In this document: positions 1-64,000 of the stretch, one piece after another | How the letters are laid out: each line of letters opens with the position of its first letter | How positions within the stretch are numbered: position 1 is the first letter of the stretch | Source: Pristiophorus japonicus | Taxonomy: Eukaryota | DNA: 64,000 nt | Direction: 5' to 3' | Assembly (NCBI RefSeq): GCF_044704955.1 | Contig: NC_091978.1 | Span: forward strand, 327,174,001 to 327,238,000 | Made by a program: the position numbers and the translations under genes | The notes under the pieces: generated by a model | What the model saw: only the letters and a program-made list of their open reading frames with translations | What the model was told of the DNA's origin: nothing | Databases searched by the model: none

Positions 1-219
1 CTCTCTGTCTCTCCCCTCTCTCTCTGAGAGCCCTTTCCTCCCAATTGTAAAACAATTAAGACAACTGAGCAGAGGGAGCAAGGCCCTTCCCCATTCGTTA
101 ACTAGGGGAGAGGTGTGCCCCATTAAGAGCTCCCTCTGCACAAAACACCAACGAGGCCAATTAAAGACCATTAAGACCTGTGACTTTGGGGTGGGTGTAG
201 CCCTTAAAGAGACCCCGTG

Positions 220-1930
220 ATGGCGACCCCATCCACGCCGGTGGCAGGGCCAGCTAGGACATATGTGTAGGTGGCGTCCACATCCACAGCGCCTCCTGAG
301 CCTCCTGCTGCCCTGCCACCATTCAGACTTATAACCAAAAAACACGGGGTCAAGAGCTACACTCACCCCATAATGAGCATCGAGGAGTGCGTGCGGGCGA
401 TGGCTGGGGTAGTCGGCCCCTCGGCCATTGTCGCAGCCTCCAAGATGTCTGGGAAGGTGGTATTCTTCCTGGGGTCGGAGCGGGCGGTGTCCCTGGCCCT
501 TGAAAAGGGGCTCACAGTGGGCGGGACGTTCCTGCTGGTGGACCCTCTCGAGGCCACCACGCAGAGGGTCATCATTTCAAACGTCCCGCCCTTTGTTCCC
601 GCTGAGTTCCTCCTCCCTCACCTACACCAACTGGGGGAGGTAAGGTCGGAGATCAACCCCATACCGCTCGGCCTCAGGGAGAACAGCCTGCGCCATGTGT
701 TCTCCTTCCGCCGCCAGCTCTTTGTCCGGCTGGCGCGGGAGGAGACGACGGAGGGCAATTTTAATGTGGTGCACGAGGGGACTGCCTACCGCGTCTTCTG
801 GACGTCGGACGGCGTGCGGTGCCATGCCTGCAGGGAGGTGGGGCATGTTCGCAAGAACTGCCCCGCCTCCAAGGCCGCCAAACCACCGAAGGCGGCCAAG
901 GCTGGCGCCGCCGCCACCCCTCCCCCTATTTGCGTCCGCGTGCCGGGAGCTGTCAGTGCGCGGGCATCGTCGGGGGCCTTTGTTTTCACGGCCTCCGGCG
1001 GGGGGGAGGGAGAACGTCCGATCGGAAAGAAGGCGCGGAGGAAGGCGAAACATCTTGAGGCGGGTCCCCTCAGTGCGCCAGACAGTCTGACCACCGCGCT
1101 CAGCCCAACCCTGTCACCGGCGAGCGCGGGGTGCCCTGAGCCCATGCCCGAGTCCTTGACCAATATCACAGAGGGGCTCGGGCGCGGGCAAGATAAGAAA
1201 AAGGGGGGAGTGGAGCGGGAGGCCTCGGCAAACATGGAGGTCTCCCTGCCTCCGCGCCACCCCAGGAACAAAAGGAGGCACCGCCCCAATGAGGCGGAGG
1301 GGGAACAACATCCATCCGCGGAGGAGTCGGTGCCCGCCGCGTGTCCCGCGTCCCCCACCAGCGCCCCCAAACTGCGCCGTAGGCAGGAGGAATCTGTCCC
1401 CGGGGAAGGTGAGACAGTCGAGGCTGCCCAGCCTCTGCCTCCCGGGGATGGCGTGGAAGATCTGCCTGTCGTGGGGGGCGTGGGGCCAGCGGAGGAATGC
1501 GTAGCCGCTGGATCGAGCGTCCCGGGGACTGAGGCGGACGGGGCCGAAAAAGAGCCCGCCGAGCCAATATCCAACTTCCCCCGGGATTTGCTCGACTCGG
1601 CAGAAACTGAAAATGACAATAATTTCACAGAACATCCACACGCTGGGCCGGGGGTTGGCAGCGGGGAGGGGGAAGAACAACAACCCTCGCCCCCTACTTT
1701 GGAGCTGGGGTACTTGGAGGACCTGGTACATTTCTTTGACCAGGTCTCTCCGCCTTCCCCGGCTCCTGGGGCGGAGGAGGAACCCCTTCCGCTGTCGCTT
1801 CCTGACCCAGCACCGCTTTTAAAAGAGCCCAGTGGGGACTCCTCTGCCGACGATCCTGGGGGTGGGATCGGGGTAGAGCCAGGGCCGGATGGAGCGGCTA
1901 GGCCATTTGCCGTACCTCGTGTGGTTGACG
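220..1930 (+). pseudogene. Tx1 ORF1 (RNA-binding region, zinc knuckle, Pro/Glu-rich tail)
   Basis: ATG at 220 (MATPSTPVAGPARTYV), in-frame TAG at 268-270, then the 271 ORF with VIISNVPPF and CHACREVGHVRKNC. Truncated by a deletion at about 1930. Confidence 0.8.
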
Positions 1931-4900
1931 GGCCGGTTCCAGGACTCGTTCCGTCGTTTCTGGGCCGACTGGAGAAGGAAGCAGGGGAGCTTACCCTCCT
2001 TGAGGCTATGGTGGGACGTGGGCAAGGCTCACGTCCGCGTCTTCTGTCAAGAGTACGCAAGGGGGTCGACCAAGAGGCGGGCGGCCAGGGTCGGGCACCT
2101 AGAAAAAGAGGTGCTCGAACTGGAGTCCCGTCTCGGTCAAGTCGTCGAGGACCCGACCCTGCGGACGGTGTACGAAGCGAAGAAGGCCGCGCTGAAGGAC
2201 CTGCAGCTCGTCGGGTCCCGAGGCGCGTTCGTGAGGTCGCGGATCCGGTTCCTGCGGGATCTGGACTGCGGCTCTCCCTTCTTCGATTCGCTGGAAAAAA
2301 GACAGAGTGTCCGTAAGCAGCTCTTGACGCTGCAGGCCGACGACGGCTCTCTCGTCTCGGATCCGGAGGGCATCAACAACAGGGCCCGTGAATATTACGG
2401 GGCTCTGTTCTCTCCGGAGCCGTCCAGTGAGGAAGCGTGTAGAGTTTTGTGGGAGGACCTGCCGAAGGTCAGCCCGGAGGGCGCCGAAAATCTGGAAGCT
2501 CCCTAAGCCTGGCAGAGCTGACCGACGCCCTCGCCCGGCTCTCAAGGGGAACAGCCCCAGGGCTGGACGGGCTGACCGTGGAGTTCCACAGGGCGTTCTG
2601 GGACGTCCTGGGGGGCGACTACGCGCGGGTCCTGGGGGAAGGTCTGGCGACCGGGGAGATGCCCCTCTCTTGGCGCAGGGCAGTCATCGTCCTGCTGCCT
2701 AAGAAGGGCGATCTCCGCCTCCTTAAGAACTGGTGCCCGGTCTCCCTCCTCAGCACGGACTACAAAATCTTCGCCAGGGCGATGTCTGCTCGCCTTGGCG
2801 CCATGCTGGACCACATGATCCACCCCGACCTGTCCTACACGGTCCCGGGACGGACAATCCACGATAACATCCATCTGGTCCGGGACCTCATCCATTGTTC
2901 CCAGGAGGCTGGTCTGTCGGTCGCCTTCCTATCTCTCGACCAAGAGAAGGCGTTCGACAGGGTGGATCACGATTATCTGTTCGGAACTCTGCGCGCTTTC
3001 GGATTCGGGACGCATTTCGTCGCCCGGATCCGACTTTTGTACGCCGCCGCGGAGTGTCTAATAAAGGTTAACGGGTCCTTGACGGCGCCCCTTCGCTTTG
3101 GGAGAGGGGTGCGCCAGGGATGCCCCATGTCCGACCAGTTATATGCCATCTGCGTGGAGCCTTTCCTGCGCCTCCTGCGGACGAGGTTGACGGGACTGGC
3201 TCTGCAAGGGCCGGGCGTGGAGGTCGTCCTCTCGGCTTACGCCGATGACGTGCTCCTCGCGGTAGAGGATCCCGCTGACCTGCGGAGGATGCGTGAGTGT
3301 CAGGAGATTTACTCGGCCGCATCCTCTGCCAGGATCAACTGGGAGAAATGTTCCGGACTCCTGGTGGGTCAGTGGCGGGTGGACTCCCTGCCGGAGGAGC
3401 TCAGGCCTTTTGCCTGGAGCACGACCCATCTCCTCTATCTGGGAGTCTACCTTAGCCCCGACGAGGAAGCCTGGCCGGCGAACTGGCAAGAGCTGGAGGC
3501 CAAGGTCACCGCTCGCCTAGGGCACTGGACAGGACTGCTCCGAGTGCTGTCCTACAGGGGTCGAGCGCTAGTTATAAACCAACTGGTGGCCGCCATGTTG
3601 TGGTACCGGCTGGTCACTTTGACCCCTCCCCCTGCGTTTGTCACCAAGATACAGAAGAAGCTGGTGGACTTCTTCTGGAACAACAGGAAGCACTGGGTCT
3701 CTGCCGCGGTCTTGAGTCTCCCGCTTGGGGAGGGCGGTCAGTCGTTGATGTGCGTCAGCACCCAGCTCGCGACTTTCCGTCTTCAGACCCTGCAGAGATA
3801 TCTTTACGTCGAGCTCCCTCCCAGGTGGCGTGCTCTGGCGACGTATTTCTTCCGCCAGCAGCACGGCCTCAACTTCGACACGCATCTCCTGTTTGTGAGC
3901 TTGGGGGGCGTGAGGACCGCCTTCCAGGAGCTGCCTGTCTTTTACAAGGAACTCACCAGGGTCTGGAACAAAGTCTCCACCAAGCGCAGCTCTCCACCAG
4001 CTGGAGTGGCGGCTGTCCTGCACGAGCTGCTGCTCGGGAATCCGTACCTCCACGACCGAGGTTTTAGGTGGCGGTCGGACGAGAGGGCTGTGGCTGGTGA
4101 GGTGACCAGGGTCAGGGACCTGCTCGATGACGGAGGAGCGGGCTGGATGGCGCCAGACATGCTGGCGCAGCGCCTAAATTCCGCCAACGTCCTCCGTGCG
4201 GCCGATGCCATCGAGTCGCTAAAAACAGCTCTGGGCCCTGACTCTGTTAGGTGCATCGAGGAGGCTCAAGCACGTGGGGAGATCCCGTCCGAACTGACCC
4301 CCGTCCGGACGGAATTCCTCATCGGCGCCAAACCCCGGAACCTCCCTCGGGAGCCGGTGCCTCACAACTTGAGCCGCCTCAAGGAAATCCCCTCCGTGCC
4401 TTTCAGTTCCGCGCGGAGGGGTTTCCTGTACGGGCTGCTCCTGCACACTCTCAACTTTGCCATCCTCACCTGCCGTCCAGACACACCATGGCGTACCATC
4501 TTGCCATCCGGAGGAGGCGGGGGTCCCTGATGGAGGGTACTCTACGCGGGAGTCCTCCCAGTATTTATCGGGGACTTGGCCTGGAGGGTGGTGCACGGAG
4601 CAGTGCCGTGCAATAAATTTTTAAGCCGGTTCACGGGCTCCCAGGCCGCCTGCAATTTCTGCGGTCTGGAAGAGTCCGTGTTCCATGTTTTTATTGAATG
4701 CACGAGGTTGCAGCCCCTGTTTTGTTATTTAAAGGGGCTGCTCCTGAAATTCTGGCTGCACTTCAGTCCCACACTCCTGATCTTTGGGCACCCTGTACGG
4801 AGGGGAGCGGGTAGGTCTGAGGGCCTCCTCGTAGGACTGCTCCTGGGCATGGCCAAGGGTGCCATCAGCCGGTCCAGGCAGCGGGCGGTCGAGGGGGTCA

Positions 4901-5064
4901 TTCAACCTGACTGCCTGCCTCTCTTCCGCGCGTACATCCGCGCCAGGGTGTTCTTGGAGATGGAGCACGCGGTGTCCACCGGTACGCTCGCGGCCTTCCA
5001 CGAGAGGTGGGCACCGGAGGGACTGGAGTGCATCATCACGCCCGGCAACCAAATTTTAATTTGA
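1931..5064 (+). pseudogene. Tx1 ORF2 (linker, RT, zinc finger), no endonuclease, two frameshifts
   Basis: Pieces 1889-2506 (RFQDSFRRFW..WWDVGKAHVR), 2449-4530 (RT, YADD near 3238) and 4576-5064 (CNFCGLEESVFHVFIEC). Frameshifts near 2503 and 4527. Confidence 0.85.
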
Positions 5065-5660
5065 TTTTATGTTTTAAAGTTTAATTTGTTTTAATTGCTG
5101 GTGTTTTTAGTGTCCCCCTCCCCTTTTATAGGGGGCACTTGGAGGAAAAATATATGATTTTAGTGCCCAAAAAAAAACTTTAAAAAAAACCCATAAAAAC
5201 AAAAAAAAAACACAAAAAAAAGGGCCTTGGAAATGTTGGTGCGCCCCCCAGATCGGGGGGACACGATTTAATGATTTCATGTTTTAATTTTCTCCCAAAA
5301 GAGTTCTGTGGACAAGCACTCCACTTTGTTCATCTACATTATTAAGTGGCCTACCGCTTAATGTGTATACCCTTTCCTTATTAGCCCTCTCAAAGTGCAT
5401 CACCTCACACTTCTCGGAATTAAATTCCATTTGCCACTGCTCTGCCCACCTGACCAGTAGATTGATATCCTCCTGCAGTCCATGACTTTCCTCTTCATTA
5501 TCAACCACACAGCCAATTTTAGTGTCGTCTGCAAACTTCTTAATCATACTCCCTGTATTCAAATCTAAATCGTTGATATATACCACAAAAAGCAAGGGAC
5601 CCAGTACTGAGCCCTGCGGAACCCCATTGGAAACATCCTTCCAATCACAAAAACATCCAT

Positions 5661-6633
5661 GATTTAGACGAGGGGATTAAATGCAGTATCTCCAAATTTG
5701 CAGATGATACTAAGTTGGGTGGCAGTGTGAGCTGCGAGGAGGATGCTATTAGGCTGCAGAGTGACTTGGATAGGTTAGGTGAGTGGGCAAATGCATGGCA
5801 GATGAAGTATAATGTGGATAAATGTGAGGTTATCCACTTTGGTGGTAAAAACAGAGAGACAGACTATTATCTGAATGGTGACAGATTAGGAAAAGGGAAG
5901 GTGCAACGAGACCTGGGTGTCATGGTACATCAGTCATTGAAGGTTGGCATGCAGGTACAGCAGGCGGTTAAGAAAGCAAATGGCATGTTGGCCTTCATAG
6001 CGAGGGGATTTGAATACAGGGGCAGGGAGGTGTTGCTACAGTTGTACAGGGCCTTGGTGAGGCCACACCTGGAGTATTGTGTACAGTTTTGGTCTCCTAA
6101 CTTGAGGAAGGACATTCTTGCTATTGAGGGAGTGCAGCGAAGGTTCACCAGACTGATTCCCGGGATGGCGGGACTGACCTATCAAGAAAGATTGGATCAA
6201 CTGGGCTTGTATTCACTGGAGTTCAGAAGAATGAGAGGGGATCTCATAGAAACGTTTAAAATTCTGACGGGTTTAGACAGGTTAGATGCAGAAAGAATGT
6301 TCCCAATGTTGGGGAAGTCCAGAACCAGGGGTCACAGTCTGAGGATAAGGGGTAAGCCATTTAGGACCGAGATGAGGAGAAACTTCTTCACCCAGAGAGT
6401 GGTGAACCTGTGGAATTCTCTACCACAGAAAGTAGTTGAGGCCAATTCACTAAATATATTCAAAAGGGAGTTAGATGAAGTCCTTACTACTCGGGGGATC
6501 AAGGGTTATGGCGAGAAAGCAGGAAGGGGGTACTGAAGTTTCATGTTCAGCCATGAACTCATTGAATGGCGGTGCAGGCTAGAAGGGCTGAATGGCCTAC
6601 TCCTGCACCTATTTTCTATGTTTCTATGTTTCT
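5661..6633 (+). mobile_element. 5'-truncated CR1 LINE nested in the opposite orientation
   Basis: Open RT C-terminal ORF 5715-6536, (TTTCTATG)n tail, TSD ATCCAT at 5655-5660 and 6634-6639. Confidence 0.92.
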
Positions 6634-8555
6634 ATCCATCAATCATTACCCTTTGCTTCCTGCTCCAAGCCAATTTTGGATCCAACTTGTCACTTTGTCC
6701 TGCATCCCATGGGCTTTAACCTTCATGACCAGTCTACCATGTGGGACCTTATCAAAAGCCTTGCTAAAGTCCATATATACTACATCTTATGCACTACTCT
6801 CATCGACCCTCTTAGTTACCTCCTCAAAAAATTCAATCAGGTTAGTCAAACACGATCTTCCCTTAACAAATCCGTGTTGACTATCCCTAATGTCTTTCAG
6901 GATTTTTTCCAATAATTTTCCCACCACTGAGGTTAGGATAACAGGCCTGTAATTACTTGGCCTATCCCTTTTTCCCTTCTTAAACAAGGGTACTACATTA
7001 GCAGTCCTCCACTCCTCTGGCACCATGCCCAGATCCAAAGAGGACTGGCAAATGATGTTCAAGGCCTCTGCTATTTCCTCCTTTACTTCGCTCAACAGCC
7101 TGGGATGCATTTCATCCGGCCTGAGGACTTATCTACTTTCAAAACTGCTAAACCCCTTAATACTTCCTCTCTCACTATATTTATTTCATCCAGAATATCA
7201 CACACCTCCTCGATAGCAGTATCTGCATTACCCCTTTCCTTTGTGAAAACAGATGCAAAGTATTCGTTAAGAACCCTACCAATATCTTCCGCCTCCTCAC
7301 AAAGTTTACCCTCATGGTCTCTAATAGGCCCGACTCTTTCTTTAGTTACCCTCTTACTGTTAATATATTTATAGAACATCTTAGGGTATTCCTTAATTTT
7401 ACTGGCCAAGAATTTCTCATGCTCTCTCTTAGCGTTCCTAATATCCTCTTAACTTTCTATGTTCCTTGAAAGATTCTAAAGTATTTAGCCGTTGGTATAT
7501 GACAGAAACATCCCTTTTTTTTTAATCCTCCCCTGTAAGTCCCTAGACATCCAAGGGGCTCTAGAATTATTTTTCCCAGCCTTTTTCTTTAAGGGCACAT
7601 GTTTGGCCTGAACCTTCCGGATCTCCTCCTTGAATGCCTGCCACTGTTCCGATTCTGATTTACCCACAAGTAGCTGTTTCTAGTCCACTATGGCCAAATC
7701 ACTCCTTAACTAAGCAAAATTAGCTTTTTTCCAATTCGGAACTTTTATTCCAGTCTTGTCCTTATCCATAACAAACTTGAATCTGACTGAATTATGGTCA
7801 TTGGCACCCAAGTGCTCCCCCACTAATACCCCTTCAACCTGCCCAGCTTCATTTGTCAAAACTAAATCAGACCGCCCCTTCTCGTGTTGGGTTTGCTACA
7901 TACTGACTAAAAAAGTTCTCTTGAATGCATTTCAAGAATTCTGCATCCTCCTTACCCTTCACACGAAACTTGTCCCAATCAATATTTGGATAGTTAAAAT
8001 CCCCGACTATTACTACCCTATGGTTTTTAGGCTTCACAGCAATTTGCCTACATATTTGCTCCTCTATCTCCCTCCCACTGTTTGGGGGCCTATAATACAC
8101 GCCCAGCAGTGAGATCGCCCCTTTTTTATCTTTCAATTCTACCCATGTGGCCTCATTTGATGATCCCTCTAACATATCATACCTCCTCACCGCTGTAATA
8201 GTTTCTTTAATCAGTACCGCAAAACCCTCTCCCCCTTTTTATCCCCCTCTCTATCTTGTCTAAAAATCATGTAGCCAGGAATATTGATCTGCCAAACCTG
8301 CCCCTCTTTCAGCCATGCTTCTGTAATGGCTATAATGTCATACTTCTAAGTGTCTACCTGTGCTCTTAGCTCATCCGCCTTATTCGCTACACTCCTTGCA
8401 TTAAAGTATATACTATTCAGCACAGGAAGACCTCCTTGCTTACTATATACTAAGCCCTGTTTCCTCTGTCTTACAGATTCGCTTTCTAGATTCTTGCTAT
8501 CCAATTTCTGCTTTACTTCCTTCCCTTTTGAATTCGTTCTCAGGTTCCCATGCCC

Positions 8556-9514
8556 CTACCAAGCTAATTTAAACTCTCCCCAACAGCACGAGCAAAACTC
8601 CCCGCGAGGATGTTGGTCCTGGTGCTGTTGAGGTGCAACGTCCAGTTTGTACAGGTCCCATCTCCCCCAGAAGCGGTCCCAATGCCTCAAGAATTTAAAG
8701 CCCTCCCTCCTACACCAACTTTCCAGCCATGTGTTCATCCTCCCTATCCTTCTATTCTAATACTAATTAGCACATGGTACTGGTAGTAACCCGGAGATTA
8801 TTACCTTTGAGGTCCTACCCTTTAATTTTCTTCCAAGCTCCCGGAATTCTCCCTGTAGGACCTCATCCCTCATTTTACCTATGTCATTGGTCCTGATATG
8901 AACCACGACCTCTAGCTGTTTACCCTCCCCCCCAGGATGCCCTGGGTCCACTCTGTGACATCCTTGACCCTGGCACCAGGGAGGCACAAAACCATTCGGG
9001 AGTCACATCTACGGCCGCAGAAACGCCTGTCTGTTCCCCTAACTATAGAATCCCCTATCACTAGTGCTCTTTTGTTCTTCGTCCCTCTCCCCTGTGCAGC
9101 TGAGCCACCCGTGGTGCCTTGGAATTGGCTCTGGCTGCACTCCCCGGAGGCACCATTGTCCTTACCGATACTCAGAAGTGAATATCGGTTTGAAAGCGGG
9201 ATGGACTCATGGAGGGACTCCTGAGCTACCTGCCTAACACACTTACTATGTCTAGTGGTCACCCACTTCCCCTCTACCTGCATGCCTTTAAGCTGCGGGG
9301 TGACCACCTCCTGAAACATGCTATCTACGTAGCTCTCAGCCTCGCGAATGCATTGTATTGACTCCACCCGTTGCTCCAGCTCCAAAACGTGGAGCTCGAG
9401 CAGTTGAAGCTGGAGACATCTCCTGCACACATGGTTGTCTACACTGCATGAAGCGTCCAGGACTTCCCACATGCCACAGGATGTGTACTCCACGGGACTG
9501 AGCTGCACTGGCAT
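8556..9514 (-). pseudogene. CR1 ORF1: zinc finger/leucine zipper plus SGNH esterase-like domain
   Basis: Cys pairs, then LQLLELHVLELEQRV, ALVIGDSIVRG, CLPGARVKDV, VVVHIRTND and NTWLESWC. Frameshifted. Confidence 0.8.
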
Positions 9515-9546
9515 CCCTCTAGTTAGCCTTATCTAGTTTAAAATCT

Positions 9547-9780
9547 ACTTAAAAAGAAATAGAAAAAAGAGAGCTACTCACCAACTCACCTCACCGACCT
9601 CTGTGGCCTCCCGACCTCTCGGCATTCGAACTCCCGACACACTTAAAAAGAAATAGAGAAAAGAGGACTACTTACCAACTCACCTCAACGACCTCCGAGG
9701 CCTTCGAACTCCCGGCCTCTGAACTCCCGACTCGCCGACCTCAGGGCCTACCGACTCGCTGACCTCAGGGCCTACCGACG
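9547..9780. repeat. Tandem duplications in the CR1 5' UTR
   Basis: ACTTAAAAAGAAATAG...CCAACTCACCTCA occurs twice (about 9547 and 9641), and GACCTCAGGGCCTACCGAC occurs twice. Confidence 0.7.
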
Positions 9781-11596
9781 CTTCTCCATGTGACCATTCT
9801 CCATGAGTGAGCTTAAACAGAGAGTGGTGGCAGGGTATTCTATCGTCAAGGCTGGGCCCACTCTTACTCTCACCCAATGTCCAGCAGGGGATAGTGGGCA
9901 GTGATGCTTTCTTTTCATCCCGGGGCACTAAGGCCAATTATTGCCCACTTACAACAACTGTGACTGCGAGCAGTGCAGACTAGAGATGGATCTTAAGTCC
10001 TTCCTAGCCTCCATGATTTAGTTCCTCAGTGGGAAGAGCAATTACAACTGCAAAAGGGAAACATGAAAGCAATTTTTTTGTTCTGGTATTTCTACACTAT
10101 AACACAAATGCTAAACTGTTGTCATTATTTTGACTTGTCTGTGTATAATTTTTATTCATTTAACAATACTTCAACCAGATCAGGTCCTAATGCACTGACT
10201 AAGAAACTGGAATTTCTAGTCAAGGGCAAGGGATCAAATTGGGAAATTCAAGCTTTATTTTCATATGCTGCTTTTTCCACAAATAGTTTGGGGCTGTGCA
10301 ACGCTCAAGGCATACCTTTAAAGAATATCTGTTCACAAATTGTCTTATTTGCCTGCTTAAAGGAAATCGATTCCGAGTGAATCAAGGCATGTACTCAAAC
10401 ATGGGGGCGAAGGAGGTGAGGGAGGTGGTGGGAGAAGTCGCTTTGGAAGGCAAGTAGCTAATCCTTCTCCACTGGAGTCCAAGAGGTTATCTTTTATTGT
10501 TTTATCACATGTATCCATCATGTTCACGGAATAATATGGGGGCAATATCCTTCCCCCAAAGTTCACCTCCCTATGGAAGAGGAAAATCAGCACTGCTGAA
10601 AGAAAACAGAGTCAGATTTTAACACAGATGAAATTTATAGTCACCATAATGCTTCTTCTCAATCATCAGCTACAGTTTTGGAATAAAAATTCCATTCATT
10701 GCATGTGACATTTAATCCAAATTAAATAAACTGTGAATGAAGTGAATTCATAGGTATAATGAAGTACCATAACAGGAATAATCTTTCAACAGTAAAGGTA
10801 AAAAAATAACTATAATGTTACCTCACCTCAAGCTACCAGTTTTACAATGAAAACAAAACACTTTGCTGCCAATTATTCTAATGTTGCAGGGTGTCACAAC
10901 TCATATCTGTCTCAAAGCTAGCCCAACTCAAATAGTAATAAACATCAATAAATACCCAAGGATGTTTTACGTTATCCCTAGTGTGTCTACAATGCAATAG
11001 ATAAACTGGAGTAAGTTTATCCCAGTATTTTTTGTCCACGTAAAACTATGTTAACCAGGTAACATTCAACACGTTTAACGTAAAGTGAGTTTTGAGAGAA
11101 ATACTGCAGCACGATACATATATAATTACAAGCAATACAGTGAGTTAAATTTTATCCATGTGCCTGATGAAGCGCCAACTCCACATTCCATAGCAAAAAA
11201 TAATTCTGCTGAGTGATGTAATGGGCAGTTTAATATAACTATTATTCAACGGTAAATCTCATTGTGTTTCTGTCATAATTTTGTGTCTGCCACGAGGAAG
11301 TGGCCTCACAGTAAGGAAGGGGCCATTTCTGGCCATGTCTGGCACCAAGATTCTTTTTCAAAAGGAGCAAATCAGCACCATGGGCTTTGGGAGGCCATTT
11401 GGAACCCTTGATTTGTTGAGGTCAGGAATCTATAAGCTAAAAATATTTAAACTAATTAACAACTCTGTAACACTTCTACGCCAATTCCAAGCATAAGGTG
11501 TAAGGCCTAAGGAGTAAGGTGAGGCCCCTAAAAATTATTAAAATTACATTGGTGGTACGATATTGATACAACCATGCCCGCTCAGTGCTGACATAT

Positions 11597-14500
11597 TGCA
11601 AATGGTAGAATTCTATATTAAGATGGAGAGTGACACAGTTAATTCAGGAACTAGGGTCCTGAACTTAAGGAAAGATAACTTTGATGGTTTGACGCATGAA
11701 TTGGCTAGAATAGACTGGCAAATGATACTTAAAGGGTTGACGGTGGATAGGTAATGGCAAACATTTAAAGATCACATGAATGAACTTCAGCAATTGTACA
11801 TCTCTGTCTGGAGTAAAAATAAAACGGGGAAGGTGGCTCAACCGTGGCTAACAAAGGAAATTAAGGATAGTGTTAAATCCAAGGAAGAGGCATATAAATT
11901 GACCAGAAAAAGCAGCAAACCTGAGGACTGGGAGAAATTTAGAATTCAGCAGAGGAGGACAAAGGGTTTAATTAAGAGGGGGAAAATAGAGTACGAGAAG
12001 AAGCTTGCCAAGAACATAAAAACTGACTGCAAAAGCTTCAATAGATATGTGAAGCGAAAAAGATTAGTGAAGACAAACGTACGTCCCTTGCAGTCGGATT
12101 CAGGTGAATTTATAATGGGGAACAAAGAAATGGCAGACCAATTGAACAAATACTTTGGTTCTGTCTTCATGAAGGAAGACACAAATAACCTTCCGGAAGT
12201 ACTAGAGGACCGAGGGTCCAGTGAGAAGGAGGAACTGAAGGATATCCTTATTAGGTGGGAAATTGTGTTAGGGAAATTGATGGGATTGAAGGCCGATAAA
12301 TCCCCGGGGCCTGATAGTCTGCATCCCAGAGTAATTAAGGAAGTGGCCCTAGAAATAGTGGATGCATTGGTGATCATTTTCCAACAGTCTATCAACTCTG
12401 GATCAGTTCCAATGGACTGGAGGGTAGCTAATGTAACACCACTTTTTAAAAAGGGAGGGAGGGAGAAAGCGGGTAATTATAGACTGGTTAGCCTGACATC
12501 AGTAGTGGGGAAAATGTTGGAATCAATTATTAAGGATGAAATAGCAGCGCATTTGGAAAGCAGTGACAGGATCGGTCCAAGTCAGCATAGAAACATAGAA
12601 AATAGGTGCAGGAGTAGGCCATTTGGCCCTTCTAGCCTGCACCACCATTCAATGAGTTCATGGCTGAACATGCAACTTCAGTACCCCATTCCTGCTTTCT
12701 CGCCATATCCCTTGATCCCCCTAGTAGTAAGGACTTCATCTAACTCCTTTTTGAATATATTTAGTGAATTGGCCTCAACAACTTTCTGTGGTAGAGAATT
12801 CCATCGGTTCACCACTCTCTGGGTGAAGAAGTTTCTCCTCATCTCAGTCCTAAATGGCTTACCTCTTATCCTTAGACTGTGACCCCTGGTTCTGGACTTC
12901 CCCAACATTAGGAACATTCTTCCTGCATCTAACCTGTCTGAACCCATCAGAATTTTAAACGCTTCTATGAGGTCCCCTCTCATTCTTCTGAACTCCAGTG
13001 AATACAAGCCCAGTTGATCCAGTCTTTCTTAATAGGTCAGTCCCACCATCCCGGGAATCAGTCTGGTGAACCTTCGCTGCACTCCCTCAATAGCAAGAAT
13101 ATCCTTCCTCAAGTTAGAAGACCAAAACTGTACACAATACTCCAGGTGTGGCCTCACCAAGGCCCTGTACAACTGTAGCAACACCTCCCTGCCCCTATAC
13201 TCAAATCCCCTCGCTATGAAGGCCAACATGCCATTTGCTTTCTCAACCGCCTGCTGTACCTGCATACCAACCTTCAATGACTGATGTACCATGACACCCA
13301 GGTCTCGTTGCACCTCCCCTTTTCCTAATCTATCATCATTCAGATAATAGTCTGTCTCTCTGTTTTTACCACCAAAGTGGATAACCTCACATTTATCCAC
13401 ATTATACTTCATCTGCCATGCATTTGCCCACTCACCTAACCTATCCAAGTCACTCTGCAGCCTCATAGCATCCTCCTCGCAGCTCACACTGCCACCCAAC
13501 TTAGTGTCATCCGCAAATTTGGATATACTACATTTAATCCCCTCGTCTAAATCATTAATGTTCAGTGTAAACAGCTGGGGCCCCAGCACAGAACCTTGCG
13601 GCACCCCACTAGTCACTGCCTGCCATTCTGAAAAGTCCCCATTTACTCCTACTCTTTGCTTCCTGTCTGACAACCAGTTCTCAATCCATGTCAGCACACT
13701 ACCATCAATCCCATGTGCTTTAACTTTGCACATTAATCTCTTGTGTGGGATCTTGTCGAAAGCCTTCTGAAAGTCCAAATATACCACATCAACTAGTTCT
13801 CCCTTGTCCACTCTATTGGAAACATCCTCAAAAAATTCCAGAAGATTTGTCAAGCATGATTTCCCTTTCACAAATCCATGCTGACTTGGACCTATCATCT
13901 CACCTCTTTCCAAATGTGCTGCTATGACAGCGTGGATTTATGAAGGGAAAATCATGCTTGACAAATCTTCTGGAATTTTTTGAGGATATACCTAGTAGGG
14001 TGGACAAGGGAGAATCAGTGGATGTGGTGTATTTGGACTTTCAAAAGGCTTTTGACAAGGTCCCACACAAGAGATTGGTGTGCAAAATCAAAGCACATGG
14101 TATTGGGTGTAATGTACTGATGTGGATAGAGAACTGGCTGGCAGACAGGAAGCAGAGAGTCGGGATAAATGGATCCTTTTCAGAATGGCAGGCAGTGACT
14201 AGTGGAGTGCCGCAGGGCTCAGTGCTGGGACCCCAGCTCTTTACAATATACATCAATGATTTAGATGAAGGAATTGAGTGTAATATCACCAAGTTTGCAG
14301 ATGACACTAAAGTGGGTGGTGGTGTGAGCTGTGAGGGGGACGCTAAGAGGCTACAGGGTGATTTGGACAGGTTAGGTGAGTGGGCAAATGCATGGCAGAT
14401 GCAGTATAATGTGGATAAATGTGAGGTTATCCACTTTGGGGGCAAAAACGCGAAGACAGAATATTATCTGAATGGCAGCAGATTAGGAAAAGGAGAGGTG

Positions 14501-15228
14501 TAACGAGACCTGGGTGTCATGGTTCACCAGTCATTGAAAGTTGGCATACAGGTACAGCAGGCGGTGAAGAAGGGTAATGGTATGTTGGCCTTCATAGCTA
14601 GGGGATTTGATTACAGGAGCAGGGAGGTCTTACAGCAGTTGTACAGCACCTTGGTGAGGCCTCACCTGGAATATTGTGTTCAGTTTTGGTCTCCTAATCT
14701 GAGGAAGGATGTTCTTGCCATTGAGGGAGTGCAGCGAAGATTCACCAGACTGATTCCAGGGATGGCTGGGCTGACATATGAGGAGAGACTGGATCAACTG
14801 GGCCTTTATACATTGGAGTTTAGAAGGATGAGAGGGGATCTCATAGAAACATATAAGATTCTGACGGGACGGGACAGGTTAGATGCGGGAAGAATGTTCC
14901 CAATGTTGGGGAAGTCCAGAACCAGGACACAGTCTTAGGATAAGGGGTAGGCCATTTAGGATTGAGATGAGGAGAAACTTCTTAACTCAGAGAGTTGTTA
15001 ATCTGTGGAATTCCCTGCCGCAGAGAGTTGTTGATGCCAGTTCATTGGATATATTCAAGAGGGAGTAAGATATGGCCCTTGCGGCTAAGGGGATCAAGGG
15101 GTATGGAGAGAAAGCAGGAAAGGGCTACTGAGGGAATGATAAGCCATGATCTTATTGAATGGTGGTGCAGGCTCGAAGGGTCGAATGGCCTACTCCTGCA
15201 CCTATTTTCCATGTTTCTATGTTTCTAT
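11597..15228 (+). mobile_element. 5'-truncated CR1 LINE interrupted by an inverted CR1
   Basis: ORF2 pieces 11776-12588, 13940-14503 and 14519-14938; tail TTTCCATGTTTCTATGTTTCTAT. Confidence 0.92.
12589..13927 (-). mobile_element. 5'-truncated CR1 nested, inverted
   Basis: RT ORF 13029-13913(-), tail at 12589, degenerate TSD CAGCAT (12583-12588) / CAGCGT (13928-13933). Confidence 0.92.
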
Positions 15229-16332
15229 ATTTCTAAATATCACATCCCAATATTAAAGATGAAGGCTGTCCTACATATTTGCTCACTATAAAGTAATATT
15301 CATGCTATGAAAGACAGGATTAAGCTAATTTCGTGTCCAGTTTGTGCAAAGCCAATAAAATGAATCTCATTATGTATCTAACAACTGTAACATGTCATCC
15401 ACAAATTGGTTGTAAATCCTGGGCACTGATAGACTCATTGTGGATAGCATCAGTGATAAAAACCACCAATTTTATTATTTTCCTTCGATTTGTTCAATTA
15501 AATTTTAAGAATTTACAATCATCTTTATGTACTTTGTGAAGCCTCTATACACTTTGATTCAATGGCACTTGAGTTCTATTGAGATAACTGTGGTTATGCT
15601 TGGATCAGTGCAGGTTTAACGGTTGAAGTTATTTGTTCTTGGTCTCTGAGGTTCCTTATGAGGTGGACTGAAAAAGCCTCCCTTCTAAGCAGTCATGTTA
15701 GTTGGGGTTGTTGTCTTTACCTATATATGTGTGTGCAAATCTGCATTCTCCAGTACTCAAAAACAAATTTGGATAGAAATTGGATCTTGCTTCTGAGCAT
15801 AAAATAGACCCAACAAGGACCAATTTCAACAATCAATCTCCAACACTCAAAGTACGGCTGAAAGACCCGCCATTGAGTCCTGCTATTTTTCATGCATCCC
15901 TGGTGACTACCTAACACTTACATTAGGCCCCTTATCAATGAAGGGCCTCATGCCCTTTTCAGCTCCCTTACAAGTAATGGATATTGATGACTGGAGCAGG
16001 AGTTGGGCCTGCTCACTCAGGAATCTTCAGCGGCCAACAAAAGGTAAGTTTTGTTTATTAAAAGAAAAAAAAAATTGTTCTTGTGGAGCCAGGAAGGACA
16101 GGAGTGCTCTTCCGACTGCACATTAATGCCCATCAGCACCCCGCCCCCCAATAGTCGCTAACCACCCCCCCTATCACCCAGGACTTACCTACAACTGCTG
16201 CCAGTGAGGTATGCTGCCAGACATTGACCCTCCTCCAATTGGCAAGCTGCCTCTGGAGAGCGAGAGGTGCCGATGTCTCGCCCATATAATGTTTATTTCA
16301 GGCCAGCTTTGGGCCTAGAGTAATTTCTACCC

Positions 16333-16883
16333 CATCATAGCCAGTCCCTCAAAGCGAGGATGACTTGTTTTCACGCCAAAAAGAAATGAGTTGACAGGTG
16401 TTTCAATGAAGGACCTAATATTCCAGATCCCGAACTTCATCTTGGAGGGTGGAAGATGCCTGTGCTTGGATTTTTTTAACGTGTGGTGGCCATTGCACAC
16501 CAGCCACCACACGGGCTTGACAGAGCTAGGTCTTGGTCCAGTGGCAAGGATTACCCAAGACGACTGGAGACAGCTCTGCTGCACGGACCGAGCGCGCACA
16601 CATATTGCAGTGTGGGCTGGCCTGTGCTGCCCCTGCGTCCTCGCCTCTTCTGGGCCCCAGACTCAGGCCTCTCCCGGGTCAGTTCCCTCTACAAACTCTT
16701 GCCGTTTCTTTGCCCCTCCTGCTGTGCCTGCTCACACTGCAATGAGCAACCTGACTTCACAGCCATTGCCTCCTGCAGTGGTATGCCGCCACACGTTGTT
16801 CCCTCTGATCGCCCCGGCCTGCTGATGATCTTGCAGGCCGGGACCGTGCCGATTTGTGGGCCGGACCGCCGCACCTGCTCCCT
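16333..16883 (-). mobile_element. About 550-bp non-autonomous retroelement with an RTE 3' tail (copy 1)
   Basis: Homologous to 28455-29012. Ends in ..CAAGTCATCCTCG..GAGGGACTG.CTATGATG, the tail shared with the RTE LINEs here. Confidence 0.75.
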
Positions 16884-19106
16884 CTAATGCAGTCTTTCAA
16901 TCCTCCGTGGTGTATGTGAATATCCAGTCAACGCCACTGTAAGTTTTGAAGTTTGTATCCTTGACACTATACTTCTGCAATAACTTAATTTCACATTTCC
17001 ATAGTAACTCAACCAAGATAGCAGCATGAACATTCTTAAAGTGACAGTAACACCATGCTGGATATTGTAAGTGTGTGCCGCAATGAGTAGATACCAATGT
17101 GTAAGTTCAGAGACAACCCAATACATACCTGAATAAAGCAGCCTCCATCAGAGTTTAACCCCACCATTAGGCACACTGACATAGAAAGAGGAAATTTGGT
17201 TAATGGGTTTGACAGCTGCTTTCCAGAGATATCTACTACTGAGAGTGCAGGCAAAAAAGGGACATTTTTAAAACTGGTAGCTATGTAATGTCACCAACAC
17301 TCCAAGCATCATCCCACCTATCAGTATCAAAGAAATTCTGGTGAGTAATCTTATGGTATCATTACACTAAATTTATTGGGTGGAAATTTGGTACCACCCA
17401 TTTTGAGGCACTAATGGTGATGGGGCAGTAAATTTTGCTCCAGGAAATGGTTTGAATCTGCAGCCGCAAAATTCATCAGTTGGGCTTTGAGTGTGGAGCA
17501 GAGTGCTAAAGGAGTCATTCCACATCTCTCTTAGGGTGCTAGGCTGGCTGAGCAACTGAAAATCCCGAGCTAAAGAGCCGGTCTCGGAGCGCCCTAAGAG
17601 AGGTTTCCTTGGGAAAGAAAAAATCCGCAAAAAAAACCAGCAAAAACATTTCCAATACCTTACTGACGCCACATAAACATAATTCGCAAAAATAAAAAAA
17701 TAAAAAAATAAAAAACAGTCAAACTTACTTCAGGTCGACATTCCTTCCCTCACTGCCGCCAAGACAGCTCGGATCACCCGCTTTCCCAGGCAGTCCCACT
17801 AGGGCGCGCTGCGAGGCACTACGGGTCCCCCAGAAACCAAGTTTCAAAACGGTGTCGGAACCAGGGTCGTTACATACCGGCTCGCCTCTCCCAGGCTGTA
17901 TTGTTCCACGCCCCCGCAAACTGGCACTGACTGTCCCAGTGAGGCACTGGAAACTAGCTGCCCACCCAGAAATTATTCTCGCCACCATTACTGTGTGAAC
18001 AGAGGCAGCATCAAACCGAATTTCCACCCCATTTTGTTGCATCAAGCTGTGTGTCATGTTGGCACTGTAATACAATATGAATGCTTCCACAGCCAGCCTG
18101 ATCTTATTAGTCAAGTTATTTCACACCAGCTGCAGTATAGCAGTAATAGATACAAGCCCACGTTTCAGTTTAAAAAAACATTCCTCCAACTTTCCACTGA
18201 CTGAAACGAGCTGACCATATCCAACAGTGCACTGCCATGTTTAGTACAACGTAGGTTCCTATGGAAACATGGGGCGAGGGGGTGCTGAATTGCTGCAAGG
18301 GTTCTCCCACTCGTCCACTTTCATTTCTGCTGAGGTACCGCAGAAACCCCGGACAAACCCTAGACCCAAACACTTGCTCACCCCACTTTTCCGGGCTTTC
18401 CACAGCTCTTCCACCAAACATCCTGTGGGCGAGCAGTGGAACCCCCGTGGAAACTCGCCCCACAAAAAGCTCTGCCACCCTTACCCTCCACGCCACCCCT
18501 GCAGCAGTACAAGTGGGCTCACTAGACTGTGCACAAGTCCACAAATGGTGGCAGTACTGAATGGCACTACTGGTACAGTGGCAGCATTACGACCAAAGCT
18601 CATGTAGCACAGGGTTAGTATCACAGCAGCATAGCCATGTTCAATAAACAGTCAAGCATTCAGACAAGCACAGTCATTAATTTTCACAATGAAAACCAGC
18701 GACTGAAGTAGCTCATATAGGAACTAAATGAGTTCCAAATAGTGACCTTTTACCTGAATTGAAATTAACTTCAGGAATGTGGAGGTTGCCTTTGCTGCTG
18801 GATCTGGTAGAAAAGGTGTCAGATACCTTGCTAACTGTTTGGACGAATTAGTCACAGCTAAGGGCTTTACCACACAGACACATTTTAAATGTTAAAGTAT
18901 CAACTGTGTTTCAAAGGGACTCAGTTTAAACATCCAATTTTCCAGCAAGGAAATTGTAGCCATTTACAAGAAAATCTGTCCAAAGTGGCTTCTATCAAAG
19001 AAAATCAGTAACTTTTGCAAAATCTCTCCAATCAGTCCTTATGATGAATACTTAACATCATCCATTCAACTGAACATAATCAATAGTTATAATTATACAA
19101 GTGTTT

Positions 19107-19131
19107 AGAGAGAGAGAGAGAGAGAGAGAGA
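19107..19131. repeat. (GA)n microsatellite
   Basis: Directly visible. Confidence 0.95.
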
Positions 19132-19242
19132 GGCTTAAAGCAGTTTATCCAAAGTCATATTGGTTGCTTTGCACGTTTAATCTGTCAGAGAATATGCAAC
19201 GGAGTAACTCCCGAGGCAGTGGACTGAGAATGAGAAAAACAT

Positions 19243-20018
19243 TGGGCCTGAAATTCCAATCACTTCTGACACTTCTCATGGAGGACTGTTACATGGGGGT
19301 CTAGAAAATGGAATGGAACCCAGTCACATCAGGATTCTTGGTCTTGCACTAACCAGCTTCCCCACATCAAGGGGGCATATCTGGGCTACCCTGAGAATCC
19401 CACCTAGTAGATTTTTATAAAGCCTCAATGGAACTCTTACTAGCTGTTGAGGCACTTGGAAGGATCCCAGAATCTCCCAGACTAAGAGGAATTTCCCAGA
19501 TTTTTTTCCCCAAATTGGCCTGGGTTTTTTAATCTGTTTTTTTGCTTCTCCCAGGAGATCACATGGTTTGGGTGGGGTGGAATGTATATGTTGTGATACA
19601 CAAGGTATCACATTTATGTGGGACAGGCTTGATGGACCAGATGGTCTTCACCGTTCCGTCATTGTTTGTATGTTTGTAAGGTAATCAATTCCAATGGAGA
19701 TAGATTGCCTTTGTTATGTTTTCAAATGGCTCCCTTAGGATCTGAAGGTTTATTAAACTTATCTCCATCTTCAGCCTGGGAAGGCTTCATGGTTCCTCAG
19801 CAAGTGACTGTATACTGCTTCCATTTATGATGCGAGTTTAGGTCAGGCATGGCTAAAACACCCTAATACTACAGGCCACCCCAGCCCCCATCCTGACTAA
19901 GGTCATGACTCTTTCATTGCAATTTAGGACAGAGTCCATGGACATGGACATCAGCGCAGTTACGGCCTCTTCCACTGTACTTCCATTGGCAGAATGGGGT
20001 GTTCAGAATTTTAGCCCC
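19243..20018. mobile_element. Putative MITE / non-autonomous DNA transposon containing a CR1 3' UTR fragment (about 19490-19680)
   Basis: Imperfect terminal inverted repeats GGGCCTGAAATTC ... GAATTTTAGCCC; no clean TSD. Confidence 0.4.
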
Positions 20019-20602
20019 AAAAGGTCAGATTCCTTCTTAATGTGACTTTAATGAGAAAAAAACAGAAATGGCATTTCTTATATATGTCATCACAATTATT
20101 TCCCAGCATAACCCAGCAATTTGTTCTTGAAAACCTGTAATTTTTAAAGCCCTATGCACAGCTCCCCCAGATGCACTGAGGCCCAGGCAAGTGCCGAATG
20201 GCCCTTTTGTTAGGAAATGCATTCTGCACAATGAACAGTCAGCAGCCCTTTAGATCTGTTGGTGTCTGTCAATGCAGCCCAAGTGCTCGCGGTGTGCCCT
20301 GAGAGACATAGCCCAAGTGTTACTAAATTATGCACTTTGGCTGATCTCCCTTTATCCAGGGATGTGCACTCAGGCCACCTTGTCAGTCCCTATAACTCCA
20401 CACACAGGTCTTGATATTACCCAGAATGAAACGCTCCAAGACCCCTTAGGAGCAATTTTCAGCTGCTTTTGTCGGAAAACATGTCAGCAGGCAGTTAAAA
20501 ATTTAAAAAACAATTATCTGCCTATTGACTGCCAGAGGCCCAACTGATAAAGTTTTCAGATGGGCTTCAAATGGGCGACTCGTGCTCCTGCCCGAAACAG
20601 AT

Positions 20603-23600
20603 GAACATAAGAACATAAGAATTAGAAACAGGAGTAGGCCATCTAGCCCCTCGAGCCTGCTCCGCCATTCAACAAGATCATGGCTGATCTGGCCGTGGAC
20701 TCAGCTCCACTTACCCGCCCGCTCCCCGTAACCCTTAATTCCCTTATTGGTTAAAAATCTATCAGTCTGTGATTTGAATACATTCAATGAGCAAGCCTCA
20801 ACTTCTTCCTTGGGCAGAGAATTCCACAGATTCACAACCCTCTGAGAGAAGAAATTCCTTCTCAACTCGGTTTTAAATTGGCTCCCCCGTATTTTGAGGC
20901 TGTGCCCCCTAGTTCTAGTTTCCCCGACCAGTGGAAACAACCTCTCTGCCTCTATCTTGTTTATCCCTTTCATTATTTTAAATGTTTCGATAAGATCACC
21001 CCTCATCCTTCTGAACTCCAACGAGTAAAGACCCAATCTACTCAATCTATCATCATAAGGTAACCCCCTCATCTCCGGAATCAGCCTAGTGAATCGTCTC
21101 TGTACCCCTTCCAAAGCTAGTATATCCTTCCTTAAGTAAGGTGACCAAAACTGCATGCAGTACTCCAGGTGCGGCCTCACCAATACCCTGTACAGTTGCA
21201 GCAGGACCTCCCTGCTTTTGTACTCCATCCCTGTCGCAATGAAGGCCAACATTCCATTCGCCTTCCTGATTACCTGCTGTACCTGCAAACTAACTTTTTG
21301 GGATTCATGCACAAGGACCCCCAGGTCCCTCTGCACCGCAGCATGTTGTAATTTCTCCCCATTCAAATAGTATTCCTTTTTACTGTTTTTTTTTCCAAGG
21401 TGGATGACCTCACATTTTCCGACATTGTATTCCATCTGCCAAACCTTAGCCCATTCGCTTAATCTATCTAAATCTCTTTGCAGTATCCCTGTGTCCTCTA
21501 CACAACCCACTTTCCCACTAATCTTTGTGTCATCTGCAAATTTTGTTACACTACACTCTGTCCCCTCTTCCAGGTCATCTATGTAAACAGTTGTGGTCCC
21601 AGCACCGATCCCTGTGGCACACCACTAACCACCGATTTCCAACCTGAAAAGGACCCATTTATCCCGACTCTCTGCTTTCTGTTCGCCAGCCAATTCTCGA
21701 TCCATGCTAATACATTTCCTCTGACTCCGCGTATCTTTATCTTCTGCAGTAACCTTTTGTGTGGCACCTTATCGAATGCCTTTTGGAAATCTAAATACAC
21801 CACATCCATCGGTACACCTCTATCCACCATGCTCATTGTATCCTCAAAGAATTTCAGTAAATTAGTTACACATGATTTCCCCTTCATGAATCCATGTTGC
21901 GTCTGCTTGATTGCACTATTCCTATCGAGATGTCCCGCTATTTCTTCCTCAATGATAGTTTCAAGCATTTTCCCCACTACAGATGTTAAACTAACTGGCC
22001 TATAATTACCTGCCTTTTGTCTGCCCCCTTTTTTTAAACAGAGACATTACATCAGCGGCTTTCCAATCCGATGGTACCTCCCCAGAGTCCAGAGAATTTT
22101 GGTAGATTATAACGAATGCATCTGCTATAACTTCCGCCATCTCTTTTAATACCCTGGGATGCATTTCATCAGGACCAGGGGACTTAGAAACATAGAAAAT
22201 AGAAACATAGAAAATATGTGCAGGAGTAGGCCATTCGGCCCTTCTAGCCTGCACCGCCATTCAATGAGTTCATGGCTGAACATGCAACTTCAGTACCCCA
22301 TTCCTGCTTTCTCACCATACCCCTTGATTCCCCAAGTAGTAAGGACTTCATCTAACTCCTTTTTGAATATATTTAGTGAATTGGCCTCAACAACTTTCTG
22401 TGGTAGAGAATTCCACAGGTTCACCACTCTCTGGGTGAAGAAATTCCTCCTCATCTCGGTCCTAAATGGCTTCCCCCTTATCCTTAGACTGTGTCCCCTG
22501 GTTCTGGACTTCCCCAACATTGGGAACATTCTTCCTGCATCTAACGTGTCTAACCCTGTCAGAATTTTAAACGTTTCTATGAGGTCCCCTCTCATTCTTC
22601 TGAACTCCAGTGAATACAAGCCCAGTTGATCCAGTCTTTCTTGATAGGTCAGTCCCGCCATCCCGGGAATCAGTCTGGTGAACCTTCGCTGCACTCCCTC
22701 AATAGCAAGAATGTCCTTCCTCAGGTTAGGAGACCAAAACTGTACACAATACTCCAGGTGTGGCCTCACCAAGGCCCTGTACAATTGTAGCAACACCTCC
22801 CTGCCCTTGTACTCAAATCCCCTCGCTATGAAGGCCAACATGCCATTTGCTTTCTTAACCGCCTGCTGTACCTGCATGCCAACCTTCAATGACTGATGTA
22901 CCATGACACCCAGGTCTCTTTGCACCTGCCCTTTTCCTAATCTGTCACCATTCAGATAATAGTCTGTCTCTCTGTTTTTACCACCAAAGTGGATAACCTC
23001 ACATTTATCCACATTATACTTCATCTGCCATGCATTTGCCCACTCACCTAACCTATCCAAGTCGCTCTGCAGCCTCATAGAATCCTCCTTGCAGCTCACA
23101 CTGCCACCCAACTTAGTGTCATCCGCAAATTTGGAGATACTACATTTAATCCCCTCGTCTAAATCATTAATGTACAGTGTAAACAGCTGGGGCCACAGCA
23201 CAGAACCTTGCGTTACCCCACTAGTCACTGCCTGCCATTCTGAAAAGTCCCCATTTACTCCTACTCTTTGCTTCCTGTCTGACAACCAGTTCTCAATCCA
23301 TGTCAGCACACTACCCCCAATCCCATGTGCTTTAACTTTGCACATTAATCTCTTGTGTGGGACCTTGTCGAAAGCCTTCTGAAAGTCCAAATATACCACA
23401 TCAACTGGTTCTCCCTTGTCCACTCTACTGGAAACATCCTCAAAAAATTCCAGAAGATTTGTCAAGCATGATTTCCCTTTCACAAATCCATGCTGACTTG
23501 GACCTATCATATTACCTCTTTCCAAATGCACTGCGATGACATCCTTAATAATTGATTCCATCATTTTACCCACTACCGATGTCAGGCTGACCGGTCTGTA

Positions 23601-24353
23601 ATTCCCTGTTTTCTCTCCCCCTGCTTTTTTAAAAAGTGGGGTTACATTGGCTACCCTCCACTCCATAGGAACTGATCCAGAGTCAATGGAATGTTGGAAA
23701 ATGACTGTCAATGCATCCACTATTTCCAAGGCCACCTCCTTAAGTACTCTGGGATGCAGTCTACCTTGAGTCCCATTAGCCTGTCCAGCACTACCCCCCA
23801 AGTGATAGTGATTGTCTCAAGGTCCTCCCTTCCCACATTCCCGTGACCAGCAATTTTTGACATGGTTTTTGTGTCTTCCACTGTGAAGACCGAAGCAAAA
23901 TAATTGTTTAAGGTCTCAGCCATTTAGACATTTCCCATTATTAAATTCCCCTTCTCATCTTCTAAGGGACCAATATTTACTTTAGTCACTCTTTTCCGTT
24001 TTATATATCGGTAAAAGCTTTTACTATCTGTTTTTATGTTTTGCGCAAGTTTACTTCCGTAATCTATCTTTCCTTTCGTTATTGCTTTCTTAGTCATTCT
24101 TTGCTGTCGTTTAAAATTTTCCCAATCTTCTAGTTTCCACTAACCTTGGCCACCTTATACGCATTGGTTTTTAATTTGATACTCTCCTTTATTTCCTTGG
24201 TTATCCACGGCTAGTTATCCCTTCTCTTACCGCCCTTCTTTTTCACTGGAATATATTTTTGTTGAGCACTATGAAAGAGCTCCTTATAAGTTCTCCACTC
24301 TTCCTCAATTGTGCCATCGTTTAGTCTGTGTTCCCAGTCTACTTTAGCCAATT
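20603..24353 (-). mobile_element. 5'-truncated CR1 LINE ((TTCTTATG)n-tail subfamily) interrupted by another CR1
   Basis: ORF pieces 20701-21510, 21579-21977 and 23720-24350. Same subfamily as 59950-62129. Confidence 0.92.
22185..23760 (-). mobile_element. 5'-truncated CR1 nested in the same orientation; RT frame open
   Basis: 503-aa ORF 22290-23801(-) with YLDFQKAFDKV and KFADDTK; tail at 22185. Confidence 0.92.
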
Positions 24354-24977
24354 CTGATGGGAGCCTACTTAAGTATTTCATTTGGGTCCTACTTTGGATG
24401 TGGGACCGCAATGCAATTTTCAGGTACCAATGGGCAGAGCGTGTAGCGCAAAGGGTACCAAGCACGGAGCGGCCTAACCATCTGTCTTTAAAGGGGTGGC
24501 TGGAGGCTGCTTCTGAAAAGATATATCGGGGGTATTTAAGATTTAATTCTTCAGGGCTGCTCAGTTCCAACCTTTCCCAGATTGCCTCCCTCCCACTGGC
24601 CTGATATTCGGATCCATGAAGGAATCTCCCAATTTCCTGCCTGCCTCCGCTCCCCCCACCGCCATTCACTGTACACACTCGCTGAGGTTTGGCAGCTTGT
24701 CCAAAATGTGAAAATGAGGCATGACCATGAAAACAGTTTAGGTTTCTCATGGTAACCATTGGGTAGGTTGGATGCCCCGCCTGCTTTGTGCCAGTTTTGG
24801 GTCAAAGTTGAAAATCGCCCCCGTACAAAATCACAACATTACAACATAATTACAAGTGAGGAAGGCCATACGGTCCATCTTAATTCATCCACCCTGGAGA
24901 GATTCAAATGTCCCCCAATTGTTACGTCCACTTGTTTCTTTAATGATTGCAAGGTTTGTACCTCCAGTACTCTACCT

Positions 24978-27012
24978 ATACAGTAGACACCTCAAGTCGT
25001 TGGAGAAATACCACCAATGATGCCACCGCAAGATCCTACAAATCAAAATCCCCTGGGAGGACAGACGCACCAACGTTAGTGTCATCAACCAGGCCAACAA
25101 CCCCAGCATTGAAGTACTGACCACACTTGATCAGCTCCGCTGTGCAGGCCACATTGTCCACATGCCAGACACGAGACTCCTAAAGCAAGGGCTCAATTCG
25201 GAACTCCTTCATGGCAAACGAGCCAAAGGTGGACAGAGGAAACGTACTGGAGGGTAGCTAATGTAACACCACTTTTTTAAAAAGGAGGGAGAGAGAAAAC
25301 GGGTAATTATAGACCAGTTAGCCTGACAGCAGTAGTGGGGAAAATGTTGGAATCAATTATTTAAGATGAAATAGCAGCGCATTTGGAAAGCAGTGACAGG
25401 ATTAGTCCAAGTCAGCATGGATTTATGAAGGGGAAATCATGCTTGACAAATCTTCTGGAATTTTTTGAGGATGTAACTAGTAGAGTGGACAAGGGAGAAC
25501 CAGTGGATGTGGTGTATTTGGACTTTCAAAAGGCTTTTGACAAGGTCCCACACAAGAGATTGGTGTGCAAAATTAAAGCACATAGTATTGGGGGTAATGT
25601 ACTGACATGGATAGAGAACTGGTTGGCAGACAGGAAGCATAGAGTTGGGATAAACTGGTCCTTTTCAGAATGGCAGGCAGTGACTAGTGGAGTGCCGCAG
25701 GGCTCAGTGCTGGGACCCCAGCTATTTAAAATATAATATGCCATATCTCCAAGTTTGTGGATGACACTAAGCTGGGTGGTGGTGTGAGCTGTGAGGAGGA
25801 CGCTAAGAGGCTACAGGATGACTTGGACAGTTTAGGCGAGTGGGCAAATGCATGCCAGCTGCAGCATAATGTGGATAAATGTGACGTTATCCACTTTGAT
25901 GGAAAAAACACGAAGGCAGAATATTATCTGAATGGCGGCAGATTAGGAAAAGGGGAGTTGCAACGAGACCTGGTACATCATGGTACATCAGTCATTGAAA
26001 GTTGGCATGCAGGTACAGCAGGCGGTGAAGAAGGCAAATGGCATGTTGGCCTTCATTGCTAGGGAATTTGAGTATAGGAGCAGGGAGGTCTTACTACAGT
26101 TGTACAGGGCCTTAATGAGGCCTCACCTGGAATATTGTGTTCAGTTTTGGTCTCCTAATCTGAGGAAGGACATTTTTGCTATTGAGGGAGTGCAGCAAAG
26201 GTTCACCAGACTGATTCCCAGGATTGCTGGACTGACATATGAGGAGAGACTGAATCGACTGGGCCTGTATTCACTGGAGTTTAGAAGGATGAGAAGGGAT
26301 CTCATGGAAACATATAAAATTCTGACGGGACTGGACAGGTTCGATGCAGGAAAAATGTTCCCGATGTTGGGGAAGTCCAGAACCAGGGAACACAGTCTAA
26401 GGATAAGGGGTAAGCCATTTAGGACTGAGATGAGGAGAAGCTTCTTCACTCAGAGAGTTGTTAACCTGTGGAATTCTCTACCGTAGAGAGTTGTTGACGC
26501 CAGTTCATTGGATATATTCAAAAGGGAGTTAGATATGGCCCCTGCGGCTAAAGGGATCAAGGGGTATGGAAAGAAAGCAGGAAAGGGGTACTGAGGTAAA
26601 TGCTCAGCCATGTTCTTATTGAATGGTGGTGCAGGCTCGAAGGGCCGAATGGTCTCCGCCTCCACCTATTTTCTGTGTTTCTGTGACACACTCAAAGCCT
26701 CCCTGATAAAGTGCAACATCCCCACCGACACCTGGGAGTCCCTGGCCAAAGACCGCCCTAAGTGGAGGAAGTGCATCCTGGAGGGCGCTGACCGCCTCGA
26801 GTCTCATCGCCGAGTACATGCAGAAAACAAGTGCAGGCAGCGGAAAGAACATGCGGCAAACCTGTCCCACCCTCCCTTACCCTCGAAGACTGTCTGTCCC
26901 ACATGTGGCAGGGACTGTGGCTGTGTATTGGACTGTACAACCACCTAAGGACTCATTCTAAGATTGGAAGCAAGTCTTCCTCAATTCCGAGGGACTGCCT
27001 ATGATGATGATG
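24978..27012 (+). mobile_element. 5'-truncated RTE LINE interrupted by a CR1
   Basis: RHLKSLEKYHQ..IPWEDRRTN..GKRAKGGQRKR, then DTLKASLIKCNIPTDTWESLAKDRPKWR..CPTCGRDC. (GAT)n tail. 9-bp TSD ACTCTACCT at 24969-24977 and 27013-27021. Confidence 0.9.
25246..26684 (+). mobile_element. 5'-truncated CR1 inside the RTE
   Basis: RT fragments 25383-26486 and a degenerate TTTCTGTG tail. Confidence 0.9.
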
Positions 27013-28204
27013 ACTCTACCTGGAGGTTTAGTGCACATGTGAGGTGTCAAGCCGGCTCCATAAAGTACATGGATGACATTTTATATATAAAATTAAGCAG
27101 AGTCTTTTTTCAATATTTTTAAAAAGCGGACTTTTCCCGCCTGTACTCACAATTAAGATTTAACAACTCGGAGCAGAGCCCAAGCGTGTTGCATCAATCC
27201 CATCAATTATAACTACAGCTTTAAAGTCTGGTCAGCATTTTCTACCCCAGGTGCAATAATACCGAATTTGCGGGATGCTGGTTTAGGTATTTCGTATTTT
27301 TATTTTTACATCATTACAGTGGAAACAGCGCAGCAATCTTTTATTTTTAAGTTAGTGAGCCATTACATAAATTGTTTAAATTATAACAGCAGCAAACTGT
27401 CTCTGCTTCTGTCCCACAGGGCTTTTGGTTATCAGAAAAATAAATTACTGCTTTGACTGCCAGTTCTCAATACAAAACTTTTCCTCCATCTGCCAGGACT
27501 GCCCCATTGCACCCTCTGAACAGCTGAAAATAATGACATTCCTCAGTAGCATTGGTACAAAAAACAACTGTGACTGCTTTTAGTATCAGATGACAAGTGT
27601 AAAAATGTTATTTATGGCAAATTGAAAAGCTTTTCAATAGCTTCACTGTGTGGATTTACTTGGGATGTATGTTTCCTAAATCAGATTTTCTTAGAATTAT
27701 TTTTATTAAAGTAGCCTTTCTTACATGTTTCGAAATTGTTTGAAATATTAAGAGGCTCAAATTTATGGGGTGCAGGAGGGCATAACTCAGGTGGGTTGGC
27801 CGCATGATGCCAGCAATCTGGGGCAGATCCCGATCGGCCAGGTTTCCGGCCCATTTGTGAGCTGTCCCAGGTTCTAAGAAAGGCAGGGAGTGTTACTTAC
27901 CTCCATCGCCAACTTTGGAGGACATGTCTGTGGGCTTGCCCAAGGAATTCCACCCACTAAGCAATCCAGCAGAACCCATGCTTGTAGGTCCCAAATTGGG
28001 CCTTCGGAAGGCCCCAAGATTCCTGATCAATTATCTTTAAAGTGCTGACTTATCTTTTCCCTTAAGAAAATTATTTCACCCTTCCTGGGCCTCCTAACAT
28101 CAGTTCATTGGAATAGGTGCATCCGTTTCAACTCTACCAGCAAAGACTACCCAACTTGACTATGACAATGATCCTGTCCTTACGATTTGTGATGGGGGCC
28201 AATG

Positions 28205-28385
28205 CCCCACTCCAGCAATGTGAGCACATAATCTAGGCTGTCACTTCAATGCATTACTGAGGGACTCCTGCACTATCAGAGGTGGCGTCTTTCAGATGAG
28301 AAGTTAAACTCAGAGACCATCTGCCATCTCAACTGGATGCAAAAGATCCCATGCCATATCTGAAAGAAGAGCTGGGAAGTTTAGG
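28205..28385 (+). mobile_element. Deu-core SINE fragment (SacSINE1/AmnSINE-like)
   Basis: GAGCACATAATCTAGGCTG..TACTGAGGGA..TTTCAGATGAG..AAAAGATCCCATG..AAGAAGAG; homologous to 54376-54840. Confidence 0.65.
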
Positions 28386-28388
28386 GAA

Positions 28389-28400
28389 AGTCGGCAGGAT
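28389..28400 (+). promoter_or_regulatory. Partial primer-binding site, tRNA-Ser(AGA/TGA type)
   Basis: AGTCGGCAGGAT equals the last 12 nt of TGGCGTAGTCGGCAGGAT, the complement of the vertebrate tRNA-Ser(AGA) 3' end. It lies upstream of gag. Confidence 0.65.
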
Positions 28401-28454
28401 ATCCCCAGGGGACGAGACACCGATCGTACCAGACCATCACTGAGTGGGTCGAAC

Positions 28455-29012
28455 AGGGAGCAGCATGCGGCGGCCCGCCCGGAACATCAGCAGGCCGGGG
28501 CCATTGGAGTGAGCAGCGTGCGGCGGCATACCACTGCAGGGAGCAGCGCGTGCTGCTGCAGGAGGGCGACGGCTGTGAAGCCAGGTCGCTGATTGCAGTG
28601 CGGGCTGGCACAGCAGGAAGGGCGAAGGAGCGGCAAGAGTTTATAGATGGAAGTGACCGGGGCCAAGAAGAGGCGTGAGTCTGGGGCCCAGAAGAGGTGA
28701 GAACCCAGGGCAACACGGGCCAGCCCACACTGCGATATGTGTGCACACTCGGTCGGTGCAGCACAGTTGGTCTCCAGTTCGTCTTGGGTAATCCTTGCCA
28801 CTGGACCAAGACCTAGCTCTGTCAAGCCCGTGTGGTGGCTGGTGTGCAACGGCCACCACATGTTAAAAAAATCCAAGCACTGGGATCTTCCATCCTCCAA
28901 GATGTAGTTCGGGATCTGGAATAATAGGTCCTTCATTGAAACACCTGTGAACTCATCCCTTTTTGGCGTGGAAGCAAGTCATCCTCGTTTCGAGGGACTG
29001 CCTCTGATGATG
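28455..29012 (+). mobile_element. RTE-tailed non-autonomous element (copy 2), inserted in the ERV leader
   Basis: Starts AGGGAGCAG like copy 1; ends GTGGAAGCAAGTCATCCTCGTTTCGAGGGACTGCCTCTGATGATGA. Confidence 0.75.
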
Positions 29013-29147
29013 ATTTTAAAATTACTACTCTCAAATCCGATGTGTTCCAGACATTAAGTGCAAGTCAAGCGGGATATCAGAGCAAATAAAGTAATTGTTA
29101 GCGATCGAAAACAAGTAAGTTTGGAGTAAGCATTTAGTTTGGGTAGA

Positions 29148-29850
29148 ATGTCTACTAATGCAAAGACTGACGAATGGAGTCTGGAGGGAATCGTTGGCAA
29201 GATTTTTTTACAGACAAGCGCATGAAACTAATTTTGAGGAATGAAGAAGAATGGGTGGGACCCATCAGATGAGCCCGCCAAACACAAGTTGTGGTGGGAG
29301 ACACAAACCAAATACAAAACTGACAAAGCCGGAGTTTTAATAACAAGGCAATGTCTGCGTTATCATGAAAAAACAAAACCAAAGTTAGTAGAATTGAGTC
29401 AATTGCGTAAGGAAAGAAAGTCTGTTCAGTCACTGGCATGACCCAGACCAGGAATTGAATGAGGTAATTGAAACAAAACAATCGTGCAGCCGCCCCGACA
29501 ATAAAAACAGACCTCCCTCCTATAGCGAAGTACGGGCAACTGCTCCCGAATTTGACGCATATGGAGAGGAGGTTGCAGTGGCACCAGTAGTAATTGTTGC
29601 CGGTCCATGCGGGAGAAACCTTGGAACAAGATATGAGCCTTTTACCTCCGGTGAAAAACAGACATTACTAAAGATTTGCCCACCTTAAGACCCCGACATG
29701 GCAATGCCGACTTTTGGAGACTCATCAGAGAGATGTATAACATCCAAACATGCATGAATGAGATGTTCACCAACTAGTATGAGCAAAGTGCCCCGAGATA
29801 AGGGTACAGGTTTTGGCCAGGGATTGGGCCAAGACCGGCCAGTGGGGGGT
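29148..29850 (+). pseudogene. gag: ERV gag, N-terminal part; remainder of capsid, nucleocapsid and protease deleted
   Basis: ATG at 29148 is in frame with 29241-29441 across stops. 29455-29688 contains PPSY and APVV..YEPFTSGEKQTLL. Lies directly upstream of RT. Confidence 0.6.
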
Positions 29851-29864
29851 AATGTGCCAGCCTG

Positions 29865-32346
29865 CCTGAGGCATGGGCTAGGATGAAACAGGACAGTGGT
29901 CTTGTGAGAATGGAACCCATTAAAGTCCTGGGGCCAGAACACAAAGTGCACCAACAATACCCGATATGCCCTGAGGCATGTGAAGCAGTAGCCCAGATAA
30001 TACAGGAGTTGGTGACAGAATGGATTTTGAAGGAGGTTGTAGCCAGTACCAATTCCCCTGTGTGGCCAGTAAAAAAACCAGATGGGTCACATCATCTCAC
30101 CATCGACTACACAGCACTGAATATGGTGACTCCCTGGGAACACCCTATAGTTGCTAGTCCCTCCACCATTTTTAATGGTCTTAAACCTGAGCACAAGGTC
30201 TTCACGGTCCTAGATATTGCCAATGGATTTTGGTCCATATCAATAGCCAAAGAATCACAGCCCAAATTTGCATTCAGCTTTGGAGAACGACAGTACACGT
30301 GGACAAGACTGCCACAGGGGTTCCACAATAGCCTGGCCATCTTCCACCAGACGATGATCCGAGCATTCGAAAATGTAAACCTGGCCCCATATAATTATGG
30401 TCCTACAGTACGTTGATGACTTACTCATCGCCTCTAAGAGTCCAAGGGAGCCTGGTAGTCATCTTGGAGGCCTTGATCGAGGCCGGATTTAAGGTGAGTC
30501 GCAAAAAAGCCCAAATAGGACTTGCCAAAGTACAGTACTTGGGGCACAAAATCTCACAAGGGTTCCGGGCCATGTCCAATGAGAGACGGGATGTCATTCG
30601 GGTGATGCCGCACCCAACTACTATAAAGGACATAAGGAAAGTCCCGGGCTTGTTTAACTATTGCAGAAATGTTATCCCGAATTTCGCGGCTCCAGCGGTG
30701 CCCATCCAAAAACTTGTAAAAGGCAGAAAGCCGTCCTTAGAGGCCATAGAATGGGGAACAGAGCAAGAGGAGGTGTACGTCAAGCTAAAAGAGGCTCTAA
30801 TGAGCGCGCCATGCTCGGTCTACCAAACATGGAATTGCCGTTCCACATTCACTGTGACAATGTCGGGAACTTTTACGGGGCGGGTCGTCACGCAGGATCA
30901 CAGCGACAGACACTGACCCGTAGCTTACTTTCCAACCCAGCAGTCATCAGTAGCCACCGGGCTGTCCAGATGCGTGGCAGTTCTGTAGTAAAAGCTAGTG
31001 AACTGCTAGTGATGACAGGAGCTATCATCCTGGTAGAAATGTTGAATACAGGGAAATTAAGGGCCATCTCAAACGTAAAACGGGCAAAATGGGAAGCTGT
31101 TCTATTGCCTAAAGACGAGTCTCTCAAAATAGTGCGAGGCACAAAATAGTGCAGAAGGACTTCTGGAGGAAGCGGAACCCCACAGTTTTAACGCGCTGGA
31201 ATGGGAGGACTCCCCAGGCAATATCAGTGAAACTCCACAGGAGGACCCCGATCTGACCCTATACGTGGACGGGTCTAGAAAGTGTGTAAGTGGATCACCC
31301 CATACTGGGTGGGCGGTTGTTAACGTCAATTTGGAAACTGTACTTAGCAGGGCTTTAGAAGGAGGACTGTCTGCCCAAGTGACCGAACTTACGGCCCTGA
31401 CAGAAGCTCTCAAACTAGCCGAAGGAAAAAGAGCAAATATATATATATAGACAGTCGCTATGCCTTCGGGGTAGTATATGATTATTTGACGGCTTGGGGA
31501 AGATGAGGGTTTGTCACCTCGCGCAGAGAGGCTATTATACATGAAGGAAGAATTAAACTACTGCTGCACGCCTCTACAAAACCCGCCCAAGCGGCGGTGG
31601 TGAAGGTGAAAGCTCACCAGAAAGTGATTGACGAAATAGAAAAAGAGAATGAGGCCACGGACATAGCTGCTCATGAAGCAGCTGAGTCCCTGGACCCAGT
31701 CCCAGAATCCGTTTGTGCGCTAGCAATTGGGGAGAAGGACGTGGACATTAAACAATTACACGCCAATACAGATGAGAAGGAAAAGGTAGAATGGGAGTGC
31801 CTGGGAGGAATCCTGGGTGCAGATGATGTATGCAGGCGTGATCAATGAGTCATAGCCCCCGAGTGTATTAGAAGAATGCTGATGGAACTACACTACGGCA
31901 TAGACCACCGGGAGCGCAATGCCATGATCACGAGCTTACAGAAAGAATGGAGGTGGCCAGCACTGGGATGCCAGGTGGCCAAGAACTGTCAGTTATATAT
32001 TACATGCATGCAGCACAACCCGGGAAGGGCAGTAAAGATAACGATGAGCCTCCAGCCCCGACCACGAGGTTCATGGGAAAACTTTCAGATTGACTTCACT
32101 GGGCCACTCATCACAGCACATAATGGTAAGAAATACTGCCTAGTTATAGTGGATCAGTTCACTAGGTGGGTGGAAGCATTCACCACTCGCGACTGCACCG
32201 CAACAACTGTTACCAAGATATTGGCCGAGAAAGTCTTTCCCCAGTGGGGAATACCGGTCCAGGTAGATACATGCGCATGCGTGGAGATACGTGGACAAGG
32301 ACGGTGGAGACACTGGTCACAGTTGAAGAAACTCACCAATCAATAA
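29865..32346 (+). pseudogene. pol: ERV pol: RT, tether, RNase H, integrase (integrase core partly deleted)
   Basis: RT: NSPVWPVKKPDG, TVLDIANGFWSI, YTWTRLPQGFHNS, LQYVDDLLI (about 30403). RNase H: LYVDGS..SAQVTELTALTEAL..NIYIDSRYAFGVV. Integrase: QIDFTGP..LVIVDQFTRWVEAF..WGIP. Confidence 0.92.
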
Positions 32347-32408
32347 GCAGACAACGTCAGGGCATCTGCTCTTTATGACCCACAGGTACCATGATAAGCT
32401 GCGCCAGG

Positions 32409-34346
32409 ATGCGGATAGCCCTAGTGGGAATCACGATCATGACGGTTTACTGCACCCCGCTAGCGAGGAACGGAGAGACTGTACTGCGTTCACAAAGAGC
32501 TGTGTAGGCCACCTGAAAGCAACAACAAGGCCTGTATTAGAAGGACTTGGGTGATGTCAGTTGTGATCAAGAGCAAGAGACATTGACTGTGACAATTGGC
32601 AAAACTGTGCATTTAAATTGTAGCTCCGGAATAACGGATGTCTCAGTTGTCTGGGAAACAACACTAGGGAAAGGATGGCTGGGGAGTAATACAGTGGGAA
32701 TAACTGTTATGTGGATGGATGTGCACATGGTATGCAATCAGAGAGTCGGGTGTGTGCCGGCGGACAGTGTGCAAGTACAGTGCGTGAAAAGTTACGTTCA
32801 ATGGAATGCTCTCAGTAATTGTGAACCTCACTGATCTGGGTCTGCCGGAAGAATGTAACGCCAAAGTAAGGGCACTATACAACCGCCTGCTAGATATATT
32901 ATTAAGAGAGGCAATGGACACAGATGGAGCATCACAGGCCAGGGTGAAATTAAACATTTATCGTAAGTAAAGGGGACTGGTAAATGCACGCTCTGAGAGT
33001 CTCCGGGAGACGATGCAGGGATTGTTACAACTCTACACACAATCTGCCCATGGGGTGGGGGGTGGTGGAGTGGGGGGGACAGTTGGGGAAGGTGACAACT
33101 GAACAGCTATTGAAGGGAATAACAGTCCAGAAGGGCATGCAGCTACTATCAATAAACTAATTGACAGGGAATACAAGGATAGAGTTGACGGGGTAAAACG
33201 AGATGTGTGCCATGCATACGGAGACTGGGTGGTGAGGCAGATCCGCCATAACCTGGAACAAGTCAATCAAGGAAAGGTCCCAAATTAGGTAAACAGCACA
33301 CACTAGCTTTCCCTCGCCCAGCATCCCGGAAACATAGACGCATGTACATTGAAGGGGATGACCCCTTCCTGGTAATCGTGTGTGGACTCCCATTTAACAT
33401 TGGTGGGCTGGTATTTGTGATCCCAGTGATGACCGGAACAGAAGGCCCATGAGATAAAAAACTTGGGGCTAATCCGAGGAAACAAATACCTCCGGTAACA
33501 CCCCATGGACCAGTATGCCAGTAGAATGAATGGGAGCATGCGAGGAGTCTCCCTCTCTGGTTGTCGCCGGGTAGGGAGTCTGACTATATTTCCACACCCA
33601 GTAGGAAGAGATAGCATGAACGGTTGTGGGTTCAACCGAACTGCAGGCTGTGTACTAGAATCTAGCCCAGCCTGGAGCGAGCCAACACACTCTGTATATA
33701 GGGGCAGAGGTGAGTACTGTGTGGTGACTAACCAACAGGCTTACAACTATGGGAACCTGATATGCCCCATCCCAAAACCTAACTTCTGCTTCACCTCACG
33801 GGTACCAGTTAGCATTGGCTGGGCCAGATTGATAGATGTCCACACAAGAAATGAGGTGACTCTAAGTGTAACTGATGATTTAAAGGCAGACCTGGAGTCA
33901 TAGGAGGAGGACATGGCAGCCCCAATCCCACATCTTGCGGAGGATCTAAGTGATATTAAAGATACCCTGTGGGAAAATGTGCGGCAATACCACCTTCTAG
34001 AACAAGAATTAAAAAAATTAGGAGTCAAGGTTAACCGGGACCTTCAAAAGGTCCCGTGGTATGTGTCAGCCTGGGATTGGGGAATGAATGTTAACATACA
34101 CCCTACTCTTGGATTCATATAATATCACACATATTTGAGATTGTACAGTTAATACTGGTGATAGGCTGGCTGACTACAACATGCAAGGCTTGTGCCACGT
34201 GAAAGAACCGGCTGCAAGCTAAAGCATTAGTGAATCTAACCCCAAGGCACTGGACCTCCCAAACTTTTCGGCTGATCACCAATGTGGGGACAGCAGACCC
34301 AAGACAGATAGTTAGCATAGCCAAGATCACCAAAAGGGGGGACTGA
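32409..34346 (+). pseudogene. env: ERV env resembling Mononegavirales fusion (F) glycoprotein
   Basis: In order: signal peptide MRIALVGITIMTVYC, Ig-like VTIGKTVHLNC..VVW, LPEECNAKVRALYNRLLDILL, heptad region, Cys-rich VSLSGCRRVGSLTIFP..GCGFN..GC..YCVVT, C-terminal heptad, PWYVSAWDW, TM IFEIVQLILVIGWL. Several stops and frameshifts. Confidence 0.8.
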
Positions 34347-34897
34347 AGTGGGGCAATAAGTCACACTGGACAAATCAGACATGGAATAGAGGGTTAAAGT
34401 GTGTTCGATAGAAGCAGCCTTTGCAAAACCTAAGCCAAGAAACAAAATGTACATCTGCACTGTCTTAAGGCCTCGTCAGATCCTTGATGTCTCTACAGAA
34501 GAGATAACTCAGGGATAGTTGTTTTCAAACCGACACGTCAGAAAAACTGGCACCCAGCAGAGCAAAGGTCAAAGCAGGGCAAGAGCATGGCTGCATAAAC
34601 AACCCACAAACACAGTGGGGGAAAGGTCCTAGGCATAGGCGGAATGGAAACCTTCTTCATCTTGAGTGACAAGGGGCTGTGTCCATTCAAATCAATGTAT
34701 GTCTCATGTATTGAATGTCCGGCCATTATAGGCCGAGTAAATGTATAAAAACCCGACGTGATCTTTGTTCGTAGAGAAACAGGTACGGAGAGTTCAGTGG
34801 GGACTGACTATGGCCTGTTTTCTCCCTTGCAAGTAAAATAAACTTATGTGTGTTTGATTCCTAATTCCTAGAGATTAATTATTTAATCTCCACTTCA
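34344..34897 (+). repeat. ERV 3' LTR (554 bp)
   Basis: TGAAGTGG...CCACTTCA termini, preceded by the PPT; TATAAAA near 34744 and AATAAA near 34837. Confidence 0.9.
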
Positions 34898-35161
34898 GGT
34901 CCGATCCCCAGAAGGGGTCCAATCCCTGTCCTCGGGGTGGGGAGTTGCGATCCCCGGGGGGGGGGGGGGGGGGGGATCTGATCCTCGACCCTGGGGGATG
35001 CGGGCTGATGGTGGCAGACCTTTGGGGGCCGGCAGGAAGCACTGCCGCTCCTCCCGGCCCACAAGGATTGTTCCCCGAGGTTGAGGCCGTCTCGTTGCAA
35101 CTGCCGGGAATCTCGAGCCCCGGGATCCCTGGCTGCCTGCAGTTAAACCTGCATAGCAGCA

Positions 35162-36183
35162 ACAACAACTTTTATTTATATAGCACCTTTAACGTAGTAA
35201 AACGTCCCAAGGCACGTCACAGCAGTGATATAAGACAAAAGAGGTAAATTTGATACTGAGCCACATAAGAAAAAATTACCACGGATAACCAAAAGCTTTG
35301 TTAAAGAGGTAGGTTTTAAGGAGTGTCTTATAGGAGGAAAAAGAGGTAGAAAGGTGGAGAGGTTTAGGGAGGGAGTTCCAGAGCTTAGGGCCCAAGCAGC
35401 TGAAGGCGCAGCCACTGATGGTTGAGCAGTTATAATCAGGGATGCTCAAGAGGGCAGAATTTGAATCGTGTGGGGTTGTGAGGCTGAAATAGCTTACATA
35501 GATAGGAAGGGGCGAGGCCATGGAGGGATTTGTAAACAAGGATGATAATTTTGAAATTTAGGCGTTATTTAACCAGGAGGCAATGTAGGTCAGCGAGCAC
35601 AGGGGTGATAGATGATCGTGACGTGGTGAGAGTTAGGACACCGGCTGCCGTTTTGGATGACCTCAAGTTTAGAATGTATAGAATGTGGGAGGCTAGCAGG
35701 AGTGCGTTGGAATAGTTAGTTCTAGAAGTAACAAAGGCATGGATGAGGGTTTCAGCGGCAGAAGAGCTGAGTCAGGGGCAGAGCCGGGCAATGTTGTGGC
35801 GGTGGAAATAGACGGTTTTAGTTATGCAGCGGATATGCGGCTGGAAACTCATTTCAGGGTCAAATATGACGCCTGGGTTGCGAACAGTCTAGTTTAGCCT
35901 CAGATAGATGCTAGGTAGAGGGATGGAGTCAATGGTTAGGGAACGCAGTTTGTGGCGGGGACCAAAGACAATGGCTTCGGTCTTCCCAATATTTAATTGG
36001 AAAAAATTTCTGTTCATCTAGTACTGGATGTCGGTCAAGCAGTCTGACAATTTAGAGACCATGGAGGGGTCAAGAGAAGTGGTGGAGAGGTGGAGCTGGG
36101 TGTCGTCAGCGTACATGTGGAAACTGACTCCGTGTTTTCGGATGATATCGCCAAGGGGCAACATATAGATGAGAAATAGGAGG
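35162..36183 (-). mobile_element. L2-clade LINE 3' fragment
   Basis: Minus strand FHMYADDTQL (about 36100), AFSCLGPKLWNSLP, FKTLLKTYLF-like motif and an L2-type 3' end. Confidence 0.8.
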
Positions 36184-36254
36184 TTAAAGTAGAGGCTTCA
36201 CGCCTCATTATCAATATTTAAATTGCCGGACCCTCCTCCTGGCTGTGGGTTAGC

Positions 36255-37200
36255 TGTGGGAGCTCAATAATTTCAGATCATAACCTCTGCCCCCATTTTT
36301 TTAGATGGCAGCTATTGCTGATGATTCTGATATTGCCATTTACACCTCCTCTAGAACCATCTTCTGTTTCTTTACTTGTTCAATTACCATCTCCTTCCAC
36401 CTGACACTATCATCGCTTTTGTCATTTAATCTCTCCTGCCTTCCATCCTATCACAGGCCTTCGCAAGATCGGCGGGGTTCGGGGATCGGGAGGGGAGAGA
36501 GGATCGGCTGGGGTTGGGGATTGAGAGGGGGAGAGAGCTTCGGCAGGGGTTAGGGATCGACGGGGGGGGGGGGGGGGCGGGGCAGGAGAGAGGATCAGGG
36601 CCAGCAACTGGAGGATCGTGGCAGGCCTCGTCATCATCATTGGGGGGGAAACGGCGGAAATGGCGCGAGGGGTGGCCTGGGGAGGAGGGGGAGGTGTGGG
36701 GGTTGATTGGAGATCTCGTGGAGAGGTCTTCGATTGTGATGGGGTGGGTAAGGTCAGGACTCTGGATCCAGGAATTAGATATAAAGCCACTTATCTCCTG
36801 AATGTAACGGTCCCCGCCCCGGGTTAATCTGTCGGGTTTCACGAATTGTGTGAAACCCGTACACAGGCAGTTAAACACAAAACGGAGGGGGGAGAAAGCG
36901 GCTTCCAGCCTCATTACAATATTTAAATTGAGGTTCCGCCCCCCCCTGGGAGTGGGTTGGTCGCCTGCCCCCTATCCCGCCTCCGATAAAAATGGAAGTG
37001 AATGGGTTGGAGGCGGGATCAGGTCAGGAATCTCCTCTTTAACACTCTAACTGCCACCACGCTCCAAACCCACCTGTTTTTTTTAAGGGGAAAATTCTGG
37101 GCCGGTTTCTCTCTCAACAGATGCTGCCTAACCTGCTGAGTATTTCCAGCATTTTCTGTTTTAATTTCAGATTTCCAGCATCCGTAGTATTTTGCTTTTG
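36255..37200 (+). mobile_element. Penelope-like 3' fragment interrupted (about 36460-37100) by a GC-rich MITE-like sequence
   Basis: CAATAATTTCAGATCATAACC.. and CAGATGCTGCCTAACCTGCTGAGTATTTCCAGCATTTTCTG. A second copy of the latter lies at about 40660-40750. Family assignment is from memory. Confidence 0.45.
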
Positions 37201-38343
37201 TACCAGGATCTTATGGGATCAGTACACGAAGGGCAATTTTAACTCACCCTGCCCAGTGGGAATTGCCTCTGAAAACCTCTTACTCTTTGCCGTTCCATTC
37301 CTGCCCACTGCCACTTTAACTGAGTCCTTATTTTAGGCTGCCAAGGGACCTGCCTGACTCAGGCGGGAGCCTCGTTAATACATGAAAATTGAACTCCTGG
37401 TGATGGCATTAGGACCTGGATGGCATTTTAACTACCAACTGAGCATAAAACCTGTTGGGGAAGAAGCAGAGGTTTTCTTTCAGGGGCCTGGTGGAGTGAG
37501 AGTGCTCCTCTGGGCCCCACAGGAAATTTGGATCTCTGCTGCCCCAGGTTCACCCCCTCACCATCCACAAGACCCATCCCAAACCACATTTGTAATTTAA
37601 CTGAGATCCGAGGGGTTGAGCTCTGGCCTAAGCAATCTTCATCTTCCAACGGCCAGCTAGCTCCCTCTTTGCGCCTGTTTTGAAGAGTGGGCGGGGGGGG
37701 GGGTGGGGTGGTGAGGGGGGAGGGCGTTTTGCAGGCAGGCTGTAAATGTGGCTTGAGTTAAAATAGTCTATGCCTCAAATTGATGACACTGATGATTGGG
37801 GAGTTTGATGCTTGCTCCGTTCCCCTGGCTAAAACCTGTTTCCAGTGAAAATTCCTCTTTAATACACCAAATAGGATGAGCAAATCATTTGTAAATAAAC
37901 AACATTGGACTTGATATTCATGTGTATTGTGAGGGTCCACTTAAACGCCAAATAACAGGATCTTAGCTCTTTTGGACAAAACTCCAGACATGGTAATGTA
38001 TTTAGAACAGAGAGTATTTAATAATAAATGGTAACTGTCATACAAGTTAGTAACTGCAACAAAATTTACTGCTTCCTCTTTCATCTCTTCTCTCATTGGG
38101 GGTGATCTTCAACTTGCATCAAAAAGGGTGTGAAGTTGGCAGATCGGCCATGCCACCTGCCCAAAGACAATGTCTGAAAGTCGCATATCGGGACGGGTTC
38201 GGGCTTCTTTTAAATGCAGCTGCTCAGCTGTGGCCCCCATGAAATAAAAATGAAAAATTTCCTTGGCTATTTTTTGTGAGGTTTCCAGAGGTCCCTTTAA
38301 TGATCACTGGTTAGGCTGCTCAATGCCTGCTACAAATGATATG

Positions 38344-39530
38344 CATAAGAACATAAGAAATAGTAGCTGGAGTAGGCCATACCGCCCCTCGAGCCTGCAC
38401 CACCATTCAATATGTAAGGTTACCAATCTTCAGAAAAACGCAGACCATGAACTAAAAATTGATTAATCCAAGCTTTTGGAATCGGGACAATTAAGGACTT
38501 TCTGTGGCTAAAGTCATAAAACTGACTTCATGCATAACAACAATGGAGGTGTTACATGAGGCTTCGAACTTGATCGACCAGGGTGGGGAAAACAGCCACT
38601 GGAGATATCGAGTCTGTAAAAAGACCGGACATCAAAGGACCCCAGGAATACAAATTTATGGATAACAGCATTCAGCATAAGGAAATATCTTTTGCATTGT
38701 TGACTCAGTGTGCAAATTAGTAGCCATTCAAACTCATCACCACAGCCAGTTAAACAGATCACCACCTCGGTAATCAGATCTTGGAAGCAAGACACTTATT
38801 CATACTATGGATATAAATATTTGGACACAGAGGCACACAAGGAGGCAACAGAAGAAGGACAGGCAACACAAGAAGAAGTAGCAGAAAAGGAACAGAAGCT
38901 GTTGAGAACAGCCGAAAGAAGAAGCAGCAGGTTACGGAATCAAGGACCACGAATCTCTGGTGATTGTATGTCTGAAGTCAAATTTCTCTCAGAAGTCTAG
39001 TCCTGTAGTTTTAGTCGGTTTTTGTTGCGTAATAAAACTGACACTGCTTAAGCCTAAAATTTTGTGCCATGTGTTGTCCTTTCCCACTATAAGTTCCAAG
39101 GTCTAAGAATCAGAATAGAGTGAAAAAAAAAACTACAAATAAGATCATGGCTGATCTTCAACCTCCACTCCACTTTCCGTTCAATCTCCATATCCCTTGA
39201 TACCCTTAGAGTCCAAAAATCTATCGATCTCAGCCTTGAATACACTAAACAACTGAACAACCACAGTCCTCTGGGGTAGAGAATTCCAAAGATTTGCAAC
39301 CCTCTGATTGAAGAAATTTCTTCTCATCTCAGTCCTCAATGGCTGACCCCTTATTCTGAGACTATGCCCCCGAGTTCTAAGCTCCCCAGCCAGGAGAAAC
39401 AGCATCTACCCTTTCAAACCCTCTCAAAATCTTACATGTTTCAATGAGATCACCTCTCATTCTTCTAAAGTCCAGAGTGTATAGGCCCATTCTATCCATT
39501 TCTCCCTCATAGGACAACTCTTTCATCATG
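38344..39530 (-). mobile_element. Older CR1 3' fragment interrupted by a solo LTR
   Basis: CATAAGAACATAAG tail at 38344; RTRGHSLRIRG..LWNSLPQ at 39181-39405(-). Confidence 0.8.
38413..39137 (+). mobile_element. Solo LTR (725 bp)
   Basis: TGTA...TACA termini, 4-bp TSD AATA (38409-38412 and 39138-39141), TATA-like at about 38812, AATAAA at 39031. Removing it restores the CR1 sequence CCATTCAATAAGATCATGGCTG. Confidence 0.85.
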
Positions 39531-39865
39531 CCCGGTGCACGTTCCACCTGATTGTACCTGAAAGTTACAATTGTGGTCCTTAATTGGCATATTTAAGAGG
39601 CTCCCATTGGACAAATCTGGGTGAATTGCTTGGCCATTTACAAGCATGCCTGAAAATTGCATCAGTGGACCTAGGGCGTCAATAAGGCTGCCGAGTTACC
39701 AACCCCACACCCAATTGATTTTCAATTGCTGGCCTCCCATTTTCCATATGAGAAACGGGCGGTCGGCAGTTGAAATTCACCCGCACATTCTTTCGAACCC
39801 CCATCCTTTCTTTTCACAGAGCATTGTCTCTCCCCTCCCCAGGAATGGTCGGAGCATCCAATGCT

Positions 39866-40632
39866 GGATGTCGGATAAACAGAGGCAGTGGAGGGATCGA
39901 GAGAGTTAGCGGTGAGGTAGAGCTGAGTGTCGTCAGCGTAGATGTGTATTAGGATGATGTCGCTGGAGACAACATGTAGATGATACATACGAGAGGGTCA
40001 AGGATAGATCCTTGGAGGACTCCAGAGGTAACGGTAAGGAAGCGGGAAGAGAAGCCATTATAAGAGATTCTTTGTCTATGAATGAACAGAAAGGAATTAA
40101 ACCATCAAGGGAAGTCCCGCTCAGCTGGACATCAGAGGAAAGATGTTGGAAGAGGATGGTGTGGTCAACCGTGTCAAAGGCTGCGGACAGGTCGAGAAAG
40201 ATGAGGAGGGATAGTGCACCACCATCACAGTCACATACAATGTAATTTGTGACTTTGACTAGGGCCGTTTCAGCGCTGTGGCAGGGGTGCAAACCTGATT
40301 GGTGGATTTCAAACATGGAGTTGCGGGAAAGATGGGCATGGATTTGGGAGGATACAACATGTTCAAGGACTTTTGAGATGAGAGGTAGGTTTTAAGAAGC
40401 ATCTTAAAGGAGGAGAGATTTGGAGAGAGGCAGAGAGGTTGAGGGAAGTAATTCCAGAGTTTTGGGCCTCAGCACGACCACCAATGGTGGAACAATTAAA
40501 ACCCGTGATGCGCAAGAGGACAAAATGTAAGTGTCGCAGATATCTTGGAGGGTTGTAGGGCTGTAGGGCTAGAGGAAAGTATAGAGATAGGGACAAGGCC
40601 ATGGAGAGATTTGAAAACAAGGATGAGAAACA
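39866..40632 (-). mobile_element. L2 LINE fragments
   Basis: HSAETALVKV..LDLSAAFDTVDH and IYADDTQLYL, plus a 3'-region piece homologous to 35300-35550. Confidence 0.8.
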
Positions 40633-41364
40633 ACTTACGCATATCCTTACGAAAGGACTGTTTTTCTCTCCACAGATTCGGCCTGACCTGCTAAGTATTT
40701 CCAGCATTTTCTGTTTTTGTTTTCAGATTCCCAGCATTCACAATATTTTACTCGTGTTATGCGTATCCTGTAAGCCATTGGCTAGGGACCTGTAAGGCAC
40801 ATCTCTTTGCCACATTGTGCTTTGCGCTGACTGTTGAGAAGTGGACCTAGAATACATGGCTTATCATAAATTAATTGAACACCTGAATATAAGCTCCAAG
40901 CAAAAATGGGTTTTCTAACAGACATTGGTTTAAACATTCGTTTGGATGCTCAATATAGTCAGATAAATGGTCTTTGTTATTATTGTTTGCTGTACTGTAT
41001 TATCTGTAAAGACTGGTTCTTTAATTTAAAAAACGATGTCAAATCCACATTTTTTTTCCAATCTTATCCATATCCATCTTCTGACAAGTCTTCCTGTAAT
41101 TTTCTTCCAGATGGCAATTATTTTTGTTGCTGACTGCAATAGAAAGGAGAATCTTTCTGATGGAAAATCTTCCTTATGGCACCTTTCCCATACCTAGAAT
41201 TTAATTAGAAACAGTTACTGGAGTCCTTCCTCACTGAGGACTAAACCTCAATAATTCCGAGGAAAGTAGCAAAATCAGCTGTATCTTAAAACGACAAAAT
41301 CAGATATTGAGCTTGTATTTTTTAGTGTATTTCTCCCGATCATCCTAAGCTGCTCCTTCATCAG

Positions 41365-42387
41365 TCATCATCATCATAGGCAGTCCCTCGAAGTCGAGGA
41401 AGGCTTGCTTCCACGCTAAAAGTGAGTTCTCAGGTGGCTCTACAGTTCAATGCAGGAATGACAGTCTCTGCAACAGGTGGGACAGACAGTGGTTGAAGGA
41501 AAAGGTGGGTGAGGAGCCTGGTTTGCCGCACACTCCTTACGATGTCTGCGCTTGCTCTCGGCGACGAGACTCGAGGTGCTAAATGCCTTCTCAGATGCTC
41601 ATCCTCCACTTTGGACGGTCTTGGGCCAGGGATTCCCAGGTGCCAGTGGGGAAGTTACAGTTTATCAAGAAGGCTTTGAGGGTGTCCTTGAAACATTTCC
41701 TCTGCCCGCCTGAGGCGTGTAAGATTTCCGAGTGGAACAGTTGCTTAGGGAGACTCGTTTCGAGCATGCGGACGATGTGGCCCACCCAACGGAGCTGGTG
41801 GAGTATGCTCAGCGCTTTGATGCGCTGAGGGGGATGTTGGCTTGGGCGAGGACACGGGCGTTGGTGTGTCTATCCTCCCAGTGGATTTGCAGGGTCTTGC
41901 GGAGGCAGCGCTGGTGGTATTTCTCCAGCACTTTGAGGTGTCTGTTGTATATAGTCCACGTCTCTGAGACAGAGAGGAGGGCAGGTATCACTACTGCCCT
42001 GCAGACTATAATCTAGGTGCCAGATTTGAGGGCCTGGTCTTCAAACACTCTTCCTCAGGCGACTGAAGGCTGCGCAGGTACAATGGAGACAGTGTTGGAC
42101 CTCGTCATCAATGTCTGCCCTTGTTGATAGTAGGCTTCCGAGGTATGGAAAATGGTCCACATTGTCCAAGGCCGAGCCGTGGATTTTGATGACCAGGAGG
42201 GCAGTGCTGTGTGGCAGGGTCAAGTTGGTGGAGGACGCTTTGTCTTACGGATGTTTAGTGTAAGGCCCAAGCTTTCGTACGCCTTGGTGAAGGTATTGAC
42301 GATGGCTTGGAGTTTAGCCTCTGAGTGTGCACAGATGCAAGCGTCATCCAGGTACTGTAGTTCGATGACAGAGGATGGGATGACCTT
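41365..42387 (-). mobile_element. 5'-truncated RTE LINE
   Basis: ELQYLDDAC, FPYLGSLLS, SETWTIYNRHLKVLEKYHQRCLRK; (GAT)n tail at 41365. Confidence 0.9.
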
Positions 42388-42652
42388 ACCCACATCCAGA
42401 GGAAACCAATCTCTAAAATAGTCATTCATCCTACATTTATTTTAGTATTTAAGTACAATTTTTTGTATTTGTTTTCATTTATTTACTTTTTTCACAACTG
42501 CAACATCCACAAACGAGGGGTGGGTTTCAGCAGAAATGCCGGGAGGACCCTCCGAGGACCAATGCTTGCAAGGTCACCAGTAGGTTCACTATTTTACATA
42601 CCAATGGCGGGCACATGCACACGAGAGGCACATCTAGGGCGTCTGCCGTAGG

Positions 42653-45600
42653 TGTTGTGTATGGAGAAAGAGTCAGACTGAACACTGTGAGCTCAAAGTA
42701 AAGTGTGACTTTAGTCTTTTATTGCAGGTCTCCAGAGTGCCTCTCCAACCTGTGAAGCCTCCTTAAATACCTGTGCTCCCAAGGGATTATGGGATCCCTT
42801 GGGATTCCAGGGGATGAGCCCTCTGGTGGCTGTACAGAGTAAATACAAGTCCACATATATAACAACACTCCCCCCCGCCAAAGTCAATAGTGTAACTATT
42901 TACAATGTGAGTCGATCTGGGGCCCTTCTTGCCCTGGTTGATCGTCTTGGTGTGAAAGCTGGTGTTGTTAAATCATTTGTTGGGCCCTCGCTGGGCTGCT
43001 GGGCAGCTGGCCTTGCTGGGCTGCCTGGTGTGTTGCGCCCTGCAGGGCTGCTGTGGATGATGGGTTCTGCTTCGTGGTCAACCGTGGTGCCGGTTGCCAC
43101 TGGTGTGTATGTTGGGGGATCAAAAAAGGTAGGGTCCAAGGTGGGTTGCTCAGGATAGTCCGTGAATCTGAGTTTGATTTGGTCCAAGTGTTTCCAGTGA
43201 ATGAGTCCATTTGAAAGTTTGACCCGAAACACCCTGCTCCCCACTTTGGCCACGACAGTGCCGGGAAGCCACTCGGGACCTTGTCCATAATTTTAAAAAA
43301 TACAGGATCATTGATGTCAATCTTGTGTGACACATTTGCGCCATCATGGTATGCAATTTGTTGAAGCCGCCTGCTCTCTACCTGTTCATGTAGATCAGGG
43401 TGAACTAATGAGAGCCTTGTCTTAAGTGCTCTTTTCACGAGCAGTTCAGCAGGTGGGATCCCAGTGAGTGAGTGGGGTCTCATGCAGTAGCTAAGCAGGA
43501 TTCGGGATAGGTGAGTCTGCAGTGAGCCTTCAGTTACCCTCTTCAAGCCTTGCTTGATGGTTTGCACTGCTCTCTCTGCCTGACTATTGGACGCTGGTTT
43601 AAACGGGGCAGATGTGACATGTTTGATCCCGTTACGGGTCATGAATTATTTGAACTCAGCACTAGTTCAAGAGTCCCAGAAATGACCACAGCTCTGTCAC
43701 GTTCTGTGGCCTCTGTGCGTTCTCGATTGCCTCTGTCTTCCCGTTAGTGGGCCTGATGCCATCCGCCGCAATCCTCCTTCTCAAGCACTCCACTACAGGC
43801 GCCAGGAAAATGCACTTCGAGTGTTTCAACCTGAGCCCCACGCAGTTGAGTCGACTAAGAACCTCCTCCAGGTTCTGCAGGTGCTCGACTGTGTTCCGAC
43901 CTGTGACCAAGATGTCGTCCTGGAAGACCACAGTGTGCTGGACCGACTTCAGTAAACTTTCCATGTTTCTCTGGAATATCGCCGACGCTGATCGGATTCC
44001 AAACGGGCATCTGTTATAAACAACAAGACCTTTGTGCGTGTTGATGCAGGTGAGAGCCTTCGATGATTCTTCCAGTTCCTACGTCATGTAGGCTGAAGTC
44101 AGACGTGAACGTCTTTCCTCCCGCCAGTGTTGGAAAGAGGTCATCGGCTTTTGGTAGTGGGTATTGGTCCTGCAGGGAGAAACGATTGATAGTTACTTTC
44201 TAATCGCCACAAATTCTGACGGTGCCATCTCCCTTGAGGACTAGGACAATAGGACTGGCCCACTCGCTGAACTCGATCGGTGAAAAGATGCCCTACCTTT
44301 GCAACCGGTCTAGCGCGATCTCTACCCTTTCTCTCATCATGTACGGTACTGCTCTCGCCTTGTGACAGATGGGTCGCGCCCCCAGAATTAGGTGGATCTG
44401 CACTTTTGCTCCTTGGGAAATTCCCGATGCCTGGTTCGAACAGTGAAGGAAATTTGTTTAAGACCTGAGCACACGAAGTGTCGTCAGCAGGCGATAGCGC
44501 TTGGACGCCGTCCCAGTTCCAGTGTATCTTTCCCAGCCAGCTGCTGATGAGCAGCGTGGGACCTGTAATGTCCTTACACACGACTATAAATTCACATGAG
44601 GCACATTCTGCAGACAAGATCACTCTGTGACCTGAACCTTTATTCACAAGAAGTGATGACCCTGCATGGGACCTCCTTTTATATACCTGGATGACCAGGT
44701 GAGAAGTGTCTCCCACAAATTCACCCTCTGTGGTCAAGGTGTGCATTTCTTAGGTGTATACAGTATGCAGTGTAGTTATGAAGGTTACAGTTATATGAAG
44801 GTTACATACATGACATCACCTCCACCCCAAAGATTAAGTCTTTCAGGCTGTCGACGCTCTCTTGTGGGGCGCTGCAGTTGGGGCTCTGGTTGTTGAGCCT
44901 TGGCATGCGTCTCTGTCACCTGTAGTGATTCCGGCTTGTCCGGGCTTGCCGCAGGGACTGTGCATGCTGCTGAATGTTCTTGTTGCTCGTTCATTGGCGG
45001 TGGTGTGGGCAACATCTCATGATCTTCCTCAGGTTCCTTAGTGTCCATGCTGAACCTTTTTTTTACTTGGTCCAGATGCTTGCGGCATATCTGTCCATTG
45101 TTAAGTCTCACCACTATGACCCTATTTCCCTCTTTGCCAATGACAGTACCCTCGAGCCACTTGGGCCCCAAAGCGTGATTAAGAACAAATACAGGGTCAT
45201 CGATTTCTATACATCTACCCTTTGAGTTACGGTCATGGCACTCATTTTGGGACTGGCGTTTGCCCTCAACAATGTCTGTCAGGATAGGATGAATGAGGGA
45301 CAGCCGAGTTTTAAGTGTACGTTTCATGAGTAGTTCCACGGGCGGGACTCCCATGAGCGACTGCAGTCGGGACCCATAGGCCAGCAGGAGGCGCGATAGG
45401 CGGCATTGAAGGGAGGGTCCTTGAATCCAGAGCATGCCCTGTTTTATGATTTGGGCCGCATGTTCCGTCTGGCCATTGGAAGCCGGCTTGAACAGTGCCG
45501 TCCTGACATGTTTGATGCCATTACCCGACATGAACTCCCGGAATTCATAGCTAGTGAAACATGGGTCGTTGTCGCTAACCAGGATGTCTGGCAAGCCATT

Positions 45601-48600
45601 GGTCGCAAAGACCGCACGCAGACTCTCCACAGTGGTGGATGTCGTGCACGAATTCAATATGATGCACTCGATCCATTTCGAGTACGCATCAACAACAATG
45701 AGGAACATCTTTCCCATGAACGGGCCCGCGTAGTCTACGTGAATACGTGACCATGGCCTGGTGGGCCAGGGCCACGGGCTGAGTGGGGCCTCCCTGGGGG
45801 CATTGCCGAGCTGGGCACAGTACGTGCACCTGCGAACACAGTGTTCCAGGTCTGAGTCAATTCCCGGCCACCATACATGTGACCGGGCAATGGCTTTCAT
45901 TAGCACCATGCCTGGGTGCTCGCTGTGGAGTTCCCTGATGAATGTTTCCCTTCCCTTCTGGGCCATGACTACCCAGCTGCCCCATAGTAGGCAGTCGGCT
46001 TGGATGGAGAGCTCATCCATCCGTCTGTGAAACGGTCTGACCTCCTCAGGGCATGCTCCGTGTGCGGGCGCGCAATCCCCAGTCAAGACACATTTCTTAA
46101 TCAAGGATAGGAGGGGATCTCTGTTGCTCCAGATTTTGATCTGCCGGGCTGTGATGGGGGAGCCTGCGCTGTCAAAGGCTTCAATGGCCATGACCATCTC
46201 AGCGCTTTGCTCCGCTGCCCCCTCAGTGGTGGCCAATGGAAGCCTGCTGAGCGCGTTAGCACAATTTTCGGTGCCTGGCCGGTGCTGAATGGTGTAGTCA
46301 TACTCAGCCAGCATGAGAGCCCATCGCTGTATGCGAACTGATGTATTGGCATTGACAGCTTTGCTCTCTGACAACAGGAATGTTAATGGCTTGTAGTCCA
46401 TTTCTAACTCGAACCTTCTGCCAAAAAGGTACTGGTGCATCTTTTTCACCCCATAGACACATGCGAGTGCTTCCTTTTCAACCATCCCATATCCCCGTTC
46501 TGCCTGGGAGAGCGACCTGGAGGCATAAGCCACAGCTTTGAGTTGGCCCTCATCATTACTCTGCTGCAACACGCACCCAACCCCATAGGATGGTGCATCA
46601 CATGTCAAAAACAATTTCTTACAGGGGTTGTACAGAGTCAACAGCCTATTAGAACAAAGCAGGTTCTGCGCCTGATTGAAAGCCCGTTCCTGACATTCCC
46701 CCCAAAACCAATCGCAACCCTTACGCAGGAGCACATGTAGCGACTCCAACAATGTGCTTAAATTCGGCAGAAAGTTCCCAAAATAGTTCAAGAGTCCCAG
46801 AAATGAACGCAACTCCGACGTGTTGCCGGGCCTGGGCGCACGACGAATCGCCTCCATTTTGGATTCGGTAGGCCGGATCCCATCTGCAGCAACCCTCCTG
46901 CCCAAAACCTCGACCTCTGGGGCCGGACTTCTTTAGTCGCGGCCTACCTGGTCCAGTCGGCGTAGCACCTCCTCCAGGTTGTGGAGGTGTTCCTCGGTGT
47001 CTCGACCCATGATAAGGTTGTCTTCCTGAAATACGATTGTTCCAGGGATGGATTTGAGCAGGCTTTCCATGTTCCTTTGAAAGATAGCAGCCGCTGATCG
47101 AATGCCAAATGGACACTTGTTGTAGACAAACAGCCCCTTGTGCATGGTGATGGTGGTCAGTAGCTTGGATTCTTCGGCCAGTTCCTGGGTCATGTAGGCT
47201 GAAGTGAGGTCCAACTTGGTGAACAGCTTGCCACCTGCCAGCATGGCAAAAAGATCCTCCGCTCTCGGAAACGGGTATTGGTCTTGTAGTGACACTCTGT
47301 TGATAGTGGCCTTGTAGTCGCCACAGATCCTGACCAAGCCATCCGTTCTTAGGACAGGGATGATGGGGCTTGCCCAGTCACTGAATTAAATGGGTGAAAT
47401 TATGCCCTCTCTTAGCAACCTGTCCAACTCACTCTCAATTTTCTCCCGCATCACATACGGCACAGCTCTGGCTTTGTGGTGCACTGGTCTGGCGTCCGGG
47501 GTGATGCGTATCACTACTTTGGTACCTTTGAAAGTCCCGACACCAGATTGAAATAGTGACTCAAATTTCTGTAGGACCTGTGAGCATGAACTTCGCTCCA
47601 CAGATGAAATGGCGTGCACATGCCCCCCATTTCCAGTGCATCTCAGCTAGCCAGCTCCTCCCCAAAAGCGCGGGACCGTTTCCGGGACAATCCAGAGTGG
47701 CAGCTGGTTCTCTGATCCATTATGTATGACCACCAACATTGCACTGCCTAGCACTGGGATGATCTCTTTGGTGTACGTCCTTAGTTGCGTGTCAATGCGT
47801 TCTAGTTTGGGTCTGCTAGCTCTGAGTGGCCATAGTTTCTCGAATTGTTGGACACTCATAAGTGACTGGCTGGTCCCTATGTCCAGCTCCATGCATACCG
47901 GGATGCCGTTTAATAGGACTTTCATCATCATAGGTGGCGTTTTGGTATATGAGCTGTGGATGTTTGCCACATGAACCCGCTGAACTTCAGCATCCATTTC
48001 TTTGTCCCAAGCATCAACCTGCCTTGCATACCCCTCTTCTGGTTCATCTGACTCGTAAATTAGCCTCCCTGTGGGCTTCCTGCACATTCTGGCTAAATGT
48101 CCACTGAAGTTACAATTTCTACAGATAAATTGTTAAAACCGACAGGTTTTTGCAGCATGTCTGCCCCCCGCACCTCTAGCATGAGCCGAGATCGGTGTGA
48201 ACAAAAGGGTTGTTATCAGGCATTCCTCTCTGATTGTCTCTTTGATTACTCTTGAGCACTCTGTTAATGGGTGTCAATGGCCCCATCCCGGGACGCATTG
48301 TCCACCGTGATAGCGTAAATGTCTGTTCAACCTGCCATTGTCTCTGTTGAGGACCCACTCTAGAGTTGCTGCCTGGGTGGTGTCGAATTGCCCTTGCCTG
48401 CCTGCGGGGTTCTGAGTCGCGTTTACAATGTTAACTCCCTGATCCATCACCACATTGGAAGCAGAGTTGCGTGCGTATATTATCTTGGTTTCCTCCTCCC
48501 CCACCATGAAGATCTGAGCCATCAACGCCGCTGCTTCCAAGGTCAAGTCCTTGGTCTCAATTAGCTTTCTGAAAATCCTGGTATAACCAATGCCCTCAAT

Positions 48601-50700
48601 AAAGAAATCCGTTAACATCTCCCCCCTGCAGATGTCTGTGAACTTACAGAGGCTGTCCAAGCGCCGAAGGTCTACAACGAAGTCCGGTATGCTCTGTCCT
48701 TCCCGACGTCGGTGTGTCTCGAATCAGTGTCGGGCCATGTGTATACTGCTCACCGGTTTGAGGTGCTCACCGATCAGTTTGCTGAGCTTTTCAAAGGTTT
48801 TGTCCGCCGGCTTCTCGGGTGCGAGCAGGTCTTTCTTCAGCGTGTACGTCTTAGGTCCACAGCTGGTCAGTAGATGCGCCCTTCGCTTGTCAGCCACTGC
48901 TGCTCTCAGCCAGTCCTTCGTGACAAAGCTCTGGTGGAGCCTCTCAACGAAATCGTCCCAGTCCTCACCAAAACAGTACTGTTCCTCTGTGCTACCGGTG
49001 ACCATTCTCGTGAGTCGTTGATTCACGTTTCTCGTCGCCAAATGTAATGTCTTACACACTACTATAAGTTCACATGAGGCACATTCTGCAGATAAGGTCA
49101 CTCTGTGACCTGAACCTTTATTCACAGGACCAAGAAGTGATGACCCTGCGTGAGACCTTCCTTTATATACCTGGATGACCAGGTGAGGAGTGTCTCCCAC
49201 AAGTTCACCCCCTATGGTCAAGGTGTGCATTTTTTAGGTGTATACAGTATGCAATGTTGTTATGAAGGTTACAGTTACATGAAGGTTACACACATGACAG
49301 GACCATCGCCCGGTACCATGCAGAATGGTAGCTTGAGCACTGCTCCATCGCAGGAGACCTTTACGGTAGCACTGCCGATTACAGGAATCAGTTCTTTAGT
49401 GTAAGTTCTTAGTTTTGTGTGAACTGGAGTTAAGACTGTCCTTTCGAAAGTCTTTTTGCCCATAATAGACTGGCTCGCGCCCGTGTCCAGCTCCATTGGC
49501 ACGGGGAGTCCATTTTGTTCAACATTCAGCAGTATCGGGGGACAATTCGTGGTGAATGCGTGCACTCCATGTACCTCTGTCTCCTCTATCTGAGGCTCTG
49601 GTTCATCGTGACCCTCCATGGATCTGTCCTACTCTGCAACATGGTGGTTTGCAGGTTTACCAGGCTTTGCAGCTCGCCTGCACACTCGTTGGAGGTGTCC
49701 CATTGTTCCACAGTCCTTGCAAACGTACTCTTTGAATCGGCATGAATGGAAATGATGATCACCCTCGCAGCGCCAACAAGGTGTTAATGGCCTTGCATTC
49801 ATCACCCTTGATGGTGGACTCTGAGTCACCTGCAGACGTGCAGCTGCAGGTTTGTGTGACCTGCCCTGTACGTTACAATTCAAAAACAAAATCACTTTGT
49901 TCACATTACTTGTAGCAGCACTTGTGTGCTGAGAGATTTGCTTCGTATTGTCACTGGTGGCAATGAACGCCTGGGCTATCGCTATGGCCTTACTCAAGGT
50001 TAGGGTCTCTACAGTTTGTGAAGTATGGTTTCATGGCCAATGTCAAGTACGAAAAAGTCTCTGATAATGTGCTCCAAATGTCCTTCAAATTTGCAATGTC
50101 CTGCAAGGCGTCTTAGCACGGTGACATAACTCGCCACTTCCTGACCTTCAGATCTTTTGTAGGTGTAGAACCGGTACCTTGCCATCAGAACGCTTTCCTT
50201 TGGGTTCAAATGCTCTCAGACCAGTGTGCACAAATCGTCGTACAATTTCTCTGTGGGTTTCGCTGGAGTGAGCAGATTCTTCATGAGGCCATACGTTGGT
50301 GCCCCACAGACGGTGAGGAGGATCGCCCTTCATTTGGCAGCGCTCTCTTCCCCATCTAGCTCGTTGGCCACGAAGTATTGGTCGAGTTGCTCCACAAAAG
50401 TTTCCCAATCATCTCCCTCGGAGAATTTCTCCAGGATGCCCACTGTTCTCTGCATCTTTGGGTTCACGGGCTGTATCTCATCGCCAGTTGTTATGTATGG
50501 AGAAAGAGTCAGACTGAGCACTGTGAGCTCAAAGTAAAGTGTGACCTTAGTCTTTTATTGTAGGTCTCCAGAGTGCCTCTCCAATCTGTGAAGCCTCCTT
50601 AAATACCTGTGCTCCCAAGGGATTATGGGATCCCTTGGGACTCCAGGGGATGAGCCCTCTGGTGCCTGTACAGAGTAAATACAAGTCCACATATATAACA
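42653..50700 (-). mobile_element. Gypsy LTR retrotransposon (outer), with RNase H to integrase N-terminus deleted
   Basis: LTRs 42653-42864 and 50489-50700 (212 bp), PBS TGGCGATGAG, PPT GGGGGGGAGTG, TSD GTAGG/GTTGG. gag with CCHC, protease LDTGAS, RT FQDD. Deletion junction near 43662. Confidence 0.93.
44564..49299 (-). mobile_element. Full-length Gypsy LTR retrotransposon nested in the outer Gypsy
   Basis: LTRs 44564-44815 and 49043-49299, perfect TSD GGACC, PBS TGGCGACGAG. gag-PR-RT fragments and a 704-aa RNase H-integrase ORF 44791-46905. Confidence 0.95.
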
Positions 50701-52021
50701 GTTGGAAAGAGGTCAGAAAGTCGAGCAGAGGTTGTCATGCTGGGAGGGTGGGCAGTCAGGTCACTCAGGAAATAAAAATATACTGCCCCCCGTGGCCCCC
50801 TTTGTGGGGAATCTTCATCTCCTCATACTAGTCTTAATCTAAGGACAAAGATGAAAAGCTCAGTGGCTGAATTAAACAACACTGTTTTAGTTCCCGCCCC
50901 ATCATCACCAGTTCAGTTTTGGAAAGAGTTTCAACTGGAAACTTCTATGCTCGGCCCAAAAATACATGTGCCAATTTTTTTCCCTTGAAGCAACTCTGTT
51001 GACAATCAAATGAAGTCACGCAATATCATTTGGTGATTTGTAAGAACTTGGCCCTGGGATGAATTTTGAAACAAAACTAGGCCCCCTAATTTTCTTTTCT
51101 TTCAGATGTTGACTATAAATTAGCTTTATGAAGTGTCAATGACACCTGTCATCAAAACATATTCGAGCATTCCTTTATATCAAACATTTGTTTTCCATTT
51201 CTGTAAAATGTATCTGTTCTTTTTCCTGTGAAGGAGATCTGCTTAATGCTCTACTACTTTTGCCAATGTCGAATAGCTACTTTGGAACTATTGCCGTTAA
51301 TATTTATCCTCTCTGCTTCAGATGATCATCATTCGCTGGCTAAAAATACAATTTGGACTGTGATTAAATATTCCAATGTTATAATTCACCATTTATCTCA
51401 TTTATGTTTTCAAATTTATGTTTCCTGGCTTTGCAGACAGTGCTTTGACAATACATTGAATTCATTTCAGGTCATTTGACTGCTACTGAAGCTTTATGCG
51501 CCTGCTTGAAATTTCATTATTTTATCCTGGTGGATCTGCGGTAAACTGTAACCATATCGCAAATGCTGAGTAAGCCACAAATACCACAGTTGTGTTGCAA
51601 CAATATTGCTTACATTTGCATTAGAAATAATCTGTCAACATGGCTTCGAGCACTGTTGAATTTGACTTACGTTGTTAACCAACTAAACCAATACATTTAT
51701 TTTTCCCTTTTGAAATGATTTCCTCTTCTAATATTGATGGAAAAAAAACTTTGATAGAAATTGTGACTTAATGAAACAGTGACTGTTTTTTTTTCTCTGA
51801 ATCTTGAATTATTATTAACGGAGAAAATGCTAACTTTTTAAAACAGCACTGCGTCACTAGCTCAAATGAACAGAAAAGGCTGAATATGTAATATTCAAAA
51901 TGTTTAAAGCACAAAGATGTGAATCCAGTTTACAGTATGTTCAACCGAGAGCTAATCCCACTAAATACTAGGGATTTTTGATGCCGAGATCTAAGAGGCT
52001 TTGAAGTCTCATGCTGCGGGT

Positions 52022-52092
52022 TCAGTGATTTGAACCCAGATGTCTCATTGGCTCATCAGTGATTTGAACCCAGATGTCTCATTGGCTCATCA
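52022..52092. repeat. Perfect 34-bp tandem duplication
   Basis: TCAGTGATTTGAACCCAGATGTCTCATTGGCTCA x2. Confidence 0.9.
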
Positions 52093-54375
52093 ACAGTGCG
52101 GTTTCAGGAAGAAACAAAAACATTGCAATAATGTAAAATCTGCAGTTTCTACTGATAAGGTTTTGTTATAATTCCAGACACAAATGCTTTTTATAAATTT
52201 ACTGTAATCTCCACCAGGTCATCATAGGGTTCAAATACCCTGATAGTTACTTTGGAAACTCAAGCAGAATAAGATATTGCAGGATCTGGGTTATTTGTAA
52301 AGTTGGAGAATGTGTTACACGGAAAAGGAGCTGACACAAGTGGGAAGGGAAAACTGCACAAAATGGGGGGAGAATGAGTTCTAAGTGTCTCTGTCTTTCT
52401 CCTGAAACTTCTCATCAACCAACCTTGGGGTGGGGGGAGGAGGATTTTCAATTATTGTGTGAATTAGGCAAGCAGTATGAAGGGTATCTGTTTTGTTCTG
52501 CCCACCCGATGATGTTGATGGTGGATCACATCCACATTTGTGGTAGGGCCTCATTTTAATATTCAAGGCGAATTGCAAGCACTAATCGTACTCCCGATAG
52601 GCAGTTCACCCATTGGGAGGGCAGGAAATCTGATAGAATTTAAAGGCAGCCTGCACCTTCTAGTGCGCACTTTTTAACTGTCTACTGATAAGGTGATTGG
52701 AGCCAGGAATCCTACAATTGTGGATGGTGCCATGGAAATGCTCGAAGAGCATGTGAGCAGCAGGAAGAAGGTCCTCTTCCATAGTGATGGGCACCCAGAG
52801 CCTAGACAAATTTCTCAGCCACAATGTAGATGAACCGGTAGCATTGTTCCAAGATCCTGGCAGCAACTCAGAAAGAAAAGGATCCCACCAGCACAGCCCT
52901 GCACCACATATTTTAATCCAAACACCCTCTTCTGCTTCTCATGGCTCTTCTACAAGCACAACAGGACACTTTACTGCACCTCCCTCTGTTTGCACAGGAC
53001 CTGATACTGTCCTCATAAGTATTTCCTCCTCTTACCCACACCTGCTGCTTCTTCTTCTCAGCATGCACACTATACTAAGCTGTCTCACACATCTTCAGAG
53101 CCCTTCAACAGGGCACACACTAACCCAACGGGAGTGAGGTGACAAGATCAGGAGGAGGTCTGGCATTGATGCGAGTACTAACACCAACATGCGACATTGC
53201 AGATAAGAAGGCTGGAGGCCACACACAGCAGGGTTGTGGCAATCTTCCCTTATTTCTCTCTTTACACTTAACTCTCTCACTCACATACTCAGCATGATAA
53301 CCTGGTGGTGCATAGCACTGCCACTCATCTGCTACTGGTCACCCTTGCCACTGAGTGCTAACCCTTGATCCCCTCCCATGTTTCTAGATCCATTAGAAGT
53401 TTTGCATATTGCTTCAGCAGCCGCTGAGGAAAGGGACCCTCCCGAGGATGCATCATCAATCATCACTCACTTTCACCCTTTCAATCACTAACGCAGAAAT
53501 CAACACTCTACTTGTGAATTACTGGAATCTTCACTGGGTGAATCATCGAGCACGTGAGCAGGGACTGGTGGAATGGACAACCCAAGAAACAACTCAGTGG
53601 AGGGCAAGCTTGCATCCTAGCTTTGCTGAAGAGAACAGAGACGAAGACTACTGGGGTCCAGTTTATTAAAATTCCTCCTGTTCAACAAAATAGACTGCCT
53701 GCTGCAGAGCTTCTGCACCACGCAGGTGTCTGGAGGAGTGTATTGCTAATTTGTGTGGGGTTCTGGTGCATGGCATTAAAGCTCTGCAGTCAGCAATGGA
53801 GTGTGTGGCCACCTCAATGAACATGGTAGTTAGGTGCTCCATACAAGCATCTCTGGATACCAGTAATAGCATCTCGCAGAGATGCTCATACTGGCGCCAT
53901 GCAAGCTCTAGGCTCAACCATCTCCTCTACCTTGGTCAGCCTGGGAGACCAAATAGATAGGGGCTTCAATTGAATCATGGATTATGGATTTCCTAGTCCT
54001 GCAGATCAGTGGGAGTGCTGAGTCACAACCCTCTGGCAGTGGCAGTGGTGCAATGAAAGAAGCACATATTACCCTTACTCACAATGACAACGCGCTCGTC
54101 CTCTCAACTAAAGCCAGCCATAGTGCCAGAAAACCAGTTGGGTCAAACTAACCCAGCTGTCAGTGAGATATTGCAGCTTTCATTTGGGCTCTATGAAGAC
54201 TGACCTACTGCAGATCACCAACTACAAATATCTCATAAGCCCTTGACTGAGCCACAACAGCCAACCACTACTCATACTGCAGCCGTGGGGGGAGCACCTC
54301 GTATCAGAGTAGATAAGAGAGCACTTTACATAGGCACTACAGGCTCACATCAAGGGTGACCATTAGTATTAGGTG

Positions 54376-54840
54376 TCAGGTGTAGCTCATGTGGTAGCTC
54401 TCTTGCCTTTGAGTCCGAAGGTTGTGGGTTCATAGCTCCACTTCAGAGACTGGAGCACAAAATCTAGGCTAACAATCCTGTGGAGTATTGAGGGAATGTT
54501 CTGCTGATGGAGATGCCAAATTTCAGATGAATCCCATCTGCTTTCTCAGGCTGACATAAAAGATCCCACTGTACTCTTCAAAGAAGAGTAGATGAGTTCT
54601 CCCTCATGTCCTGGCCAATATATATGCCTCAACCAACATCACTATTAAAAAATGTATCTGGTCATTATCACATTGCCATTTGTGAGACCTTGCTGTGTGT
54701 TAATTGGTTGCTGTGTTTCCGACATTATAACAGGTACTACACTTCAAAATTACGACATTGGCCATAAAGCGCTTTGGGACATCTGAGGTCATGAAAGGCA
54801 ATATAAAATAGAAGTCTGCATTTCTTTTCTTTCTTTCTAT
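54376..54840 (+). mobile_element. tRNA-derived Deu-core SINE (SacSINE1-like)
   Basis: tRNA-like head (GTAGCTCATGTGGTAG..GTGGGTTCATAGCTCC), Deu core, and an L2-like tail AAGCGCTTTGGGAC..ATATAAAT. Confidence 0.7.
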
Positions 54841-55706
54841 TATGGCTTGTTAGGAGAATTATAAAATTATAATGCTTTTGAAACCTTTGTAGCAGAAAGT
54901 GTTCCAGAAGTAGCAGGTAACCCTGTAATAGTAGTTGAGATTAACACCAATGTTGGTCTTTGGACAGATGTTGTTTATTGGAGTCTGGAAGGAATGGGAC
55001 AGATATTGGACATGACTGTTATGCAAGAGATGTTCAACTGGGGATTGTTCAGCTGAAGAGATCTTCAATGAGCTGCTGCCAAAGAGCTCTCGCTGCTGAT
55101 GACTGTTGGACCCATCCTGCTTCCTCACCATCCCCTATATCACCAGTGTTACCTCCCTCATCATGCTGAAGATTCCTATCGAATGATGGCTCCAACTGTT
55201 GTTCCTACTGCACAGCAAAGTTATGCAGTATACAGAAAACCATTATCAAACAGGACTCACTCTGTGGGTTGTATTGTAAGAAGCCACCCATTCAGGCAGC
55301 AGAATCATTGCTTGAGGAGTCCAATGGTCTACTCAATGAGGGCTCTAGTTGAGCCGTAGCTTTGCTTGTAATGCCAGTGAATGTGGGTTTCTGAGACGAG
55401 TCATGAGCCAAATGTGCAAGGGATATCCTTTGTCCACAAGCAGCCAAAGAATAGAGGGGTTGAAGGATTGCCATATATTGAAAGCGTCATGGCAACTGCG
55501 AGGATAGCGCTGCTGATCATCACACACCAATTGCACATTAATGGAGTGGAAGCCCTTACGATTCATGAAGACAATGGGCTCCTCTGAAGGAGCCTGCAAG
55601 GTAAAATGGATGTAGTCAATAATGCTCTAGAATTGGGGGAATACTGCAATCTGATCAAAACCCTATCCTGCTCCACTGCATGTCCATGGAGAACATGATG
55701 AAAGCA

Positions 55707-57530
55707 TATAGGTATGTGAAGAGAAAAAGATGAGTGAAAACAAACGTAGGTCCCTTGAAGTCAGATTCAGGTGAATTTATCATGGGGAACAAAGAAATGG
55801 CGGACCAGTTAAACAAATACTTTGGTTCTGTTTTCACGAAGAAAGACACAAATAACCTTCCGGAAACACTAGAGGACCGAGGGTCTAGTGAGAAGGATAT
55901 CCTTATAAAGTGGGAAATTGTGTTTGGGAAATTGATGGGATTGAAGGCCAATAAATCCCCAGGGCCTGATAGTCTGCATCCCAGCTTACTTAAGGAAGTG
56001 GCCCTAGAAATAGTGGATGCATTGGTGATCATTTTCCAACAATCTATCGAATCTGGATCAATTCCTATGGACTGGAGGGTAGCTAATGTGACACCACTGT
56101 TTAAAAAAGGAGGAAGAGATAAAATGGGTAATTATAGACTGGTTAGCCTGACATCAGTAGTGGGGAAAATGTTGGAATCAATTATTAAAGATGAAATAAC
56201 AGCGCATTTGGAAAGCAATGACAGGATCGGTCCAAGTCAGCATGGATTTATGAAAGGGAAATCATGCTTGACAAATCTTCTGGAATTTTTTGAGGATGTA
56301 ACTCCTAGAGTGGACAAGGGAGAACCAGTGGATGTGGCATATTTGGACTTTCAAAAAGCTTTTGACAAGGTCCCACACAAGAGATTGGTGTGCAAAATCA
56401 AAGCACATGGTATTGGGGGTAATGTACTGATGTGGATAGAGAACTGGTTGGCAGTCAGGAAGCAGAGAGTCGGGATAAGCGGGTCCTTTTCAGAATGGCA
56501 GGCAGTGACTAGTGGAGTACCACAGGGCTCAGTGCTGGGACCCCAGCTCTTTACAATATACATTAATGATTTAGATGAAGGAATTGAGTGTAATATCTCC
56601 AAGTTTGCAGATGACACTAAACTGGGTGGTGATGTGAGCTGTGAGGAGGACGCTAAAAGGCTGCAGGGTGAATGGGAAAGATTAGATTAGTGGGCAAATG
56701 CATGGCAGATGCAGTATAATGTGGATAAATGTGAGGTTATCCATTTTGGGGGCAAAAACACGAAGGCAGAATATTATCTGAATGGCGGCAGATTAGGAAA
56801 GGGGGAGGTGCAATGAGACCTGGGTTCATGGTTCATCAGTCATTGAAAGTTGGCATGCAGGTACATCAGGCGGTGAAGAAGGCAATTGGTATGTTGGCCT
56901 TCATAGCTAGGGGATTTGAGTATTGGAGCAGGGAGGTCTTACTGCAGCTGTACAAGGCCTTGGTGAGGCCTCACCTGGAATATTGTGTTCAGTTTTGGTC
57001 TCCTAATCTGAGGAAGGACGTTCTTGCTATTGAGGGAGTGCAGCGAAGGTTCACCAGACTAATTCCCAGAATGGCAGGACTGACATATGAGGAGAGACTG
57101 GATCGACTTGGCCTTTATACACTGGAGTTTAGAAGGATGAGAGGGGATCTCATAGAAACTTACAAGATTCTGATGGGACTGGACAGGTTAGATGCGGGAA
57201 GAATGTTCCCGATGATGGGGAAGTCCAGAACCAGGGGACACAGTCTAAGGATAAGGGGTAGGCCATTTAGGACTGAGATGAGGAGAAACTTCTTCACTCA
57301 GAGAGTTGTTAACCTGTGGAATTCCCTACGCAGAGAGTTGTTGATGCCAGTTCATTGGATATATTTAAGAGGGAGTTAGATATGGCCCTTACGGCTAAAG
57401 GGATCAAGGGGTATGGAGAGAAAGCAGGAAAGGGGTACTGAGGGAATGATCAGCCATGATCTTATTGAATAGTGGTGCAGGCTTTAAGGGCCGAATGGCC
57501 TACACCTGCACCTATTTTCTATGTTTCTAT
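55707..57530 (+). mobile_element. 5'-truncated CR1 inside the Harbinger transposase
   Basis: ORFs 55734-56690 and 56813-57379; TTTCTATGTTTCTAT tail. Confidence 0.92.
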
Positions 57531-57816
57531 TTGCTTGAAAATCTGCCATCTATCACTTCCCTAATGCAGGCAGGAACTGCAGACCGACATATTCCCTGTG
57601 GCAGCCTGGAAGGTGTCGGAAACAAAGATCAGGGCTGTATTGACTTTGACTGCACCAGGCAATGCTGTGCTCTGGCAATTGGTTGCTCGGGATCTTATTG
57701 CAGGGGTTGACAAAACTCTGTGACAGCCTCCCTAGAGAGGCGCAATCTCCTTAGACACAACTCCTTAGAGAAGTGCAGGTATGTTAACTGTCATGTATGT
57801 ATGCTTGGGTTTACTA

Positions 57817-57832
57817 GCCACCAGGTGGCGCC
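57817..57832 (+). promoter_or_regulatory. CTCF-consensus motif in the Gypsy LTR
   Basis: GCCACCAGGTGGCGCC matches the CTCF core CCACCAGG(G/T)GGCGC. Confidence 0.55.
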
Positions 57833-59949
57833 ACTGTCGGAGGTCATTGGGCTATGCGCATGTGTGTGCGGCCCAGGTATAAAAGGCCAGCCATCTTGTG
57901 ATGTAATTACTTTGGGCCCTAATAAAGTAGAGCCAGGTTTGTACCTGTTCGGAGTTTACAGTATTCAGTCTATTGAGTTATTGCATACACAACATTTGGT
58001 GATGAGGTAACAAGAATCTTTGCATGCAAAAATGAGAACAATTGGAATTCTGGAATGATTTGTGGAGGTAGAAGATTGGGCAGACTTTGTAGCCCGCTTG
58101 AACCAGTACTTCGTGGCCAATAAAATGGAGAAAGAGGCAGACGCGGTTCTGCGCGGGCGGTCCTCCTCACGGTTTGCGGTCCGAAAATCTATGGACTCAT
58201 AAAGAATCTCCTCTCACCCTTAAATCCAATGTACAACGACTATGAAACATTGTGTGCTCTGGTATGTGACCATCTCAAACCAGATGAAGGCATCATCATC
58301 TCAAGATATCGATTGTATACGCACGTTCGTTCTGAGGGCCAAGATGTATCGGAATTCGTTGCCGACCTAAGACATCGAGCTGGACCGTGTAAATTCGAAA
58401 CTGCGTTGGCAGATATGCTGCGGGGCTTCTTTGTAATCGGCATCAACCATGAGGTGATCCTGCGTAAGCTACTGGCGGTGGAGACACTGGATTTGAGCAA
58501 GGCCATCACAATTGCCCAATCATGCATGATGATAGACAAAAGCATAAAGCAGATATCATTGAAAAATCAGAACTCGGCAAGTACTGTGAACAAGATAGTA
58601 TTGTCGATTGGCAGAGTTACATATGGCAGGGCCTACCCGACTGCATACGCAAAACTTGTGGCTGCTCAAAGTCCGCCAATGGGAATGAATCCGATATCAC
58701 CGTGTTGGCATTGTGGGGGAAATCATCGGTATCATCAGTGTCGGTTTATACAGTATATTTGTAAAGGCTGTTCGAGAGTGGGGCATCTCCAACGCATATG
58801 TCCGCAACTGAGCAAGCGTGCTGTGACACACCAGGTGGAGGATGATGACCAGTCTAGCGTGGATCCGGATATGCAATTCGAGATACCAGAGAAGGAAGTA
58901 TATGGACTGTATTCGTTCCTAACAAAGAGCCAACCGATAACGATTAATGTAAAACTTAATGGTGAGCCGGTATCGATGGAATTGGACACGGGTGCGAGTC
59001 AATCAATAATGAGCCAGAGGACATTCGACAGGCTGTGGGATACTAAGGCTGTGAGGCCTAAGCTGAGTCCAGTCGATGCCAAGTTGCATACATACATTAA
59101 AGAAATCATAATGGTGATTGGCAGTGCAGTAATCAAGGTGTCGTATGATGGTGTGATTCAGGATTTACTGCTATGGATTGTTCCAGGCAATGATCCAACG
59201 CTGTTCGGCAGGAACTGGTTAGAAAAAATCAAATGGAACTGGAACGAGATCAAAGCATTGTCGTCTTCGAAGGATACTCCATGTGCTCAAGTGCTGAGCA
59301 ATTTCCCCTCGCTGTATGAACTAGGCATCGGCAATTTCATGGGAGCCAAGGTGCAGATTCACGTGGATTCAGATGCAAGACCTGTCCATCATAAAGCTTG
59401 GGTAGTTCCAGACATGAAGAGGAAGAAGGTTGAAATCGAACTGGATAGACTCCAGCATGAAGGGATCATATCAGCGGTTGAATTTAACGAGAGGGCCAGC
59501 CCCATTGTTCCCATGTTGAAAAGTGATGGCACTGTCAGGATTTGTGGAGACTACAAGGTTACAATCAACCAAGTTTCGAAACAGGATCAATACCTGTTAC
59601 CAAAGGCTGATGACCTGTTTGCAATGCTAGCCAGGGGGAAGTCATTCACAAAACTGGATCTGATGTTGGCCTACATGACACAAGAGCTGGTCGACATGTC
59701 GAATAAACTTACGTGCATCAACACTCATAATGGACTATTTATCTACAACAGGTGCCCTTTTGGAATTCGCTCAGCTGCAGCCATATTTCAGAGGAACATG
59801 GAGAGTCTACGAAGTCCATCCCCAGAACTGTCGTGTTCCAAGATGACATATTAATCACAGGTCATGACTCTGCCAAACATCTGAACAACCTGGAAGAGGT
59901 TCTATATCGTCTGGACAAAGTGGGACACAGACTGAAATGCTTGAAGTGC

Positions 59950-62129
59950 TAAAGTAGACTGGGAATACAGACTAAACAGTGGCACAATCGAAGAACAGTG
60001 GAGGACTTTTAAGGAGCTCTTTCATAGTGCTCAACAAAAATATATTCCAGTGAAAAAGAAGGGCGGTAAGAGAAGGGATAACCAGCCGTGGATAACCAAG
60101 GAAATAAAGGAGAGTATCAAATTAAAAACCAATGTGTATAAGGTGGCCAAGGTTAGTGGGAAACTAGAAGATTGGGAAAATTTTAAACGACAGCAAAGAA
60201 TGACTAAGAAAGCAATAAAGAAAGGAAAGATAGATTACGAAAGTAAACTTGCGTAAAACATAAAAACAGATAGTAAAAGCTTTTATCGATATATAAAACG
60301 GAAAAGAGTGACTAAAGTAAATGTTGGTCCCTGAGAAGATGAGAAGGGGGATTTCATAATGGGAAATGTGGAAATGGCTGAGACCTTAAACAATTATTTT
60401 GCTTCGGTCTTCACAGTGGAAGACACAAAAACCATGCCAAAAATTGCTGGTCACGGGAATGTGGGAAGGGAGGACCTTGAGACAATCATATCACTAGGGG
60501 GTAGTGCTGGACAGGCTAATGGATCTCAAGGTAGACATGTCCCCTGGTCCTGATGTAATGCGTCCCAGGGTATTAAAAGAGATGGCGGAAGTTATAGCAG
60601 ATGCATTCATTATAATCTACCAAAATACTCTGGACTCTGGGGAGGTACCATCGGATTGGAAAGCAGCTAATGTAACGCCTCTGTTTAAAAAAGGGGACAG
60701 ACAAAAGGCAGGTAACTATAGGCCGGTTAGTTTAACATCTGTAGTGGGGGAAATGCTTGAAGCTATCATTAAGGAAGAAATAGCAGGACATCTAGAAAGG
60801 AATAGTGCAATCAAGCAGACGCAACATGGATTCATGAAGGGGAAATCATATTTAACTAATTTACTGAAATTCTTTGAGGATATAATGCGCATGGTGGATA
60901 GAGGTGTACCGATGGATGTGGTGTATTTAGATTTCCAAAAGGCATTCGATAAGGTGCCACACAAAAGGTTACTTCAGAAGATAAAGGTACGCGGAGTCAG
61001 AGGAAATGTATTAGCGTGGATCGAGAATTGGCTGGCTAACAGAAAGCAGAGAGTTGGGATAAATGGGTCCTTTTCGGGTTGAAAAGTGGTGGTTAGTGGT
61101 GTGCCACAGGGATCGGTGCTGGGACCACAACTGTTTAGAATATACATAGATGACCTGGAAGAGGGGACAGAGTGTAGTGTAACAAAATTTGCAGACAACA
61201 CAAAGATTAGTGGGAAAGCAGGTTGTGCAGAGGACACAGAGAGGCTGCAAAGAGATTTAGATAGGTTAAGTGAATGGGCTAAGGTTTGGCAGATGGAATA
61301 CAATGTCGGAAAATGTGAGGTCATTCAACTTGGGAAAAAAAACAGTAAAAGGGAATATTATTTGAATGGGGAGAAATTACAACATGCTGCGGTGCAGAGG
61401 GACCTGGGGGTCCTTGTGCATGAATCCCAAAAAGTTAGTTTGCAGGTGCAGCAGGTAATCAGGAAGGCGAATGGAATGTTGGCCTTCATTGCGAGAGGGA
61501 TGGAGTACAAAAGCAGGGAGGTCCTGCTGCAACTGTATAGGGTATTGGTGAGGCCGCACCTGGAGTACTGCATGCAGTTTTGGTCACCTTACTTAAGGAA
61601 GGATATACTAGCTTTGGAGGGGGTACAGAGACGATTCACTCAGCTGATTCCAGAGATGAGGGGGTTACCTTATGATGATAGATTGAGTAGACTGGGTCTT
61701 TACTCCTTGGAGTTCAGAAGGATGAGGGGTGATCTGATAGAAACATTTAAAATAATGAAAGGGATAGACAAGATAGAGGCAGAGAGGTTGTTTCCACTGG
61801 TCGGGGAGACTAGAACTAGGGGGCACAGCCTCAAAATACAGAGGAGCCAATTTAAAACTGAGTTGAGAAGGAATTTCTTCTCCCAGAGGGTTATGAATCT
61901 GTGGAATTCTCTGCCCAGGGAAGCAGTTGAGGCTAGCTCATTGAATATATTCAAATCACAGATTGATAGATTTTTAACCAATAAGGGAATTAAGGGTTAT
62001 GGGGAGCGGGCGGGTAAGTGGAGCTGAGCCCACGGCCAGATCAGCCATGATCTTGTTGAGTGGCGGAGCAGGCTCGAGCGGCTAGATGGCCTACTCCTGT
62101 TCCTAATTCTTATGTTCTTATGTTCTTAT
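59950..62129 (+). mobile_element. 5'-truncated CR1 ((TTCTTATG)n tail) inside the Gypsy RT
   Basis: ORF pieces 60050-62027; the Gypsy frame (KC|VF) resumes at 62130. Confidence 0.92.
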
Positions 62130-64000
62130 GTCTTCATAGCACCAGAAGTCGAATTCCTTGGTATCAGGCCTACAAACTTGAAAACCAAGGCCATCAAAAA
62201 TCCACCCAAGCCTTAGAATGTGACGGAGCTGCGTTCGTTCCTTGTTGGTGTACTCAACTACTTCGGTAATTTCTTACCTAGATTGAGCACCTTATTAAAA
62301 CCACTGCACAACTGGGTTTGGGGTGCGTCTCAAGATAGAGCGTTTGAAAAAGCTACTAATCTACTTTGCTCTAACAAGCTGCTGGTACATTATGATCCGT
62401 GTAAGCATCTAGTATTGGCCTGTGATTCTTCGTCATATGGAGTGGGTGCGTGCTCCAAAAAGCTAATGAGTCAGGCAAATTACAACCTGTCGCGTATGCT
62501 TCAAAAAGTTTGTCAAAGGCGGAAAGAGTCTACAGCATGGTAGAGAAAGAAGCATTATCCTGTGTGTATGGGATTAAAAAGATGCATCAGTACCTGTTTG
62601 GTCTTCAGTTTAAACTGGAAATAGATTACAAGCCACTCATTTCATTGTTTTTGGAAAACAAAGGTATCAATACCAGTGCATCGTCCCGCATCTAGAGGTG
62701 GGCGCTGACATTATCTGCCTATGATTATGTAATTCGCCATACGCCTGGCACTGAAAATTGTGCCGATGCATTGAGCCGTCTGTCGTTGCCCACACCGGAG
62801 GTGGAAACGCCATAACCGGCAGACCTACTGTTAGTCATGGATGCTTTTGAAAGTGAAGGAACCCTGACACGGTTCAACAAGTTAAGACCTGGCTCAGCCA
62901 GGACCCGATATTATCGGTTGTGAAACATTGTATCCTTAGTGATGATTGGTCTGCCATACCCAAGTATATTTGTGAGGATACCAAACCTTACATCTGTCGC
63001 AAAGACGAACTATCCATTCAATCAGATTGTATACTGTGGGGCAATTGTGTTGTTATGTCCAAGAAAGGCAGAGAGAAATTTGTGCAAGATCTACATAGCA
63101 CACATCCCGGTATTGTCATGATGAAAGCCATTGCCAGATCTCATGTATGGTGGCCTGGAATTGACTCTGATCTGGAATCATGTGTGCATCAGTGCAACAC
63201 TTGCATGCAGCTTAGTAAAGCACCAGCAGAATTGCCGCTGAGTCTGTGGTCGTGGCGATCTAAACCATGGTCCAGGATCCACATCGACTTTGCAGGTCCC
63301 TTCCTGGGAAAGATGTTCTTAGTTGTGCTGGATGCTTATTCCAAGTAGATAGAGTGTACAATCATGTCATCCAGCACATCCACAGCTACGATTGAGAGCC
63401 TTCGTGTCATGTTTGTTACGCATGGTCTGCCATTCAAACCCGCATCCAATGGATAAGCAGAGCTTGTGGTCTAAACCATCAAGCGGAGTATGAAACCTGT
63501 AACTCACGGTTCACTGCAAACTCGCTTGTCATGCATATTGCTTAGTTACAGGACAAGACCCCATATGCTTACCGGGATCTCCCCTGCTGAACTATTGATG
63601 AAGAGAGGTCTCAAGACCAGGCTCTCTCTTGTCCAGCCTGACTTGAATAATTGTGTTTAATACAGACATCAAAGTCAGCAAGGGTATCATGATCCTGTGT
63701 ATGTACTGAATTATGGTCAAGGTCCCAAATGGATCGCCGGTACTGTTACGGCCAAGTAGGGTAACAGAGTGTTTATTGTTAAACTCAAGAATGGGCAGAC
63801 ATGCAGGAAACATGTCGATCAGATAAGGCTGCGGCACACGGATGAACCAGAACAATCTGAGGAAGACACAACCAACCTACCCTCAATCATCAGAGGACTC
63901 CGCTGTCATCAATGAATCTGAACTTTCAATCAGTAACATGGTCAATGAATCTGGACTTTCAATCCCTGATGTGGTCATTGCCACTCCCATCAGATTGGCT

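Follow-up and report, generated by a model that had tools for sequence, protein, structure and literature searches.

The window analysed here, a 64,000-nucleotide stretch of the genome of the shark Pristiophorus japonicus, carries at 28389-34897, on the + strand, a decayed provirus. We read it, with a probability of roughly 85%, as a retrovirus that is neither a lokiretrovirus (Loki) nor a foamy virus, that lies near the base of Retroviridae, likely at the grade of snakehead retrovirus (SnRV), and whose Env is predicted to be a fusion protein like the F of paramyxoviruses (F-like). The earlier note had taken it for a lokiretrovirus, or a related undescribed lineage, filling a host gap in cartilaginous fish. 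Proteins of a sister family from the same genome (G000), aligned to the window, give the gene order gag, pol, env along the provirus, with the following features.

28389..28449, + strand: remnant of the primer binding site (3' part of a tRNA-Ser PBS) and start of the leader; the 5' LTR is absent
28450..29012, + strand: insertion with a (GAT)n end, presumably the 3' tail of a LINE; a later arrival, outside the provirus proper
29013..29800, + strand: leader and 5' half of gag, broken (tblastn with sister-family Gag)
29801..31140, + strand: pol RT (LPQGFHNS, QYVDD) and tether, frameshifted (Pfam RVT_1, RT_RNaseH_2)
31145..31690, + strand: pol RNase H of SnRV/gamma/epsilon type (Pfam RNase_H, E 1.5e-6; RNase H tree, support 100/99)
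31849..32340, + strand: integrase HHCC and N-terminal core (Pfam rve, Integrase_H2C2)
32390..34230, + strand: env, broken (tblastn to sister-family Env; env profile matches)
34330..34343, + strand: polypurine tract, AAAAGGGGGGAC, immediately 5' of the LTR
34344..34897, + strand: 3' LTR, 554 bp, with ends TGAAGTGG...CCACTTCA (TG...CA)

The first ~60 bases of the window copy correspond to the sequence found directly 3' of the 5' LTR in four siblings (L014, L015, L033 and L035), and its PBS remnant, at ~28389-28400, matches the PBS of sibling copies, TGGCGTAGTCGGCAGGAT. tRNA-Ser(AGA) genes of the same genome have the complement of this PBS at their 3' end, and the progenitor would have primed reverse transcription with tRNA-Ser. 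The insertion at 28450-29012 is missing from sibling L033 and is 84% identical to window positions 16333-16830; its tail, and its occurrence beside LINE ORF2 remnants, suggest a LINE tail. Sister-family Gag retrieved two gag fragments by tblastn (E 2.6e-7 and 7.9e-5), and the C-terminal part of the capsid, the zinc knuckles and the protease are deleted at ~29801, a point at which siblings L031, L033 and L035 carry 1.0-1.1 kb extra. The RT (RVT_1, E 1.8e-13) is 66% identical to that of the sister family. The tether corresponds to RT_RNaseH_2, at E 0.005 in the window and 4.9e-13 in the sister family, and the RNase H, with the motif set DGS..SAQ..EL..DSRYAF, shows 58% identity to its sister-family counterpart. 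About 500 bp of the integrase are deleted at ~32268, the extreme C-terminus being retained. The env aligns with sister-family Env at 37% identity over 467 aa (tblastn, E 2e-90) and comprises an N-terminal accessory domain, an ectodomain of F type in which heptad repeats and Cys-rich domains are recognised, and a transmembrane (TM) anchor; ~240 bp are missing relative to fuller siblings. The LTR at 34344-34897 is the only one in the window, and the copy there has neither a 5' LTR nor a protease. With pol split over all three frames, many stops in env, and stops or frameshifts in every ORF, it is a dead provirus without remaining coding capacity. The set of genes and signals read from this DNA before stands for the PBS remnant, gag, YVDD RT, tether, RNase H, env, polypurine tract and LTR, and has to be cut down for the integrase, of which only half is present.

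A search of the genome with the LTR returned 43 matches, paired and solo LTRs included, from 40 scored of 505 candidates. Among the seven solo LTRs with complete ends, four have exact 5-bp target duplications, two have one mismatch and one has none; the provirus L015 also has an exact 5-bp duplication, such as integration of the progenitor would have left. Paired LTRs of the family diverge by 0.089 and 0.114 (K2P), which corresponds to ~20-26 Myr at the mammalian rate, a borrowed rate that may not be that of the host, or to ~90-115 Myr at a rate of 0.5e-9, likewise borrowed (the value applied to the catshark in PMC10699275). Differences between copies are spread over the codon positions, third positions being only mildly enriched (0.33-0.46, against 0.36 in the LTR control; the counts are not independent), a pattern that fits mostly neutral decay. 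The window copy has lost its 5' LTR, its protease and half of its integrase, and gained the presumed LINE insertion, while siblings that lack RT and carry env may have spread in trans.

The F-type sister family is young. Its genes are uninterrupted, its LTR stretches are identical or near-identical, and the genome holds 144 or more matches to its env at 99-100%. Its gag and pol are in frame with a stop codon between them; from this layout, and that of SnRV, we infer that the progenitor would have made Gag-Pol by readthrough of the stop. Sister-family Gag has two zinc knuckles (zf-CCHC, E 3.8e-7) and the integrase a GPY/F motif (MLVIN_C, E 0.003), which rules out ERV4, for which Chong et al. 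2014 give the absence of both as criteria. One young copy, L044, has an apparent 4-bp target duplication, at odds with the 5-bp duplications of the window's family.

The relationships of the element were assessed from pol. Natural Loki Pol proteins were found via a Loki RT fragment carrying the published motif, the genomes of SnRV, walleye dermal sarcoma virus (WDSV), foamy viruses and alpha/beta viruses were taken from IMG/VR, and key tree labels were checked against published alignments. Three RT trees were built (72, 64 and 35 rows), the AU tests being made on 35 of the 72; five rows without a usable YxDD anchor were left out of the 72-row tree, and the 64-row tree is a quick tree from which 8 rows were omitted because of computing time or long branches. 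The trees are without named ERV-L, lentivirus or Odin references, the RNase H tree is without Gypsy and alpha/beta rows, and the integrase tree is without CGIN1. In the 35-row RT tree, Loki forms a clade (support 98/96), the shark family forms another (98/96), and the known retroviruses together with both window fragments form a single clade (100/99). Grouping with Loki was rejected by the AU test for RT (p = 9.95e-6), RNase H (p = 0.0012) and integrase (p = 0.004), and the 72-row and 64-row RT trees agree in placing the shark family outside Loki. Membership of the lokiretroviruses, as proposed earlier, is thus rejected by each of the three trees. The view that this is an env-bearing retrovirus distinct from Gypsy elements is borne out.

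A chondrichthyan lokiretrovirus is therefore a very improbable reading of the element, and for pol it is refuted. What speaks for it is the combination of a dual RNase H with an F-like Env, and a likeness, by eye, to the layout of Loki-Str Env (GPxxG-I/V start, RxKR site, cysteine pattern). The shark element does have in common with the lokiretroviruses (Wang and Han 2021, PMC7947760) the order gag-pol-env, a tether plus RNase H, and an F-like Env with an RxKR site, coiled coils and TM; however, a tether with a second RNase H is a trait common to all retroviruses, and F-like Env is also found in foamy viruses (PMC11468914). Besides, the shark RT lies inside the known retroviruses whereas Loki RT is sister to them, with LPQGFHNS/QYVDD in place of the Loki motifs CPFGYxNSP/IYVDD; the RNase H is outside the Loki/foamy group and the integrase outside the Loki clade; no smc-like region was seen in the shark element; and a gag-stop-pol layout with a zinc-knuckle Gag is typical of ordinary retroviruses.

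Nor did the genome itself yield a lokiretrovirus among the best-scoring candidates. The best 150 matches to a Loki RT query were only 33-40% identical to it, the same query reaching 44-81% identity, over most of its length, against fish and frog Loki proteins. The Loki RT motif had no match among the scored candidates (L051 was a chance motif match), and of 12 matches to Loki RT, the two placed in the RT tree both grouped with class-III-like retroviruses. Fig. S1 of PMC7947760 lists no Loki in any of the six chondrichthyan genomes screened, in agreement with the earlier note, and we found no report of Loki in cartilaginous fish in the literature, coverage of which is thin for subscription journals. 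The shark Env family, by contrast, occurs in two of the species screened, C. punctatum and S. torazame, both from orders that scored 0 for Loki. The element not being Loki, the host gap that it was thought to fill still stands.

Within Retroviridae, the features of the family are those expected: an RT inside the retroviral clade (100/99) and, over window and siblings, LTR-gag-pro-pol-env-LTR, PBS, polypurine tract and target duplication. In the 35-row tree the RT falls in none of the epsilon-, gamma- or spumaretroviruses. Gamma- or epsilonretrovirus membership was ruled out by an RT outside the gamma/epsilon/alpha-beta clade (100/99) and by target duplications of 5 bp, not the 4 bp of ERV1 type. 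Spumaretrovirinae were ruled out by an RT outside the foamy clade (99/97) and by the two CCHC knuckles of sister-family Gag; the RNase H and integrase likewise lie outside the foamy clade. The polytomy near the base from which the RT branches also holds SnRV, class-III-like elements and relatives from teleosts, though the 72-row tree, a quick one, puts the family nearer gamma/epsilon/alpha-beta (support 95). The RNase H joins SnRV/gamma/epsilon (100/99), outside group I (Loki and foamy). An RT grouping of the shark family with SnRV is absent from the tree, though the AU test does not reject it (p = 0.24), and the integrase tree sets the two apart. 'SnRV-grade', near the base of Retroviridae, is thus the likely placement, and the 'related undescribed lineage' of the earlier note stays open only as, at most, an unplaced lineage inside the family.

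With SnRV the shark elements share the in-frame gag-stop-pol, a Gag zinc knuckle (54% identical over 41 aa in the sister family, E 1e-11), the RNase H group and a Pol 35% identical. The differences are that SnRV is sister to the shark family in no tree built, that its Env is longer, and that it has 3' accessory ORFs. The nearest named Pol relatives come from Mustelus and Heterodontus, then from cyprinid fish. Sharks or rays (Pristiophorus, Mustelus, Chiloscyllium, Heptranchias, Heterodontus, Scyliorhinus and Rhinoraja) account for 15 of the 20 Env relatives that were looked up, and frogs for 3; the closest named one is from a sawshark, as is a near-identical match to the Env of L043. This distribution, with the nearest Pol from sharks, points to a shark as host, as had been supposed from the DNA alone.

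It is the envelope that makes the family of wider interest. Neither window nor sister Env matched a viral family in Pfam; PF00523 hit none of the 28 sequences in the alignment, and searching the PDB by sequence with Env brought up nothing of relevance. Atlas nevertheless assigned sister-family Env to the PF00523 fusion glycoprotein (0.92, 202 shared features). A model of that Env, built from the 28-row alignment (pLDDT 68, pTM 0.42), matched by Foldseek the F proteins of RSV, hPIV3, Langya, Nipah, NDV and hMPV (best E 1.6e-11), all PDB matches listed being F proteins; superposition on F gave Z 12.4 over 354 aligned residues at a high rmsd (12.7). The Env family is therefore predicted to fold like paramyxo-/pneumovirus F. 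As the fold was modelled on sister-family Env, 37% identical, the window Env is F-type by homology only. Sister Env also carries an RMKR site, along with a signal peptide and an anchor at its C-terminus, and entry would have proceeded via a furin-cleaved class Ib (F-type) trimer bearing an exchangeable domain at its N-terminus that probably served attachment. This N-terminal domain is an Ig-like candidate, with Atlas Ig rows below 0.9 and a non-Ig top match; V-set reaches E 0.045 in one relative.

In BFVD, Foldseek placed WEHV-1 Env (5.5e-11), WDSV Env (1.4e-8) and feline foamy Env (3e-5) in the company of lispi-, chu- and baculovirus proteins. At the sequence level, the Env profile was colinear with the Env of SnRV over a stretch that includes the cleavage site (hhalign, probability 85%, E 5.8e-6, 282 columns) and matched WDSV Env at 95.5% (E 1.4e-8), with controls at 0.3% (gamma-type Env) and 0.2% (the coiled-coil SnRV Gag); a single-sequence model of the C-terminal part of SnRV Env was unusable (pLDDT 37.5). 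The walleye epsilonretroviruses (WDSV, WEHV-1) thus have a homologous Env, as well as the same RNase H group and an in-frame gag and pol, and differ in the RT and target-duplication traits given above. Foamy Env, a class Ib fusogen (PMC11468914), has the F-type core in common and gives a weak structural match; the shark Env differs in having one C-terminal anchor. An F-like Env is therefore likely to be common to several fish retroviruses and is not diagnostic of Loki. The resemblance to Mononegavirales F noted previously holds as a predicted fold of sister-family Env, and fails as a Loki marker; F-like env is an unsafe criterion for calling lokiretroviruses.

Envelopes have also been exchanged within this genome. 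In L045, L047 and L050, a pol of the same clade as that of the F-type elements is joined to a gamma-type env (TLV_coat), which indicates that env was swapped between close relatives. Such exchange lends some weight to the idea that the element is a recombinant, an ordinary gag-pol having acquired its env from a lokiretrovirus or a negative-strand RNA virus instead of inheriting an F-type one, as does the ranking in BFVD, where lispi-, filo- and chu-like glycoproteins take the top places, above WEHV Env. We consider this unlikely, however: the Env profile finds, by sequence, the Env proteins of SnRV and WDSV but no Mononegavirales F, and no Loki RT was found in the genome among the best 150 matches or the scored motif candidates.

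A stronger contender, at somewhat under even odds, is that the family is already catalogued, as a shark ERV of clade Huo or class III or as a family in Repbase, and that nothing here is new. SnRV-related shark ERVs were known before, as was F-like Env for Loki and foamy viruses. CmiERV lineage I of the elephant shark clusters with SnRV (Han 2015), clade Huo infects all vertebrate groups, and 2,843 clade III RT loci are counted across 6 chondrichthyan genomes. On the other hand, the published CmiERV scaffold-2 copy, compared by eye, shares the tRNA-Ser PBS, but its env is gamma-type and its RNase H motif set differs, and the named relatives of the shark family are all 'uncharacterized' or mis-named. 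No report of an F-type Env turned up for SnRV, for the walleye viruses or for ERVs of sharks; literature coverage being thin for subscription journals, this negative is weak evidence of novelty. The literature consulted further comprises PMC4422223 and others ( PMC6001957, PMC11089739, PMC10435555, PMC12583693, PMC11521997, PMC13709493, PMC8922424, PMC4299795, PMC8278194, PMC12690878 and bioRxiv 10.1101/2023.10.26.564294).

The window copy is in itself an ordinary dead provirus, and the value of the SnRV-grade shark family lies in the bearing of its Env on the ancestral retroviral envelope. Wang and Han, who saw no similarity of Loki Env to other retroviral Env, left four scenarios for the origin of retroviral Env open (PMC7947760), and orthoretroviral Env is class Ia, only foamy Env being F-like, in Fernandez et al. 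2024. An F-type Env on an ordinary shark pol, tied by sequence to the Env of SnRV and of WDSV, speaks for an ancestor of F type and makes those scenarios testable by a structure-guided tree. It may be, at somewhat less than even odds, that the F-type (class Ib) Env is no peculiarity of Loki or foamy viruses but the ancestral retroviral Env, kept in both of these, in SnRV, in the epsilonretroviruses of walleye and in an unnamed lineage of sharks and frogs, and that gamma-type Env replaced it repeatedly, a replacement caught between close relatives in one shark genome in which an F-type family is still expanding.

Within the pol clade of the window provirus, envelope genes have been swapped between close relatives: the two RT sequences nearest to that of the window belong to a locus with a gamma-type env (L045) and to one whose env is probably F-type (L046). 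The gamma-type genes found on this pol clade, all recognised by Pfam TLV_coat, are:

L045:2636-3805, gamma-type env
L047:6197-6799, gamma-type env
L050:6873-7565, gamma-type env

Those of L045 and L047 contain the immunosuppressive-domain motif, and the env of CmiERV scaffold 2, a published elephant shark copy, resembles all three in a by-eye comparison.

We also compared the domain lying N-terminal of the Env F core, in the following sequences:

window 32541-32831
L043:5962-6360
P0138 and P0161, protein relatives of Env
L065, env N-terminus

This domain varies from family to family. In the window's family and in P0161 it resembles an Ig domain, as it does by eye in snakehead retrovirus (SnRV), and L037, a sister-family copy, has a different, Cys-rich domain there. 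It is possible that it constitutes a swappable attachment module.

Two groups of related copies in the genome were also noted:

L011-L016, L020, L025-L026: internally deleted siblings bearing the window's LTR
L037-L042, L044 (contigs C8, C16, C2, C4, C27, C19): copies of the young sister family

Common deletions in the siblings remove most of gag, RT and RNase H, with integrase and env kept; they form a non-autonomous subfamily that carries env. In the sister family, gag, pol and env are all uninterrupted in 5 of the 7 fetched copies (lengths of about 1180 aa for pol and about 740 aa for env), comparison of LTR stretches shows 0/520, 0/521, 3/646 and 4/663 bases to differ, and at least 144 env matches were scored in the genome, every one 99-100% identical. 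Together, these sequence features point to a very recent or ongoing expansion.

The window's Env family also has members in frogs:

P0154 cluster, Mantella (many 677-aa copies)
P0149, Pelodytes
P0162, Xenopus tropicalis

These copies sit oddly with a 2025 report that gives gamma-type Env for all non-spuma amphibian retroviruses found there.

Other elements were encountered in the window:

271-4530, non-LTR retrotransposon with two long ORFs, presumably Tx1-like from its protein motifs
42650-50700 and 58124-59854, minus strand, env-less Gypsy-type LTR elements

Many CR1-type LINE fragments lie elsewhere in it. In the genome, L055 and L056 represent a second, class-III-like retroviral lineage, apart from the window's family in RT trees. 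A tRNA-Ser 3' end has 1022 matches genome-wide, hundreds of them in tandem at about 1.95-kb spacing on contig C23 (about 11.7-20.5 Mb); tRNA-Ser(AGA) genes were present at 3/3 matching loci checked, all on other contigs.

Follow-up and report, generated by a model that had tools for sequence, protein, structure and literature searches.

A stretch of 64,000 nt from the genome of the shark Pristiophorus japonicus, referred to here as the window, carries at positions 32391–34230 a decayed endogenous retroviral env. This is probably the dead env of an old shark endogenous retrovirus whose polymerase is likely SnRV-like and whose Env is predicted to be an F-type (class Ib) fusogen. The layout of the gene, its breaks, the family to which it belongs and the fold match of a monomer predicted for a sister family together carry this reading. 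It touches on the origin of retroviral envelopes: a canonical polymerase, neither foamy nor lokiretroviral, that is paired with an F-type Env would represent a third basal lineage.

The provirus and its broken env

On the forward strand, the provirus runs from a gag remnant through reverse transcriptase (RT), tether, RNase H, integrase and env to a 3′ LTR (Table 1). The 5′ leader, which resumes at 29013 after a repeat insertion, was compared with the leader that lies behind the 5′ LTR of a sister copy, L056; no second LTR copy that could serve as the 5′ LTR is present in the 64,000-nt window. The RT/tether region is 66% identical to sister Pol over 181 aa, a tblastn comparison with the protease part of a sister copy gave no match, and the 3′ part of the integrase has lost ~500 nt, leaving a gap at ~32268 relative to sister copies. 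In the sister copies, the PBS is complementary to tRNA-Ser(AGA). As separate observations on the same theme, a tandem array of ~1.95 kb period containing the tRNA-Ser 3′ end occurs at G000:C23 (~18.57–18.59 Mb and 20.35–20.47 Mb); there are 1,022 genome-wide matches, and tRNA-Ser(AGA) was confirmed at three loci only, on contigs other than that of the array. The window also holds two further LTR-retrotransposon-type pol regions, at 43659–47508 (−) and 58124–63615 (+), which are ~25% identical to the provirus Pol and likely Ty3/gypsy.

Table 1. Features of the provirus, in window coordinates
Feature	Positions	Strand	Evidence or remark
PBS remnant (tRNA-Ser type) and 5′ leader	28389..28443	+	93% over 55 nt to the L056 leader
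Unrelated repeat DNA within leader	28444..29012	.	matches repeats elsewhere in the window
Truncated, decayed gag	29148..29800	+	tblastn to sister Gag, E 1e-5, 29241–29435
Reverse transcriptase (YVDD at 30409) and tether, frameshifted	29853..31140	+	Pfam RVT_1 E 1.8e-13, RT_RNaseH_2
RNase H	31145..31700	+	Pfam RNase_H E 1.9e-5 and 4.4e-6, two pieces
Integrase zinc-binding and core domains	31850..32340	+	Pfam rve E 5.7e-7, Integrase_H2C2
env start and predicted signal peptide	32391..32447	+	ATG at 32391; hydropathy 1.6 over 19 aa
N-terminal env domain, family-specific	32448..32801	+	conserved among 8 copies; three stops
F2-like part: strand, Cys 32854, helix	32806..32960	+	aligns to modelled strand E28-37 and helix H49-75
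Furin-type cleavage motif, stop codon inside	32962..32973	+	aligns with polybasic site
Junction of 66-nt in-frame deletion (fusion peptide lost)	32974..32990	+	comparison with sister copies
Heptad repeat A, central helix, domain III strands	32991..33447	+	frameshifts and stops present
Cys-rich beta head (domains I/II of F fold)	33448..33860	+	profile match, probability 100; fold matches
Heptad repeat B, Trp-rich membrane-proximal segment, TM helix, short tail	33861..34230	+	
Polypurine tract	34332..34343	+	sequence
3′ LTR, TG...CA, 8-nt terminal inverted repeat	34344..34897	+	matches both LTRs of sister copies

An initial annotation of this DNA had started env at 32792. The ATG lies ~400 nt earlier and is followed by a signal-peptide-like stretch, which is also found at the env start of sister copies, and by an N-terminal domain of ~120 residues. 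In the window copy this domain has no Pfam or PDB match, nor do Pfam or PDB lend support to an Ig fold, and it is dissimilar to the N-terminus of a young family described below. At ~32802, 5′ of the F2-like part, a deletion of 240–280 nt relative to sister copies takes out a Thr/Pro-rich linker.

The motifs that had been read from the window are where they were said to be: VIVNLTD...LLDILL with its Cys at 32854, RVK at 32941 and the heptad region INKLID...VC. The Cys-rich block, the C-terminal heptad and the Trp-rich segment are likewise present, as are LVFVIPV, read in the second frame, and the TM helix, which occupies 34119–34175 in a shifted frame (mean hydropathy 1.93). Two details need amending, however. 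The F2-like spacing is C-x7-Y rather than C-x6-Y, and RVK was rejected as the furin site, since sister copies align their R-x-K-R-type site to the basic motif at 32962–32973, a comparison that also drew on public shark proteins. The window contains a single loose form of the F2-like motif, against none in 60 shuffles, a test that is post hoc because the motif was drawn from the window sequence itself. The suspected deletion of the fusion peptide is borne out by a 66-nt in-frame loss, placed at ~32983 relative to sister copies, and CX6CC and an ISD-like motif are indeed absent from the three window env frames and from one open sister env. In the Cys-rich beta head, the cysteines align with those of foamy Env. 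Over the five env pieces read there are 11 stops, some of them in out-of-frame stretches, and several frameshifts besides; this copy is unable to make protein, a dead fossil, and no sign of a host function was seen.

Relatives and predicted fold of the envelope

Searched against 1.84 billion proteins, a profile built from 15 natural copies picked out 58. Ten of these were looked up; the eight with names come from sharks and frogs. An env search that yielded 1,222 candidates matched proteins of two sharks only, one of these public proteins being 92% identical to the young family in the window's genome, and metagenome and viral contigs contained no relatives of the env. Full-length or long Env relatives occur in four frog genera (P0194, P0206, P0227 and P0201), and one frog Env cluster comprises 16 near-identical members within one species. 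In the database proteins P0198, P0208 and P0218, an F-box, cadherin or caspase domain is fused to env pieces of this family, fusions that are likely gene-model artefacts.

Structure was predicted not for the window copy itself, but for the env ectodomain of a sister family that is 37–42% identical to it. From an alignment of 61 sequences—51 database or related proteins and 10 earlier rows, with a bacterial match, the fusion products and some short pieces left out—AlphaFold produced a model with pLDDT 74 and pTM 0.55, compared with pLDDT 37 for an earlier model from 15 sequences. The window's two main env pieces align to the family profile with probabilities of 99.8 and 100, so that the F-type fold presumably carries over to the window env.

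The initial annotation had suggested an AlphaFold trimer and Foldseek as a structural check. With a monomer, the comparison came out in its favor: the sister-family model best matches paramyxo-/pneumovirus F. In the PDB, Foldseek placed hPIV3 F first (E 1.7e-11, TM 0.48–0.50), followed by RSV, Langya and NDV F, and among the matches listed, to rank 50, all are paramyxo/pneumovirus F entries. VIA-align, across 48,161 chains, returned F proteins as its top 10 (best Z 10.6, rmsd 17.0, 360 aligned; on a second look at the F match, Z 12.0, rmsd 5.9, 326 aligned), with foamy Env at ranks 12–13 (Z 7.8, rmsd 4.8, 259 aligned). The predicted monomer aligns with F from residue 10 to 399 and beyond, across the cleavage site, and both subunits are modelled as contributing to the domain I–III head; the order of signal peptide, furin site, fusion peptide (taken from sister copies), HRA, HRB and TM is that of an F protein. 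Because the model matches hPIV3, RSV and henipavirus F, and then foamy Env, the env is predicted to encode a class Ib (F-type) fusogen. The class Ib group as defined by Fernandez et al. (PMC11468914) covers the matches of this Env.

Predicted viral structures broaden the picture. In BFVD the highest places go to glycoproteins of a fish filovirus and a myriapod virus, to WEHV1 Env (E 3.5e-11) and to baculovirus F; paramyxovirus F ranks below baculovirus F, walleye retrovirus Env and the filovirus glycoprotein. Lower matches to the sister model (mc05f4cac65be) include WDSV Env (E 8e-8) and feline foamy Env (E 2e-5). SnRV Env is absent among the 50 BFVD matches listed, and there is no orthoretroviral Env among the fold matches listed, an absence that is not in itself an exclusion. 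As an observation in its own right, the matches of the predicted WEHV1 and WDSV Envs to the F-type model suggest a fold for the unclassified walleye Envs, which a 2023 review (PMC9967133, in part) describes as distinct and without gamma-type hallmarks.

At the sequence level the likeness is far fainter. Identity of the family Env to F is 8–14%, and the proposed Pfam check, Fusion_gly (PF00523), failed to match the window pieces, L003, P0001/2, the sister envs or the 61 aligned members; a PF00523 search of the genome, run without a working control, also gave no match. Baculo_F and TLV_coat have no match in the window or among the 61 aligned relatives, one further relative matching Baculo_F at E 0.001, below the cut-off. 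Best hits to TLV_coat- or GP41-type Envs had been named in the initial annotation as the outcome that would speak against an F-type Env; beside the zero for TLV_coat, GP41 is matched in one of the 61 members, at E 0.041. Searches of the PDB with a single sequence or a 15-row profile found nothing, whereas for the 61-row profile, independently of the fold model, the best match is foamy virus Env, at E 0.014 over ~200 positions and with the cysteines aligned. None of 428 candidates was homologous when the window's Cys-rich piece was compared with longer proteins. Atlas language-model features for P0002 score 0.89 on Baculo_F clusters, 0.84 on both Fusion_gly and foamy Env and 0.83 on CoV S2, all below 0.9 and thus leads only. 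The paramyxovirus F blueprint that had been proposed for this Env therefore stands at the level of fold, in the sister-family model, and falls at the level of Pfam sequence comparison.

By analogy with class Ib biology, the intact Env would have acted as a trimer. A signal peptide would be followed by a variable N-terminal domain, likely to bind the receptor, and by the Thr/Pro linker, with the F2-like strand and helix remaining part of the fusion machine. A furin cut at R-x-K-R would free the fusion peptide, and the refolding of heptads A and B around the Cys-rich beta head may then produce a six-helix bundle and fuse the membranes.

Polymerase placement and competing origins

Sister Pol, over RT and tether, reaches 281 bits against MLV, compared with 192 against foamy and 128 against Ty3; the sister RNase H has XMRV as its best match (121 bits), and the RT fragment of the window itself reaches 87 bits against foamy and 81 against MLV. 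Judged by these scores rather than by a tree, the MLV alignment runs through the tether and the Ty3 alignment ends before it. Foamy Gag is not known to have zinc knuckles, and spumaretroviruses express Pol apart from Gag. A sister copy departs from both: its Gag has two CCHC knuckles and shares a single frame with pro, with a stop between them. The integrase end of this copy is MLVIN_C-like.

An RT tree was built with 34 rows chosen from the 120 matches listed; these rows include no SnRV, foamy, class III or Loki sequence, and their gamma/epsilon labels rest on one named gammaretrovirus, host names and motifs. Here, the window RT groups with shark relatives (support 97/96), in a 13-row group that is split from 21 gamma/epsilon-like rows at 100/99. 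When a gypsy outgroup is included, the class I-like rows come together as a clade, with support of 100, to the exclusion of the window RT. By sequence, then, the polymerase falls outside gamma/epsilon. It is likely SnRV-like, a likeness of motifs judged by eye, SnRV itself being outside the tree: the RT motifs agree with SnRV and disagree with those of 24 Loki RTs (PMC7947760 Dataset S2, in part), whose PLSRWPM- and CPFGY-type segments are absent from the window-family RT. SnRV-like ERVs (PMC4977317) similarly lie outside gamma/epsilon and have fish, coelacanth and shark relatives, with one lineage of the clade reported in elephant shark.

Could the family nevertheless be a lokiretrovirus, new to cartilaginous fish, in which case its F-like Env would already have been described? 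Lokiretroviruses are LTR-gag-pol-env elements of aquatic vertebrates whose Pol carries a tether plus RNase H and whose F-like Env has a signal peptide, R-x-K-R, fusion peptide, coiled coil, TM and PF00523 similarity (Wang & Han 2021, PMC7947760, in the portions available). The family Env is built along the same lines, with similarity to Mononegavirales F at the fold level, though not the Pfam level. Its RT motifs, tether and RNase H, in contrast, are of canonical-retrovirus type, which makes this reading highly improbable: the Loki RT segments are missing, the Loki tether is reported to be nearer to Ty3 RNase H than to MLV whereas the family tether aligns with MLV and not Ty3, and the Loki RNase H groups with foamy viruses whereas that of the family is best on XMRV. 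Those portions of the paper also report no lokiretrovirus from cartilaginous fish. A basal epsilon-like or foamy-like retrovirus that is not SnRV-like, its F-type Env inherited from a walleye- or foamy-type Env, would accommodate the BFVD models of WEHV1, WDSV and feline foamy Env among the matches, the foamy Env as best PDB profile match, and the single gag-pro frame and MLVIN_C-like integrase end of a sister copy. We nonetheless regard it as unlikely, given the 100/99 split of the RT from epsilon/gamma-like rows and a Gag whose zinc knuckles set it apart from that of foamy viruses. The shark Env has its variable domain at the N-terminus, ahead of the F2-like core. Foamy Env (PMC11468914, in part; PDB 8rm0, 8rm1), itself a retroviral class Ib fusogen, differs in that its receptor-binding domain sits between subunits and in having two membrane segments.

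Direct capture of the env from the F gene of a fish paramyxo- or pneumovirus would account for the best solved-structure matches and for an Env core that is compact in size like F. Paramyxo- and pneumovirus F (PF00523; 1ztm, 3rki, 8tvg, 3maw) indeed shares with the shark Env a three-domain head, predicted in the latter, an F2 helix with its Cys, a furin site, a fusion peptide, HRA/HRB and TM. However, F structures are plentiful in the PDB, many further class Ib proteins in BFVD score equally well or better, and PF00523 gives no match at the sequence level, where, as in features, the closer relatives are foamy Env and Baculo_F-type Envs. The shark Env differs from F in being retrovirus-encoded and in having an additional N-terminal domain, where F relies on a separate attachment protein. 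Nothing points to a paramyxovirus donor specifically, and capture of this kind seems quite improbable. The shared ancestry with negative-strand RNA virus fusogens that had been inferred for this Env is thus sustained in the broad class Ib sense and not in a paramyxovirus-specific one. Another F-type Env on an LTR element is that of errantiviruses and baculoviruses (PF12259; PMC13524379, in part), which provide the best Atlas lead and, through baculovirus F, BFVD matches; errantiviruses, however, are invertebrate Ty3/gypsy elements, and the Pol of the window family is retroviral.

Families, ages and the origin of retroviral envelopes

In the 5.9-Gb host genome, a DNA search found at least 49 matches, most of them 80–93% identical (40 of 506 candidates scored). 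Eight copies of the window subfamily have two LTR pieces, with K2P distances of 0.06–0.12 in six and 0.03 in two; the subfamily is therefore likely old, tens of millions of years, on an estimate that applies no shark-specific rate. Further env families emerged from a search at the protein level, in which 113 of 21,800 candidates were scored. In a group at 41–42% identity, 48 of 54 matches among the candidates scored are stop-free over ~358 residues, and LTR distances in three fetched members are 0.000–0.009. The intact env frames for which a search had been proposed thus exist in young copies, but open frames with near-identical LTRs mark young insertions and are not evidence of host co-option.

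The fusion-peptide segment is missing in 4 of 16 scorable copies (20 loci), namely the window, L006, L016 and L019, which share the 66-nt loss; the other 12 carry 45–67 extra nt. A single inherited deletion was rejected, as the four copies form no clade (AU p 0.002, 3 changes). Since, in addition, the junction is flanked by short near-repeats, the deletion probably arose more than once or was passed between copies by recombination.

Between families, the N-terminal env domain is unrelated and the F core is retained (window 32448–32801 versus L047, L049–L051 and P0188). Some relatives have an Ig-like domain at this place, according to the UniRef name of P0188 and a weak V-set match in P0210. 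Because it differs between families and is Ig-like in some relatives, the N-terminal domain is likely the receptor-binding part. By analogy, this binding head would likely be N-terminal as in coronavirus spike, unlike the inserted position in foamy Env.

F-type Envs have been published for lokiretroviruses (PMC7947760), foamy viruses (PMC11468914) and invertebrate errantiviruses, vertebrate ERVs being deferred to a later report (PMC13524379 and preprint). In the literature searched, we found none for SnRV-like or shark ERVs; supplements and figure labels beyond that search may list some. The available part of Viro3D names Metaviridae and not SnRV-like or shark ERVs, that of PMC11521997 describes gamma-type ectodomains in sharks, and the 2026 eLife paper (PMC13524379), likewise in part, holds that canonical vertebrate retroviruses generally have a retroviral-type Env. 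Wang & Han (PMC7947760, in part) did not decide between four scenarios for how retroviral Env arose. One tentative reading, to which we give somewhat less than even weight, is that the F-type fusogen was the ancestral retroviral Env and that gamma-/lenti-type SU/TM replaced it later. Foamy viruses, lokiretroviruses, the SnRV-like shark lineage, the frog Env relatives and walleye epsilonretroviruses would then be survivors, and the shark families would have exchanged N-terminal binding heads on one F core. With an F-type Env on an SnRV-like polymerase, such an order of events becomes testable by comparing env and pol trees.

Families of three ages also record repeated loss of gag-pol with env retained (L046 3388–9714, L048, L049 and L051; in the window subfamily, L052–L069). 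In L046 and L048 the LTRs are near-identical, gag is just 30–41 codons, pol is absent and env frames are present, and older copies have common deletions in RT, tether and RNase H.
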